DNA of 62,549 bases, the filler included, from Dirinaria sp. TL-2023a (lineage: Eukaryota): NCBI GenBank assembly GCA_051941275.1. It is 12 parts of 12 records of this genome, joined end to end, with 100 filler letters (N's around TTAATTAATTAA, not from the genome) between each part and the next. Parts side by side here need not be neighbours in the genome. Positions count along the whole stretch, not along the records: positions 57,461 to 62,549 come from JAVEBF010001724.1; 11 more parts are not named here. One strand, given 5' to 3'. Made by a program: the position numbers and the translations under genes. Under the pieces are notes generated by a model. The model was not told the origin of the DNA. It did no database searches and saw nothing but the letters and a program-made list of their open reading frames with translations. This document shows positions 1 to 62,549 of this stretch, one piece after another (the stretch's first letter is position 1; every line of letters begins with the position of its first letter).

Positions 1-660
1 CTACAGTGCAGTACAGCTCACAGCAACCCATATCGCGGATACTACATGGATGCAACCAGTGTGTGCGTACACAGTTTATATATCTTTTGTTTTGACCTTT
101 GAAGGAGAAATGGCTGTGGCGTAAACCAGGTAGATCTCTTACGAGCACTTTTCCCTTTAAGGTGCGCCAAAGCAAATACATTTTGGAAATAATAATGGGC
201 CGTGGCGTTATTGAACGGTTTTCCGCCGTTGCCAATGACGGTATCGGCCGCCTCTCGGCTCTGGCCTTTCGGACTACTTCTTCTAGCCTCCCATTCAGAC
301 AGATTCGAGCCAGGGATTGGCGATGGGACAGGCCCAGGTTGCCTGGTCTGTCGTTGAACTCGTGGCCATGCCGGAAGTTTGTTGCTGCATCCTGCATGCA
401 GCTCGCCAATAGTGTAATTCACCCTCGGTCCATATCCGAATTTTGACAATGAGGTTCTCGTTCTCTTCCCAGCTCGGAGCAACGGATCTCACTCGCCATT
501 CTTTTATATCTCTGCTGTTGTCCATCGATCCTTCATCTTCTGGCTTGCAGCAGTAACCTTCTTTTAGTTGTATGGCTTTTTAATAGATACACGAGTGCTT
601 TGACTCTGATTAGTCTGTCGTTACTATCATTCTCTGTTCACGCCATTCCCTTTCGCAACA

Positions 661-3600
661 ATGAAGTTCTGTACAGTTGCCCTTACGTTCCTTTCATGGA
701 CCATTGCACAGTCCGCCGCAGGCAAGTTGTCTCCAACAGACACCATCACCTGGGGAGGCGACACCAGTCGAAGTGGATACCAATCGTAAGTGGGATTTTG
801 GTTGGCTATCATGTGGCGCATCAGGTCTGGACTGACCACTGATAGAACCCATAATATGGACCCCTCGGTTGTTGGCAGCGCTCAATTCGGTCAGCTATGG
901 AAGGCCAGTCTTCCTGGCAACTACGGCGGATATCTCGAACAAATATACTCACAACCCCTTGTCTATACACTCAACGATGGCAATCAATACGTTTTCATCG
1001 CGACAACACAAAATAATGTTTACAAAATTAATGCTAAAACGGGCACGATTGTTGCTTCAAGGAGCTTGCACATTCCTTTCCTGACTTCGGACCTAAATGG
1101 TTGCGTGGACATTAACCCCACTGTGGGCGTTACGGTAACTATCCTACTCCTTATGGAAAATCTTTACTTACTCGCTAATTTGTTTCGTAGGCTACTGGCG
1201 TGTCAGTGGTTGATTTTCCGAGTCGGTTTTGTTCTGGCTGACAGATTGCAGGATCGATCCAGACACAGATACCTGGTACCTTACAGCGAAGACTTACGCT
1301 GACCAGACCGATAAAGTTAAAGGCCTCGCAAATGGTCGCTATTGGTTCCATGCTATCGACGTCAATACGCTGGCTGAGAAGAGCAACTTTCCCCAACCAC
1401 TCGAGGGTACAACTGCCCGTAACAACCCCAATCGAATGTTTAACGGAGGCATACATCACCAAAGACCTGCGCTTCTGCATACTGGTCAATTTATCTACGC
1501 TGGTTTCGCTTCGCACTGCGTTCAATGGAACTTCACTGGATGGATTATGGGGTGGGATAAAGACACTGGGTCAATGGTAGAACATTACACCATGGAAGGT
1601 GGTAAAGAACCTAACACTGTACCTGGTGGTGGGGTATGGATGTCCGGAGGAGGTCTTGCGACTGATGGCAAGGGCAGCTTGTTTTTCGCCTCTGGTAACG
1701 GCTACTCCTCTCAGCTTTCTGGAACGCCGGTGCCGGGCCGTCAGCCTCCAACCGCACTTGAAGAAGCTGCCGTGAACATGAAGATCAATGATGACGGCAG
1801 CCTTTCCGTGGTGGATTTCTTTATGCCATGGGAAAAAGTCCAGCTCGATGGTGCCGATAAAGGTAAGAGCAAACAGGGCGACTATGCATTGCTTTACTCC
1901 CCACATCGCCAGCGCGTGAACTGGCCTGCAGTCGATTTCGGTCAAAGCTGTCACGTGTGCTGATTGTGTTTCCAGATTTGGGGACCACCCCTTTAGAATT
2001 GCTCCCACCTGATGTCTTTAACTGCCCAAATGTGAAGAGGATGGGCGTTGTCACTGGAAAATCCGGGAAGACGTACATCCTTAACATAGATAACCTGGGT
2101 GGTTACCAAGAAGGGGCCAACAAACTCGACGCTGTTCCTCAAGTCTTCCAGAACGAGAACTCTGTGTACGCCGGAGCGGGTGTGTACCCGCTTGAGGGAG
2201 GCTACATTTACATCAATGTCATCCAGTATTCGACGCATGCTTTCAAATTCTCCTGCGACTCAAATGGAAATCCTCAGTTCACCAAGGTTGCCGACACTCC
2301 AGAGAAGAACGCTTACGTCCTTGGCACAGGCCATGGTACAACAACATCACTTAACGGCCAAGCGGGAACTGGGTTGTATTGGCTGACCGATGTGGATGGC
2401 TACAATCTACGCATCTACAACGCAGTCCCACAGAATGGCGCCCTTCAATTGATCAAGTCCGCGAATATACCTGGAGTAACCAAATTCTCTAGGCCAGTGT
2501 TTGGAGACGCCCGTGCTTACGTAGGGACAAATCAGGGCGCACTATATTGCTTTGGCTCTCCCGTCAATCTTCCTTTTACCTGCAGCTCACCCAACGACTT
2601 CGGGAAGGAGTTGCTCAACAGCACCTCTGCACCAAAGACGATCCAGTGCCAGGCTGGTGTGGATACCCAAGTCACTTCACTGACCCTGAAAGGCAATCCC
2701 AACTTCAAGGTCACCAGCTATCCTACTCTACCTGTATCGGTCAGCAAAGGGCAGAACTTCAGCTTTCAAGCGGTCTTCGTGCCTCAAACTCCTGGTCCCC
2801 TGTCGAGTGATGTAGTGTTGGGCACGGTGAACAGCGTTACAGGCTATTCGGTCTCGACACCCGTCTCGCTCAAGGGCACTGGTGATTCTTTGTCGCCGCT
2901 GCTCGCAGTCTCACCCAACACCGTCAGTTTTTCCGGTGTCATCACTGGTCAAGAAGAGGGCGGTGTGACGCAGTCAATCATCTGGAGCAACGGCGGAGAC
3001 GGAGATCTCCATATTACTAGTATCGGTTACTCGACCATTTCCGAGACTGGTGCATACGTTACACCTAATCAAACTGCACAAGGAGTTCAGGTTGGACCCT
3101 TCACCTTCGAGGGCGTGCCAAGTGTCATTCCTGGCGGTTCTCAAGTCACGGTTAATATCAATTTCAACCCTTCCACAAGTGGCAATTTCGCTGTGTACGT
3201 CACCGTGAAATCCGACGGTGGGACCAAGGTTTTTGATGTTGTTGCGACAGCTGGCACATATCCTAAGGCAGTGCTGGAATTTCAGGCCGCTGATGGCTCT
3301 GGAAAATGGATACCGTATACAAACAACAGTCCTCCATTCACCTTTGGCGATGTCTATGAGCAACACACGAAGAGCCTGAAAATGAGATTGACTAACAATG
3401 GTTCGAGCTCAGCGGCGTCACTCTCAGTCACCGTTTCGAAGCCACCATTTGGCGTTCCAGGTATCATCGGAGCCCAGAATCAAGTGGACTTAGCTGAAGG
3501 CACAGTGCTGGCTGCTGGAGAGTCTGCAACTGCTGTTCTCTACTGTTCGGTACCCCAGTCACAAGTCAACGTAGATACATACAAGGGCACGGCACAGTGG

Positions 3601-5154
3601 ACAATGAATACCGGAGATCCAACTTTCGGCAAGCAATTCATTCAATTCACTTGCAACGCTGTTGCTGAACAGGTGGGTCCTTTAGCCTCAAATGGATCAG
3701 CAATCTACCGATACGACGGATGTTGGAAAGAGAATGATCCAGGGCGGCAGCTCAAAACTCAACTTTGGGGACAAAATCCGAACAACAACAACGGTGATTG
3801 CATAAACGCTTGCGCTGCTAAGGGATACGCCTTGGCTGCTACTGAGTATGAATCAGAATGCTGGTGTGGGACTGTTGAGCCGAAGCATAAAGCTAACGAA
3901 ACTGACTGTAATTATCAATGTACGGGCAACTCTACCCAGACTTGCGGTGGCAACGGTTATTTCCACGATGGATCATACATGAGTCTGTTCAACAATGGTA
4001 ATGGCGTACCCTCGGGGGGCACCGTGACCGATCCTGGTATTGTCAAATCTGCCGGTCCATTTAATTACACTGGATGCTATACGGAGGCCACCGCCGGTCG
4101 CGCACTCAGTGCTAAAGCTATTTCAACCTCCGACATGACAATAGAAAGATGTGCTGGAAATTGCACGGGCTACCAATTATTCGGCGTGGAGTACGGCTCG
4201 GAATGTGAGTTTCGACTCGAATTAGGTTTGTTCTCACACTGACCATGGAATAGGTTATTGTGGCAATTCTCTTGCTGCTGGCAGCGTCAAAGCAGCTGAT
4301 AGCGATTGCGACATGCCATGTCCTGGAAAGACCTCAGAAAATTGCGGAAATGGCGGCCGACTTTCCCTGTATAGCATTGGAGGCAAGTCACCGTCTGGTG
4401 CCTCTGCATCATCCACGTCGAAGCCAGCAGGCGCTCAGTCCTCGACTACGCCACCTTCTTCAAAGTCGACAGGGCCTATTCCGATTCAGAGTGCTGGCAC
4501 TTTCAGTTACCAAGGATGCCTCACAGAAGGCACCAGTGGCCGAGCTCTAGCCGACTCAAGTACCACCAGCAACTCAATGACAATCAGCAAATGCGCTGCG
4601 TTCTGTTCTTCTTATAAGTACATGGGCGTCGAGTATAGCTCTGAATGCTATTGTGCCAATTCTCTCGCCTCCGGAGCAGTCTTGACGAACAGTGGATGTA
4701 CCATGACTTGTAGTGGTGATGCAAACTCTTTGTGCGGGGGCCCCAACAGACTTAGGTACGTTAATTTCTCGTCAGGCTATTCACTATGTCCGGCTTGATG
4801 GCTTGGTGAATTTCTTTTGAAGAGTTGATGCTGGGTCGATGGTTTTTCGACAAGTCCATCATCAATTCGCCATCCCATCGAATAAGCCATGTTGGACAAG
4901 TGCGTTTTCGCTGTCCCAAGCATTTCTGACTGTGTTGCAGCTTCTATGGAAGGAATTCCACTGCTGCATCGACAACCTCAACGTCTTCAACATCTTCGAC
5001 GTCAGCTAAAGCAACTGCAAAGGCAACATCAGGTCCTAGTCCTGTACAGAAAGCCGGCACCTTTGCCTATCAAGGATGTTATTCAGAGGGCACAAACAGT
5101 CGCGCCTTGTCCGACAAGCAGACAGCATTGAGCAGCATGACAATTGAACAATGC
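661..5154 (+). CDS. Secreted multi-WSC domain protein (signal peptide, PQQ-like beta-propeller region, Ig/ASH-like region, at least 4 WSC domains); 3' truncated at contig end
   Basis: ATG 661 gives MKFCTVALTFLSWTIAQSAAG (signal peptide). GT-AG introns join ORFs 790, 1229, 1957 and 4313 and a final exon from about 4942. Repeated WSC motifs (YxGCxxE...C..AC...Y.GVEY.SEC.C) are separated by Ser/Thr-rich linkers. Confidence 0.85.
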
Positions 5155-5254
5155 NNNNNNNNNNNNNNNNNNNNNNNNNNNNNNNNNNNNNNNNNNNNTT
5201 AATTAATTAANNNNNNNNNNNNNNNNNNNNNNNNNNNNNNNNNNNNNNNNNNNN
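5155..5254. other. Artificial contig spacer (44 N + TTAATTAATTAA + 44 N); also at 10394, 15630, 20864, 26088, 31309, 36523, 41735, 46946, 52155 and 57361
   Basis: Identical 100-nt linker with stops in all six frames. The contigs between linkers shrink steadily from 5139 to 5106 nt. Confidence 0.98.
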
Positions 5255-5438
5255 CTCGATCACGACGAATAGTCTCGACATTACGATTTCATACACCACT
5301 TCATGGGCTAGTGAATCCCGTAATATATTTCCCCCCTGAATTCTCGAAAGTCACGGACTTTCCTCGTGAAACGCCACCTCCGCTTTATCCAGAACTCCCC
5401 GCAACGCCAAAATCTTCTGATGAGTCTCTGCTAACTTT

Positions 5439-8400
5439 CTAGTAAAGTGGCCATGTCGGTTCCAGCATATCGAGATCGATACAAGCCTCTTCCCAACGAT
5501 CCTGGTTTCTGTATTCGCAGCCGACAGAATCATCGTCTAACCAATCTTGTCCTTGTTCTTCAGCCAACAAACACCAATATGTAGCCTTTCTCATCGAGAG
5601 CCTCCAGGCCGGCGTAGATCGGACTCGAGCTTCGATGATGCCCTCCCGTAGAAGTTCTACACAGCAATGATTTAGCGCGGCGACCTTCTGGTTCTTGAAG
5701 CGCGATTTTTCCGTAAATTCATCATCATCATCGTCATCAAAGTCCTGGGAGAGAATCGGGGCTTCGGACGTCATTGCGGCGAAGCTCATGCGACTAACAA
5801 TCGCGGCCGCGAGCCAGATCTGCGAGGTGCTTATAACATCCCAAAAAGCGCGTCCCGCAGAGAGTGCATGGGATTTGACGTTAGGCGCGGACATGTAGGA
5901 GATAATGAAGGAAGTGAACTTTTCAAAGCTATCTGGGCTACTTCCCTTGAGGGGTCCTTCGAGCATGGTTTTGAGAGTAGATTTCAATGGATGGAGCATT
6001 CCATCGAAAGCTCTCGAAACTGCGAGGAAGGTAGAATGCATGAGGAACCCAAGGGCTTTTTCGACGGCGGCTGAAACAATCGTGATGTCCGGTATCAAGT
6101 CGCGTTCGTCAGTAATGCGATAGACCAGTTCAGCGAGGTCATATACAACGTCTGCCCCAGAATTACCCATCATCTCCTCTTTGAAGACATCTCCATGCAC
6201 GTATGATTTGATGGCATTGATCAGTCCATCACAGGCGCCTTTGTCAATAAAGTCGATGATCGCAGCGACCTCTACGTCGCTACGGGAGTTCGAATTCTGC
6301 CGTATGTAATCAAAGATATCTTCTCTGATGCCATGCCAGCCGCTCCCGATCATGCCGACGGTGATAGAGTCCCTCAGCGCCTTCCATAATGTGTCCTTGA
6401 TGCTGCTAGATATCCTCAACGAGTCAAGGGTGTCATTCATGTCAATATTTGCATCAGCCAGCCCTAGACTTCGAATTGGTGTAGTTGGATCCACGTCTAG
6501 AGGCTCATTCTGTTCATCCTCTGTCATCCTAGCAGTTTGTTGGGAGAGCTCGTAACCGTTTTGGAGCATCCATTTCCTCCAAAACTGTTTTGTAGATCTT
6601 CCTACACCCTCGTCAATGGCTTTCACAATATAATATAGAGCCATCCCTTCTGGAAGACCCCCTGGTTCGGCATTAAAGTGTTCGGGCCATGCCGTGGAAT
6701 GCGAAGGAATGGCACGATAGTGAGGCTCTATTATTGACATGAAAGTTTCCAAATCAGTCACGTCATTGAATTTCTTTGCTTGAAAAGCTTTGCGCAGCAA
6801 AGATCTTGCAGTTTCAGCGGCGATTTGAAATTGTGCTTGATCACTTGCCAAATTGCGATGCAAGGCGTCTCCAATGATGGTTGGCATGGAATAGTATTGG
6901 CACCATGGATCCCGCTGGCGCTGGAGGAGTCTGCGATTGACCAGCCTGTCCAAGCATCGTTGCAGAACCTGTCTTGGAATGACATGGCTATCTGACCGAC
7001 TCGAGCGCAAGCGCGAAGGAGCCAAGATAACCTCTAATGCCTCCTTCGAGATTTTCCAGCTGCAGAACATGAAAATTTGCTTGATGATCGTCAATTCTGC
7101 CGGATCAAGGTCTTTAATGGCAATGAAAGCCCACTTCAGAGGTTTTGAGTCAACCACTGGGCCAATCAAGCCACTTTCTTCCTCAAGCACGCTTAGGTAG
7201 CTTGGTATCGAAGACGGGGTTGTTGACATCGTGCAAGAAGCGGCGAACACGAGAGCGGCTGGGATGTCACAAAGGTCCCTGATCATAGGCAGTTCAGGGA
7301 GCGACTCTGCCAAAGCTGTGGAGCTGATCATGGGATGGCTACGTGACCAAAAGAGGCTGGTTCCCTCTTCCGTCGTTAAAGGCGGTAAAAGTAGCTTCTC
7401 CATTGGGGACTTGAAACGCAGACTTTCTTGTCTGCTAGTGACAAGTAGCTTGCCCCACGGTATGGGGTTTGGCAAGAGCTTCTGCAGCTCGTCCTCACAG
7501 CGAAGGTCGTCCACAATCAGAAGCCACTTCCCATTTCCTTCGTTCATCAGCCACTCACGCAAGGAAGCATAGTCGCTCCTGAGGTCGCTGCTGTAAAAGT
7601 CAGGGTGGATCTTGCAGCAAGCGTGCTTGATCCAGCTTTGCACCGCATCAGTGCTTTGACCCGAAAGCCAGAATACTGAATGACTTCCCAGCATACAAGT
7701 AGCGAATTCATGCGCGATCTGGGTTTTCCTGCAGAATTGTTAGTCCATGAAAGCACTCGCCAATAATGAGCAATATACCCGGAACCAGCTGGGCCATATA
7801 GCAGCAAGACGAACGAGTCGCTCTTAAGTACGAAATGTTCCAGACTTTGGATCGTGTGCGATTGACCAATGGTTTTTTCTTTCTGACAAAAGTCTACGGT
7901 ATTATACTTCATCAGAGCATTTCGTTCTGTTCTTTCCTCTGCTTGAGGCTTTGGACGTTAGCCAGTGATTCAACCCCAGATCTGCTGGCGTAATTGCTTA
8001 CAGACTCAAAGGCTAATTCATGGCTTTTCGCTGACTGATCTATTGAATCCTGGTGGGGCATCAGAGCATTATCTGCCAGCCTTTTGATTTGAGTAATGAT
8101 ACGCTTGCAATCGTCATCGTCAATGTTCGCGTATTTGCAGATCTGGCGATGGTCCCTATCCAATTCTAAGAGCCGTTCGCGGTGACCTGCAAGTCCAATG
8201 ACCGAAGAACTCGAATCGACAACGACCTATCACACATAGGCTAAGCAGATATAAGCTTGCTCCTAATATCGTGTAGCGACTTACTGTTCTCAGAGGCGCA
8301 CGCAATATACCTTTAGTCTCGACAATACTGAGAAATTCGTAATCCTCGTACTGATGTGCGAAGTCGGCGGTCAGATGGGCTAGGTATTTGGAAGAGCTTT

Positions 8401-9603
8401 TGAGCGTGTCTATCAGATCGTTGCTTCTGTTTCCTGTAAAAAACTTGACGACGTTTGCGGCAGTCTGGCCGAAAGTCGTTCCATTGCCGCCGCGATGCGG
8501 TGTACCAAAAAAGACTATAGCTCTCGTCGACAATCGAATTGAAGCGTATACTCGGTCATTCTGCTTGGCCAAAACAAGCGCCTGAACAAGTCAGACCGTA
8601 ACAAAGACACGTCGGCCTGTGCCTTATGCGCGCGCCATATTGAAGCTTTACCAAGCCTTGACCCTCTCATGAATATCAAAAATAGATGCGTTTTCTAAGG
8701 AAAACGCACGAAAATAAGAGCATGAAGAAGCATAAGCCTCGATAAGAAGGTGTCGAGAAACAGTGGGAGAGAATCTGCAGCCCAGGATGGGCTTAAAGTA
8801 GCCGGTCTCTTTGCTGCTCAAGAGATGCGATGAAAATTCGAGGCGCCATACCTGTTTGATGACTAGACCGCCCAAGCTATGTCCAATGAAGATGATGGGC
8901 AACTGTGCAGAGCCCTTTAAGAACAGTCAGAAAACTAAGGTGATGGATCAAAGTCTGCATTCCTTGTCTTGCCGTTCTGCGAGAAGGAGGTCCAGCAGGG
9001 TGTTGGCATGCTGTCGGACGCCGGACTCGGAAACGTCTACTCCTACGTTCGAATTGTATGCAAATATCATGATTCGCGCATAGCGGATTCTGGTCGGGAG
9101 TATATCCTTAGGCCACATGACACCATCGCCAGTGTCCTTCTGATGCGTCCAGGTTCTCTCTGCATGATTTGGGGTGTTCAGCGGGTTCAATCCGTGAACG
9201 AAGATGATGCTGTGAAGCTGGTCAGTCACGCGAAGCTTTACGAGAATGCCAGCCGTGGCTTTTGCAATGGCTAGGCACTTTATTGTTGATGTCCTTTAAT
9301 AGGATCACCCAATGTCCTTGCGTCATATCATAGCGGGTGCAACTATAGGCATGACCTCGTCGCCCGTGATGGAGTAGGAGAGCACTCACTCTAACTTATG
9401 TGCGTCAGCATGATCATTTAGCACGCTTTGCTGCGGGTACACGGTTCTAAGATATGTAGACTTCTGTTATCTGTCAGCAACGGCTTACATTTACAGATGC
9501 AAAATTGGAATTCGAATCTCGTGCTGGCTGATGTTCAGCCCAGGGCATCGACGCTAAGACCCTTATGCATTCATCAACAAGGACCAAAATCGAAGCTTAC
9601 CAT
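5439..9603 (-). CDS. Fungal NLR: SesB-like alpha/beta hydrolase + NB-ARC + non-repeat helical C-terminal region
   Basis: Model: ATG-only exon 9603-9601; exon 9463-9390 (KSTYLRTVYP...HKLD); IIFVHGL; FIGHSLGG; FFGTPHRG; LDRDHRQICKY; Walker A GPAGSG|KT split by an intron; Walker B WLLIVDD; LLVTSR; stop at 5439. One intron (8962-8915) needs a GA donor. Confidence 0.8.
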
Positions 9604-9999
9604 CGTTGAAGATCAACTGCTCTGATTTAGCGATGACGAAATCAAAAGAATGATTTTTGGGGAAGGCTGAATGCTGGGCCAGGCTTTACGGAAAATTCCT
9701 CGGCGATCTGAGCCTTGTCCCATTGTCAGCAAGTGGCCAACGCGGCTCGCCGAGTCCAGATCCTCGGCCTGCATGTTCAAGGTGGTGTCCTCGCAAAAAA
9801 AAAGTTGTAATAATAGTGATCCTGAGCGACTTCTGCATGGTCTAGGCCGCCACACATCTCGCAAAATGCCCATGCCGCCACGGGACATGGCTTGGATAAT
9901 ATTGTTGGTTGCAATATTCTTGGTCGAATCCCCGCTTTTTAGATGCGCGCACCACACAAAAGTTGGTCCAGACCTGAAAAAGTGAGAATCTCACAGAAT

Positions 10000-10393
10000 A
10001 TCGTACGTAGACCTTCAAATGCTTTCAAGTTAGACAATAAAGATGATGTGTATTTGCGCTTTGTAGTCTGAGATCGTTGTTTGTTCTTCTCATCGTCGAA
10101 TTCTCGTCGTCGTTATGTCTTTCATCTTCGTTGTCATAGGATAAGTCGAGAGTAGTCTGTTCCTAAACTCGCGTCAAGTATAAAATATTAAAAAATTTGT
10201 TATAAGTTGATTAATATGTTGCGAAGGATATAAGGTACTCGATCGGACTTAGCGTCGATTACTTCATTAAATTATTTAATTAGATATAAGATAAATTGAA
10301 TTTGTTAAAATTCAAGAGTAGGAATCAGGAATTGATTCTCAAAATAAAAAGTTAGGAATTAATTATTGAAGTTGAGTAGGAATTGATTCCGGA
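10000..10393. mobile_element. AT-rich degenerate repeat / transposon relic (possibly RIP-mutated)
   Basis: Abrupt shift to AT- and TpA-rich, ORF-free sequence at the contig end, with short AGGAATT(G/A)ATT repeats. Confidence 0.45.
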
Positions 10394-10493
10394 NNNNNNN
10401 NNNNNNNNNNNNNNNNNNNNNNNNNNNNNNNNNNNNNTTAATTAATTAANNNNNNNNNNNNNNNNNNNNNNNNNNNNNNNNNNNNNNNNNNNN

Positions 10494-10648
10494 TAGGTAA
10501 ACCGCAGGGCTCCGGGTAATAGTAATATCGGGTATATAGTAACCCACAATTCCTCGCTTTTCTTATAGGAGGGAGGCAATTAATCACACACATACAAACT
10601 GCCAAACATAGGTGCAATTGACCTCACAAACACCTTCTAAATCTAACA
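10494..10648 (-). mobile_element. Putative insertion (LTR-like start TGTTAG) interrupting the arylsulfatase
   Basis: Sulfatase homology stops right after GKECG. The sequence then starts TGTTAG, contains a TATAAG box, and never gives the expected EEDINIP continuation before the gap. Confidence 0.4.
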
Positions 10649-11830
10649 TATCCACACTCCTTCCCGAGAGGTAATCGGTGCTGGCCGATGTGATAGCCAT
10701 TGTCGGCTGTGTATATATAATATGTATTGTTCAAAATGTCATACTCTTCAAGAAGCGCAAAGACATCATCAACTAGCTCATCGACTGGTTGAACTGCGCG
10801 TAATCTGGATCGCCAGAACTCGTCATTGTACGCCACTTGTTCATCTGACTGTTGGGAAAGGCGACTAATCCAATTGACGCCGCTGGCCTAATTTTACGTC
10901 AACACATACGCCAGAGCTGAGCTTTGCTTGATGTACCTTGTCGGGATTGAAATGTCTTGTTCGCGGTATCCTTTTATCCTTGAATAGATGCTGATGTCTA
11001 GGTGCTGCAACTGGTGGTGTGACAGTGAACTCGGCGCTGGGATCTCCAGGGTTGCCGTCACGCATTTCTACATTACTATGGGGTGCAACGGGTGCTATGA
11101 CCAGGAAAAAGGGTCGGCGAGTCTGAACGGCATCATGCAGGAATCCTTTTGCCTTTTGAGCGAGAATATCTGTTGTATAGTAACCCTCATGACTGATTGG
11201 TGCGTCTCGATTTCGCTGCCAGGAGCTATTCAAGTAAGAATAAGTGTACGGATCCAGAAGAAAATCCGACCCACTCCAGCCTGCGGCGAAGGGCGCATTG
11301 TAGTTTTCGACCGTATGGGCATTGAAAAGCTTGCCAGTGTAGTAGGTTTTGTAGCCAGCTTCTTGCAGCCAGACGGGGAGATACTGGCTATTAAGTCCCT
11401 GGCTCACAAACTTGGGGTATCCTCCTGTTGCAACCGATCATCCCCATTGTGAGAACTCAATTTATTACACGGCATGCGGAAAAGGCTAATGACAAGGCTC
11501 ACCATAGGGAGGGTTAACGTCAGTGACGTTGGTATTGTGAGCGGCTTTGCCAGTCCACAGATTCACGCGTGAAGGGCAGCAGAGAGCTACTGTGCAATAA
11601 TGGTGTTTGAAACTGAGACCTTCGTTGATGAGGTGGTCCTGCACAAATGGCTGATAGGCGATTGAGTCGAGGTGTAAATCTTGATCATACGTAAGGAAGA
11701 AAATAACATTCGGTTGCGATGGCTGCTCAGCTGACAGAGGGATCTGGCGCGGATCACGTGCCAGCACGACAGAAAAAGTCAGCAGCACCCAAGCGCTAAT
11801 AGTTGACCATTTTCCAGATGCGGCACTCAT
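10649..11830 (-). pseudogene. Secreted arylsulfatase (N-acetylglucosamine-6-sulfatase / Ars-1 type), apparently disrupted
   Basis: Signal peptide, CCPSR formylglycine motif, YTGKLFN, PVAPH and YTADNGYHIGQHR. The metal-binding TDDQD motif reads TYDQD, and the C-terminal part is replaced by unrelated sequence. Confidence 0.75.
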
Positions 11831-12415
11831 TTTCTTAGGCCGCGCAATCCAGCTTTTGCCTGTCTGTAATATGAGTTCAACGAATTTCCATCGTCATCAC
11901 AGAATTGTCTATCAAATACAGGAGCGCCGGTGCTTGTCATGCTGCGGAGCGATGTTCAAGCACGCAATCCAAGCACGCAATCGCTGCGCATCCGGCTAGT
12001 TTAACCTGGAATCAAAAGATTTGCGACACCTCTAGACAATCTTTTCAGCTTCGTGGGTGCTCTTTGGGCATGTGGAATGCAGACTTGATCCCTCATTGCA
12101 TTGAGAACGAATCATGCTGTCGATCGGGGCTGGATCCATTTACTCTCTTACTTCAATGCTTGGTCTCTGGAAGTTTTGGCGCTTTTTTCATATCAAAATT
12201 GCTGTGACTGGAACATCTCAAAAAGAAAGAAACCAGACAATGGTATCTTTAGACTTTGTTCGGAAATTTCATCATCGTGCAGCAACCGCACATTCACCTT
12301 ATCTTGCATGAGATTACTACCCGCAGATGTAAACTCTTGAGTCACTGTCCTAGCATCATTGTACACTCTGCGCTGACAAAATTATGCGTCTGCAACCCAA
12401 CTAAAAAGCAGATGT

Positions 12416-14377
12416 ATGGATTCTTCAAAGCATTCGCGTGAAAACTCTTTAGAGCACACCAACGTTTCAATACCAGACGAGTCAACACCCTTACTTCGAC
12501 CAGACGAAGCGGTTGAAAGGGAACAGGGCACTATTTGTCACGCAAGCATTGGTGACAAAGTGCAGAATGGAGCTGGAGGCACGGATGAAGAATCATCAAC
12601 TATTTCTCAAAAGACCAGCAGTGGAGTAGATGCAAAGCTTGAAAATGGCATTCTTGGTATCATATCAGTTTTGCTTCTGGGCTGTTTCATCGCCAACGCA
12701 GATGGTTCCATCATCATGGCAACATACGGCACAATCGCGTCGGAAATCGACCGTCTGGACAATGGAAGCTGGCTTGTTGTCACATACGGCTTGGCATCGT
12801 GCGCCATTCAGCCTACTTACGGCAAATTGAGCGATCTCTATGGTAGAAAAGCGATGTTGATCTTCTTCTACACCCTTTTCACGCTTGGCTGTGCTCTGTG
12901 CGGTGCCGCTCTGAATCTGTGGCAGATGTTGCTGGGCCGCGCACTGGGGGGACTTGCCGCTGCTGGAATGACTTCCCTGGTTTCGGTGCTGATTGCAGAT
13001 ACCGTTCCACTGCGCGATGTTGCGACGTGGCGTAGTTATGTCAATATTGCAAGCACGGTGGGTAGAAGTGCTGGAGGGCCCATAGGAGGCTACCTTGCCG
13101 ACACAATCGGCTGGAGATGGTCTTTCTATATACAGTGCCCCTTAGCAATTATCGCTATTTTTCTAGTATCATGGAAAGTCCCAGGAAGAGTACCCCACGC
13201 ACGCGGCAGCGAAGAAAGCAAAGGGAAACTTCGTCGTATTGACTTTCTCGGCTCGATTTCGCTGGCCGTGGCTATTGTTGGCTTTCTGCTTGTTCTTGAT
13301 CTTGGCGGACAAAGGCTTTCTTGGAAACATCCGCTCATATGGATAATCTTTGCGGTTGCAGCTGTCTTCTCAAGCATTTTCATCCTTGTCGAGGCTTTTG
13401 TCGTTCGGGAGCCTATATTTCCCTTGCGGCTGCTGTTCCATCGAGACGTAATGACTACATATTCAATCACTGCACTACAGGGCACCGCTCAATTTGCAGT
13501 ATGGCTTCCAGGCACAAATATCTGAAATCAGCTCGAAAGCAATCAATGCTAAAAACATGCTAGGTGATGTACACTGTACCATTATACTTCCAGGTTACGA
13601 GCCAGATTTCCCTGACTAACGCTGGCTCTCGCCTCGTTCCTGCGGTCTTGGGCAACGCTGTTGGCGGCATTCTCTCTGGTATCCTGATCAAACGGTATTT
13701 CCATCCCCATGAATGTATCACAAATTTGGACATTTATCCGATCTCAGGACTGCATCTTATAAGATCCTTACTCTCGCAGGCACACTTTCATCGGTCTTGT
13801 GCTATGCGCTGCTTATCGTTTTCTGGAAAGGCAATACTAGCGTCTGGGAGTCTTTACTCATCGGTCCCGGCGGCTTTGGTACAGGTATTGTGCTTGCGAC
13901 AACTTTCGTCGCTATCGCGGCTGGTGTCGACGAGTCGCAGATGGCTATTGCAAGCACGGGATTGTACTTGAGCGGCAACATGGGAATGCTCATTGGCGCA
14001 AGTTTGGCGAGTAATATCTTATTATCGACATTGAGACTTGGGCTGGAAGCCGAATTGAAAGGGTTTCCAGATCGCGACATTGTGAGAGGAAATCTTCAAC
14101 ACGAGATCGCTATGAACAGCTGACTAGATTCAGATTTTGAAAAGGACCTTGGCTGATGTTGGATACATTAAGTCACTGCGAGGTCAGCTCAGGCGTATTG
14201 TGAAGGAATGCTACGTGCAAAGCTTCGAATACACACATGGTCAGTGAAGATCCCTGCTAAGAGTATATAACGCTTATTGAATCGTCATCGTTAGTGCTGT
14301 CATTGGTAGGTGCAGTATTAGCGACACTACTGACTCTTGTCATGAGAGAACACAAGCTTTCCAAATCTGACGATTGA
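12416..14377 (+). CDS. MFS transporter, DHA2/VBA-like (14-TMS vacuolar basic amino acid / drug transporter family)
   Basis: YGKLSDLYGRK motif A, GGPIGGYLADTIGWRWSF and EPIFPLRL. Several 3' introns; last exon ends MREHKLSKSDD* at 14377. Confidence 0.88.
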
Positions 14378-15107
14378 ATCAGAAAGTGATGAGAAGCGCA
14401 CGTAATCGATATCGAGTGCTTGATCTCCATATATTTGTGAAAGATGGAGTCTTTGATTAGATTAGTCGTCAACAATCTTTATAATTCTGTAAAATTCAAC
14501 GATAGACCTTAAGCCGAGAGTCTATAGTCTCTGGACTTACAGGATTACATTTTGTATTCTTTCGCGATTCCTTACCGTCTGGGCCGCCACTGTATCGACT
14601 CACATAGTGGAATCATACTCCCATCAACCAACTGATTTGCTCACACTACGTAATGCATCTTCCTTTAGGAAGTCATAAGCTATAGTCATTTCTTCTTTGC
14701 TCTGGTTGAATTTTTTCATATTGAATTCTTCTCTTCATACATACAAGGATAAAGGCTTTTCCAACCATTCCACGTAAGTCTGAATTAGCTCTATCAAAAT
14801 TCAAGGTTCACACTCCTCAGGATACTGACAGGTCTGCCGAAAGGCGGGAGTAAAATTAGAGAGTCTTGAAGTAAAAGAACGACAAAGGCGACTTAAAGTA
14901 AGCTTGAGTTTGTTTCTGTGATGATGCTGCAGAGTCCTACTGGGAGGTCGTGTGCGTTGCGCTGGGTCTTTCGTATGATCTCTAATTTAGGCTATTTTCA
15001 GACCGCAACGCAAGTCATGTGTCTCAAGCCTGTCAGCATAGCGTACTTCATCTTCCCCTGTTGCTTCTCCGCCTAGCTCGAGCCTCCTCGACTCCAAAGT
15101 CTTCATA

Positions 15108-15572
15108 TCAAGTTTGCGGGATGTTTTGAACTGGCGCCAAGCCATCAGACATATAGATGCTGTCGATCCCGCTCTTATCCTGACTGTCCTGCATAGCATA
15201 GATGTCCGGCATCTGACTTTCAGAGTGATTACGAGCTGTATTGATCACTGTCGATGTCCAACATCGAACAGAGCGCACTTTGAAATCCTGAAAAACATTG
15301 ACCAGCAACACCTTGTCATCTTGCATTGATCGTTTGTCCAGGATCACGAAGGCTTTGTGCCGCGAGCATATGGGAGCGATACCGTCCTGCGTAACCCGGT
15401 TAATCCACCGCACCAGATCCTCCACGCTAGCGCCCAGGAACACTTTGTCGAATGAAGAGAACCGAAACGGCGGACGAGTCCACAGCGGCGTGAGCTCGTC
15501 AATGATCAGATCTCGCCTCGTTGCGAGGAGGAAGGACTGCTCAGAGTCCTCTCGTCTGGTGTCTATTATCGC
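15108..15572 (-). CDS. Hypothetical protein, 3' part (FVILDxRS...VLLV...VRSVRC resembles fungal DUF6924-like proteins)
   Basis: Open frame AIIDTRRED...FLGASVEDL...FVILDKRSMQDDKVLLV; 5' end lost in the gap. Family call is from recall only. Confidence 0.4.
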   Translation of the reverse strand, partial: AIIDTRREDSEQSFLLATRRDLIIDELTPLWTRPPFRFSSFDKVFLGASVEDLVRWINRVTQDGIAPICSRHKAFVILDKRSMQDDKVLLVNVFQDFKVRSVRCWTSTVINTARNHSESQMPDIYAMQDSQDKSGIDSIYMSDGLAPVQNIPQT

Positions 15573-15774
15573 TTAAAGAGTCTCTTTCGTTCTCGCTTCA
15601 CTCCCTTCACTGAGGAAGGTATTGATGAANNNNNNNNNNNNNNNNNNNNNNNNNNNNNNNNNNNNNNNNNNNNTTAATTAATTAANNNNNNNNNNNNNNN
15701 NNNNNNNNNNNNNNNNNNNNNNNNNNNNNCTTATAGGTAGGCGAAAAGGGGGGATCGGTCGGAGCAAAACGTAC

Positions 15775-16514
<740 letters not shown>

Positions 16515-18286
16515 TATTGCAGCGGAGTGTAGGAATAGTTGTTTAGCAGGGATAGACAACCTTGGGAGCCGGTTTAAAAGCCTGGAAGGGAGTCCGCTTA
16601 TTCCATGCTGGATGGGTTTGGCGACTAGCTGCTAGCTGAAGAGTGAAGGCTCAGGGAGCAACGACCGAAGCAGCATCCAATATCTAGGTTGGGCTCAATT
16701 TGAACATGTTGATAGGAACTCAAGCAACAAGCAGTTTGATACTCGGTAGGGTTTGAATTTGGTGATCCGGAGCTACTGCAGGAACGAATACGGAACTCAA
16801 GATGGACCGGATTCCGCTGCTTAATTTAGGGTTGGATGTTCCATCACACAACCCTAAAGACTAACGAAACCAGTAGCCCATAAGCATTCCTGTAGGCTTG
16901 CAGACTTCACTTCTAAGATGCTGGGGCATATTCGTAGTGTATCTAGCATGTGCGTGTTACATGTACAAAGGTATCGCTCAATTACCCATTTAAACGGATT
17001 TCTTGCACAGATGCAATCCGCATTATATTTTCTTGTAAGACGTCGAATCGTCGATCTCACTATTCGCCATGACCCACATCCCTAGAACCTGTCCATTCAA
17101 TCACTATTTGACGTCCGTCCGTTCTACAATCTACACATCTCAATCGCAATTGCCTCTTTAGCGTCCCCTTCCCCTCTTTCCTCGTAACTGCCATCAATCC
17201 GAGCAATAGCATGGATGAAGTGGACTCAGCTTTTGAAATCTGGGAGGCCATTATATAACTCTAAGTATGCCATACATTTTGAGTGGCTGAGCGGCTCATC
17301 GACATACGACGGAGAGTCAAACCCAGGTTCCTCATTCGACAGCGTTGTTATTGGGTCGTCACTGAGTTTTACTAATAATATTTTTTGGGCCTTGTTATGG
17401 ATAATATACATATGGATTTCTAATCTTGCGGCATTTGAGTCGGTTGATTTCCCGGTTTCTGACTCTGAGTTTTCGGATGCCTACCGATGCAGCTGCTTGC
17501 AGACGTTGGTACCCAATAAGCAGCGACTCCTGTCATCATTGCGTTTATGGAGTTGGATTTGTCGCGAGCATAGAAGCAGCTACACTGCGAGATGAAAAGA
17601 TTAGTCGGTTTTCGTGGCATAGGAAAAGCAATTCTTGAAGAGTTTGTTGCTAACATATTCAGCATGATAACAGCTTCAATTTGTTGCGAGCCTCAACCGC
17701 CGCCGTCCTTGCTGACTACAACCACAAGTTTTCCGTCTTAGGAATAAAGGTGAACCTTGCGCTTAGAACTTTAGCCGCCGACGTAGCTGGTAATGCAGGC
17801 GATCCAAAAAGTTTTGATAAGTGCAGATCGGTGGACTTGTGGTGACAGCCAATTGATGGACAGAATACCTCCGAATGCGATCCCTGCACCAAATGCATCT
17901 GCTATTGATTCGACCAGGGTACTTCTCTATCGATCACAGTGCATATTGATCGACAAACTATTTTTCTAGAGTACAATGCTGCGATGCCTGCTGCTGGTGC
18001 CTAGTGCTGCTACATGAAACTGGGATACGATAAGTTTTTCCAGTTCCCCAGATCCTGATAGACTATCGACGCTATCCATCAACTTTTCATCTAGGACCCT
18101 TGATACATGGACCCTTGATACTTTGCTCTGGTCCGTTTTGGTTCCCTCAAGCCATAAGTGACCGAACAGTTCAGCCAGCTCTTACGATGATCATACTGTA
18201 CCAACGTCGGACAGCAAGCCGAGTGTGCAGACCCTTTTCGCTCAAGCTCGTCAAATGCGTCTCTCAAGGCAGCTAATCAACAAGCC

Positions 18287-20050
18287 ATGGCTACAGTGGT
18301 CAGACGATTCCTTGGACCATTTGCTCGATGGGTCGGCACTTTACTTTTTACGGCTCTGTTTGTGATGACTGCAAAGATATACCAGGGCAAGGGTAACTTC
18401 ACATCAGCACAAAAGGCCGCCTTCAATATAATCACATTCATAGTGTTGCTGATTCTTGGTCTCAATTACTTTGTGAGCAATAGCTTGATGAGACATTCAA
18501 AAGGATGAAGCTAATGTCTAGTATCAGCAAGCGTTCAAGGAGCTGGCAGTGGTTCTACAAACAAGATTATCACGATGGACTGACGCAAACCAAGACAAGC
18601 GGCTAATAGAGGGCATTGATAGCTTGCTGAATGTTTTACGACTGGGGCGCACGACTGCTTCAAAGCCACTGGCAACATTTTGTGCCTTGTGGGTGAGTAT
18701 GCAGTTTCCCCCTTGAGTTGCGTCCACGACTTGCGTCGCCTTGACCGATAGTGCAACCCGGATCTCTGGCTGACTTTGCCTGTGCTCCTTTCAGATTACA
18801 CTCAATCTCGTCCGGCCCCCTTTCACCTAATTCATGGAGGCACAGCTAAAGGGTTTCCAGGCCGCGCAGATAGTCGTAGGTCTGACGCAGCTGACGTACA
18901 CTGTAAACGATGGGACTAGTTACAATGACACGTATACAACGCACGGCAATGTCAACGTCTCAGATCTCTCGTGCTACCACATGCAATATCTTCAAAAAGG
19001 TTGTCCATCGGAAGTCACGACCCAAACTGTCGCGCACTCTTACGGCGAGATGAACGTGGGCTATGAATGGCGTATCTACAACGACATAGCGGATGTACTC
19101 GACTCTAAACACAATTATCGCTACTACTGGCGACAGATAAGAAATCAACGGCAATTTGCCTACCGGTTCAACGAGTACAACCCAGAAGATAAGGAGCAAG
19201 TGTATCCTTTTTTCACGAACCGAATCATTACTGCGGAATCTGTCCACTGCTTCACGTACAACGAGACTGGCTCAGATGGTAAGGAACCAAACACGTTTAG
19301 TTACACGAATGGGACACACAACGGCACGGTTGCAATACCAAATGTTTACTTGGGTCAACAAGGTACTACTTATATGTACCTGGGCTATCATCCGCCAGCC
19401 TCGGCCCCTCTCTACAGCTGTGGTCCTCGATGCCTCTGGATGTGGGCTTATAAGAACCCGGGTACGCCAGAACCCAGCGCTTTCTACCAATGCGCTGTCA
19501 ACGTCAGCACTGTCAGCAACACTAGCGCCCCCCAACATTCCATCCCTGATCACGTGGCCAAGAATGCGGCTGCGTCGGTTGCACTACATGGCACCTGGAC
19601 TGGCACCGGAAAGGATCAAGACTACCGGTCTTTTCAGTTTTATGCGAGTGGGTGCGTGATTGAGACAGAAACCTTCCCTTGCAAGTGGCTTGTCTGTTGA
19701 CGTTTGCATTGGATTATAGGTCGGCTTGGGAAATCCATCACAAAGACGCCGACCTGGTAGGCGAGAACTTTGCAAAGTTTACCCTTGGCTCACTGGCAAC
19801 CATGGCGAGCTTGAACCCACCGATCCAGATCCCGGGGCATTTACCTCATCTTGGCCACCAGCTCCAGATATACGAACCGTACTTTTGGGCACTGGTATCT
19901 TGCATTGTGGTGGTACACTTTGCTGTTCTTGTTGCGACGATTCTCTGGGTCAAAGATGCTGCGAGTTATCCTGCTGGTGGAGCAGATGGATACGAGATGC
20001 ACTCCGAAGCTGGTCATGATAACAAGTCTCAACAAAGTCTCGTTCGATAA
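18287..20050 (+). CDS. Uncharacterised fungal membrane protein (N-terminal TM helices, Cys- and N-glycosylation-rich luminal domain, C-terminal TM)
   Basis: Spliced model joining ORFs 18287, 18834 and 19679, including a 15-nt micro-exon (ITLNL). Many NxS/T sites and a CGPRC motif. Start codon uncertain. Confidence 0.7.
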
Positions 20051-20963
20051 TCTCGTAAAAGACATACTCTGCCCACTAGAACGTCAACATGTTACAATTA
20101 CCGCCAATTAAATCCCTTCTTTCATGATGGCTTCTTTCGATATCCACTATTCATCCATCATGCGCTTAGCCGCTTGTATAGGGGTAGTAGCTGGCTTCAT
20201 GATGGCCTAAAATATTCGGTGATCAGCGATTGATATGGTTGAGGGTTTGTTCTAGACACTTTCACTAAGTCCTGCCGAGACAATACCAAAACATTACCCG
20301 CCATCACAGCTCGTCTCACCGCTGATATTCGTCTGTGAAAACGAAAACCTACCTAATCTAATGTGCAAAGAAGAAGGGTACCTTATACTTTCTTTAATTC
20401 CCTATGATTCCTCCATGCAAGCAGCAAGGCAAGAAAAGTAGCAGATACCTTATCTATTGCCGCAGCTGATTCATCCCCCAGAAATCATTACTTATTCAAA
20501 AAGCTCTGCTGCATCCAAGATGAACCAATTATATTAACTTCATTGTTCACTGTATGTTTATATAAAGTAAAGAAATTATATCTTGGACCTTGTTCTGAAT
20601 AATATAAACCATATAACAGCAGCTTTAAAGAATACTCATGCTCCCCACTGTGGGTATTCATTGTGCATCCGCCTCGCATCGTCTTTTCCATCCTCCGAAA
20701 GTCAACATTCTTAAACCATTGCCCCCCTTTTTCAGTTGAAAAAAAAAAAAAAAAACCTTCGATCGACAAGTCTGACGCTTGATACAACTCGTTTGAATAG
20801 TCTGTCCATTGATGATTCCATCTTCTGTTACTCTTCACCTCCATAAGGTATCTAAACACCCCCNNNNNNNNNNNNNNNNNNNNNNNNNNNNNNNNNNNNN
20901 NNNNNNNTTAATTAATTAANNNNNNNNNNNNNNNNNNNNNNNNNNNNNNNNNNNNNNNNNNNN

Positions 20964-21374
20964 GTCGCAGCCACCGCCAGCCTCGCAAATATGCTGGTAG
21001 ATGAGAAACCGAAACCTGCAGCGCGCGGCGGCCGCCGCGGCGGTAAAGCCGCGACTACTACGACTCGTGGAAGAAAAGCCACGAACCCTACATCCACCAC
21101 CACAACTACGACAACGACAACCATGAAACCGCCAACGACGAGAGCAAGGAGGGGCGCGGCTGAGCCCGTTATTCCTACGGATACCCGCATCGTGAGTAAC
21201 GTCAGCGAAATGTCCACCACATCGAACGCGACGACTGTGGTCAAGAAGAGTAGCGCGAAGGCTCCTGCTGCTACCGGCGGTGGGACAAAGCGAGGTGCTG
21301 CTGCGGCAGGGAAGAAAGTCACGGATGCGCCACCACCACCGGCCGGGAAGAGGGTTTTGAGGAAGCGAGGATGA
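20964..21374 (+). CDS. C-terminal low-complexity basic tail, probably of a Borealin/Nbl1-domain protein (5' truncated)
   Basis: Thr/Ala/Arg-rich tail ending GKRVLRKRG*, as recalled for Pezizomycotina Borealin-N proteins. The diagnostic domain is not in the window. Confidence 0.45.
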   Translation, partial: VAATASLANMLVDEKPKPAARGGRRGGKAATTTTRGRKATNPTSTTTTTTTTTMKPPTTRARRGAAEPVIPTDTRIVSNVSEMSTTSNATTVVKKSSAKAPAATGGGTKRGAAAAGKKVTDAPPPPAGKRVLRKRG

Positions 21375-22036
21375 AGGTTTTTTCTTTTCTTTTTTTTTTT
21401 TTTTTTTCACTTCTTGTATGCCATGAACGGTTAATCTTTTTTTTTTTTCTGTCTTTGGGAATCGTACAGCGTTGTGTGCATGTAGGCAGGCATTGCTGCC
21501 GTTGTGTTGGTAGTTGGTAGTATCACTTAAGTAGGTTCTTAGCTTGAGAAAAGAAAAAAGTATCTTCATGTGACTGGAAGAAACCGCTTTGGAGGGTACC
21601 TCGTATCGGAGAATGTGGTGTGCAGAATACAGTAGCCTACTTACATGGGTTTGTAGGTAATAGCATGACTCTCTTCCGCCCCCCCATTAAGGAATCATCA
21701 AAATACTAAGGTATGGGCATGAGTCTATATCACACATTTGTTCCGCCGGTTTCAGGGACTAGGACTGGGGGATAGGGAATATATGCGTGGAAAATTTCAC
21801 TATTCAGTTTTTATGTCCAAGGGGCGGTTTTGCCTTTCCAGGTTCGTGAGAAAAAGAGAGCGTTGTTATTGTGATTATCGGGATACAGAGTTTTTTTTTT
21901 TTTTTTTTTTTTTTTTGGATATTCAATCCGCGATGAAGTTCTTTGCGATTATCTTTCCTCCCCTCCTGCCTTTCCTTCCTCAAGTTCGACTTTTTCCTTC
22001 TTCTAGGGCCGGAATAACTTCATGTTTACATACCAT

Positions 22037-23031
22037 TCACGCCCAAACAGCCTTGTTTTCCTCGACGAAATCTTTGAATCGCACGGGTTCCTTGCCCGTG
22101 ATATCCTTCACCGCGGAGCTCAACCTTTCCTCTGAACCGTCCGCCGCGCCCGCGGACAAGCCAGCCAGGGTCTCGGCGTAATCCTGCGGCAGGCCGGCGC
22201 CGAGCATCGCCTGCTCCAGCTGCTGCTTGGAGAGGTTCACGTGCGTGATTTCTCTGCCGAGAGCTTGGGAGAGGATTTTTGCCGCCTGCGAGGGGTGCTT
22301 GTTAGCGAGGGGAGGAACTTTCCTTGCGAAGGTGGTAGGAGGGAGAGAAAGAAAGGGTGTGTTACGTACGTCGTCGTAAGTAAGTAGCTCGGGTCCGAGG
22401 ATCAGGTAGTCCCGGTTGTGAGGCTGGGGATCGGTGAGAAGGCGGGCTGCGACGGCGGCGATGTCGGCGCTGGCGATCAGTGGGATCTTGCCGTTGCCGG
22501 ATGCGGTGTAGAATTTGTTCTCTGCGCGGATGGTGTGCAGGTGGCCCTGCTCGGAGAAATTTTCTGCGTTGAAAACGCCGGTTAGTTTGAGGACCTGGGC
22601 TACGGATGTAGCTGTTGAGGGAGTTTGGACGCACCCATAAACCAGGTAGGCTGAAGGACACCGTACTCGACTTTCTTGTCTATCAAATACTGGTGGATGG
22701 CGCCGTGACTGGGTATATGGCCCTCGGAAGCGCTGGAGGTCAGCAATATGAATCGCTTGACCTTTTTCTCAATGGCGTAATCAATGAACGCTTTTGCGGC
22801 CTCGGCTATGTCGAGCTGAGGTAGGACGATGTATATTGCAGTAATATCCGAAGCCAAGGCGAAGGGGTTGCCATAGGTCGCATTGTCGTACCAATCGAAT
22901 TTGCAACCTGGAAAGTCGTCCAGACCTTTTCCAGAGCGAGAGGCTATGATAGCCGGCGTTCCTTGTTCTTTAAGCACAGAGGCGACGCGAGAAGATGTCT
23001 TGCCCGTCCCGCCGGTGAGGAGAATCGTCAT
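22037..23031 (-). CDS. NmrA-like NAD(P)-binding reductase, EasG (agroclavine/festuclavine dehydrogenase)-like family
   Basis: MTILLTGGTGKTSSRVA; FDWYD; LQPTWFM|ENF; YTASGNGKIPLI; ITGKEPVRFKDFVEENKAVWA*; two introns. Confidence 0.85.
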
Positions 23032-24263
23032 CTTGACGTTAAAAATTGGGAGCTGCAAGGCCTTACTTGCTATCTCTTGTTATACCTTAGAACTCTCTCC
23101 AATGGCTATTCTCCTGCTTATATATTGTTTAGCTTGGCACGTCCTGCGCACCTCTCAATCGGTACTAAGAGACGGCGCAGCACAGTATTAGAAATACAAG
23201 ATGCGTAAGCTGCCAACACAAGATCAAGCCACGCAATGATGCCTATAAGGAGCACAGATAGACCATATTCGGATCCTAGATATGTGGAGATATATTGGGT
23301 GACTCATGCGGGGAGCTTCAATTAGGTACTCCGTACGCTGAGCATGCTCACGAGATTCCTGCAAAATCGGGGCAATCTTGGACCGAGAAACTTGCACGAT
23401 TCGGGGAATGATCTCGACCGGAGCAAGGACGAAGCCTAAGGCCAAGAGTGCTGGCTTGAGTCTCCATGCTGAGCTCACAGCAATTATGGTTAGCAGTCGG
23501 TTAAAGGATTGTTCAAGCGGGGGATCATCCCCGACGCGGCCCTTGGCTTGACAGCTTACAAACCGAACCTTCAATATTGCTTGCTAATACAAGGGAACAG
23601 CCTCAGATCCTGCTGATTTGAGGAAAGAGAAGAATGCGAAAAGGGACGTGCACTCCTTGATAATATAACGTATATATGCAGGCCGCTTCACTGGACCCTA
23701 AACCCTTGAATTGGAAAGTACAGATGGTAAGATGAAGAATTGCTTTCTCAATAAGCAAAGTCGCTCGATATGGCATGAAGGAGATGGTACTTGCGATTTC
23801 GAAGTTTGCATATTCTCCTTGGCAGCTCATGATTCTAATCGCCGTTGATTTGAGATGAATAATATCAACAAATGGCAGTGCTTCGGCGTCTTAGGTAGAC
23901 TGCAGCATGCAGATTCCCCATGTTGTGCTGAATTGCTGAATGGATGTATAAGTAGTCTGCATCTCTCACTGAACAGTGGATTTTTTAGAGGAGACTTTAG
24001 CAAAGCAAGGAGTCTTGGAATTGAATAAGTTGCTGTACATGATAATAGGTGGACGAGTACGAGATACAATAATGGAATCTGTCAATGCACAAGCATTATC
24101 TCATTAAAGTAGGACGGGTCGCGTCAATAAAATCTTTCTCTTATCTCCGGCGCCCACCAAAATATTGCCGAGCTTGCAATTCTTGCATCACCCACCAAAT
24201 TTCGAGACTGATTCTTGAAAAATCTCCAATACTTCAAAATTTCGTCGACACAACTCATTTACC

Positions 24264-26086
24264 ATGGCTCTGTCAAGTATAGTAACGGCGCTTCCGTCTG
24301 ATGAAACTTGGGGTCCGCCCACCACTACCGACTCCTTGGTCGACGGTGTTCCTTACGCTCCCTATTCGAAGGGGGATAAGCTGGGGCGAATGGCGGACTG
24401 GACCGCGGAGGGCAAAGATCGAGAAGGGCGAAACAGGCCGCAATACAACCGTAATTACAGAGACCAGCAGGTCTACGGGGCGGGAACCTCCAGCCTTTTT
24501 GCTATCCAAGTCGCTGAAGACGAGTCATCTTTCTCTGTTGTCGATAATACTCGGACACAGAAGACGAGAGCTTTCGGACGTGGCGGCGCTGCAGTCTTCC
24601 GTGGCCGTGGTCGTGGAGGCCGGGATCAGCGAGGAGGACGAGGTACATTTCAGCGGGTGGGGGGACGAGGGGGTCAGCAAGGGTACTATGACCAGCGAGG
24701 TGGACGAGGCCGTGGTGGCAGACGGTTCGGTTGGAAAGATTACGACAAGCCTCAGCGCAACAGAGACTCTTCCGTTACCATCAGGCCCGAATGGCAGATG
24801 CTGGAAGAAATCGACTTCAACCGATTGGCAAAGTTGAACCTGGAGACCAGCTCGGGCGAGGATATTGACAGCTACGGTTTCTTATACTACTATGACCGCT
24901 CCTACGACAAACCACCAGTCAAGAACACGGAGCGGAAGCTCAATGTTGTTGACCGAGCAGCCTACAACGTTACTACATCATCCGATCCCATCATCCAAGA
25001 ACTCGCCGAGAAAGACGAAGCGACCATCTTCGCCACCGACAATATCCTGTCAATGCTAATGTGCGCGAACCGCTCTGTCTACTCCTGGGACCTAGTCATT
25101 ACGCATCAAGGTGGCAAGATATATCTCGACAAACGCGAGGGTTCCTCAGTAGACATGGTCAGTGTCAATGAGAATGCCGCCGACGCACCCTTGGAAGCAT
25201 CCGAGGGCAACAAAGACTCCATCAACTTCCCAGGGGCTCTCGCACTGGAGGCAACATTCATCAACCACAATTTCGCAAATCAGACAGTCATGGAGTCCGA
25301 GACCTCAAAATTCGAGATGCAACACTCGAATCCATTCTACAACCCCTCCGAAGAAACAGATCCCTTAGCCTCCAAAGCGTACAAGTACCGCCGCTTCGAC
25401 CTATCACTAGAAAAAGACGAAGACCCCTTGCATCTCATAGTGCGTACCGAAATCGACGCCGTGGTGAAAAATAACATCAGTGGCGAAGACCAACTCTTGA
25501 CCGTGAAGGCGCTTAACGAATTCGATCACAAAGCGCAAGGCAGCGGAGGAGCTCTCGATTGGCGCACGAAGTTGACGAGCCAGAGAGGCGCGGTGATGGC
25601 GACGGAAATGAAGAACAACGGGTGCAAGCTCGCGCGGTGGACGACTCAGAGCATCCTCGCCAGGGCAGATGTTATGAAACTTGGGTACGTATATATATTC
25701 ATACACAAATCCAAATCAAAAAACACTCCCCCATATACTTTCCCCCCAACAACTAACACAACCCCTCCCCTTTTCTCTCTATCAGATTCGTATCCCGCGC
25801 CGCCCCCAAGACCAACGATCGGCACGTGATCCTCGGCGTGATGGGCTACGACCCGCGCAAATTCGCCGAGCAAATGGGCCTCAACCTGGCCAACGGCTGG
25901 GGCATCGTGCGTACGATCGTCGACATGTGCCGCAGCATGGAGGAGGGCAAATACGTGCTGGTCAAAGACCCGAACAAGACGCTGCTGAGGCTGTATAAAG
26001 TGCCGCTGAGCACGTTTGAGGAAGGCGAGGAGGATGGCGAGGAGGTTGTTGCGGGCGAGGAAGAAGAGGAGGGGGAGGGGGAGTAG
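24264..26086 (+). CDS. EIF3D: Eukaryotic translation initiation factor 3 subunit D
   Basis: [21 protein letters not shown]-rich region, [10 protein letters not shown] and [14 protein letters not shown]. An intron before FVSR leads to the acidic C-terminus. Confidence 0.97.
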
Positions 26087-26233
26087 GNNNNNNNNNNNNN
26101 NNNNNNNNNNNNNNNNNNNNNNNNNNNNNNNTTAATTAATTAANNNNNNNNNNNNNNNNNNNNNNNNNNNNNNNNNNNNNNNNNNNNAGAGGGAGAAGTG
26201 AAGAAGGCTAATTTGGTGCGTGTGCAATTCTAG

Positions 26234-26608
26234 CCAAATCCAAGAAACAGCGACGCAAAGCGGCGAAAGCGGAGCGCAGACGCATGTTACTTGATCCGGA
26301 CTCTGGGGTGCCTAAGATACCTCTGGTAAGGGTTTCTTTTTTTATTTCCCTTTTCTTTTTGCTGGTCTCCATCAAATCCCCTTTACGTTCTATGCACATT
26401 TACAAATATGCAAATTCAATCTCCTGATTTTCTAATGCAGGAGCACCAATCCATCGACCTCCCCTCTGCAACACCCGAGGCATATCAGACGGCCGAAAGC
26501 GAAGAGCAACGGGTGGCGCGAGAAGCGCGGGAGGGGCTTACGGGGGCGATGAGGGTGCGCAGGAGGAAGGATATTAAGGAAGGGAATTATTTGAAGGGGC
26601 TTCGGTAG
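26234..26608 (+). CDS. Last two exons of a basic uncharacterised fungal protein (5' truncated)
   Basis: KSKKQRRKAAKAERRR...VPKIPL|EHQSIDLP...MRVRRRKDIKEGNYLKGLR* with a canonical intron. Confidence 0.6.
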
Positions 26609-27357
26609 TAGTGAGCCTATCGTGGGAGGAGGTGGAGATCTTGGGGTGGGTGCTAGGGAGGAAATTGGAGGTTGCAAACTGGATCTGAATCACGCGTGAT
26701 AGAGGCTCTTGATGTCGATGGTGAGGCCTGCAATTTTAAAGTGGTTTTCCGTTTAGAAAGCATGTATCAAATAGTGTACATACAGATCTGGCATCTATCC
26801 TTCTTCAATCGAGGATTCAAATGTTAGATTGGTTCTTACAATAAGCAAAGAATTTGTAAAGATCAACCCATTTACCGCCGCTGTTCTATACATTCTCGAC
26901 GCGAGTTGCCATATTAGACTTTTACAACTTGACTTTTCTTCTTCTCTAGGCGCTGTCGCGTAAATGCGTCCATGCTGGACATTAGCTTTTGAGCAGCTGA
27001 TTTGGAGCAGACGCGTTTGTAGGTGCTATGGAAAACACTTGATGTGTTCTAATTAACCCGTTACTGAGATACGATCTCAGCGTAGATTATTAGCTCATAC
27101 TCGTGTAGGCGTATCGAGCATGTGGCGTTCTTGGTTCTGGTGTGATACTAGTTCAGCATAAGCATACATGTATACTGCTGTTGTGCCAAAGAAGTACGGA
27201 TAAGCAGAGATTGTTCCCATAACTTATACTGATAAGCTACACGGTAGTGTTTACGAAGTAAGCAGGCTGCTAGGTTCCGCATGTGTGCAGCCACACATGG
27301 AAGGAATGCTATTGTGGAAACGGCGAATACTTGCCAGGTCAAGGGCCGGACGATGCA

Positions 27358-28425
27358 TCATCCTGTAGCCGTATCTGCTCCTCCTTTAGGCGGTGGACCT
27401 GGCGGTGGTGCATACGATTCCTCATCTGCAACCTGACCATTCAGGTTCGTAGGTGGGGGAGCTTTCTCTCTCAATTTCCGCTGCTGCTCATCCCGGATAT
27501 CCCGAGCTATATTAACATTCCACTTCCTGGCAGTTAATTGCTGAAGCAACAGTGTCGAGCTCTGACCCTCCATGGCCTGCTCCGGCGCAAAAGTGCCCAC
27601 AATGTCGGACTCAAAGTTCCGAGTATAGATTGGCGCAGCAGCGGGCCTGAGTGCGAAAACAATACTGAATCTGTAAGGATCGTCGGGATTCTGCGAAGGC
27701 GCACATAGCACGCGGTGTGCGCCTGCTTGGTATCGGCCCCGCGTCAGAAAAGATAGCATGTCACCACCAAGTAATGTGGCGGTTAGGCCGCCTGAACGGG
27801 TTTTTGCATCTGCCGGCACAACGGTATCTTCTTCCACCGGTATCCAGGTGTTAGTGGTAGTGTCAAAGACTTGCAGTCCAGGAGAATGACCGACTACGAG
27901 AGAAAGGATACCAAGGTCTTTGTGTTGCTCGGCGTTGATGGTCGGCTCTCCCTGCCCATGGGGAGGCCGGTCATACCTGAACATCCGGAGTAACGTCGGT
28001 GTTCGCTTCGACGGATGCAGGTCACGGCAGGGTGTCGAGAAAGGAGTGAAAACCTCAGGATCTAAATTGAGGCTGTTTGCAATGGAGCGGGTAATTTCTT
28101 CCAAGAAGTTTCCTGTCAGAGCCCAGGTACACCTGACTTGTTCCCGTAATTCCGACGGACATCGTTCCGAGGTCCGTACTGTTAAGATGCGTTTTTCACC
28201 GCTGATGCTGAAGTAACCTTCGTCGCTCGCTTTGGCGCCACTAGGAGCTTGGAAGGCGGTCTTTGAGGGTGAATCTTCCGGCAGTGAGAAATAAGCAGAT
28301 GATTCTTGGAAAAGTCGAGTGTAAGCTTCTACCATGCCCTCATGGTCGGCGAGGAGCAGAGGTAGATAGCCTTGGGTGGCTAGGAAATGCAGCGCTTGGT
28401 CGTCAGAAACAGCTTCGGATGCCAT
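27358..28425 (-). CDS. 2-oxoglutarate/Fe(II)-dependent dioxygenase (IPNS-like 2OG-FeII_Oxy fold)
   Basis: Intronless 355 aa; LLRMFRY, HKD...GLQV...HRV...RFS (HxD..H iron triad plus RxS 2OG motif). Confidence 0.85.
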   Translation of the reverse strand: MASEAVSDDQALHFLATQGYLPLLLADHEGMVEAYTRLFQESSAYFSLPEDSPSKTAFQAPSGAKASDEGYFSISGEKRILTVRTSERCPSELREQVRCTWALTGNFLEEITRSIANSLNLDPEVFTPFSTPCRDLHPSKRTPTLLRMFRYDRPPHGQGEPTINAEQHKDLGILSLVVGHSPGLQVFDTTTNTWIPVEEDTVVPADAKTRSGGLTATLLGGDMLSFLTRGRYQAGAHRVLCAPSQNPDDPYRFSIVFALRPAAAPIYTRNFESDIVGTFAPEQAMEGQSSTLLLQQLTARKWNVNIARDIRDEQQRKLREKAPPPTNLNGQVADEESYAPPPGPPPKGGADTATG

Positions 28426-28741
28426 GCGGTATGTGGTCTTCCTTCAATATATCCAAGGTCTACAACTATGTCCTAGCAATAGGAATGTTATTCAGTGAAA
28501 GAATAGGTGAAATACCTTTTAAGGTACATTTATGCAAGTTGGGAAAATCCAACCCTTATAACCCTACTTCATTCGTGAGACCCCTTGCTCCATGCGCCAC
28601 AGGGGGCTTGCGAAGCTTGTGAGGCTGAGTCGGGCTTGCGGCTTATTGCGTCACTCCTATCGATATTCCCCCCGCAGCTCGCCCAATAACTTTTCAATGC
28701 TTTGCTCTTTGGCAGAGCTGACATCTGCCATTACTTTCCCA

Positions 28742-30600
28742 ATGGCGCCCACCGGGGCGCAAGTCATTGCACGCAGCCTGCGTGACTTGGGTGTGACAGT
28801 CCTATTCGGCATTGTCGGTATTCCAGTCGTTGAGATAGCAGAGGAAGCAATTAATCTCGGAATCCGATTCATCGCATTTCGAAACGAGCAAGCTGCGGGC
28901 TATGCTGCCAGCGCCTATGGATATCTGACAGGAAAGCCTGGCGTGTGTCTGGTAGTTGGAGGTCCTGGGGTGCTGCATGCAATGGCTGGCGTGGGTGGAT
29001 TCGCCCTGCTAATTGAATCACGCACTTAATAGATTAGATCGGCAATTCAAGTATAAACGCCTTTCCCTTGCTACTCCTCGCCGGCTCTTCAGAGACTCAT
29101 CTTGTCCACCGCGGAGCATTTCAAGAGCTGGATGCTGTCTCGCTCCTCGCACCGCATACCAAGCTGGCACTTCGGCCCCCATCCATTGAATCGATCCCCA
29201 CGCTACTACGAGATTGCTATCGGAGATCTTGGTATGGCCGACCAGGTCCTGGTTTTGTTGATCTGCCTGCAGATATCATTCAAGGATCAATGGAAGATGC
29301 AGAAGACATGCAGGACATAGCAATGGTACCCAGAGGCCCTGAACCTGGAGCAGAGGAGACAACACTGTTTAAAATTGCGCAGTTGATCAAGACTGCCAAA
29401 GCGCCATTGGTAGTAATAGGAAAGGGTGCAGCTTACGCGCAAGCAGAAGCAGCTATTAGGCTCCTGGTTGAAAGAGCTCAACTTCCATTCCTACCAACAC
29501 CAATGGGTAAAGGCGTTATGGCAGACTCACACCCTTTGAACACCGCCAGTGCACGCAGCACAGCGCTCAAAGAAGCAGACGTCGTTCTAGTGCTGGGTGC
29601 CCGTTTGAATTGGATCTTGCACTTCGGCGACGCTCCAAAGTGGAATCCTTCCGCTCAGTTCATACAAGTGGATATCAGTGCAGAGACTCTTGGCCAAAAC
29701 AATCCTACACCGCAATTGACTCTCCTAGGTGATCTGCGCACCGTCGTTCCCCAGATTACCGCGGCACTTGGCAGCTGGCACTATGACCCTAGCACCTCGT
29801 TGTATAGCTCTCATCTGTTATTAGCAAAGACCAAGAATCTTGAAGCTGCTGCCAAGAAAGCCTCGCAGCACACTCTTCCAATGACCTATGCTCGTGCGCT
29901 CTCCACCATCGAAACGGTCCTACACCGCCTCTCCCCTCCAGAAGAGGCAGGTATCGTGTACGTTTCTGAAGGTGCGAACACAATGGATATCAGTCGAAGC
30001 ATATTTCCCGTAGCGTACCCCCGCCTAAGGCTCGACGCTGGCACTCACGCAACAATGGGTGTAGGTATGGGTTATGCCATAGCTGCGCACGAAGCCTACA
30101 ATGGTCCGACAGCGGAAGCGGCTTCAGGTCCTTCAGAAACCCCAAGAAGGAAGAAGGTGGTGGCCCTCGAGGGCGATAGCGCGTTTGGCTTCAGCGCAAT
30201 GGAGGCAGAAACGATGAGCCGGTACGGGATGGACATCCTGGTTTTCGTCATGAACAACGGCGGAGTCTATCATGGCGATAGCGATAGCGCCGAGGAGTGG
30301 CTCAAGCTGCAGAAGGTCACCACGCAGCAATCTTTGGGTCAGTCGGCAGAATCAGGTGGCCTTCGAAGCACCTCCTTAGGATTCGAGGTGGGCTATGAGA
30401 AGCTGGCCGAGGCTTGCGGCGGCACTGGCTTCCTGGTCAGCACTCCGGAAGAACTGGCCAGAGCAACGGAAGCAGGCTTCAAGGACCACAGGGTCTGTAT
30501 CGTCAACGTCATCATCGAAGCTGGGAAAAAGGGCAAACTCGAGTTCGGGTGGCAGGCTAGTGCAAGTCAAAGCAAGAAGAAATCACCGTCAAAGCTGTAG
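28742..30600 (+). CDS. PXP1: Peroxisomal TPP-dependent 2-hydroxyacyl-CoA lyase / oxalyl-CoA decarboxylase family (HACL1/Pxp1-like)
   Basis: [34 protein letters not shown] and TPP motif EGDSAFGFS...NN. One intron; C-terminal PTS1 SKL. Confidence 0.92.
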
Positions 30601-31430
30601 GATAGACGAGGGCTTTAGCAGAAAATGCACAGATGTGCGCTCATACGTGCAAATCCCACCTGGGGCACTTGAACAGGGAAAAAAGAGGATGACACCGCTT
30701 CAGGGAGAATCAGCCTCGAAAGCTAATTCGCAATAATGCCCGAATACGGTGCAAAGACAAACACCTGACGCATGGGCCTTTAAGCGATATTGAGCGCGTA
30801 TCGCGGATATTACCCAGCACACTTAAGGAGCTTTAGGGGTTTCTATACTACCCTCCTCTAAAGCAAGAGCATACCTTATTATCGAACCCCCCCAGCGCCA
30901 ACCCTCTCAAGTCCATTCCCAAAAAAGCAAGAACATTTATCCAACAGATAAGAATAATTTAAAAAAAAAAAAAAAAAAGTATCAGCAAATCATTTTTTTT
31001 TTTTTTTCCCAAGAACAACCCATTCCTTCATTTCCACAAAATATCCCCTCCAGCAAGGCAACTTAACAAGCTATCAAGACTACTTATGTTCCATAGATAC
31101 TCCTACTCAAAATAGTTCTACCCCGAATCCATATACACATAACATCAAATTACATCATACAAGAACACCCTCCCATCATCGAGTATCTCTTCCCGTCTTT
31201 CGCACTTCGCAGTGGGCGCTAAAGTAGATCACGCAGAGTATGGAGATAGGAAATAGCTAATGTAAAAATAGTAGGCGGGAAATAATATCTTGGAGGTTAT
31301 GGCTGTCTNNNNNNNNNNNNNNNNNNNNNNNNNNNNNNNNNNNNNNNNNNNNTTAATTAATTAANNNNNNNNNNNNNNNNNNNNNNNNNNNNNNNNNNNN
31401 NNNNNNNNGGGATAGGAGGGGAAAACGCAC

Positions 31431-31505
31431 GCGTGCATTGTGCTGGACAGATTCTTGTACTATAGGCGCGATTTGCTGCGTCCGTTCTTGGGAGGGGGAG
31501 GACAT
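31431..31505 (-). CDS. EMC6: ER membrane protein complex subunit 6, exon 1 only (missed by ORF track)
   Basis: MSSPSQERTQQIAPIVQESVQHNAR followed by a GTGCGT donor; matches the recalled fungal Emc6 N-terminus (PIVxESVxHN). Confidence 0.75.
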
Positions 31506-31512
31506 TTGCCTT

Positions 31513-31548
31513 TTGCTTGCTTTGCTTGCTTGCTTTGCTTGCTTTGCT
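31513..31548. repeat. TTGC/TTTGC microsatellite in the EMC6 5' leader
   Basis: Direct tandem repeats just upstream of the EMC6 ATG. Confidence 0.85.
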
Positions 31549-32438
31549 GGTAGAAAGGGAGGTTTTGAGGGCGCCGGTGATACTAAGGTCCTTTTCTAGG
31601 TTTAGGGTTGTACGGATCTTTTTGGTGTGTAGCCCTAAGATAATCCCGGGATGGCGCTAGTTGAGAGCTCAGGTTAACGGGTTGATGAAACACTGAGGTA
31701 CTCTTCTGTGAGTATGATTTCATCGACGAGGAAACGCTTTCAGGAATTGAGTAGTCGTTATTTGAGTCTATTACGAAGATATATATCACACTTTACATAC
31801 TCCGCGGACTTACGATGTGTGTTATGGGTTTATGACATCGAGGACCATGGTCCTTCAATTCGTCCTACCTTACCCTACCTACCACCCAAAGTGAAAGAAC
31901 CAAGGGAGAATCCTAAAACTACCTTGCCTTCCTGGCTCCTTCCTTTATAGCGTTCTTTTTTCACATATTCGTCGAATGCTAGCATATCAAATACCTCACC
32001 TCACCTCAAGTAAAAATAGTCAACTCCATCCCCTCCCCCCACACTTTCGCCATCTCAGTTTTTGGCACTGCAACGATTAATCAATTCGAAACACTCTCTC
32101 CTTAAGTTCACATAACGTCTCAACTTAACGACATCACGATACACGTCTTATCTGCCGCCCGTAGATAGAGATTAATACCTCTCAGATACTGTAGATAGAT
32201 AGCAAGATCGGAAAATTGAACATCGAATTGAAAGATTGAAAAATGCAGCTGAGTGACGCAGTAGTAACTTTAATAGTAGGACGAAAGCATATAATGACAT
32301 GATGAAGCAAATGTGTGGAAAATGAGTAATCGATAGCCAGTATAGTGAGGGATATCGATGAAGTGGCACGAGGGGGGGGGGCTTTTTTTTCGGGGTGGTT
32401 TGATTTCATTTGAACGTAGCAAAAGCATCAACTAGAAG

Positions 32439-35400
32439 CTACGCAATATCCACAAACCCTCTCTTCTTCCTCATTGCCTCCCCAGCCTCGCCCTCTTCGT
32501 CCTCACCGACGACCCCCCTAGCGACCTCCCTCTCCTCAATCCTGCGCCCCACGACCCTCAGCGCCGCAAGATTAAACCCCATCAAATCCTTCTGCTCCTT
32601 CAAGCTCCTCCTCAGGCCACCCCGCACCCCTTCCAACACGATCCTCAGTTCCCGGCTCGCCACGATCTGCCGATGGTGCGTCTTGAGCACGAACACCAGC
32701 ACGCGGCACGTGAGCGGCATGTTCCACCCGCGTTCCGCCCACAGCGCGAGGAAGGTCAGCAGTGCCGGGATCTGGGCGAAGGGTAGGACGAGCAAGGCGT
32801 CTGTGAGGGCGGCGGCGGGGATCCGCGTGATCAGGTTCAGGAGGTACTGCTCTGCGGAGATGGAGCCGTGCGCTAGGAAGAGGGGATGTCGCTGCGGCGG
32901 CGCTGGCGGTGCGCTGTTGTTGGCTTTTTGGGCGGCAACCGCGGAGGTGTAGTCGCGCATGAGCTCGAGGTCCGCGGTACCGAGTTCTAAAGCTTCCGCG
33001 ATGCGTTCACCCGCCATCAAGGTTTGCGTTGTTTGTTTTCCGGCTTTGGGGGCGACTTCGGATTTCTCGGCACCGCCGCTAGGGTCATCGTCTTCGATAT
33101 CGAGGGAGGTGGTTAGTGTGTGTTCGTAGAGGTCTTCGAGTTCTTTTTCGCGCTCTTCCTCTAGGAAAATTTGTTCGTCCGTCTGCTGCCAGATGCGGAT
33201 GCTCTTGTCGTGGCTCGCGCTAACGAGGAATTCGCCCGTACGGGACACGGCCAGAGCCCAAATCTCGCCGTGGTGGCCGGGCAATTTTTGGATCTGCTCG
33301 AATTTGTCGCCGTCCCAGTACTTGATGAGGCGATCTTTGCTCGCGGAGAAGAAGTGGTGCCCATTGCCGTCTTGGTTATGCGGCACAAAGCAGACTTGCA
33401 GGATGCTATCCTGGTGCGCAAAGAAGGCTTTGTGGCAGTCCCCGAAATCAAGACCCCAGAGGCGGACGTTTTTGTCGGCAGAGCACGTTACGATGAATTT
33501 GGAGTCGAAGGAGATGTCTAGGCTCAAGACGGGGAGCTTGTGACCATAGAGGTTAAGGAACAGCTTGAGGGAATCTGTGAAGAAGACTTTGACTGTGTTG
33601 TCGAGGAGGGAGATGGCGACGAGGCGAGAATCAGGAGAGAAGCGGAGCGAGAGAATATCATCTGCTACTTTGAGTGTGCGGGTATGGACCAACTTGAAGC
33701 GTGGTGTGGTCTGTGAGGTGCCGGGGATTTCTTCCTGTATCACTTCGAAGTTGAAGAACTTGGCCGATTTGTCAGCGCTGCCTGTGGCCATAGAGCGGCC
33801 ATCAGGATGGACATGCAGTGTCCAGATAGGGCCGTCATGCGCCTTGATAGTATCGATGAGGGTTGAAGAAGCGATATCAAACAGCTCTAGCTCGCCATTC
33901 CGATTGCCGACCACGACGATTTTGTCTCCGGGAAGGAATGATGAACATAGCGAGTAGCCACAGTCCAGCGTTCGTATACAGCTTTGGGTGCGAACATTCC
34001 ATATCTTAAGGCTGCCATTGGAAGAAGAGGCGAGCATTCTGTCATCAGAGCTTAGAGCCAATGAGCGAATATCCGTGCGGTGGCCAGGCAAGTCCACTGA
34101 GAGCGTCCTTTGGTAGTCGGGCGGCTCGTCTGACTTCGATTTTTTGTCCTTTGATTTGACTGGTATGCTGTACACCTCTAACTGATTGTTGTTAGTAGCA
34201 GTGAGTAGCTGGAGTGCTTTCCTCGGTCGGTCACCGACCCAGTCGACCGATCGTATCTTGCCGCCTGTGCGGACTATGACATAAGGGACGATGACATCTG
34301 AGATATCAGCTGTTGAGATATCCTCTACACCATCAACGCCATCAACAGTAGCCGCTTCTTGAGCAGAATCTTTAGGATCCGAAGCGAGCAGTTTTTCACG
34401 CCGTCTCTTGCGTTTCCGTGTCATCGTTCTCTGCACTTCGCTCTCAGAGCGAATCCTCCAAAGCTCGACCGCTTTCTCCGATCCATGGGCGAGAATGTAG
34501 CTACCGTTTGGGTGAAAGCTAACGCCTGTTGTCCTATCTTTGCCATGCCGATAGATGATCCCCCTCTGGTGGAGAAAGGACTTCTCTGAGCCCTCTGCCA
34601 CCCGTTCCGCAGCCTCACTCAAACCTTTCGTATCGATGGACCAAACCTTGAGCTCTCCTTCGTTTCCAGCTGTTATACAGCCACTGCCATCGGGATAGAC
34701 GCCCATTGACCAACATTCGCCGTTCGATTGAGCCACGTGGGTCTCAATACAGTGTTGTGACTGGAGGTTCCAGATCTTGATAAGCGCATCTTTGCTGGTG
34801 GTCAGCAAGAAGTCTGTGTGGTAATCGGCTCCACCATTCAACGCGTCGTCTCGGCCTTGACCTGCTTGAAGAAAGTGCAGGGCCGTAACTTGGTCTTTGT
34901 GTCCTCGTAACTTGAAGAGTCCAACTTCGCCAATCAGGTCCCAGATAATAAGGTCGGTATCCTTTGCGCCACTGGCGAGTCGTACACCTTGCTTGTCAAA
35001 TGCCAGAGCCGTAACCGCAGATCTGTGGCCGTTGAACGTGATCAAGACGGTAGCTAGTCTTGAGTCCCATAGTCGAATGCTTCCGTCATCGTAGCTAAAG
35101 AATTCCCAATCAGACAATCCCGTCTCCTGGAAGACCGCGTCCAAATGCCAAAACGTACCCAACAGCATATACATCTGGATCTGCCGTACTGCGCGCAATG
35201 GCCGAGACTGCTGCGCTGCACTGATTGTCCTTCCATCTACTCAAGAGCTCTCCCTTTTTCACATCCCAGCATAAAACCTCCTCATCAGCGCCCACAATAG
35301 CTCGACCTGCGTGCGAGGAGCGCGTAGCCGCATTTTGCTCGCTGTCGTGCGGCGACCAGACGATGTTCGAGGAAGCAGATGCGATCAGGCCGAAGGTCTT

Positions 35401-35489
35401 AGAATGCTCGTATTTTCTAATGAAATTAGCTGATAGCCGCCAGAAGGCACGTTTCAGGGTTAACCCACTTACAAATAAGACTTGACCAT
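32439..35489 (-). CDS. DIP2: U3 snoRNP WD40 protein Dip2/Utp12 (WDR3)
   Basis: MVKSYL|...; many WD40 repeats; LYGHKLPVLSLDIS; WGLDFGDCHKAFFAH; Utp12 C-terminal domain (GFNLAAL). Confidence 0.96.
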
Positions 35490-35711
35490 GATTTTCGGTG
35501 CAATATCAAAAAGTTGCAGAAACAATTTTCATGCCCGCCGCTAGCGTAGCCCTACGATCTCCGGCCTTCGTGCGACCTTTGACGTCGTTTGTGGAGGCAG
35601 CACAGTATCTACTTCATGCCGCTATGGAATAACACAACATCAAAAGCGACTGCTTCTTTTTTTGCTCACGCCAAATCCTAGCCAACAGTACCTCTCACAG
35701 AATTCACCACA

Positions 35712-36488
35712 ATGCTCCTCCTCGATTACCAAAACGTCCTCATCCAATCCCTCCTCACAGAGCGTTTCTCCGGGTACCTGCCCCCCTCTCAATGAACCCC
35801 TCAACGCCTCAAACTAAAAGCATTCCTCTCCTTCAGCGCACCACCAGTATCCATCGATCAAATCATCTCCGATTTCGACAACGTCACCTTCCACATCTCG
35901 ACCCCGACATCCAAATCGAAAATTGTCGTCTCCATAGCCGTAAAATGCTACCGCGAACTCCTGCAGTACGGCGCCGAAGAAGTTTTAAGGCGCGAATATG
36001 GCCCTTATATCATCTCTCCAGAGCCCGGGTATGATTTCTCCGTGGAGGTGGATCTGGGGCAGTTACCTGAAGAAGCCGGTAATATACAATTTGACCCTCG
36101 CCTTTTTCCCCTCTCCCCCATCCGCCCGTGCCAGTGGGGGCTTAAAAGACGGAGATGAAAAGAGCAGCCGACTAACCTACCTCTTTCTCTCTCGATGGCA
36201 GATGCACGAGAAGAATTAATCAACCGAATCTCCCTGCTCAAGCGCAACGCAATGGCCGCGCCCTTCGAGCGCGCATTTGACGACTTCCAACACCGACAAG
36301 AAGAAGCCTCGAAATTCACTCGAGAATCCGCGCCCGAGGGAGTGCGAGAAGGCGGCGAAGTGATGGCGATCCACTACCGGGACGAAGAAGCCATCTACAT
36401 CAAAGCGAGCCACGACCGGGTTACGGTGATATTCAGCACGGTATTCCGGGAAGAAACGGATCGGATCTTTGGCAAAGTCTTTTTGCAG
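35712..36488 (+). CDS. ARC35: Arp2/3 complex 34 kDa subunit (ARPC2), 3' truncated
   Basis: MLLLDYQNVLIQSLLTERFS|...DFDNVTFHIST...AIHYRDEEAIYIKASHDRVTVIFSTVF...FGKVFLQ. Confidence 0.96.
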
Positions 36489-36622
36489 GTAAGCTTTATC
36501 CCCCCTCCCCCCTCCCTGGATCNNNNNNNNNNNNNNNNNNNNNNNNNNNNNNNNNNNNNNNNNNNNTTAATTAATTAANNNNNNNNNNNNNNNNNNNNNN
36601 NNNNNNNNNNNNNNNNNNNNNN

Positions 36623-36991
36623 ACCCCGTAACACCTCCCCCACGGGCCCGGCCACCTCGGCATCCTGGGGGCTCCAGCTCCGAGGCCGGCTTATCGGCAC
36701 AGAGGCGGGTGCGCCTAGCCCACTGTTGAAAGCCTTCAACAACAACATAGCGTACATGTTGGCGCGCATGGCGATCGATTGTGATTCCGCGGCGGGCGGG
36801 ATGGGGCCTTCGACGTGGATGTAGCGGCTTTGGGGCTGGAGCAGGAACAGAAAGCTTCCGGGAGGATCGAGGGGCACGTTTCGGAGAGAGAAGTGCCAGT
36901 GGTTAGGGATGTTGCCTGCAGGGACTTCGGGGCGCTGGGGGAGCTCGTTGAAGGTGGAGACCAGGCTTTTGGAATCGGAGGCTGGGTCCAT
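36623..36991 (-). CDS. N-terminal domain of a fungal protein family usually carrying a C-terminal MYND finger (3' truncated)
   Basis: FNELPQR...PNHWHFSLR...FLLQPQSRYIHVEG...LLKAF pattern recalled from fungal MYND-domain proteins. The finger itself is not in the window. Confidence 0.5.
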
Positions 36992-37427
36992 GATCGTAGG
37001 CTGGGAACTTTAGAAGGTTAGGAAGAAGGCAGATATAATGATAATCGACTGGGGTGTATATTAGATGCGCGAACCATGATCGTAGGATGCTGCTCTACTG
37101 TACTCCAAGCGGAGTGGAGGCGACCGAGAGTTTTAGCTCATGGCGCCGGCCGAGACGGGCCGACGGCTGGCTAAAACAGATTCTAGATGTCCGCTAGATA
37201 CGAGCACGAGTGTTCCCTACCTTACTTTACCTTACCTGACTTGTACATGCATCTAGCGTTGTCTTACATTATCATACAGCTGTGCCTCGGGACCTGGTTT
37301 GAGCACGTTATCTCGTAGCAGCATTCCCCCGCCATTGCGTATCTTGCATTCTATTCACACCGGCTTCAAACCGCGAGAACTCGTCGATGTGCCTTCTAAC
37401 TCATGTGTGTCTCGGCCTTTCTCCGAG

Positions 37428-39253
37428 ATGAATCCTCCACCATACGCAGCTGTCAATCGCGATGCAGAACGCAATGAACTGCGACCAGCGAGCTCAAGCT
37501 CGCGAGGCTCGAAATCGCCTGTGCAGCGGTATGCAAACTCTGTAGAGGCGAGGACAAACGGCATTGATTGCTAATTGAACTCAGACGACGCAACAGCCCG
37601 CGAAAGAAGGAGATGGGAATGATCGGACAAGCTAGCTGGGCGAGCAGTGTCATAAATATCGTCAATACGAGTAGGTTCACTATGCAGGATTCGATCTCGC
37701 GGCAGTGCTAAGCCGAGTGCAGTTGTTGGCGCTGGTATACTAGCAATGCCTTTGGCCCTCTCGCGAATGGGAATTCTGTTAGGAATTATCGTCATTCTCT
37801 GGGCTGGGCTCACCGCAGGATTTGGCCTATACCTCCAGACACGGTGCGCAAGATACCTTGAAAGAGGCTCGGCCTCTTTCTTTGCACTTTCCCAGATCAC
37901 CTACCCGAACGCCGCTGTCATCTTCGATGCTGCGATATCTATCAAGTGCTTTGGGGTCGGAGTTAGCTATCTGATAATTATCGGCGACCTGATGCCTGGC
38001 GTTGTTAGAGGGTTCAGTGAAGATGCAGGCGGGATCAGTTTCTTGGTTGACCGCCATTTCTGGGTCACCGGCTTTATGTGAGTGGCCAGCTCAGGCGATT
38101 CTTATCGATCAATTAACGCGAGGGATTTGCTTGCTGATGCGCTAAGCTAGGCTTATCGTTATTCCTCTTTCATTCTTGCGGCGACTCGATTCATTGAAGT
38201 ATACAAGCGTTGTTGCATTAATATCCATCGGCTACCTCGTGGTACTAGTCGTGGCGCATTTCGCCAAAGGCGACACCATGCAAGAACGTGGCGTTATAAG
38301 AGTAGTACGGTGGGAAAGCGCAGTAGCCACACTTAGCAGCTTTCCGGTCATTGTCTTTGCATACACATGTCATCAGAACGTAGGTGTTGCCAGGCATCCG
38401 TTAACAGACTCCCAACTAAGCAATCGCATCAGATGTTCTCTATCCTGAACGAGATCAGCAACAATTCTTCATTTCGAACTACTGCCGTGGTCGTAGCCAG
38501 CATAGGCGCAGCCGCCTTTCTTTACATCCTCGTGGCCATCACAGGCTATCTTTCTTTCGGCAATGCCGTGCAGGGGAATATTGTATCAATGTGTAAGTTT
38601 ATATAATACTAATCTACACATCAAAAAATATTAATCGAGCCACAGACCCGCCATCACCGAGCGCGACAGTGGCCAAGGCAGCAATTGTCATCCTCGTCAT
38701 GTTTTCCTATCCGCTACAGGTACATCCATGCAGGGCCTCGGTCGATGCAGTCCTAAAATGGCGGCCAAAACGGAGGTCAGACTCGCCTGGACGGTCCTCT
38801 CCAAGGAGTACACCTTTATTGCCGTCTCCCAAACCCGTTGCCCAAGTGCGACCGGACGGAATAGGAGATACTCGCTTCGCAGCAATCACCACGGTGATCA
38901 TCGTACTTAGCTACATCGTGGCAATGACAGTATCCTCGCTCGAGAAGGTGCTCGCGTATGTTGGGAGCACAGGGAGTACAAGTATCAGCTTCATACTCCC
39001 CGGATTGTTCTATTACAAGATTTCCTCACCAGATTCTCCTCTTCATCAGAAGCTGATGAAGGAAGATGATGACGAGAGTGATGAGTCCGGAGATGATGAA
39101 GCCGGTGGACTACTTGGCAGTAGGGTTTTCAAGCGTGCTATGCGGCCAAGACAGCTGCTGCGTCGGCTGAGTCTGGCTTTGGCCATTTACGGAGTTATCG
39201 TCATGATCACATGTTTGGTCACCAACACATTATTCGTTGTAGCGCCGCATTGA
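37428..39253 (+). CDS. Vacuolar amino acid transporter, Avt5/6/7 family (Aa_trans)
   Basis: SSVINIVNT|IVGAGILAMP, IKCFGVGVSYL, FAYTCHQN, SYPLQVHPCR and GSTGSTSISFILPG. Confidence 0.93.
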
Positions 39254-39505
39254 TACCGGAACAGGGTTGTTAAACAGGCATGACTGGGTATTGGTATAAA
39301 GGAATAGGAACATAATCTCAATTCCACATGGTGCCTACCTATTCGGTGATTAACGAGCAATGTTTTGCCCCAGATTTAATGTGCTTGCCCAACGCCTCAA
39401 ATGCTTCCCTCGTCCTTATAGACCAACGCCATTTCTACTAAAGCAGAACTTCAATCATGTCCTAGAAACCGTCTCGGGTTCCAAGGTATATTCCGAGATC
39501 GACCT

Positions 39506-40012
39506 TCAAGCCTCCTTCCCCAACTGGCTCATCTGCGCGACATTAAACCTCGGCTCTATTAAACCCAGCTACAGGCCGTCAGCGATGCTTTTTCAAGCTG
39601 CCTTCTTCTTTCCCAAGCAGTCGATAGCGCTCACCATGGACAGTAATCTCCAGGCCGGATCCGAAGGTTGTGCCCCTACTCCCAACCAATACTTGGCCCG
39701 CGCAGTGTCAATCTTGATATCTTTATAAGGCTTCCCTTCGCCTGGGGGCGGAGGTTTGGGAATAGGATCGTATGTGCCTGGATAATGTCAGAACCCTATT
39801 CACGCTGCGACGTAAGGCGAGCTTTGATAACCGACCGAGGACTTCAATGGGTTTACTATTGCGTGCGGTCCTAAAAAGGCCATCGCTTGATCAGGTTTTT
39901 GTTATTCAAAATGGATGATTCGGGGCGGAATGTACCTTGCTTGCGCAACCACGATGTTATAGAATGGCGCGTTCCGCTTTCCGAAGCGTGCGAGCCGTAT
40001 TTTCACAACCAT
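39506..40012 (-). CDS. MRPS16: Mitochondrial ribosomal protein S16 (4 exons; missed by ORF track)
   Basis: MVVKIRLARFGKRNAPFYNIVVAQAR|TARNSKPIEVL|GTYDPIPK...RAKYWLGVGAQPSD...LLSM|LGLIEPR...*. Confidence 0.95.
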
Positions 40013-40200
40013 CGCTGTCGACTTCGGATTGAGTATGAGGGCGCACCGTTCAGGGCGTAGGGCGTCTTCCGGGGAAAACCTGTAAGGCTGAGGTCGGCAA
40101 AAGGTGCTTCGAGATTGCCGACCTCACGCGGTTAAAATTCTTTAGCCGAGCGCTTATCTCTATGCAGGCGGAAGCCGGATGACGTCGTGGTTTTTGGATC

Positions 40201-41347
40201 ATGGCTTTGGCTTTTCCTAAGGTATCGATAGGCAGCGTCTTAACGTGGAAATCTATGGCAGCTTTCAGGATGGCGCTCAAAGTACTTTCTTATGCAAATG
40301 TGAGCGAAACTCAGGCACTGACAAGGTATAGACTCTCAATTCCAAGAATGCTGCGGCATTGGATAAAGATTTGATGAGCGTCGGAGCCTTTTCTCTTGAT
40401 CAGTTGATGGAACTAGCTGGCCTTTCGGTTTCGCAAGCTGGTAACTATTTGTCAATTTGATTCTCCTGCTGTATGAATCTAAGATCTGTTCAAAGTCTAT
40501 CGGGTACATCCTCCCAACAAAGGGAAGAAAGTGCTTGTAGCATGTGGGCCAGGAAACAACGGTAACGAGAGTCTCTTCATTATTGTCTGCTACCCGAGCT
40601 CACGCATCAAAGGTGGTGATGGACTCGTCGCTGCACGTCATTTGTTCCACTATGGATACCAACCAACCATATTCTATCCTAAAAAGACTAACCAGGAGCT
40701 GTACGAGGTCTGCTATTATGATGCTTTCGCCATCATGGAAGCTGATTTATCTCCCAGCGCCTCTCCACCCAGCTCAAGAACCTCGATATACCCTTCACAG
40801 AAGACTTCGAATCTTCTCTTAAAACCACGGATCATGTAGTTGACGCGATCTTTGGTATAACGTTCCCTTTGTAGCCGCAGCCGTACTTTCACTCAACTTC
40901 CCAGGTTTCAGCTTCTCCGGAGAAGTCCGTGACCCATTCCGTTCAGTCATCACAGCTCTAGAAACCACAAGGAAGCCCGTCTTGGCAGTGGACGCGCCGT
41001 CGTCCTGGAACATCGAAGAGGGACCGCCTAGCTCCGGTCCTGGATCCAAGTACCAGCCCGACGCCCTCATCAGTCTGACGGCGCCTAAACCCTTGGTCAA
41101 GTTCTTCGCGAACACGCATTTCATCGGTGGCAGGTATGTTAATGCTCGGTCGATGTCGTTCGAATCGCAAGCATACGCTAGAGCTAGCTAATGCGCCGTC
41201 AGATTCCTGCCACCGTCAGTCGCAGAGAAATACGATCTGGATATTCCAGACTATAAGGGCGACGACCAGATCGTCGAAACGGGTCCAACGGACCAGAAAA
41301 TCCAAGCCGGAAAGGTTTTAAAAATGGCCGAGAGGCAGGACATGTAA
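40201..41347 (+). CDS. NNR1: NAD(P)H-hydrate epimerase (YjeF_N / NAXE)
   Basis: [19 protein letters not shown]...[51 protein letters not shown]. Conserved start at 40270 with in-frame upstream ATGs at 40201 and 40255. Confidence 0.93.
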
Positions 41348-44300
41348 GCTGATGCGAATATAGATTTAGGACAAGCATATGACACAAAATTGTGATTCGT
41401 TGATCAGTAAGTAGATGCAACAAGGTCGAATGATGCAATGACGACAAAACAATGACATCGCAAAATTACGCACTCCTGGCGCAATTTTCTTATCATCTCA
41501 TAAGATTCCTTTCTTTTTTCACATTGAGATGTCAAGTTAATAACACACGCATATAAGTTTACTCATAGATCAGCCTCGAGCCAATTGTATTAAAGAGCAA
41601 AATCCTCGCGTACAAAAAATTATCCGATCCTCTTCAAAAACATACCTTATCTGTAATAAGGCCCTGGTAGCAGTAGTGCACACCACCCCTCAGTTTCAAC
41701 CCCCAAAACTCACAATCATCTACACCTCAAATCCNNNNNNNNNNNNNNNNNNNNNNNNNNNNNNNNNNNNNNNNNNNNTTAATTAATTAANNNNNNNNNN
41801 NNNNNNNNNNNNNNNNNNNNNNNNNNNNNNNNNNGGTTATTGAGTGGAGGGAGGGAGACAGTGGGTTTGAGGGGGGGATATATTATCTATAAACGTCAGC
41901 GCGGCGAAGACGAAGGAAGAGGTCGAAAGAATTTTTTGTGCGCTGCGATTAATGAAACTATAGAGAGAGATGCGAATCAAATGAAAGAAAAGAAAAAAAA
42001 AAAAAAAATGTGAATATAGATTTAAGATCGAGGAAAGAAGAGTTTGGATGGGGATTGTATGAGGATCTGGGAGCTGGGATAGATTAATAGTGGTTACTCG
42101 CGTTTCTCTGATGCTGGATCTTTGAGAGGAGTAGGCAGCTTATATGTAGGCAGGTAGGTAGGTTGGTTATATACTGCTTAAGTACCAAATCCCTAGCAGG
42201 CAATAGATAAACCTTAACAGTAGAAAAAAAAAAGAAATACGGGAATCGAAATCCTATTCTTAGAGTCTATATATTTGATGAGTTAGATTCTAGAAACACA
42301 GCCATAGAACAGAAATATAAACGAGGAATAGGGGAAGACATATTCACAGCCTGATAGGCAGCGCATCGAAACGCTTAATATATATACATGCGTATACTGT
42401 AGGTACGGTTCTTGATTGACTGATTTGAGGGAGGTAGGGATGATGGGCATCATAAATAGGAATAAGGGGTTTGGGGAAACAGACGGGTTTATTATTTTGC
42501 CTAGGTAAAGTAAGATACGGCAGGATTTGAGTGAGTGATTTATTGATTGCTTTTGAGGATGTGATATGTGATGTAAGGTGTAGTGTAGGGGAAAGGAGGG
42601 GAAGTTATGGAGTTGATTCAGGGGAGAATGTGGTGTGGATGCGCATGCTCAATGCGATGAAACATTTCGGTCTTGAGAAGGTGGGACTTTATGAGGTCAT
42701 GATATCGATTTTTGAAGCTTTGGATACTTGAAAATAAAAGATCGGTTATAATGAGTGTGTAAGGGAGAACAGGGTTATGGATTATGCACGAGTAATGGAG
42801 TGGGATGGGGTATTGATTGGATTCTATATAGTGAGTGTTTTTGGGTTTGAGATGTTTAGGTGAGGGAGGTGCAGATATAGGGATTACTGGGTAGGTATTG
42901 TATGTTAGGGGTGTGGTTGGAGTTGGCGCAAGGTGATAATGAAGGCTCTTTATTGGTGGAAATCTGCCTAGGTAAGGAGCACTTAGCGGAGACTGCTTCA
43001 GAAAAGTATGTACGGTCAACTTCTCATCACAAGTTCCCAATGTATAGCCACAAATCCCAATTCTCCTCACCACCCTTCACCCCACCCCTCTTCTTTCTTT
43101 TGACATTCCTTGCGGAACATCTAAGGGAATTGAAAAGTTTATAGGCGCTTTATCTCTCTCCGTGTGTCTCTTTCTGTCTCTCACACTCTTGGAGCTACAT
43201 CCTTTTTCTAGGCTGCATTTGTATTCCTTTTCTTTGGGATTTTTTTTTTTTCTTTTCCTTTGGTCTGGTATGCGGTTTATAGTTCATCGTTTGACCCTTT
43301 GGGTGCTATACCATACGCATTACAAGATTAGTAATAGTCCAAGGCGCCAACTTTTTTGCATTCAAGAAAATCCGCAACCATTGGAAAACTGGAGATCGAA
43401 ACGGTGGTCGGCTTTGGCACTCGTGGCTTTCAATGGACGCACGCAATCCTTTTTGCAGGCAATTCAATTTAACCGTCTCGAGCGAAACTGGAGCAACCGC
43501 AAAATCTTTCATATTTACGCATGATTCTGAGTCACTTGCCGGCATATATTTTGTCTAGCGATAGTACAATTGCAGCGAACTTGTTTGCTCGAATTCCATC
43601 GCTTGCAGGTCAAGACTCTATGAAAAAGTCTTGCTAGATCTCTCTCTCAGGAAGTAAAGAAAGCTGGAGGTAAATTGCAATTTTTGCTGAGTTTACTTGG
43701 TGCTGATGTCGGTGTGAACTGTCAAGCTAGTTTTTGATTGTGGTTTCTTCTTTTCTTTTCTTTTTTTTTTTGGAGCGGCGTGAGAGAGGTTCCACAGGAT
43801 TCCCACTGTCAGCTCTGTCAGCCGAGCCAGCCGCTTCCCCTCCCATACCTCCCGCTTCCAATTACAGGTTCCGGGAGCATTATTACACCCCGGGGCTTGC
43901 ATACCCTATGCGAGAATCAGATCACATCTTTCAGGTCACCCTATCAGATTCGACATCGACCGCTCACGTCTTACTAGTCTAGATGCTTCCGATGCTGAGT
44001 GAGAATTTCTTCAATATGTAAGACGCTGTCGTTGTCGAGATGATTTAGGAATTGTTAGCGATTGCTGTTTAAATGGTATTTTAGTTTTATGAGGGACTGC
44101 GCAATGATTCGTTGGCGCTAATAAAGAATATTTTGGATTTCTCAAAGTTGATATTGGGCGTAGGTGGATGTCAATAGGCGAAGCCTTCGGTTGTCAACAA
44201 ATGCTCCGACGTCGGGCGGTTTCCGATGGTTCGGAACGATATGCTAAGCTATTTTTTTAGGCGTTTCTGCTTTATCTTATCGCTATCAATCGCCGAAACC

Positions 44301-44524
44301 TACCTACCACTTCTTCGGGCAATTGCTGAGGTAAGAGAAGGTACTGCAAGGTAAGGTAAGGAAGGTGAGGTGAGGTGCGATTGCACAAGTGTTGGACCAT
44401 CTTACTCTGGTCCATGAGCTCCGATCCTTCGCTTTCCGACCTTTTTTTTCCTCTTCATTCTTTCCTCTTCTTTCCTTGCGTTCTTTCAGTGCCAATTGAT
44501 TCCTGTTGTAGAGACTTCCCCACC

Positions 44525-46308
44525 ATGGTAATGTTCCAAAGCTTTCGTGGGCTACCAATGCCGCTAATTGAAGTTCTGAGTCGGCGCCCAAAAGTCTTCG
44601 GGTCAGATACAAGGCTCAGCTTCCGGAAGGCTCGGCACTTTTCGACGGCTGACCTGAGCGCACTCGATGCTACGAAAGGTGACCGTGAACGCGTGGTAGT
44701 CCTTGGCTCCGGTTGGGCTGGTGAGCTGGGTGTTGAAGAATCCAATCGCAAATTGCTCATGCGTTGCCAGGCTTTGTGCTTTCGAGGAAACTATCGGCAA
44801 AGAAGTTTCAAACCCTGGTCATATCGCCCCGCTCATACTTTGTCTTCACCCCTCTCCTCAATTCCACTTCGGTTGGCACGCTTGAGTTTCGCACCGCGCT
44901 GGAACCGGTCCGTTCCCGCCGGAAGCCAAATGTCGCATTCATGCAAGGGCGAGCAGATGATGTGAATTTTAGTCGGAAGATGATCACCGTGGAGGAGAGC
45001 GTGGCCCATCATAGGCAAGGGCTCGCCATGATAGGAGATCTACACGGAAACGAGCCTCCCGGAGTGGTTCAATCAGAGGAGGGGGTCCGACGAAAACCAC
45101 GCAGAAGATGGGAAATTCCCTACGACAAGCTGGTGGTAAGCGTTGGTTGTTATGCTCAGACATTTGGCACAAAGGGGGTCAAAGAGAACGCCTTTTTCCA
45201 AAAGGATGTCGGAGATGCAAGGAAGATCCGAACGAGAATCCTCGAATGCTTCGAGTACGCTTCGTTACCCACCACGACTGAGAAACGGCGGAAGCAGCTA
45301 CTGAACTTTGCAGTCGTAGGCGGTGGCCCCACTGGGATGGAGTTCGCTGCTGAGCTGAGCGATATAGTCACGCAGGACATGAAAAAACTGTACCCGGCAT
45401 TGGCACCCAAGGTCAAGATCACCATTTACGATGTCATGCCGAGAGTCCTTAGCATGTTCGACGAAAGTCTGGGTGAGTACGCGATGCGACATTTCCAACG
45501 GCAAGGCGTAGAGATCAAGACCTCTCACAACGTCGAAGAGCTCCGACCAGGTTTACCGAGGGAGGAAGGAGAGGAAGAGGTGACCGACCGCCAGGGCTGT
45601 TACACGCTGAGGACTAAAGAGAATGGAGACATTGGTGTCGGAATGTGTGTGTGGAGCACAGGAAACATGATGAATCCTTTCGTCCAGCGGTCTTTGGAGA
45701 AGGTCCATACCTTCCCCAAGGACTCCGCACAAACCTTCGCCGGCAAGGGCTATCGACAGTTGACCGGAGACGAGGAATGGATGATAGAGAAGAATCGGAA
45801 GACGGGCGCCATCATCGTCGATGACCATATGCGGGTCCAGCTCCAAACCAAAGTCCCTAAGCCGGCGAATGGAGAAAAGCCCGAGGAACCCGCCTCGCGC
45901 GCATATATGAAAGATGTATTTGCTCTCGGTGATAACGCTAATGTGCGCAATATGGCAATGCCGGCTACGGCGCAGGTTGCCTCTCAACAAGCGTTATGGT
46001 TGGCCAAGCGGCTCAACAATGAAACCGTGCAGATGCAGAGCTTCACATGGAACAACCTAGGCGTGATGGCTTATCTCGGAACGTCGAAGGGCTTGGTGCA
46101 GACGGGGGGTGGGAAGCGGCTGCAAGGCTGGCTCGCGTGGTTGGTCTGGAGAGGCGCATATCTGACGATGAGTGTCAGTTGGAGGAACAGGATTCTCATC
46201 CCGACCTACTGGTATGTCGCACGCCGGACTTGGATCGGAGATGTGGGCTTCTAACGCCGTGGCAGGTTTTTGAACTGGGTTTTCGGGAGAGACATAACGC
46301 GCTTCTGA
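44525..46308 (+). CDS. Type II (alternative) NAD(P)H:ubiquinone oxidoreductase, mitochondrial
   Basis: Presequence-like N-terminus, VVVLGSGWA|G, FVFTPLL, VVGGGPTGMEFAAE, FALGD, PATAQVASQQ; ends FGRDITRF*. Confidence 0.93.
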
Positions 46309-47535
46309 GGCTGCGTACGAGGACTTTCAATCACGAAAACCAGATTATCATGCTGACTGGTCCGATGTTCGAGTTAGTTGAATTCACACCAAGGTATGAC
46401 TGCGATCTAGATTTGACTTCTCGGAACTGCAGCCGCTCGACAAGCGCACCATATTCCCAGATCGAGGATCGATGATGTTTTGACGCCCACAACGATAGAG
46501 AGCATGGCATCGTGCGACGAAAAATAGACATTAGAATAGATTTCATGCATGCAAATGCTTCTTCAGCTTTCCAGCCTTCAATCTCGATCCGATTCGCAGC
46601 AAGTTTCGATAGTGCTCGGTTGATCCAATTCGTCCGAAGTTATCTTACATTCCAACCATCGGAAAACCAAGTTTCGAAGGTTGGACAAAGAAAAAACCGG
46701 TTGGCGACCCCACAATCACTCCTTTCCATATTTCCACGAAATCCGATAGGTCCACCCTTTCTCCAAGGTACCTTAAGGTTTCTCGCAGGAAAGAAAACCT
46801 GGTTTCGATGTACAAAGTAAAAGGTAAAGGAGGTACGGTACGGAGTAAGTAAAGTAGGTTCCACACGCGCCCCCACACACATCCCTTACTCTTATTCCCC
46901 CACCTCCAACCCAAGTCACATGACAAAGTATGACGTGCATTCTGTNNNNNNNNNNNNNNNNNNNNNNNNNNNNNNNNNNNNNNNNNNNNTTAATTAATTA
47001 ANNNNNNNNNNNNNNNNNNNNNNNNNNNNNNNNNNNNNNNNNNNNCCGCCGAACGGCCCCTTGTAAGCCTTTAGGTGCATCCAATTGGCGCCGGGCTGCG
47101 TTCCGCTGACGCCACGCACCTCCTGTATGATTTGTCTCGTCTGTATCCCTCAGCTGCCTTCGAGTCCGCGGCCCCTTGGGCGGCTCTAAAGCGGGTCACA
47201 GCATCCACATTGATTCCTGCCAATCCCTGGCGCAGTTTCATTGTTCGGACAATTAACACAGTTGGTCGTGCGAGCCGTGCCTAGATGCCAGTAGCGCACA
47301 ATGGTTTTTTACTTCTTCCGTGTTTCAGCTCGTGTGATATGGTGCACTATGTTTACTTTCTCAGCTGATCTTTCTACCTCTGGCTTGCATACTACCGGAT
47401 GGTTTACGTCCATTTTTTCCAAGCAAATCTAGGTCCCTCGGTCGGCACCTCCTTTAACGGCTTTCCCTACAGCAATGCAAGCATACACTGGTTTCTGGCT
47501 CATGCCTTACTCGGAGCGATCTTCTTTTAGTGGTG

Positions 47536-50500
47536 ATGCCGTTGTGCCAGCTCGCAAACCCTGTGCCAAAACAGCGATGGTCCGGCAGCGATCCGAAATC
47601 ATTTTTTGTTGAGTAAGCATTACATGAATCCCTTCCAGAAATTGGCATGAAGACTTGCCTAACTTTGGTTGCGATTCAATGGCACTCGCTCTTGTAGCGG
47701 CTGGCATCCGCAGTCGAAGTCGCTCCCGCGAAAGAGTACCTCCGCCACTAGGGTTTTGGTGCTGAGCTGTGCTGAGCAGCATCAAAGCAGCTTCGCATTC
47801 ATGGATTCTTACTGATGCAACTTTGCCAGCATTGTGGCCGTACATGGCCTCGACGAAAACGAAATCGAGGCATGGACTGATCCATCCACGGAGATTCTGT
47901 GGCTGCGAGACCTTCTTCCGCAAGCAATTGATCAGGTTCGAGTACTTACGTTTGGTTATGCTGCCTATGCATCCTCTTTTTACGGCAGTGGATCGTCCGA
48001 TCGAATCCAACAGCATGCGCATACTCTCGTTGCCGATGTACAAGCGGACCGAGCGCTGGAAGGCTGTTCGGAAAGACCGTTGATTTTCATTTGCCATGGC
48101 CTGGGTGGTATCCTGGTGAAGAAGGCCTTATCATACTCAGCCTCTAGAACATCGAAGAATGTGGAGCATCTTCACTCCATTTTTACCTCAACGTATGCTA
48201 TCTTGTTCTTCGGTACCCCTCATCATGGTCTCAAGATGTGGACTCAGGCAGCTGTTTCCAACCAGGTACACATGAGCCATGCATCACACCATAATGACAG
48301 TCAATTGCTGTCGGCAATTAAGAAAGACTCTGAGACTCTGGAGGCGATCACTGACCAATTTGCACCACTGATGAAGCAATTCCATGTTTTCTTCTTCTGG
48401 GAAGAGCTGGAAAGCGACTTTGGTGATCGGCTCGGGTACGTGGTTGACGAGACCTCTGCAGCTCCTATGATGGACAACACCGAACGCGCAGGAATTCATG
48501 CCAATCATGCGCAAATGGTACGCTTCTCGGATGCGCGTTCCTCGAGTTACAGGACCGTTGCTGAGGCACTCGTTCGATACTGTCGAGATGCACCATCGAT
48601 CATCTCGCGACGGGGGCAACAAGCGACTGAAGCTCTTGCTCGCGCTCGATCGAATGAAGCGCAAGAATTAGCGGGCGTAGCTTTCGATACCCATGATAAT
48701 GACAGGCCCTTTGAATCTAAACGAAAGATTCCAGAGAAACCACACAATAAGTTTTTCTTTATTCCCCAAGTTGTCAGCAGTATCTTCACCGGGAGGGAGG
48801 GCACGGCTCGCAGCGTGATAGACTCATTATTATCACCGACCCCTAGTGTTTCATCACAGCAACGAAGATTTGTGATCCACGGTATCGGAGGTTCAGGAAA
48901 GACACAATTCTGTTCGAAATTTGCACAAGACAATAGGGATAGGTGATCTCAGGCAATCAGCGTTCAAGCACGGCCACTAACATGTAACCAGATTCTGGGG
49001 CGTATTCTGGGTTGACGCAACGTCAACTGAAACCGCAAAACAGTCCTTTGCAAAGATCGGCAAGCTTGGAGGGATGGAAGCAACACAAAGCGCTGGCAAA
49101 CATTGGCTGTCCAATATGGAAGAGCCTTGGCTACTTATCCTTGACAATGCCGACGACCCTTCTTTGGACCTTCCAAGCCTGTTTCCGGAGGGCGAACGAG
49201 GGCACATCCTGGTGACTACTAGGAATCCAGGTTTCAGAATTCATGCCACGGTTGGCGCCGTCGAATTCATGGGGCTGGCGAAGAAAGATGCACTACACCT
49301 TCTACTAAGGGCATCGGACTTTCCAAAGCCGTGGGACTCTAATCTAGAGGATCATGGGAACAAGATCGCGGATACTCTAGGATATCTAGCGTTAGCCTTG
49401 ATACAAGCTGGCGCTTTGATACTTCAAAGGATATGCAAGATCGATGACTACCTTGGCGTCTACGATAAATTTCGAAGGAAAATTAAACTACGCGATTCTT
49501 TAGGAACTTTCAGTGCGCAAGAGCGAACTGTATATGCCACTTGGGAGCATTCCATTGAATCTTTGGAGGCGCGGGGCACAGAGGCAAATCTCGACGCCAT
49601 CCAAGCATTATGCATCGTTGCATTCTACCACTTCGAGCATATCAGAGTTGATATCTTCGTTCGTGCCTTGACAAACCGTTCTGCAGCACTTGCTAGCATT
49701 ACTGGTGCCTCACTGATTGGCAGAATGCTGAGTGCGACGATGTCACGTATGCGGGCTCGGCCCATACTTCCTGATTTTCTTCGAGGAGCCAAGGCTGAGC
49801 TTGATGCCTCACGCATAAGGCATGCGCTGCACGTATTGCGTTCCTTTTCTCTCATAAGCTATGACAGCAATGATGACAGTTTCTCGCTTCACCCAGTGGT
49901 GCATTCTTGGGCGCGAGACAGACTTAGCCATGGAGAGCAGCATGTCTGGGCGCACATCGCATTGAATGTACTCAGCGAGGCGATTTTGCTTCCCCCAAAC
50001 GACGCTGGCGAGTCGCATGAGGAATTCCGCAGAGATATACTCCCACATCTTGATCGTTGTCTCCGAGGGCGACCGATCGAGATCCTGGACTTTCAAGCCG
50101 TTTTTGGTGGATACACGTTTCCCTTTGCCATAATCCTGCGCCAGCCGTTACTGCACGTTTTCCGCGACCAAGTACTGAATGCCGCTAAGTGTGGCTACGT
50201 CTATGCCGAGCGTGGCCGATTCAACGAGGCCGCAGTGTTGCTTTCCCAAGTCAAGGACGCATTGGTGCAAAGCAGAGGCCATCAAAATGAGCTTACCATG
50301 CGTGCAATGCTCGGCCTTGCAGGGACCCTTTGGGGGCTTGGTCGTTTAGAAGAAGCCGTGGTTTTGCAGAAGGATGTTGTCAAAGCTCGTAGTTGTAGCT
50401 TAGGCCTCGAGCATCCGGATACGCTTTCGGCGATGGATCAATTGGGGCGGTCTTTGTGGTTGAATGGACAGTATAAAGAGGCTCTCGAGCTTCAAACATT

Positions 50501-51308
50501 GACACTGCAGCGAATGCAAGCCTCCTTGGGTCCCAAACATTTGGACACGCTATCAGCAATGGATAATCTGGGTGTGACCTACGGTTCGTGGCAGAAATAC
50601 CAAGTGAGCATGGAGTTGCACTCCCAGGTACTTGCAGCGCGGAGAGATCATCTGGGTGCCAATCACCTTGACACTCTAACCACCATGAGCAATCTCGCAA
50701 TGGCCTACAAAGACCTTGGGTTCTTGAGCAAAGCTAAAGCTCTTGCTACAGACGTATACGAACAGCGCAAAATGAAACTTGGAAAAGAGCATCCTTGGAC
50801 GTTGTGGTCACTGTGTAATCTTGCTAAAGTTAACACAGAGCTAGGACTGTATCAAGAGGCGGAGGCCATGCTGATTCCCGGGATCGCTGCTGCGAAGCGC
50901 AGCCTCGGCGACGCCCACCTAGGAGTCTTGATGGGCATTGGGGAACTTACACGAGTCTACGCGCGTCAAGGGCGGTTCCCAGAAGCGGAGAAGCTCTCAG
51001 AACAATTGATTGAGGGACTTGAGCCGTCTCGAGGGCCCGAGCATCCAGACACCATCTACGCTATATACAAGAGCGCACAACTCTACGAAAACCAAGGCAG
51101 GTTTGAAAAGGCTCTGCAGCTATGCCAGCGCGCGCACGACAGAGTCCCGATGAGACTGACTACTGGACACCCTATGGCGGAGACAATCTCCTCGCAGCTT
51201 CGGAAGCTCGAGCAACGCGGGCACAAAGAACGTGAAAGCCTTCGTGGCTCTGCAGCATCGCTCGGACATACAGAGAATCAGAAGATACGGAGCCATAAGA
51301 CATTCTGA
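47536..51308 (+). CDS. Fungal NLR: SesB-like (pseudo)hydrolase + NB-ARC + 42-aa TPR repeats
   Basis: Exon 1 47536-47612 (…FVD|IVAVHG); FICHGLGG; FFGTPHHG; IHANHAQMVRF; GIGGSGKT; intron 48943-48991; WLLILDNADD; LVTTR; LALAL; LHPVVH; LGxxHPDTL repeats. Confidence 0.9.
50270..51170 (+). repeat. About 8 kinesin-light-chain-type 42-aa TPR units
   Basis: Recurring LG.EHPDTL.AM..L motif spaced 42 aa apart. Confidence 0.85.
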
Positions 51309-52254
51309 TCACAGATGCAGAAGCGCCTACAACAGTTCTCAGAGCTAGCAATATCACGGATTAGACAAGTGGACTCTCGGCCTTGCATGGGAATTCAAGT
51401 GTGCAGGAGCCTCCCCTCGCCCGAAGGGACTTGCCGAATGGACACCCCCTTTTACTATTTTGACTCACTTCTTTTCCAATGAATCGGAGGAACGACTCTC
51501 AAAATCAAAAAGCATTTTGAAAACGATAAAAATCTTTCGATGGAAAGTAGTCGATTCGAAGCTTCCTCAATCCAAAGACGGTCAACTCCATCCAAAAGTC
51601 AAAAACTTTGCCAAAAAAAAAATCGTACAATTAAATCGAGAGTTGATTTTAAAAAAAGAAAAAGAAAAATAGGCGCATGCAAGAAGGCCAATTTAATTTC
51701 CCCCACCTACCCATACATATATTGGACGAAAGACTCCCAGAGAATCAAAGAGCGTAAAACAACAACAGTTGTTTAATCCTCTCGCTCCATTCTCGGAAAG
51801 ACAAGAGTTTAAAAAAAAAAAAAAGAGCTCCGAGAGTCGAAGGCACCATAATAACTCTATGAGAGGAAACATAGATCGGGACAATCAAAATCAAAGACCA
51901 AAGTCACTTGGGAAGGAGAGGGGGAAGCGGGGGTGAGGGTCAAAATAAGTGTAGGGGGGAAAAAAAAAGAAAAAAGAGAAAAGAAAAAAAAAAAAAAAAA
52001 AAAAAAGAGACAAAGTGTCAAACCCAGCGCCTCTGCTTCGAAAAGAAAGTAAATAGCACTAGCCTGCCTATAGATATAGCCAGCGTCAGAAATCCCTCCG
52101 CCCGTCGGGAGAGTTGGCTTTGCTAGCCTGAATAAACAAGTAGCTAATCAACTCNNNNNNNNNNNNNNNNNNNNNNNNNNNNNNNNNNNNNNNNNNNNTT
52201 AATTAATTAANNNNNNNNNNNNNNNNNNNNNNNNNNNNNNNNNNNNNNNNNNNN

Positions 52255-54584
52255 AGAGACAGATTCTGAAGCCCTTTGATACAAAATCTCAGAAATGCCA
52301 CTGTTATGCATGAACGCAAAGGTATGGAGAAGTTCTAAAGCATCTGCATCTTCTGACTTTGAGGACTTTTCGAGATAATCTGCAGAAACCTCAAATGTTG
52401 AAAAGACATTACGGTAGGGGGACATATTCTGAGTCGAATTAAACTTCAAAAGGTGGTTTTTCTGCTGCTGGAAGAAGACGGGGTATTCCTCAAGAGTGCA
52501 GAACTTCAGCTTTACATAGGCACCTGCTTGAATTATTGCAAGAGTATGTGACTCTAGCGCATTGACAATGGTCATAGCAGCTCCTTTCTTCTCTTCCCAA
52601 TGACACTCTGGCACATGAGCAGCGCGGAGGAGTAGTTGCTGGGCGAGTTCAAGGCCAAGGCTGCCTAGCGTTTCGCTTCCTACAGTCTCGTGTTGATCAC
52701 ACTCTGGATTGCGGGACGTAATTAGTATGTCGCCTTTCCTACCTGAGGGTATATACGGGGAGAGATCAACCGCTGGATCATCGGCATTATCAATGATTAA
52801 GAGCCACCGTTGGCTATTGCAGGCAAGCCATGACTTTACATTTGTCACATCCGGCTCGGGTACTCCACACCGTCGTCCTATGTCGGAGAGGCCTTGCTCT
52901 ATTGAAGCGAGGCTTTTCGCGTCAAGCCAGAAGACCCCCCAGTATCTAGCCTATCAGCACCCATCTGCGAGCATCGTCGCTTACTTACTCGTCTTGGTGC
53001 GTTTCTGCAAACTTCAGACAGACCTCGCTCTTGCCTGCACCCCCCATTCCAACGATGACAAATCTCCTCTGCCCTGTCAGAGGAATTGGGCTATTATGGG
53101 AGAAGGCATGAGTAAGACGATCGCCAAGCTCTCGACGCCCTGTATACTGGGCGCTGGCCGCACGGGGAACCATCCAATGTTTGTTGGCTTTTCGATCTAT
53201 GCAAGCTGTATGAACACATTAGAGAATCACCCGTCTCAACAGAAGTTTTGACTTGGCGTAACATAGTATGAGATCACTGACTAGTGGAGTGAGACCAAGG
53301 CCCTGACGCAGGGTCTAGGATTTCGAATTAAAGTCAGTACTGAAGAATGAATGGCATTTTGGAAACTAACCTGGAGTTTCATTATTGGGTTGTCTTAGAA
53401 CCATTGTTCCAGGTATAGCTATTACCAGAACAGAATGAACCCTATTCCATCACGCTCACTTCGGTGCTCATACCTGTTGACGTATTGTCTTGACGATCAG
53501 CTAACCTAGTCCACCGCAGAATCTCACCAAGAACAGCATCATATCCACGATCATTCCTGTGTGGGAATTTGGTCATGTCCTGCGTGTGTGAGCAGTGGTA
53601 TGACGCGTGGTATTGTTGGATCTACCATATGGTTTGCGTGAATCATATCGCAAGGGTAGCCTGATATTTCGGCAGAACGCAATGGGACAATCTAATAAGT
53701 TAGGAGCAACACCGCATGAGGTGCGTTGATCTCCGTACCTCGCCCAACCCAGTCACAGGGAGCTCCTCATAAAAGCATGTGATTTGAATCTTAGTCCCTT
53801 CTTCCTCCCTCCGCCTCAAGATGGAGTGGAAACTGTTCTCTACTAAGCGTAGAATTTCTGACCCTGGCTCTAACACTGTTAGAATATCTCTGTTCGTTCG
53901 CACAATGGGGCTAGCCAGGCTAGCCATTCGCGTGCCGAGAGCTGCCCACGCTGCGAGATCTGCTCCACAATGCGGGGTTCCTAGAAAAACAATTCCAGCG
54001 GTGCTGCGTTCTATCTGTAGGAGGTGCGCCTCAGCAGCATTCTTAGAGTGGCTGAGTGCCTGCTCCACGACAAGTCCACCCAGGCTGTGAGCGACGAAGA
54101 TGATCCGTCTCTTTTCTGTATCTGTGCGCTCCCGTTTACGCACAAGGTCGTTGACCATCTTTTCCGCATGATTGCTCAGTCGGCTGTTGGATACAGGGTT
54201 CCAAAAACTGACGACATCTGCGTCGTAGCCGAAGCTCAAGATGCGTGAACTGGGGATGTCTTGCTTCAGGAGGTCCCTCGGCCAGTGTACTCTACTGTCT
54301 TTATGAAGCCAGGTATCATAAGCATTGCCTGTCAATCCGTGGACAAACACTATGTCAACGCTAGCATCCTGGCCACTATCGTGTAGCACCGTGGCACCAT
54401 AGTTATGGCCCTCTCTAATAGCGACAGAGGAACTCGGAACGCTTAGTGACCCCTCTGTCGGACCGGATATTGCTTGCGAAGATTGGGCGGCTTCGTTCTG
54501 AGGTGTTGGCTGGGTCGGGGTTGGCAGAGGCGAGGGCGACTTCGATTTTCTAGATGGTAAAAGACTCTTGAAACTGGGAGCCAT
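52255..54584 (-). CDS. Fungal NLR: SesB-like hydrolase + NB-ARC, 3' truncated at contig end
   Basis: DIVFVHGL, FVAHSLGG, FLGTPHCG, HANHM|DMTKF; two phase-1 micro-exons (48 and 33 nt); GMGGAGKS; WLLIIDNADD; LITSR; HTLAIIQAG. Confidence 0.88.
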
Positions 54585-56541
54585 CTCTTTCTAATTGGTT
54601 TCATGCCTTTAGGACTGGAGAATAGCGAGATGGAGTGGTGAAAAGAGGACGGTAGCCTTGCGGCATGCATCAGCCTAGGCAAGAAGCGGCAGTGGTCGCA
54701 ATATTCGTCCGATTGGCGGAACGGGCTGACCAAAATCCAACGTGCCATTTACCGTCGCCCTGATACATTGCGTCGCAATTGTCACTTCGGACGTCGAGCG
54801 CAGAGCTAGTCGATCTAATCTTGTACAAGAGACCAATGCGCGGTCGCGACCTGAACCCAGGTGCCATCAAGTGCTAAATGAAATTATCGGACACTGTTGA
54901 CAAATAAAGAATGCGACGTATCTGCAACGATAATGAGTCGATGCTGTGCTAGAGGTATATAAAGTGGATTCTATACTGAATCCATCGTTTCGATTCTCAG
55001 ACGTTACCACATTCGATTCAGGACTCCAAAATATTGTATATAGGGGGCAAAAATCTAACTTTGGCTATTGCTCATTGAGAAATACCTGAGAAGAAGGCAC
55101 AGCTCTCGTGCTATTGAGAAAAGGAGATGTACAGTACGTGATTAGGCTAGATTTATGCAGCTGGCCGGAGCAACATATGGCTCATATTCATTGACACCAG
55201 GTCTGTTCCCCGATACAATACTTGCATAGAAAGTTCATCAGCTTGATCTGGATCGCTCAGAAGCAATACTAACCTAGTTCATGTCGAAATCGAATGACTT
55301 ACCTCGCTGGCTGTATGGGAAGTAGTTATCATTGGAGGTGCGTTCAGTTGTACAAGAGCATGGCTCATATCTCAGATTTAGAGGCCGAGAGGCAGGACAT
55401 AAATCTCTTTCTTAACACCTGAGAGCTTCGAAGCTCTCGATCTCGGCGTCCTCGTGTTCCTTACTAGCGAACGCGTGCTATGAAGCCAGCTACTAAGCTA
55501 CCTTACCTTACAAGTTCTCTTGGTGGTAAGGTTGCCCATGCAAGGACTAAATCGGACGTTCCATACCACCTACGGTTTCGTGATTGGCGGAGTCGGTCTG
55601 TAGCATAGCTGAGTGATCATATGTCTTCAATGTTTTACGGCACCAGTAAAAGAGCATGTATCCTATTGACCTATTAGTCCAAAATCAAGCACAATACTCT
55701 TCAGTTTGAGATTTTAGTTTCAGCAGACAATAAACATCAGGCAATCAAAATTAGGTTCAACGCTACCGGACACCATTGTTTGAGTGGCGTTTAGGAATGT
55801 TCGTGTTGGACTTTGCGCATATTATTGAGTACAGCTTGGAAGAACATGCTACTCCTTTTTCTCTGTATCTCAGCTACACTCTGAACTTCTAGAGAAGTCA
55901 TTGGGGACCTAGCTTCCCCTATCATCGTGACTCGAGGTTGAGAAGCATGAAAGCAATAATGGCACGGCTAGACATAGTATTCCCATAATGCTGCGGTGAG
56001 ATTTGTATGTCTAATCGTTCTCACGAACGTAGATTTATGAGATTCCCCTCAGACCCTGTGCGACAGAATCTTTCGTCCTTCGCAGCCAGCATTCGGCGCT
56101 ACAAAGCGCCTCGACTCAAGATGGTTCCTAGGCCCAATACGTCTCTCCACAAGCAGCTAGTTTCCTAGACGGATCCACTCCTGACATCAAAAAGTACTTT
56201 GATTTCTAGGAGAAGTTTGATATCGCCCTTTGTCTGCTAGACTCAGAAGATACCCCAGCCAGAGCCAGAAATCATAGATTGAGATTCTCAGCCTTCCTTC
56301 CACCTTGTTGTACCACAGGCATTAAAGAAAGCGGCTTCGGTACAAATACTCTTACTATGACTGAGACTTTCTTGGTCAGCACTTTGTGCCCTGTCATGGG
56401 ATCGAGACTGGAGCAGGCATGTGGCGAGTGCTGCAGCAAACTCAACAAAGGGCGAATGACAGTAAACTTTTCTTGAAAGTTCTAGTCACCAAAGGCAAGT
56501 GAAATATCCCTACTCGGATTGCATGAACTAGACTCCTATAT

Positions 56542-57360
56542 TCATCGAAGAGCACGAAACGCTGTTTCAACTTCGCTACTATTACTACCAAGGTCGAACC
56601 ATTCCTTAGCATTGACATCAGAAACCCGCTGCGCTTCAAATTGTCGATGGAGACAAGTTTCCGCACCTCTCATGTCTTGAATAACCTGCGTACTGCGAAT
56701 TTGTAGAGTGTGCGGATTCCCAGTCTGCAATGTTCGCAAGCGTATCTGCGGATCCAGGCTCATGCCTATCTTGTAGAAGCTCGTGCCTGTCATGTGAATC
56801 AAGTAGACGCACCCTTCGGAACTGGGCTCGTTCTGCTCCCGGCGGAGGTTCTCAAGATCGGCCTCAATGTTTACAGCTGCCGACGAGACCGTATTCGCAG
56901 CAGTAATCACGGCCGTAGTCGCAGCTGCAGTCGCAGCCGCAGCCTGACGCTGCGCGTCTCCAAGCAAGGCCTCGAAGAGTGGCAAGGATGCATGACCTGC
57001 TGTGACGCGTCGCAGAGTTGGAATGAAGGTTGGAACAGGAGCTGGTATATGGCGAAGCTTCTCCTGGAAAGCTTCATCGAGACTGACTGGCTGCCAGTTA
57101 AACCAGTGATCGAATCCCTGCTGGAGCCGAGCCATCACCTCCGCTGGAATTGGAAGATCACCATGTGCTACTGGCCAGCTTCCTAGATGACGTCTGCCGA
57201 TACCCACTTGGACAAAGTGTCCTGGTCCCTCGAACCCGTTGCAGAGAAACCAGATATAAGTCGTGAGCAGTGGGTCCTCGATATTTGCGAAAAACTCTGC
57301 ACGAACCTTGACATGGGTCATACTTTTTGGAAGTCCCCAAAGACGCTGAGGAGAAAGATA
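56542..57360 (-). CDS. T5orf172/Mug113 (GIY-YIG superfamily) domain protein with an unknown N-terminal domain; frame open to contig end
   Basis: VYLI..YKIGMSLDPQIRLRTLQTGNP...AETCLHRQF...RV...EWFDL. No intron seen; first ATG at 57321. Confidence 0.85.
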   Translation of the reverse strand, partial: YLSPQRLWGLPKSMTHVKVRAEFFANIEDPLLTTYIWFLCNGFEGPGHFVQVGIGRRHLGSWPVAHGDLPIPAEVMARLQQGFDHWFNWQPVSLDEAFQEKLRHIPAPVPTFIPTLRRVTAGHASLPLFEALLGDAQRQAAAATAAATTAVITAANTVSSAAVNIEADLENLRREQNEPSSEGCVYLIHMTGTSFYKIGMSLDPQIRLRTLQTGNPHTLQIRSTQVIQDMRGAETCLHRQFEAQRVSDVNAKEWFDLGSNSSEVETAFRALR

Positions 57361-57460
57361 NNNNNNNNNNNNNNNNNNNNNNNNNNNNNNNNNNNNNNNN
57401 NNNNTTAATTAATTAANNNNNNNNNNNNNNNNNNNNNNNNNNNNNNNNNNNNNNNNNNNN

Positions 57461-57549
<89 letters not shown>
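57461..57549 (+). repeat. Poly(A) homopolymer at contig start
   Basis: 89 consecutive A. Confidence 0.95.
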
Positions 57550-57551
<2 letters not shown>

Positions 57552-60091
57552 AAGAAGAAAAACGAAGCTAGAGATACAAAGACTTCACGCACTGGATCAA
57601 CAGCTAAGTAAAATCGGTCTCATCAAAACTTTGGGCCGAATGCAGCCACAGAGCCCTTATCAATAATGATTCCGGAACCGGAATCACTCTATTCCTTCGA
57701 GCGACTCCAGGTCCACATACAAGGATACCAAGATGACTAAGAATACCCATTCGCACACGAAAGAACCCTGGAATCAGTGAAGATTGATTTTGATGAATTG
57801 AATATATCTGCGTTGCCTGGGTTTCTGTTTGGTTAATTCTCCAAAAGTAAGGGCTACTGTACCACCATAGGTCTTCCAGTCGAGGAATATCATGAACCTG
57901 ATGCTTCCTTTTCACATGTGTTACACACTTGCGGCCATAAATTCGCAGAGTGACTGATTTCGCTAGAGGCTGGATCGCCGCTTTCCATTCCAAATCGCAT
58001 GGAGTTTCGGATAAATGAACAGGCTCACAAGCTAACAAGGTTTGGAATATCTCGGGGTTTCCGATCTCGGTGCTAGGACCGACTCTGGGTTTGTGTCCAA
58101 CCGTTAGCGGCCAAAGCAACTGTTATGCTAGTGAGGAGAATGAATGGAGTTCTCATACCAAGAGTTGGAAAGGGCTATTCAAGGCGGTCCGAAGATCCAC
58201 CGGTGGCCCGGTTCCGACCTTTCCTGATATGAGCTAGTGTCTTGGCATGCCGCTTCTCAACATCTCACAGACAAAACATCTACTTGATCGTGATACGCAG
58301 GTCGTACTTCAAAACGGTGATTATGATGCGACATATGCATCCCGCGCTGTCTCAGCATCGGCCATCGCAATGCTATTAACCTTCCGCCCGAGCCCCTGGC
58401 CTTCTCACAGGCGTCATCGAAACCCGACAGACCGGATTGCTCTTTGGTCAAGCTAGACTCTCGCCTGCAATTGGAGTATAATGTGGATGAAGCATGAGAT
58501 ATTGGAGCTCTGCTACACTTCTCGAATCCCTTTATTTTCTTACATAAATACTCTAATGCCACCAAAATTTGTTGTCGGTTCACGGACTCCCTCTACTGAC
58601 CCTAAGCATTCTTCAAATAAGCATGAGTAGCTGTCTGAACCAGCGTTATGTGACATCAGATGTCTACCTCTGGTCTTTATCTGCTTATGCACCACCGTTT
58701 CTGTCCAGAACTTTGTCATTCTCCTCCTAGTCTCCTGCATCTCCATAAGTACAAATCTCGTTGAAGGGCTTCGTGGCGTATCTACCATGGGAGTGAGCAG
58801 TGGTGTGCGACTGCTGAGCGGTGGGTGGCGTGCAATGAACACGAGGAACAGCGTCTACCTCAGGATCTAGATCCACAACGGGTGCTCCTGTCACAAGGTC
58901 GGGCAGTTCGACGTCAACCCCTACTAAGATCTTCTGTCAGCGACACAATCTCGTACGCACTTGCTACAAGATAGAAGGTACCTTCAGGCCTTTGGAAAGC
59001 GTCATGAGCTCGTAAGGTCTTGAACCAGGAAAGAATGTGACGGATAGTGAATAGACTCCCGGCAACAGCTAGAATCCTAACGATATAGGTAATTTGTTGA
59101 TCATTATACCACATGCTAGAAACCTGGGAATCTAAAGAATAGGTCTCGTTGAAAATAGGGCGAAAGACAGGAGTATTCAAGGATGTGTTGAGGGATGGCA
59201 TATTCCTGGCCACTTTGTGAAGGCTACTCGTGCTTGAGCATCTGGTAGAATAAAGAGTTTGAGCAAGACGGTACCAGGACAGGAGGGAGCAGCCTCCCTT
59301 TTATCTCGTGCCCGGACAGGGCGCCGAAACTCTTAGGACATTCGGCCAGTGCCCAGCATTGCCGGGGCATGGGACAACTCGAGCTTTCTGAGGCTACATG
59401 AGCTTATATAAATGCATGAAAAGACAGATTTGAGGCACAAGGCAATGAAAGGAGGGCGCGGCATACTCTTTTAAGCTGCCCGAGCCCCGCTTTGTGAGGC
59501 CGCTGCCAGAACTCGGAGAAGTCAGCGCACATAGCCCGTTTTGATACATTCGCACAACGATACATCGAACCGGTGGGCGTTTGTAAGCTCGTTTTGTAGG
59601 TAGGTTTAATTGGTCGACCACACGTGGGTGCCTGGACACGAAGCGGATGTCCAAAGCCTCGTCACTCATAAAATTTACCTACATTGAGAGGCCGTTTTGC
59701 CTTCCATCACCTGCATGAGTAGCAGGCTAACAGGACTAGGCCTGAAATGAATGTCCGAAGCCTCACAGGCCATAGTCGGCACTCCCAGAAGTCCTTCTGC
59801 TTAGGGATTCCCCTACCTGAGCTAGACCCCAAACAGATACCCGAAGCCTTAAGTTGTCATACGCACCTGGCACAACGAGCTGCAGGTATGCCCTGTCTTC
59901 GGCATGCTGCATACAATCTAAGGCAAATGTGGGTAGGTACCTCAGTCATCGGGTGAGATGCAACACCACCAGCCGAAGCATGAATGGGGTCGGCGAAGCC
60001 TCGTCCCTAACTGTCAAGCATCACCAGCTTTCCTTCAAACCACCATCGTACAATCTCAACATCACTCTACAATAGCAACATACTGCACCAA

Positions 60092-62549
60092 ATGGCAGAA
60101 GATACAGTTTTACGCGGTGATGTTATTGAATATCGTGATGCTCAAAGATGTGAGCCGTGTCAGAGCAGGGCCCAGAGTTGCATAATGATGGGGGCAGAGA
60201 CCTGTCTGCTTTGTTGGGATACTGCGCGACCTTGCATCTTCGAGCGTACGGTGCGATTTCGCGGACCGGCGACGCGACTTACATCGCATTTGATGAATGC
60301 GAGAGAGATACTAATAAGTTTGGACAAAGATTCTGATGCTATCGCTCTAAGGTAAGTACTCACGCTTGCTTAGTTGCAGGCGTATACTGCTACAAAAAGG
60401 TCAGCGCTAACATATTAAGATCCCTCTTGCATGCCTCCACCAAACCGGTCGGTCCCCCTGAAATAGCCCCCCAAGAAACAGCACAAAGATTTTCAAGTGG
60501 AAACTTCAGCAATAATGAAAACGCTCCTTCATTCCAGATTTTTGATTTCCAGATGGAACATGTGAAGACAAGGCGTCCAAACCCTTCGCAGGTGAACAAG
60601 GACCAAATCGCTGAAGTACGTAAAACCGGCGCGTGTGGCGAGTGTCGGAGCAAGCACAGAAAGGTGAGTGCAACCAGCTCAGTGTGATCAGAGCTAATGT
60701 GAGATTCCCATCAGTGCGACCATTTCCTCGGTGACCGCAATCAGACACAGGTAGAGGCAGAAAGAGAAAAGGAGATCACCGAAGCAGCTCAACTACTCGA
60801 TGAATATACGTCTATTTCCGACACAACCCATGTACAAGTACTCCCACAAAATTCAAAAGTCAAATGTCTCCACTGCAACAAGCATCCGGAAGGCTTTCGA
60901 GGAGAACATGAGCTTCGAAGACACATGGAGCGAGATCATACGGCAAAGCGAAAAGTATGGATTTGCTTTGATGCGACCAGCGACGGCAACTTTCTCGCCG
61001 GTTGCCAAGCATGCCAAAGACGCAAAACTTACAACGCATACTACAATGCTGCTGCTCATTTGCGTAGGGTACATTTTAATTCGTCGCGAAAGAGAAGGGC
61101 AAGTGAAACATCAACCCGCGGAGACACTCGTGACGACCACGTCCGGGGTGAATACCCTTCGATGGAGGTGCTCAAGAAGTTCATGGTCGAGGATGAAGTA
61201 AATACGATGGACTATAACACGTCGGATGCAGCCGAAGGAGACACTGACGATGACGCGGCTGCTCTGCAGTGGGCTGCGGGCATGCAGATGCTGTCAGATC
61301 AGCAGGCTGGCATCAACATACAAGGTCAAGATTGTGGCAAGGCACTGGAAGCGGCATCATCTGCAGGCCATTGCCAAGTGGTGCAGATCTTGCTTAATCA
61401 AAATAGTAATACCGAGCTACACTCATACTACGGCTCATTGCAGGCGGCGTCAGCAAGTGGTCATGTCGAGGTGGTGCAGATGCTGCTGAATTATGGGGCT
61501 GACATTGACGCACAAGATGAGGCGTATGGCAATGCACTGGGAGCAGCATCAGAAAATGGTCATTCAGCTGTGGTGAAGATGCTGCTTGATCAAAAGAAGA
61601 ACATCGCCCCAGACTTCTGTAGCATTGCACTGGAGTTGGCGTCAAAAAATGATCATGCCGAAGTGGCGCAAAAGCTGCTCGATCACGAAGCTGATTTTGA
61701 TGCACAAGATAAGCTTCGTCGCAACGCATTGCAAACAGCATCACAATATGGTTATGCAAAAATGGTGCAGCTGCTGCTCGGTCGCGAAGCTGATGTCGAT
61801 GCACAAGAGGAGCTACACAGTGACGCACTACGAACCGCATCGGAGTATGGTCATATTAATGTGGTGCAGATGTTGCTTCGCCAGACTTTTGATAACAACT
61901 GGCACTTCGCGAGTAGAGCACTAAACTCGGCGTCAAAAAACGGTCATGCAAATGTAGTGCGGATGCTGCTTGATCATGAAGATTCTTTCAGCGCAACCTT
62001 TTATTGCTTTGCACTGAAGTCGGCGTCAGCAAATGGGCATGCAAATGTTGCGCAACTGCTGCTCAAACATGAGATTGATATCAACCCAAATGCTTATAGC
62101 GAGCCACTGGAATTGGCGTCACAAAATGGTCATGCAAATGTGGTACAATTGCTGCTCGATCATGAGGCTGATATTGACCCGCACTCGTTACGCTACTCGC
62201 TGGAGTTGGCGTCAGAGAATGGTTATGCAGATGTGGTGCAGAAGTTACTTGACCATGAGACTGACATCGACCCGTACGCCTATTACGATGCACTGCAGAA
62301 TGCATTAAAAAAAGAACACGCAGACGCTATGCAGATGCTGCGTGATGATCGGCCTGAGTTAAGTCCATACTATTGCAGCGATTCACTCAACATGGCGTCA
62401 AAAAATGGACACGGAAATGTGGTGCAAATGCTGCTCAATCATGATGCAGATATCCATTCAGAGTCCTATAGGGATGCACTTCAAAATGCATCAAAAGAGG
62501 GACATGTAGAAGTGGTTCAGATGCTGCTAAACTTTGAAGCTGATATGGA
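60092..62549 (+). CDS. Multi-zinc-finger + ankyrin-repeat protein (Zn2Cys6-spaced cluster, second Cys/His module, KLAP1-like fingers, at least 13 ANK); runs off window
   Basis: Exons 60092-60351, 60420-60663 and 60715-end, with canonical introns (GTAAGT..CTAAC..AAG; GTGAGT..CTAAT..CAG). The third exon has no stop for 1835 nt, so the ORF track omits it. Confidence 0.85.
61342..62549 (+). repeat. Ankyrin repeat array (13 units, 31- or 33-aa period)
   Basis: AL..AS.NGH..VV.MLL...AD units with DNA-level similarity (GCGTCA...AATGGTCATGC...GTGGTGCA). Confidence 0.92.

Follow-up and report, generated by a model that had tools for sequence, protein, structure and literature searches.

The question raised by this locus is whether a single spliced reading frame of a lichen-forming ascomycete (Dirinaria sp. 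TL-2023a, assembly GCA_051941275.1) joins the zinc-finger modules of a KLAP1-like regulator to an ankyrin array of the type known from fungal NLR proteins, and what kind of protein such a frame would encode. The initial annotation had divided the spliced ORF into four parts, namely a six-cysteine module, a basic half cluster, a zinc-finger core and an acidic linker leading into ankyrin repeats, and we found all of them in the sequence. The explanation that we favour, with a confidence a little better than even, is that the gene of a KLAP1-like zinc-finger regulator was fused at its 3' end, in a lineage-specific event, to an ankyrin array of NLR type, which would serve as a protein-binding platform.

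The window, i.e. the whole stretch of 62,549 nt analysed here, consists of 12 unrelated contigs joined by N spacers, and the apparent upstream "neighbours" of the gene are in fact other contigs. The gene is known from a single 5089-nt contig of a metagenome-assembled genome, which is bounded on the upstream side by an N44-TTAATTAATTAA-N44 spacer and opens with a 90-nt poly(A) run; its length agrees with that on record for the contig of the deposited protein P0002, and four ORFs in its 5' part (57604-60075) matched no Pfam family. The contig stops within the ankyrin array, leaving a visible product of 779 residues, and because it ends before the C-terminus of the protein, a further domain past 62549 is possible. 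In tblastn searches of the window with both halves of the gene we obtained three matches, all within the gene itself, and the missing 3' end was not found on the other 11 contigs. The features of the gene are collected in Table 1.

Table 1. Position of the gene's contig, exons, introns and protein modules within the window
Feature	Position	Strand	Remarks
Gene's own contig	57461..62549	.	5089 nt; its last base is the last base of the window
Exon 1	60092..60351	+	ATG at 60092; residues 1-86 and two bases of codon 87
Intron 1	60352..60419	+	68 nt; GTAAGT ... GCTAAC ... AG
Exon 2	60420..60663	+	Low-complexity linker, then conserved block F-x-x-F-D-x-Q-M...R-K-x-G-A-C-x-E-C...R-K
Intron 2	60664..60714	+	51 nt; GTGAGT ... 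GCTAAT ... CAG; in-frame stops inside
Exon 3	60715..62547	+	611 codons (P0001), open up to the contig end; starts with Cys169-x-His171
C2H2-like finger 1	60865..60939	+	C-x2-C-x15-H-x4-H; upstream of the Pfam DUF7896 match
DUF7896 (PF25438) match	60949..61191	+	P0001 residues 79-159; Pfam E 6.2e-22
C2H2-like finger 2	61003-61074	+	C-x2-C-x14-H-x4-H; inside the DUF7896 match
Acidic tail and half-repeat cap (fusion junction)	61192..61326	+	Cap from about 61255
13 ankyrin repeats	61327..62547	+	Each unit 31 or 33 residues long; final unit (29 residues) cut by the contig end

Joined, the three exons give 2337 nt, i.e. 779 codons without a stop. Both putative introns, which had been proposed previously at these very positions, have canonical ends. 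Without splicing, the frame of exon 1 hits a stop at 60355, and the junction of intron 2 (between K and CDH) is identical in the deposited model P0002. The latter lacks exon 1, and its frame is closed there by a doubtful 53-nt intron. That exon 1 belongs to the gene is supported by three lichen relatives, P0250, P0251 (Ramalina farinacea) and P0252 (Gyalolechia sp.), which hold both its N-terminal domain (hereafter N-domain) and DUF7896. DUF7896 and the ankyrins are encoded in one uninterrupted 1833-nt frame of exon 3, over which the other two forward frames contain 11 and 49 stops. Among the sequencing runs searched, no RNA run matched the gene, and one DNA run (X1) did, with 9% of the sampled words present; its three short contigs are confined to 59900-60037, 61942-61970 and 62164-62546, and none of them crosses the fusion junction or an intron.

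The product of exon 1 comprises a beta hairpin followed by a module with cysteines at residues 20, 23, 30, 38, 41 and 48 (C-x2-C-x6-C-x7-C-x2-C-x6-C; codons spanning 60149 to 60235). This arrangement satisfies the fungal Zn(II)2Cys6 spacing (C-x2-C-x6-C-x5-12-C-x2-C-x6-8-C) exactly and lacks the usual basic residues, just as the initial annotation had it: the module is less basic than the family consensus, with R-A-Q-S in place of R-x-R-K. The domain has 42 homologous clusters, 11 of which have E<=1e-10, and across 36 sequences C20, C23, C30, C38 and C41 are invariant, with C48 conserved in at least 90%. No Pfam family, Zn_clus (PF00172) included, was detected for exon 1 at E up to 10, nor any for the N-domains of the 42 relatives at E up to 0.01, and comparison of the N-domain profile with PDB sequences yielded no match at E up to 10. 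Searches with the AF2 model of the domain (pLDDT 86) pointed, if weakly, to a single type of structure. All 10 PDB chains with a VIA Z of at least 2 (of 48,161) are Zn2Cys6 DNA-binding domains, with Z only 2.1-3.7 (e.g. Leu3, Z 3.5, rmsd 1.7, 39 aligned), and Foldseek ranks 1-14 are likewise all Zn2Cys6 DNA-binding domains, at weak E values of 0.17-3.2. These fold matches are consistent though weak, which is to be expected when the core has just 30 residues. They suggest that the N-domain, a real if small family of 42 clusters, has the Zn2Cys6 fold; the family is missed by the Pfam model, which matters for transcription factor counts in lichen genomes. Direct contact of this module with DNA is doubtful, since it has few basic residues and no match to Zn_clus.

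A second cysteine motif is divided between exons 2 and 3. The codons of Cys159 and Cys162 lie within 60634-60645, and Cys169-x-His171 at the start of exon 3 completes the pattern C-x2-C-x6-C-x-H; the next cysteine occurs only at residue 219. The basic half cluster that had been described across this junction is present as three cysteines, of the six needed to bind two zinc ions, with a match to Zn_clus that covers profile positions 2-15 of 39 and remains below the cut-off (16.5 vs 21 bits, E 0.009). The block G-A-C-x-E-C...R-K is common to P0252 in the alignment and, by eye, also to P0247, a protein without DUF7896 whose copy of the block was not aligned at that spot by MAFFT. At the position of intron 2, P0252 has a 17-residue V...Q insert, which by its sequence may be a retained intron. 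We also weighed whether the half cluster is what decay has left of a complete Zn2Cys6 domain, and rejected this as the whole story because C-x2-C-x6-C-x-H recurs in P0252; with two sequences only, the rejection is a guess.

The zinc-finger core in exon 3 was assigned to DUF7896 with 77.9 bits, compared to a cut-off of 25, over profile positions 2-82 of 83. Besides finger 2, the match spans a basic patch (RKRR) and a helix/strand with the pattern P-x-M-x-x-L-K-x-x-M. Finger 1 exhibits a weak match to zf-BED (19.8-21.9 bits vs a cut-off of 20.6). All eight finger ligands (C12, C15, H31, H36, C58, C61, H76 and H81 in alignment numbering) are invariant in 35 aligned sequences, the window's included. 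The DUF7896 region found no match among the sequences of solved structures. For its AF2 model (pLDDT 82) Foldseek returned mostly tandem C2H2 fingers, all weak (best E 0.45). In VIA a viral zinc finger ranks first, also weakly (Z 5.0, rmsd 1.6, 44 aligned), followed by CTCF (Z 3.8) and Tramtrack (Z 3.6). Two of the DUF7896 matches, P0075 and P0082, are named "key lime pathogenicity protein"; these names and the Pfam match bear out the link to the Key lime pathogenicity family that the initial annotation had proposed. PMC12735693, citing Chen et al. 2005, presents KLAP1 as a putative activator of transcription that is required for pathogenicity. DUF7896 as a term was not found in the literature searched, nor in the supplement files of PMC12258605 that the search covered (12 of 17).

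Comparison with the relatives reveals which parts of this architecture are shared and which are special. The mainstream KLAP1-like/DUF7896 proteins of Pezizomycotina share with the gene both C2H2-like fingers, a P-x-M-x-x-L-K-x-W-M element and an acidic tail behind it, but they have a long disordered N-terminus and possess neither the six-cysteine domain nor ankyrins; among the 240 matches listed (of 1158), PF25438 is the sole domain in 119 of the 120 rows of near length and in 117 of the 120 longer ones. The three lichen relatives mentioned above share the N-domain with all six cysteines, DUF7896 and the acidic end. The gene is a member of a small subfamily of Lecanoromycete KLAP1-like (DUF7896) zinc-finger proteins that evolves fast. 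Its three zinc modules, namely the N-domain, the C-x2-C-x6-C-x-H knuckle, which is similar to the first half of a Zn2Cys6 cluster, and the two C2H2-like fingers with a basic patch, are the standard layout of this subfamily and no one-off; only the ankyrin tail is special. In the tree of DUF7896 domains the gene sits on a long branch (1.2 vs a median of 0.16); the branches of the other three are similarly long (1.1-1.4), so that rapid change characterises the subfamily as a whole rather than this copy. The four genes with the N-domain may form one clade in this tree (69/83 support), at a place where long branches meet. The proteins of the lichen subfamily end about 5 to 90 residues from the acidic tail: P0250 and P0252 terminate in it, and P0251 runs about 85 residues more (hand count) without repeats, whereas the window's gene adds at least 13 ankyrin repeats. 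None of the 42 N-domain relatives carries an ankyrin fusion. DUF7896 together with ankyrins occurs once among the 240 listed matches (of 1158), and this one is the gene's own product; the initial annotation, according to which the family is not known to have ankyrins, was right as far as these matches go, and the architecture is not common among them. Among the DUF7896, N-domain and ankyrin relatives listed we found no orthologue that shares this layout.

Under the favoured reading, the fusion would have arisen by loss, in this lineage, of the normal stop after the acidic tail, which would have extended the frame into ankyrin repeats such as usually make up the C-terminal part of NACHT-type fungal NLRs. 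A fairly improbable alternative is that the joining happened in the assembler rather than in any genome, and that the lichen metagenome contains the DUF7896 part and the ankyrin part as two unrelated genes. The contig is short, comes from a metagenome-assembled genome and breaks off in a repeat array, the architecture was seen only once (in 1 of the 240 DUF7896 matches listed and 0 of the 42 N-domain relatives), and X1 offers no independent read or contig across 61150-61400. Such a join, however, must fall in a unique stretch of about 60 nt between the acidic tail and the half-repeat cap, and must also leave the frame open for 1290 nt. Base composition is alike on either side of the junction (GC/GC3 of 0.489/0.468 before vs 0.480/0.464 after). 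We found no repeat common to both halves that could have misled the assembly, the only tblastn matches in the window being those within the gene, and X1 does contain unjoined pieces, 95-99% alike, of the two ends of the locus.

The repeats themselves form a well-preserved array. Pfam detects Ank_2 in 11 stretches (E 5.7e-89), and the thirteen repeats, which follow the acidic linker in register and confirm the earlier count of at least 13, retain the structural consensus: 12-13 of them have its L, A and LL, and 11 have its G and H. Tandem Repeats Finder divides the array into two sub-arrays with 74-76% DNA matches; the mean pairwise core identity between repeats is 48%, with a maximum of 72%. 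The array is acidic, with 27 K/R vs 60 D/E, and residues 335-372 (about 61216-61329), which reach from the acidic tail into the first repeat, contain no K/R and seven D/E. The closest non-self arrays among the matches listed show 38-41% identity over 95-100% of the array and are located mostly on NACHT-type NLR proteins. By hand count, NPHP3_N, NACHT or GPIID_WHD is present on 71 of the ankyrin relatives listed (119 apart from the gene itself), in keeping with the repeat type having been called typical of fungal NLRs, and DUF7896 is present on none of the 119. In the ESM Atlas the array retrieved generic ankyrin clusters only, from many taxa.

With the favoured fusion accepted as real, it may still be young and lack a settled function: a fragment of an NLR could have landed behind a zinc-finger gene, or a deletion could have fused the two, the product being neutral, weakly expressed or decaying. 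We regard this as unlikely, if quite conceivable. The gene is a singleton with no orthologue among the listed relatives, and its GC3 (0.47) falls short of the 0.52-0.64 recorded for seven long ORFs elsewhere in the window, on other contigs of the bin. Six of the eight listed differences between the array and the related X1 contig are non-synonymous, as might be expected if the array evolves under relaxed constraint or is diversifying, or if X1 holds a paralogue. The long DUF7896 branch and the poverty in basic residues of the module with the Zn2Cys6 fold could be read in the same way, but the branches of the three N-domain relatives are just as long, and the zinc ligands, the splice sites of both introns and the ankyrin consensus are all intact over 2337 nt.

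The kinship of the array raises the question of how closely the protein resembles an NLR. With the NACHT-type proteins (NPHP3_N/NACHT - GPIID_WHD - Ank) it shares the repeat consensus A-L-x-x-A-S-x-x-G-H-x-x-V-V-x-x-L-L, and these provide the best non-self matches listed; with NLRs in general it shares C-terminal superstructure-forming repeats (of the ANK, TPR, WD class). It differs in having neither a NOD nor a winged-helix domain ahead of the array, and its N-terminal part is a zinc-finger protein rather than a death or enzymatic effector domain. Dyrka et al. 2014 (PMC4986451) used at least 85% conservation over 100 residues as the criterion of high internal repeat conservation, which the gene's array, with its mean of 48% and maximum of 72%, misses; since only 10% of NLR ankyrin arrays satisfy it (PMC4986451), this level is not needed for membership among NLR arrays. 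C2H2 fingers have been reported in 34 Sordariales NLRs, and for non-canonical domains in these a role as sensor or integrated decoy has been discussed (PMC12258605). P0124 from Hyaloscypha has the order DUF7708-NPHP3_N-GPIID_WHD followed by a C-terminal DUF7896. The combination of C2H2-type fingers (in P0124, DUF7896 itself) with NLR building blocks is common to these proteins and the window's gene. The fingers reported there are, however, placed C-terminally of the NOD and replace the repeats, only treble-clef fingers being described as adjoining canonical repeats in Sordariales NLRs (PMC12258605), whereas the gene has N-terminal fingers, retains the repeats and lacks the NOD.

These similarities lend themselves to a reading in which the protein is a sensor-regulator without an NTPase. 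NF-kappaB p105/p100 combine a DNA-binding N-terminal half with an ankyrin array in one chain, and in the gene the same order recurs with a putative DNA-binding half, although Pfam detects no Rel homology domain. The NLR-derived array would then sense a ligand or effector and free or block the DNA-binding modules, or the zinc modules would act as bait for effectors directed at transcription factors. The absence of an NTPase asserted by the initial annotation holds for the visible 779 residues, in which no exon product matched a P-loop family (Pfam, E up to 1). The NLR kinship of the array, the association of DUF7896 with NLR parts elsewhere (P0124) and the discussion of non-canonical NLR domains as sensors or decoys (PMC12258605) speak in the same direction. 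Against it, the repeats do not exhibit the internal conservation of at least 85% that is tied to rapidly diversifying NLR arrays, and for a decoy there is no known signalling route without a NOD or death domain. We consider this sensor or decoy reading distinctly improbable, and its strictest form, a one-chain receptor-regulator in which the array directly gates the KLAP1-type zinc-finger module in the manner of p105, is a long shot too.

The nearest known working mode, in principle only, is provided by the bANK factors ToxE, Aps2 and Apf2, fungal regulators in which a DNA-binding region is joined to C-terminal ankyrin repeats (PMC4109984). In ToxE both parts are reported to contribute to DNA binding, and Apf2 to be nuclear (PMC4109984). 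They differ from the window's gene in having a bZIP-type basic region, four repeats and cluster-specific roles, whereas the gene has zinc fingers and at least 13 repeats, and no bZIP family was detected in it by Pfam at E up to 1. For an architecture with ankyrins, C2H2 fingers and a Zn2Cys6 domain, no related paper was found in the literature searched. Under the fusion that we favour, the zinc modules and basic patches would direct the protein to a nucleic acid, which is most probably DNA in the nucleus, and the acidic array would act as a protein-binding platform that recruits a partner or is held by one, by analogy with the ankyrins of bANK factors.

The value of the finding is limited by the single contig, which ends in the array. 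A natural fusion of a fungal NLR-type array with a KLAP1-like regulator would give a handle on what such an array binds and on whether the binding alters the zinc-finger part, and so on the roles of these arrays and the control of these regulators. DUF7896 emerges as a mobile module, occurring alone, behind a six-cysteine domain with the Zn2Cys6 fold, behind a kinase or behind the NOD of an NLR, and here ahead of ankyrins. Should the gating of the zinc-finger module by the array prove true, then, taken with the Hyaloscypha NLR whose C-terminal domain is DUF7896, it would make KLAP1-like regulators a recurrent node, as target or as output, of fungal immune-type surveillance, in this case within a lichen symbiosis.

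The gene under study comprises three exons, which when joined give an open frame of 2337 nt (779 codons, zero stops). Both introns proposed in the initial annotation are supported at the sequence level: their ends are canonical, and without splicing, stops interrupt the frames of exons 1 and 2 at 60355 and 60687, respectively. Exon 3 is open for 1833 nt up to the contig end; the remaining forward frames contain 11 and 49 stops. The identical deposited protein P0002 ('MAG: hypothetical protein Q9191_007693 [Dirinaria sp. TL-2023a]', 563 aa) starts from a Met within exon 2, i.e. without exon 1, and has intron 2 in common with our model (junction between K and CDH). It terminates in R-Y-A-D-A-A after excision of 53 nt near 62274-62326. 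Because this excision shifts the frame, introduces a stop six codons on and cuts ankyrin repeat 11, while the unspliced frame carries repeats 11 to 13 in register up to the contig end, the 3' end of P0002 looks like an artefact of closing the model there. The membership of exon 1 in the gene is supported by homologs outside the window. One of them, P0252, has a 17-residue V...Q insert (residues about 237-253) exactly at the site of intron 2, which suggests an in-frame intron retained by the gene caller and hence a conserved intron.

Positions of the gene, its parts and the pieces of the window
Feature	Position	Strand	Length	Remark
Start codon	60092	+		ATG
Exons 1, 2 and 3	60092-60351, 60420-60663, 60715-62547	+		
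Intron 1	60352-60419	+		GTAAGT...GCTAAC...AG
Intron 2	60664-60714	+	51 nt	GTGAGT...GCTAAT...CAG
N-terminal six-cysteine domain	60092-60271			
Junction (acidic tail and half-repeat cap)	61192-61326			
Ankyrin array	61327-62547			13 repeats
Piece carrying the gene	57461-62549		5089 nt	last of 12
Poly(A) run	57461-57550		90 nt	
Spacers	5155-5254, 10394-10493, 15630-15729, 20864-20963, 26088-26187, 31309-31408			N44-TTAATTAATTAA-N44
Spacers, rest	36523-36622, 41735-41834, 46946-47045, 52155-52254, 57361-57460			N44-TTAATTAATTAA-N44

The 62,549 bases are not a single chromosomal stretch but 12 pieces of 5089-5154 nt separated by eleven spacers, and gene order across the spacers carries no meaning. 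Since a spacer precedes the gene's piece, the gene has no linked sequence in the window before position 57461. The piece is as long as the contig on record for P0002. This contig is short and belongs to a lichen-fungus genome assembled from a metagenome, and the gene is open at its 3' end. The contig opens with a poly(A) run, which is probably artefactual, arising at an assembly end, or else a low-complexity tract. None of the four ORFs (84-172 codons) in its 5' part (57604-60075) matches a Pfam family, and no neighbour gene can be named.

Exon 1 encodes a six-cysteine module with the spacing noted previously (cysteines 20, 23, 30, 38, 41 and 48 of the spliced protein), which no Pfam model matches. 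The 86-residue exon-1 product retrieved 42 representative clusters at E<=0.001 (P0242-P0283), 11 of them at E<=1e-10; in an alignment of 36 sequences five of the six cysteines are invariant and the remaining one is at least 90% conserved. When the AlphaFold model of this domain (pLDDT 86) was submitted to Foldseek, ranks 1-14 were all taken by Zn2Cys6 DNA-binding domains, including Put3, Gal4, Pho7, Leu3, Lac9, AlcR and Hap1 (E 0.17-3.2), and a second, independent comparison with 48,161 chains returned only 10 at Z>=2, again all Zn2Cys6 domains (Z 2.1-3.7). These matches are individually weak because the core has only 30 residues; as the second list contains nothing else, the predicted structure is read as a divergent Zn2Cys6 fold with an extra N-terminal beta hairpin. 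The scarcity of basic residues remarked on earlier also holds, the gene's copy having fewer than the family consensus. Three relatives possess DUF7896 further down: P0250, P0251 (a cluster including Ramalina farinacea) and P0252 (Gyalolechia sp.). The same domain is N-terminal in a second set of proteins, whose C-terminal end is a different C2H2 block: P0265, P0271 (Lambiella insularis), P0278 and P0282. It thus heads two different kinds of C2H2 protein, and the organisms, where named, are lichen fungi (Ramalina, Gyalolechia, Lambiella).

The basic half cluster (C159, C162 and C169) aligns with Zn_clus over model positions 2-15 only and scores 16.5 bits, below the threshold of 21. In P0252 a G-A-C-x-E-C...R-K block aligns at the same place, with C-T-H versus C-D-H in our gene; a block of this type in P0247 is visible by eye only and was not aligned by MAFFT. 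The finger region that follows (cysteines 219, 222, 252, 265 and 268) scores 77.9 bits against DUF7896 (cut-off 25), and the 'Key lime pathogenicity' link made in the initial annotation is borne out by the matches P0075 and P0082, which bear that name. Its eight ligands are invariant across 35 sequences, it contains the basic patches K-R-K, R-R-K and R-K-R-R, and its predicted model (pLDDT 82) gives weak structural matches, mostly to tandem C2H2 fingers. In a phylogeny built from DUF7896 domains, the four genes bearing the N-terminal domain group weakly (69/83), long branches meeting there; their end branches measure 1.1-1.4 versus a median of 0.16, and the subfamily as a whole is fast-evolving.

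The ankyrin array, estimated previously at a minimum of 13 repeats, contains thirteen in register with a unit of 31 or 33 residues, and ankyrin families match strongly in Pfam, Ank_2 over 11 stretches. The array is acidic (27 K/R, 60 D/E). Its internal conservation is moderate (core identity mean 48%, maximum 72%; DNA-level matches of 74-76% in two sub-arrays), which places it outside the repeat class, at least 85% conserved, that a passage of Dyrka et al. ties to concerted, diversifying evolution (PMC4986451). DUF7896 has 980 relatives of similar length and 178 longer ones (120 of each listed, 918 unlisted). Ankyrin families occur among the best 120 of the 980 only in the gene's own product and among the best 120 of the 178 in none, so that the search for this architecture suggested in the initial annotation yielded a single case among 240 matches listed. 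None of the 42 relatives of the N-terminal domain has ankyrins either. P0250 and P0252 end in an acidic tail after DUF7896, where our gene's half-repeat cap and array start; P0251 ends roughly 85 residues past the tail (hand count). The best non-self matches to the array, among those listed, show 38-41% identity; 71 of the 119 listed carry NPHP3_N, NACHT or GPIID_WHD (hand count) and none carries DUF7896.

We consider the fusion probably real rather than an assembly join. A single frame passes through the junction, GC/GC3 are alike on its two sides (0.489/0.468 and 0.480/0.464), no sequence common to the zinc-finger and ankyrin halves was found, and an artificial join would need to fall within about 60 nt, from the family's acidic tail to the cap. 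Against this count the sole source, one short contig ending inside repeats, the lack of a junction-bridging read in the DNA sequencing run X1, and the lack of an orthologue of the fused gene among the matches listed. A 330-nt X1 contig is 95-99% like 62164-62493, with 8 listed differences, 6 of them residue-changing and mostly in repeat loops; one (62342, R to L) restores the repeat consensus. The eight are too few to separate selection from paralogy.

The initial annotation was right on anatomy, and its functional reading is a possible one. The zinc modules and basic patches would most likely bind nucleic acid, and the acidic array probably binds a protein partner. KLAP1 is described as a putative transcription activator required for pathogenicity (PMC12735693, citing Chen et al. 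2005). Among known systems, the nearest parallel in mode of action would be the bANK factors, which have four ankyrin repeats behind a basic DNA-binding region; DNA binding by ToxE involves both, and Apf2 is nuclear (PMC4109984). Self-masking by the array, as in p105, or an NLR-like sensing role would be possible. Pfam detects no NOD, the defining feature of NLRs, in the visible 779 residues; a small doubt attaches to C-terminal sequence beyond the contig end. DUF7896 behaves as a mobile module, because it is also present at the C-terminal end of the NLR-like P0124 (Hyaloscypha sp.; DUF7708, NPHP3_N, GPIID_WHD, then DUF7896) and behind a protein kinase domain in P0122 (Trapelia coarctata). In Sordariales, sections of PMC12258605 report zinc fingers on 57 NLRs, 34 of them C2H2 and mostly C-terminal, and treble-clef fingers as the only type beside canonical repeats. 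In contrast, our gene has fingers first, repeats after and no NOD, a layout not described in those sections; DUF7896 is not named in 12 of the paper's 17 supplementary files, and a literature search for the term found no paper. The gene is a new combination of domains from known families, observed on one contig and cut off within the array.
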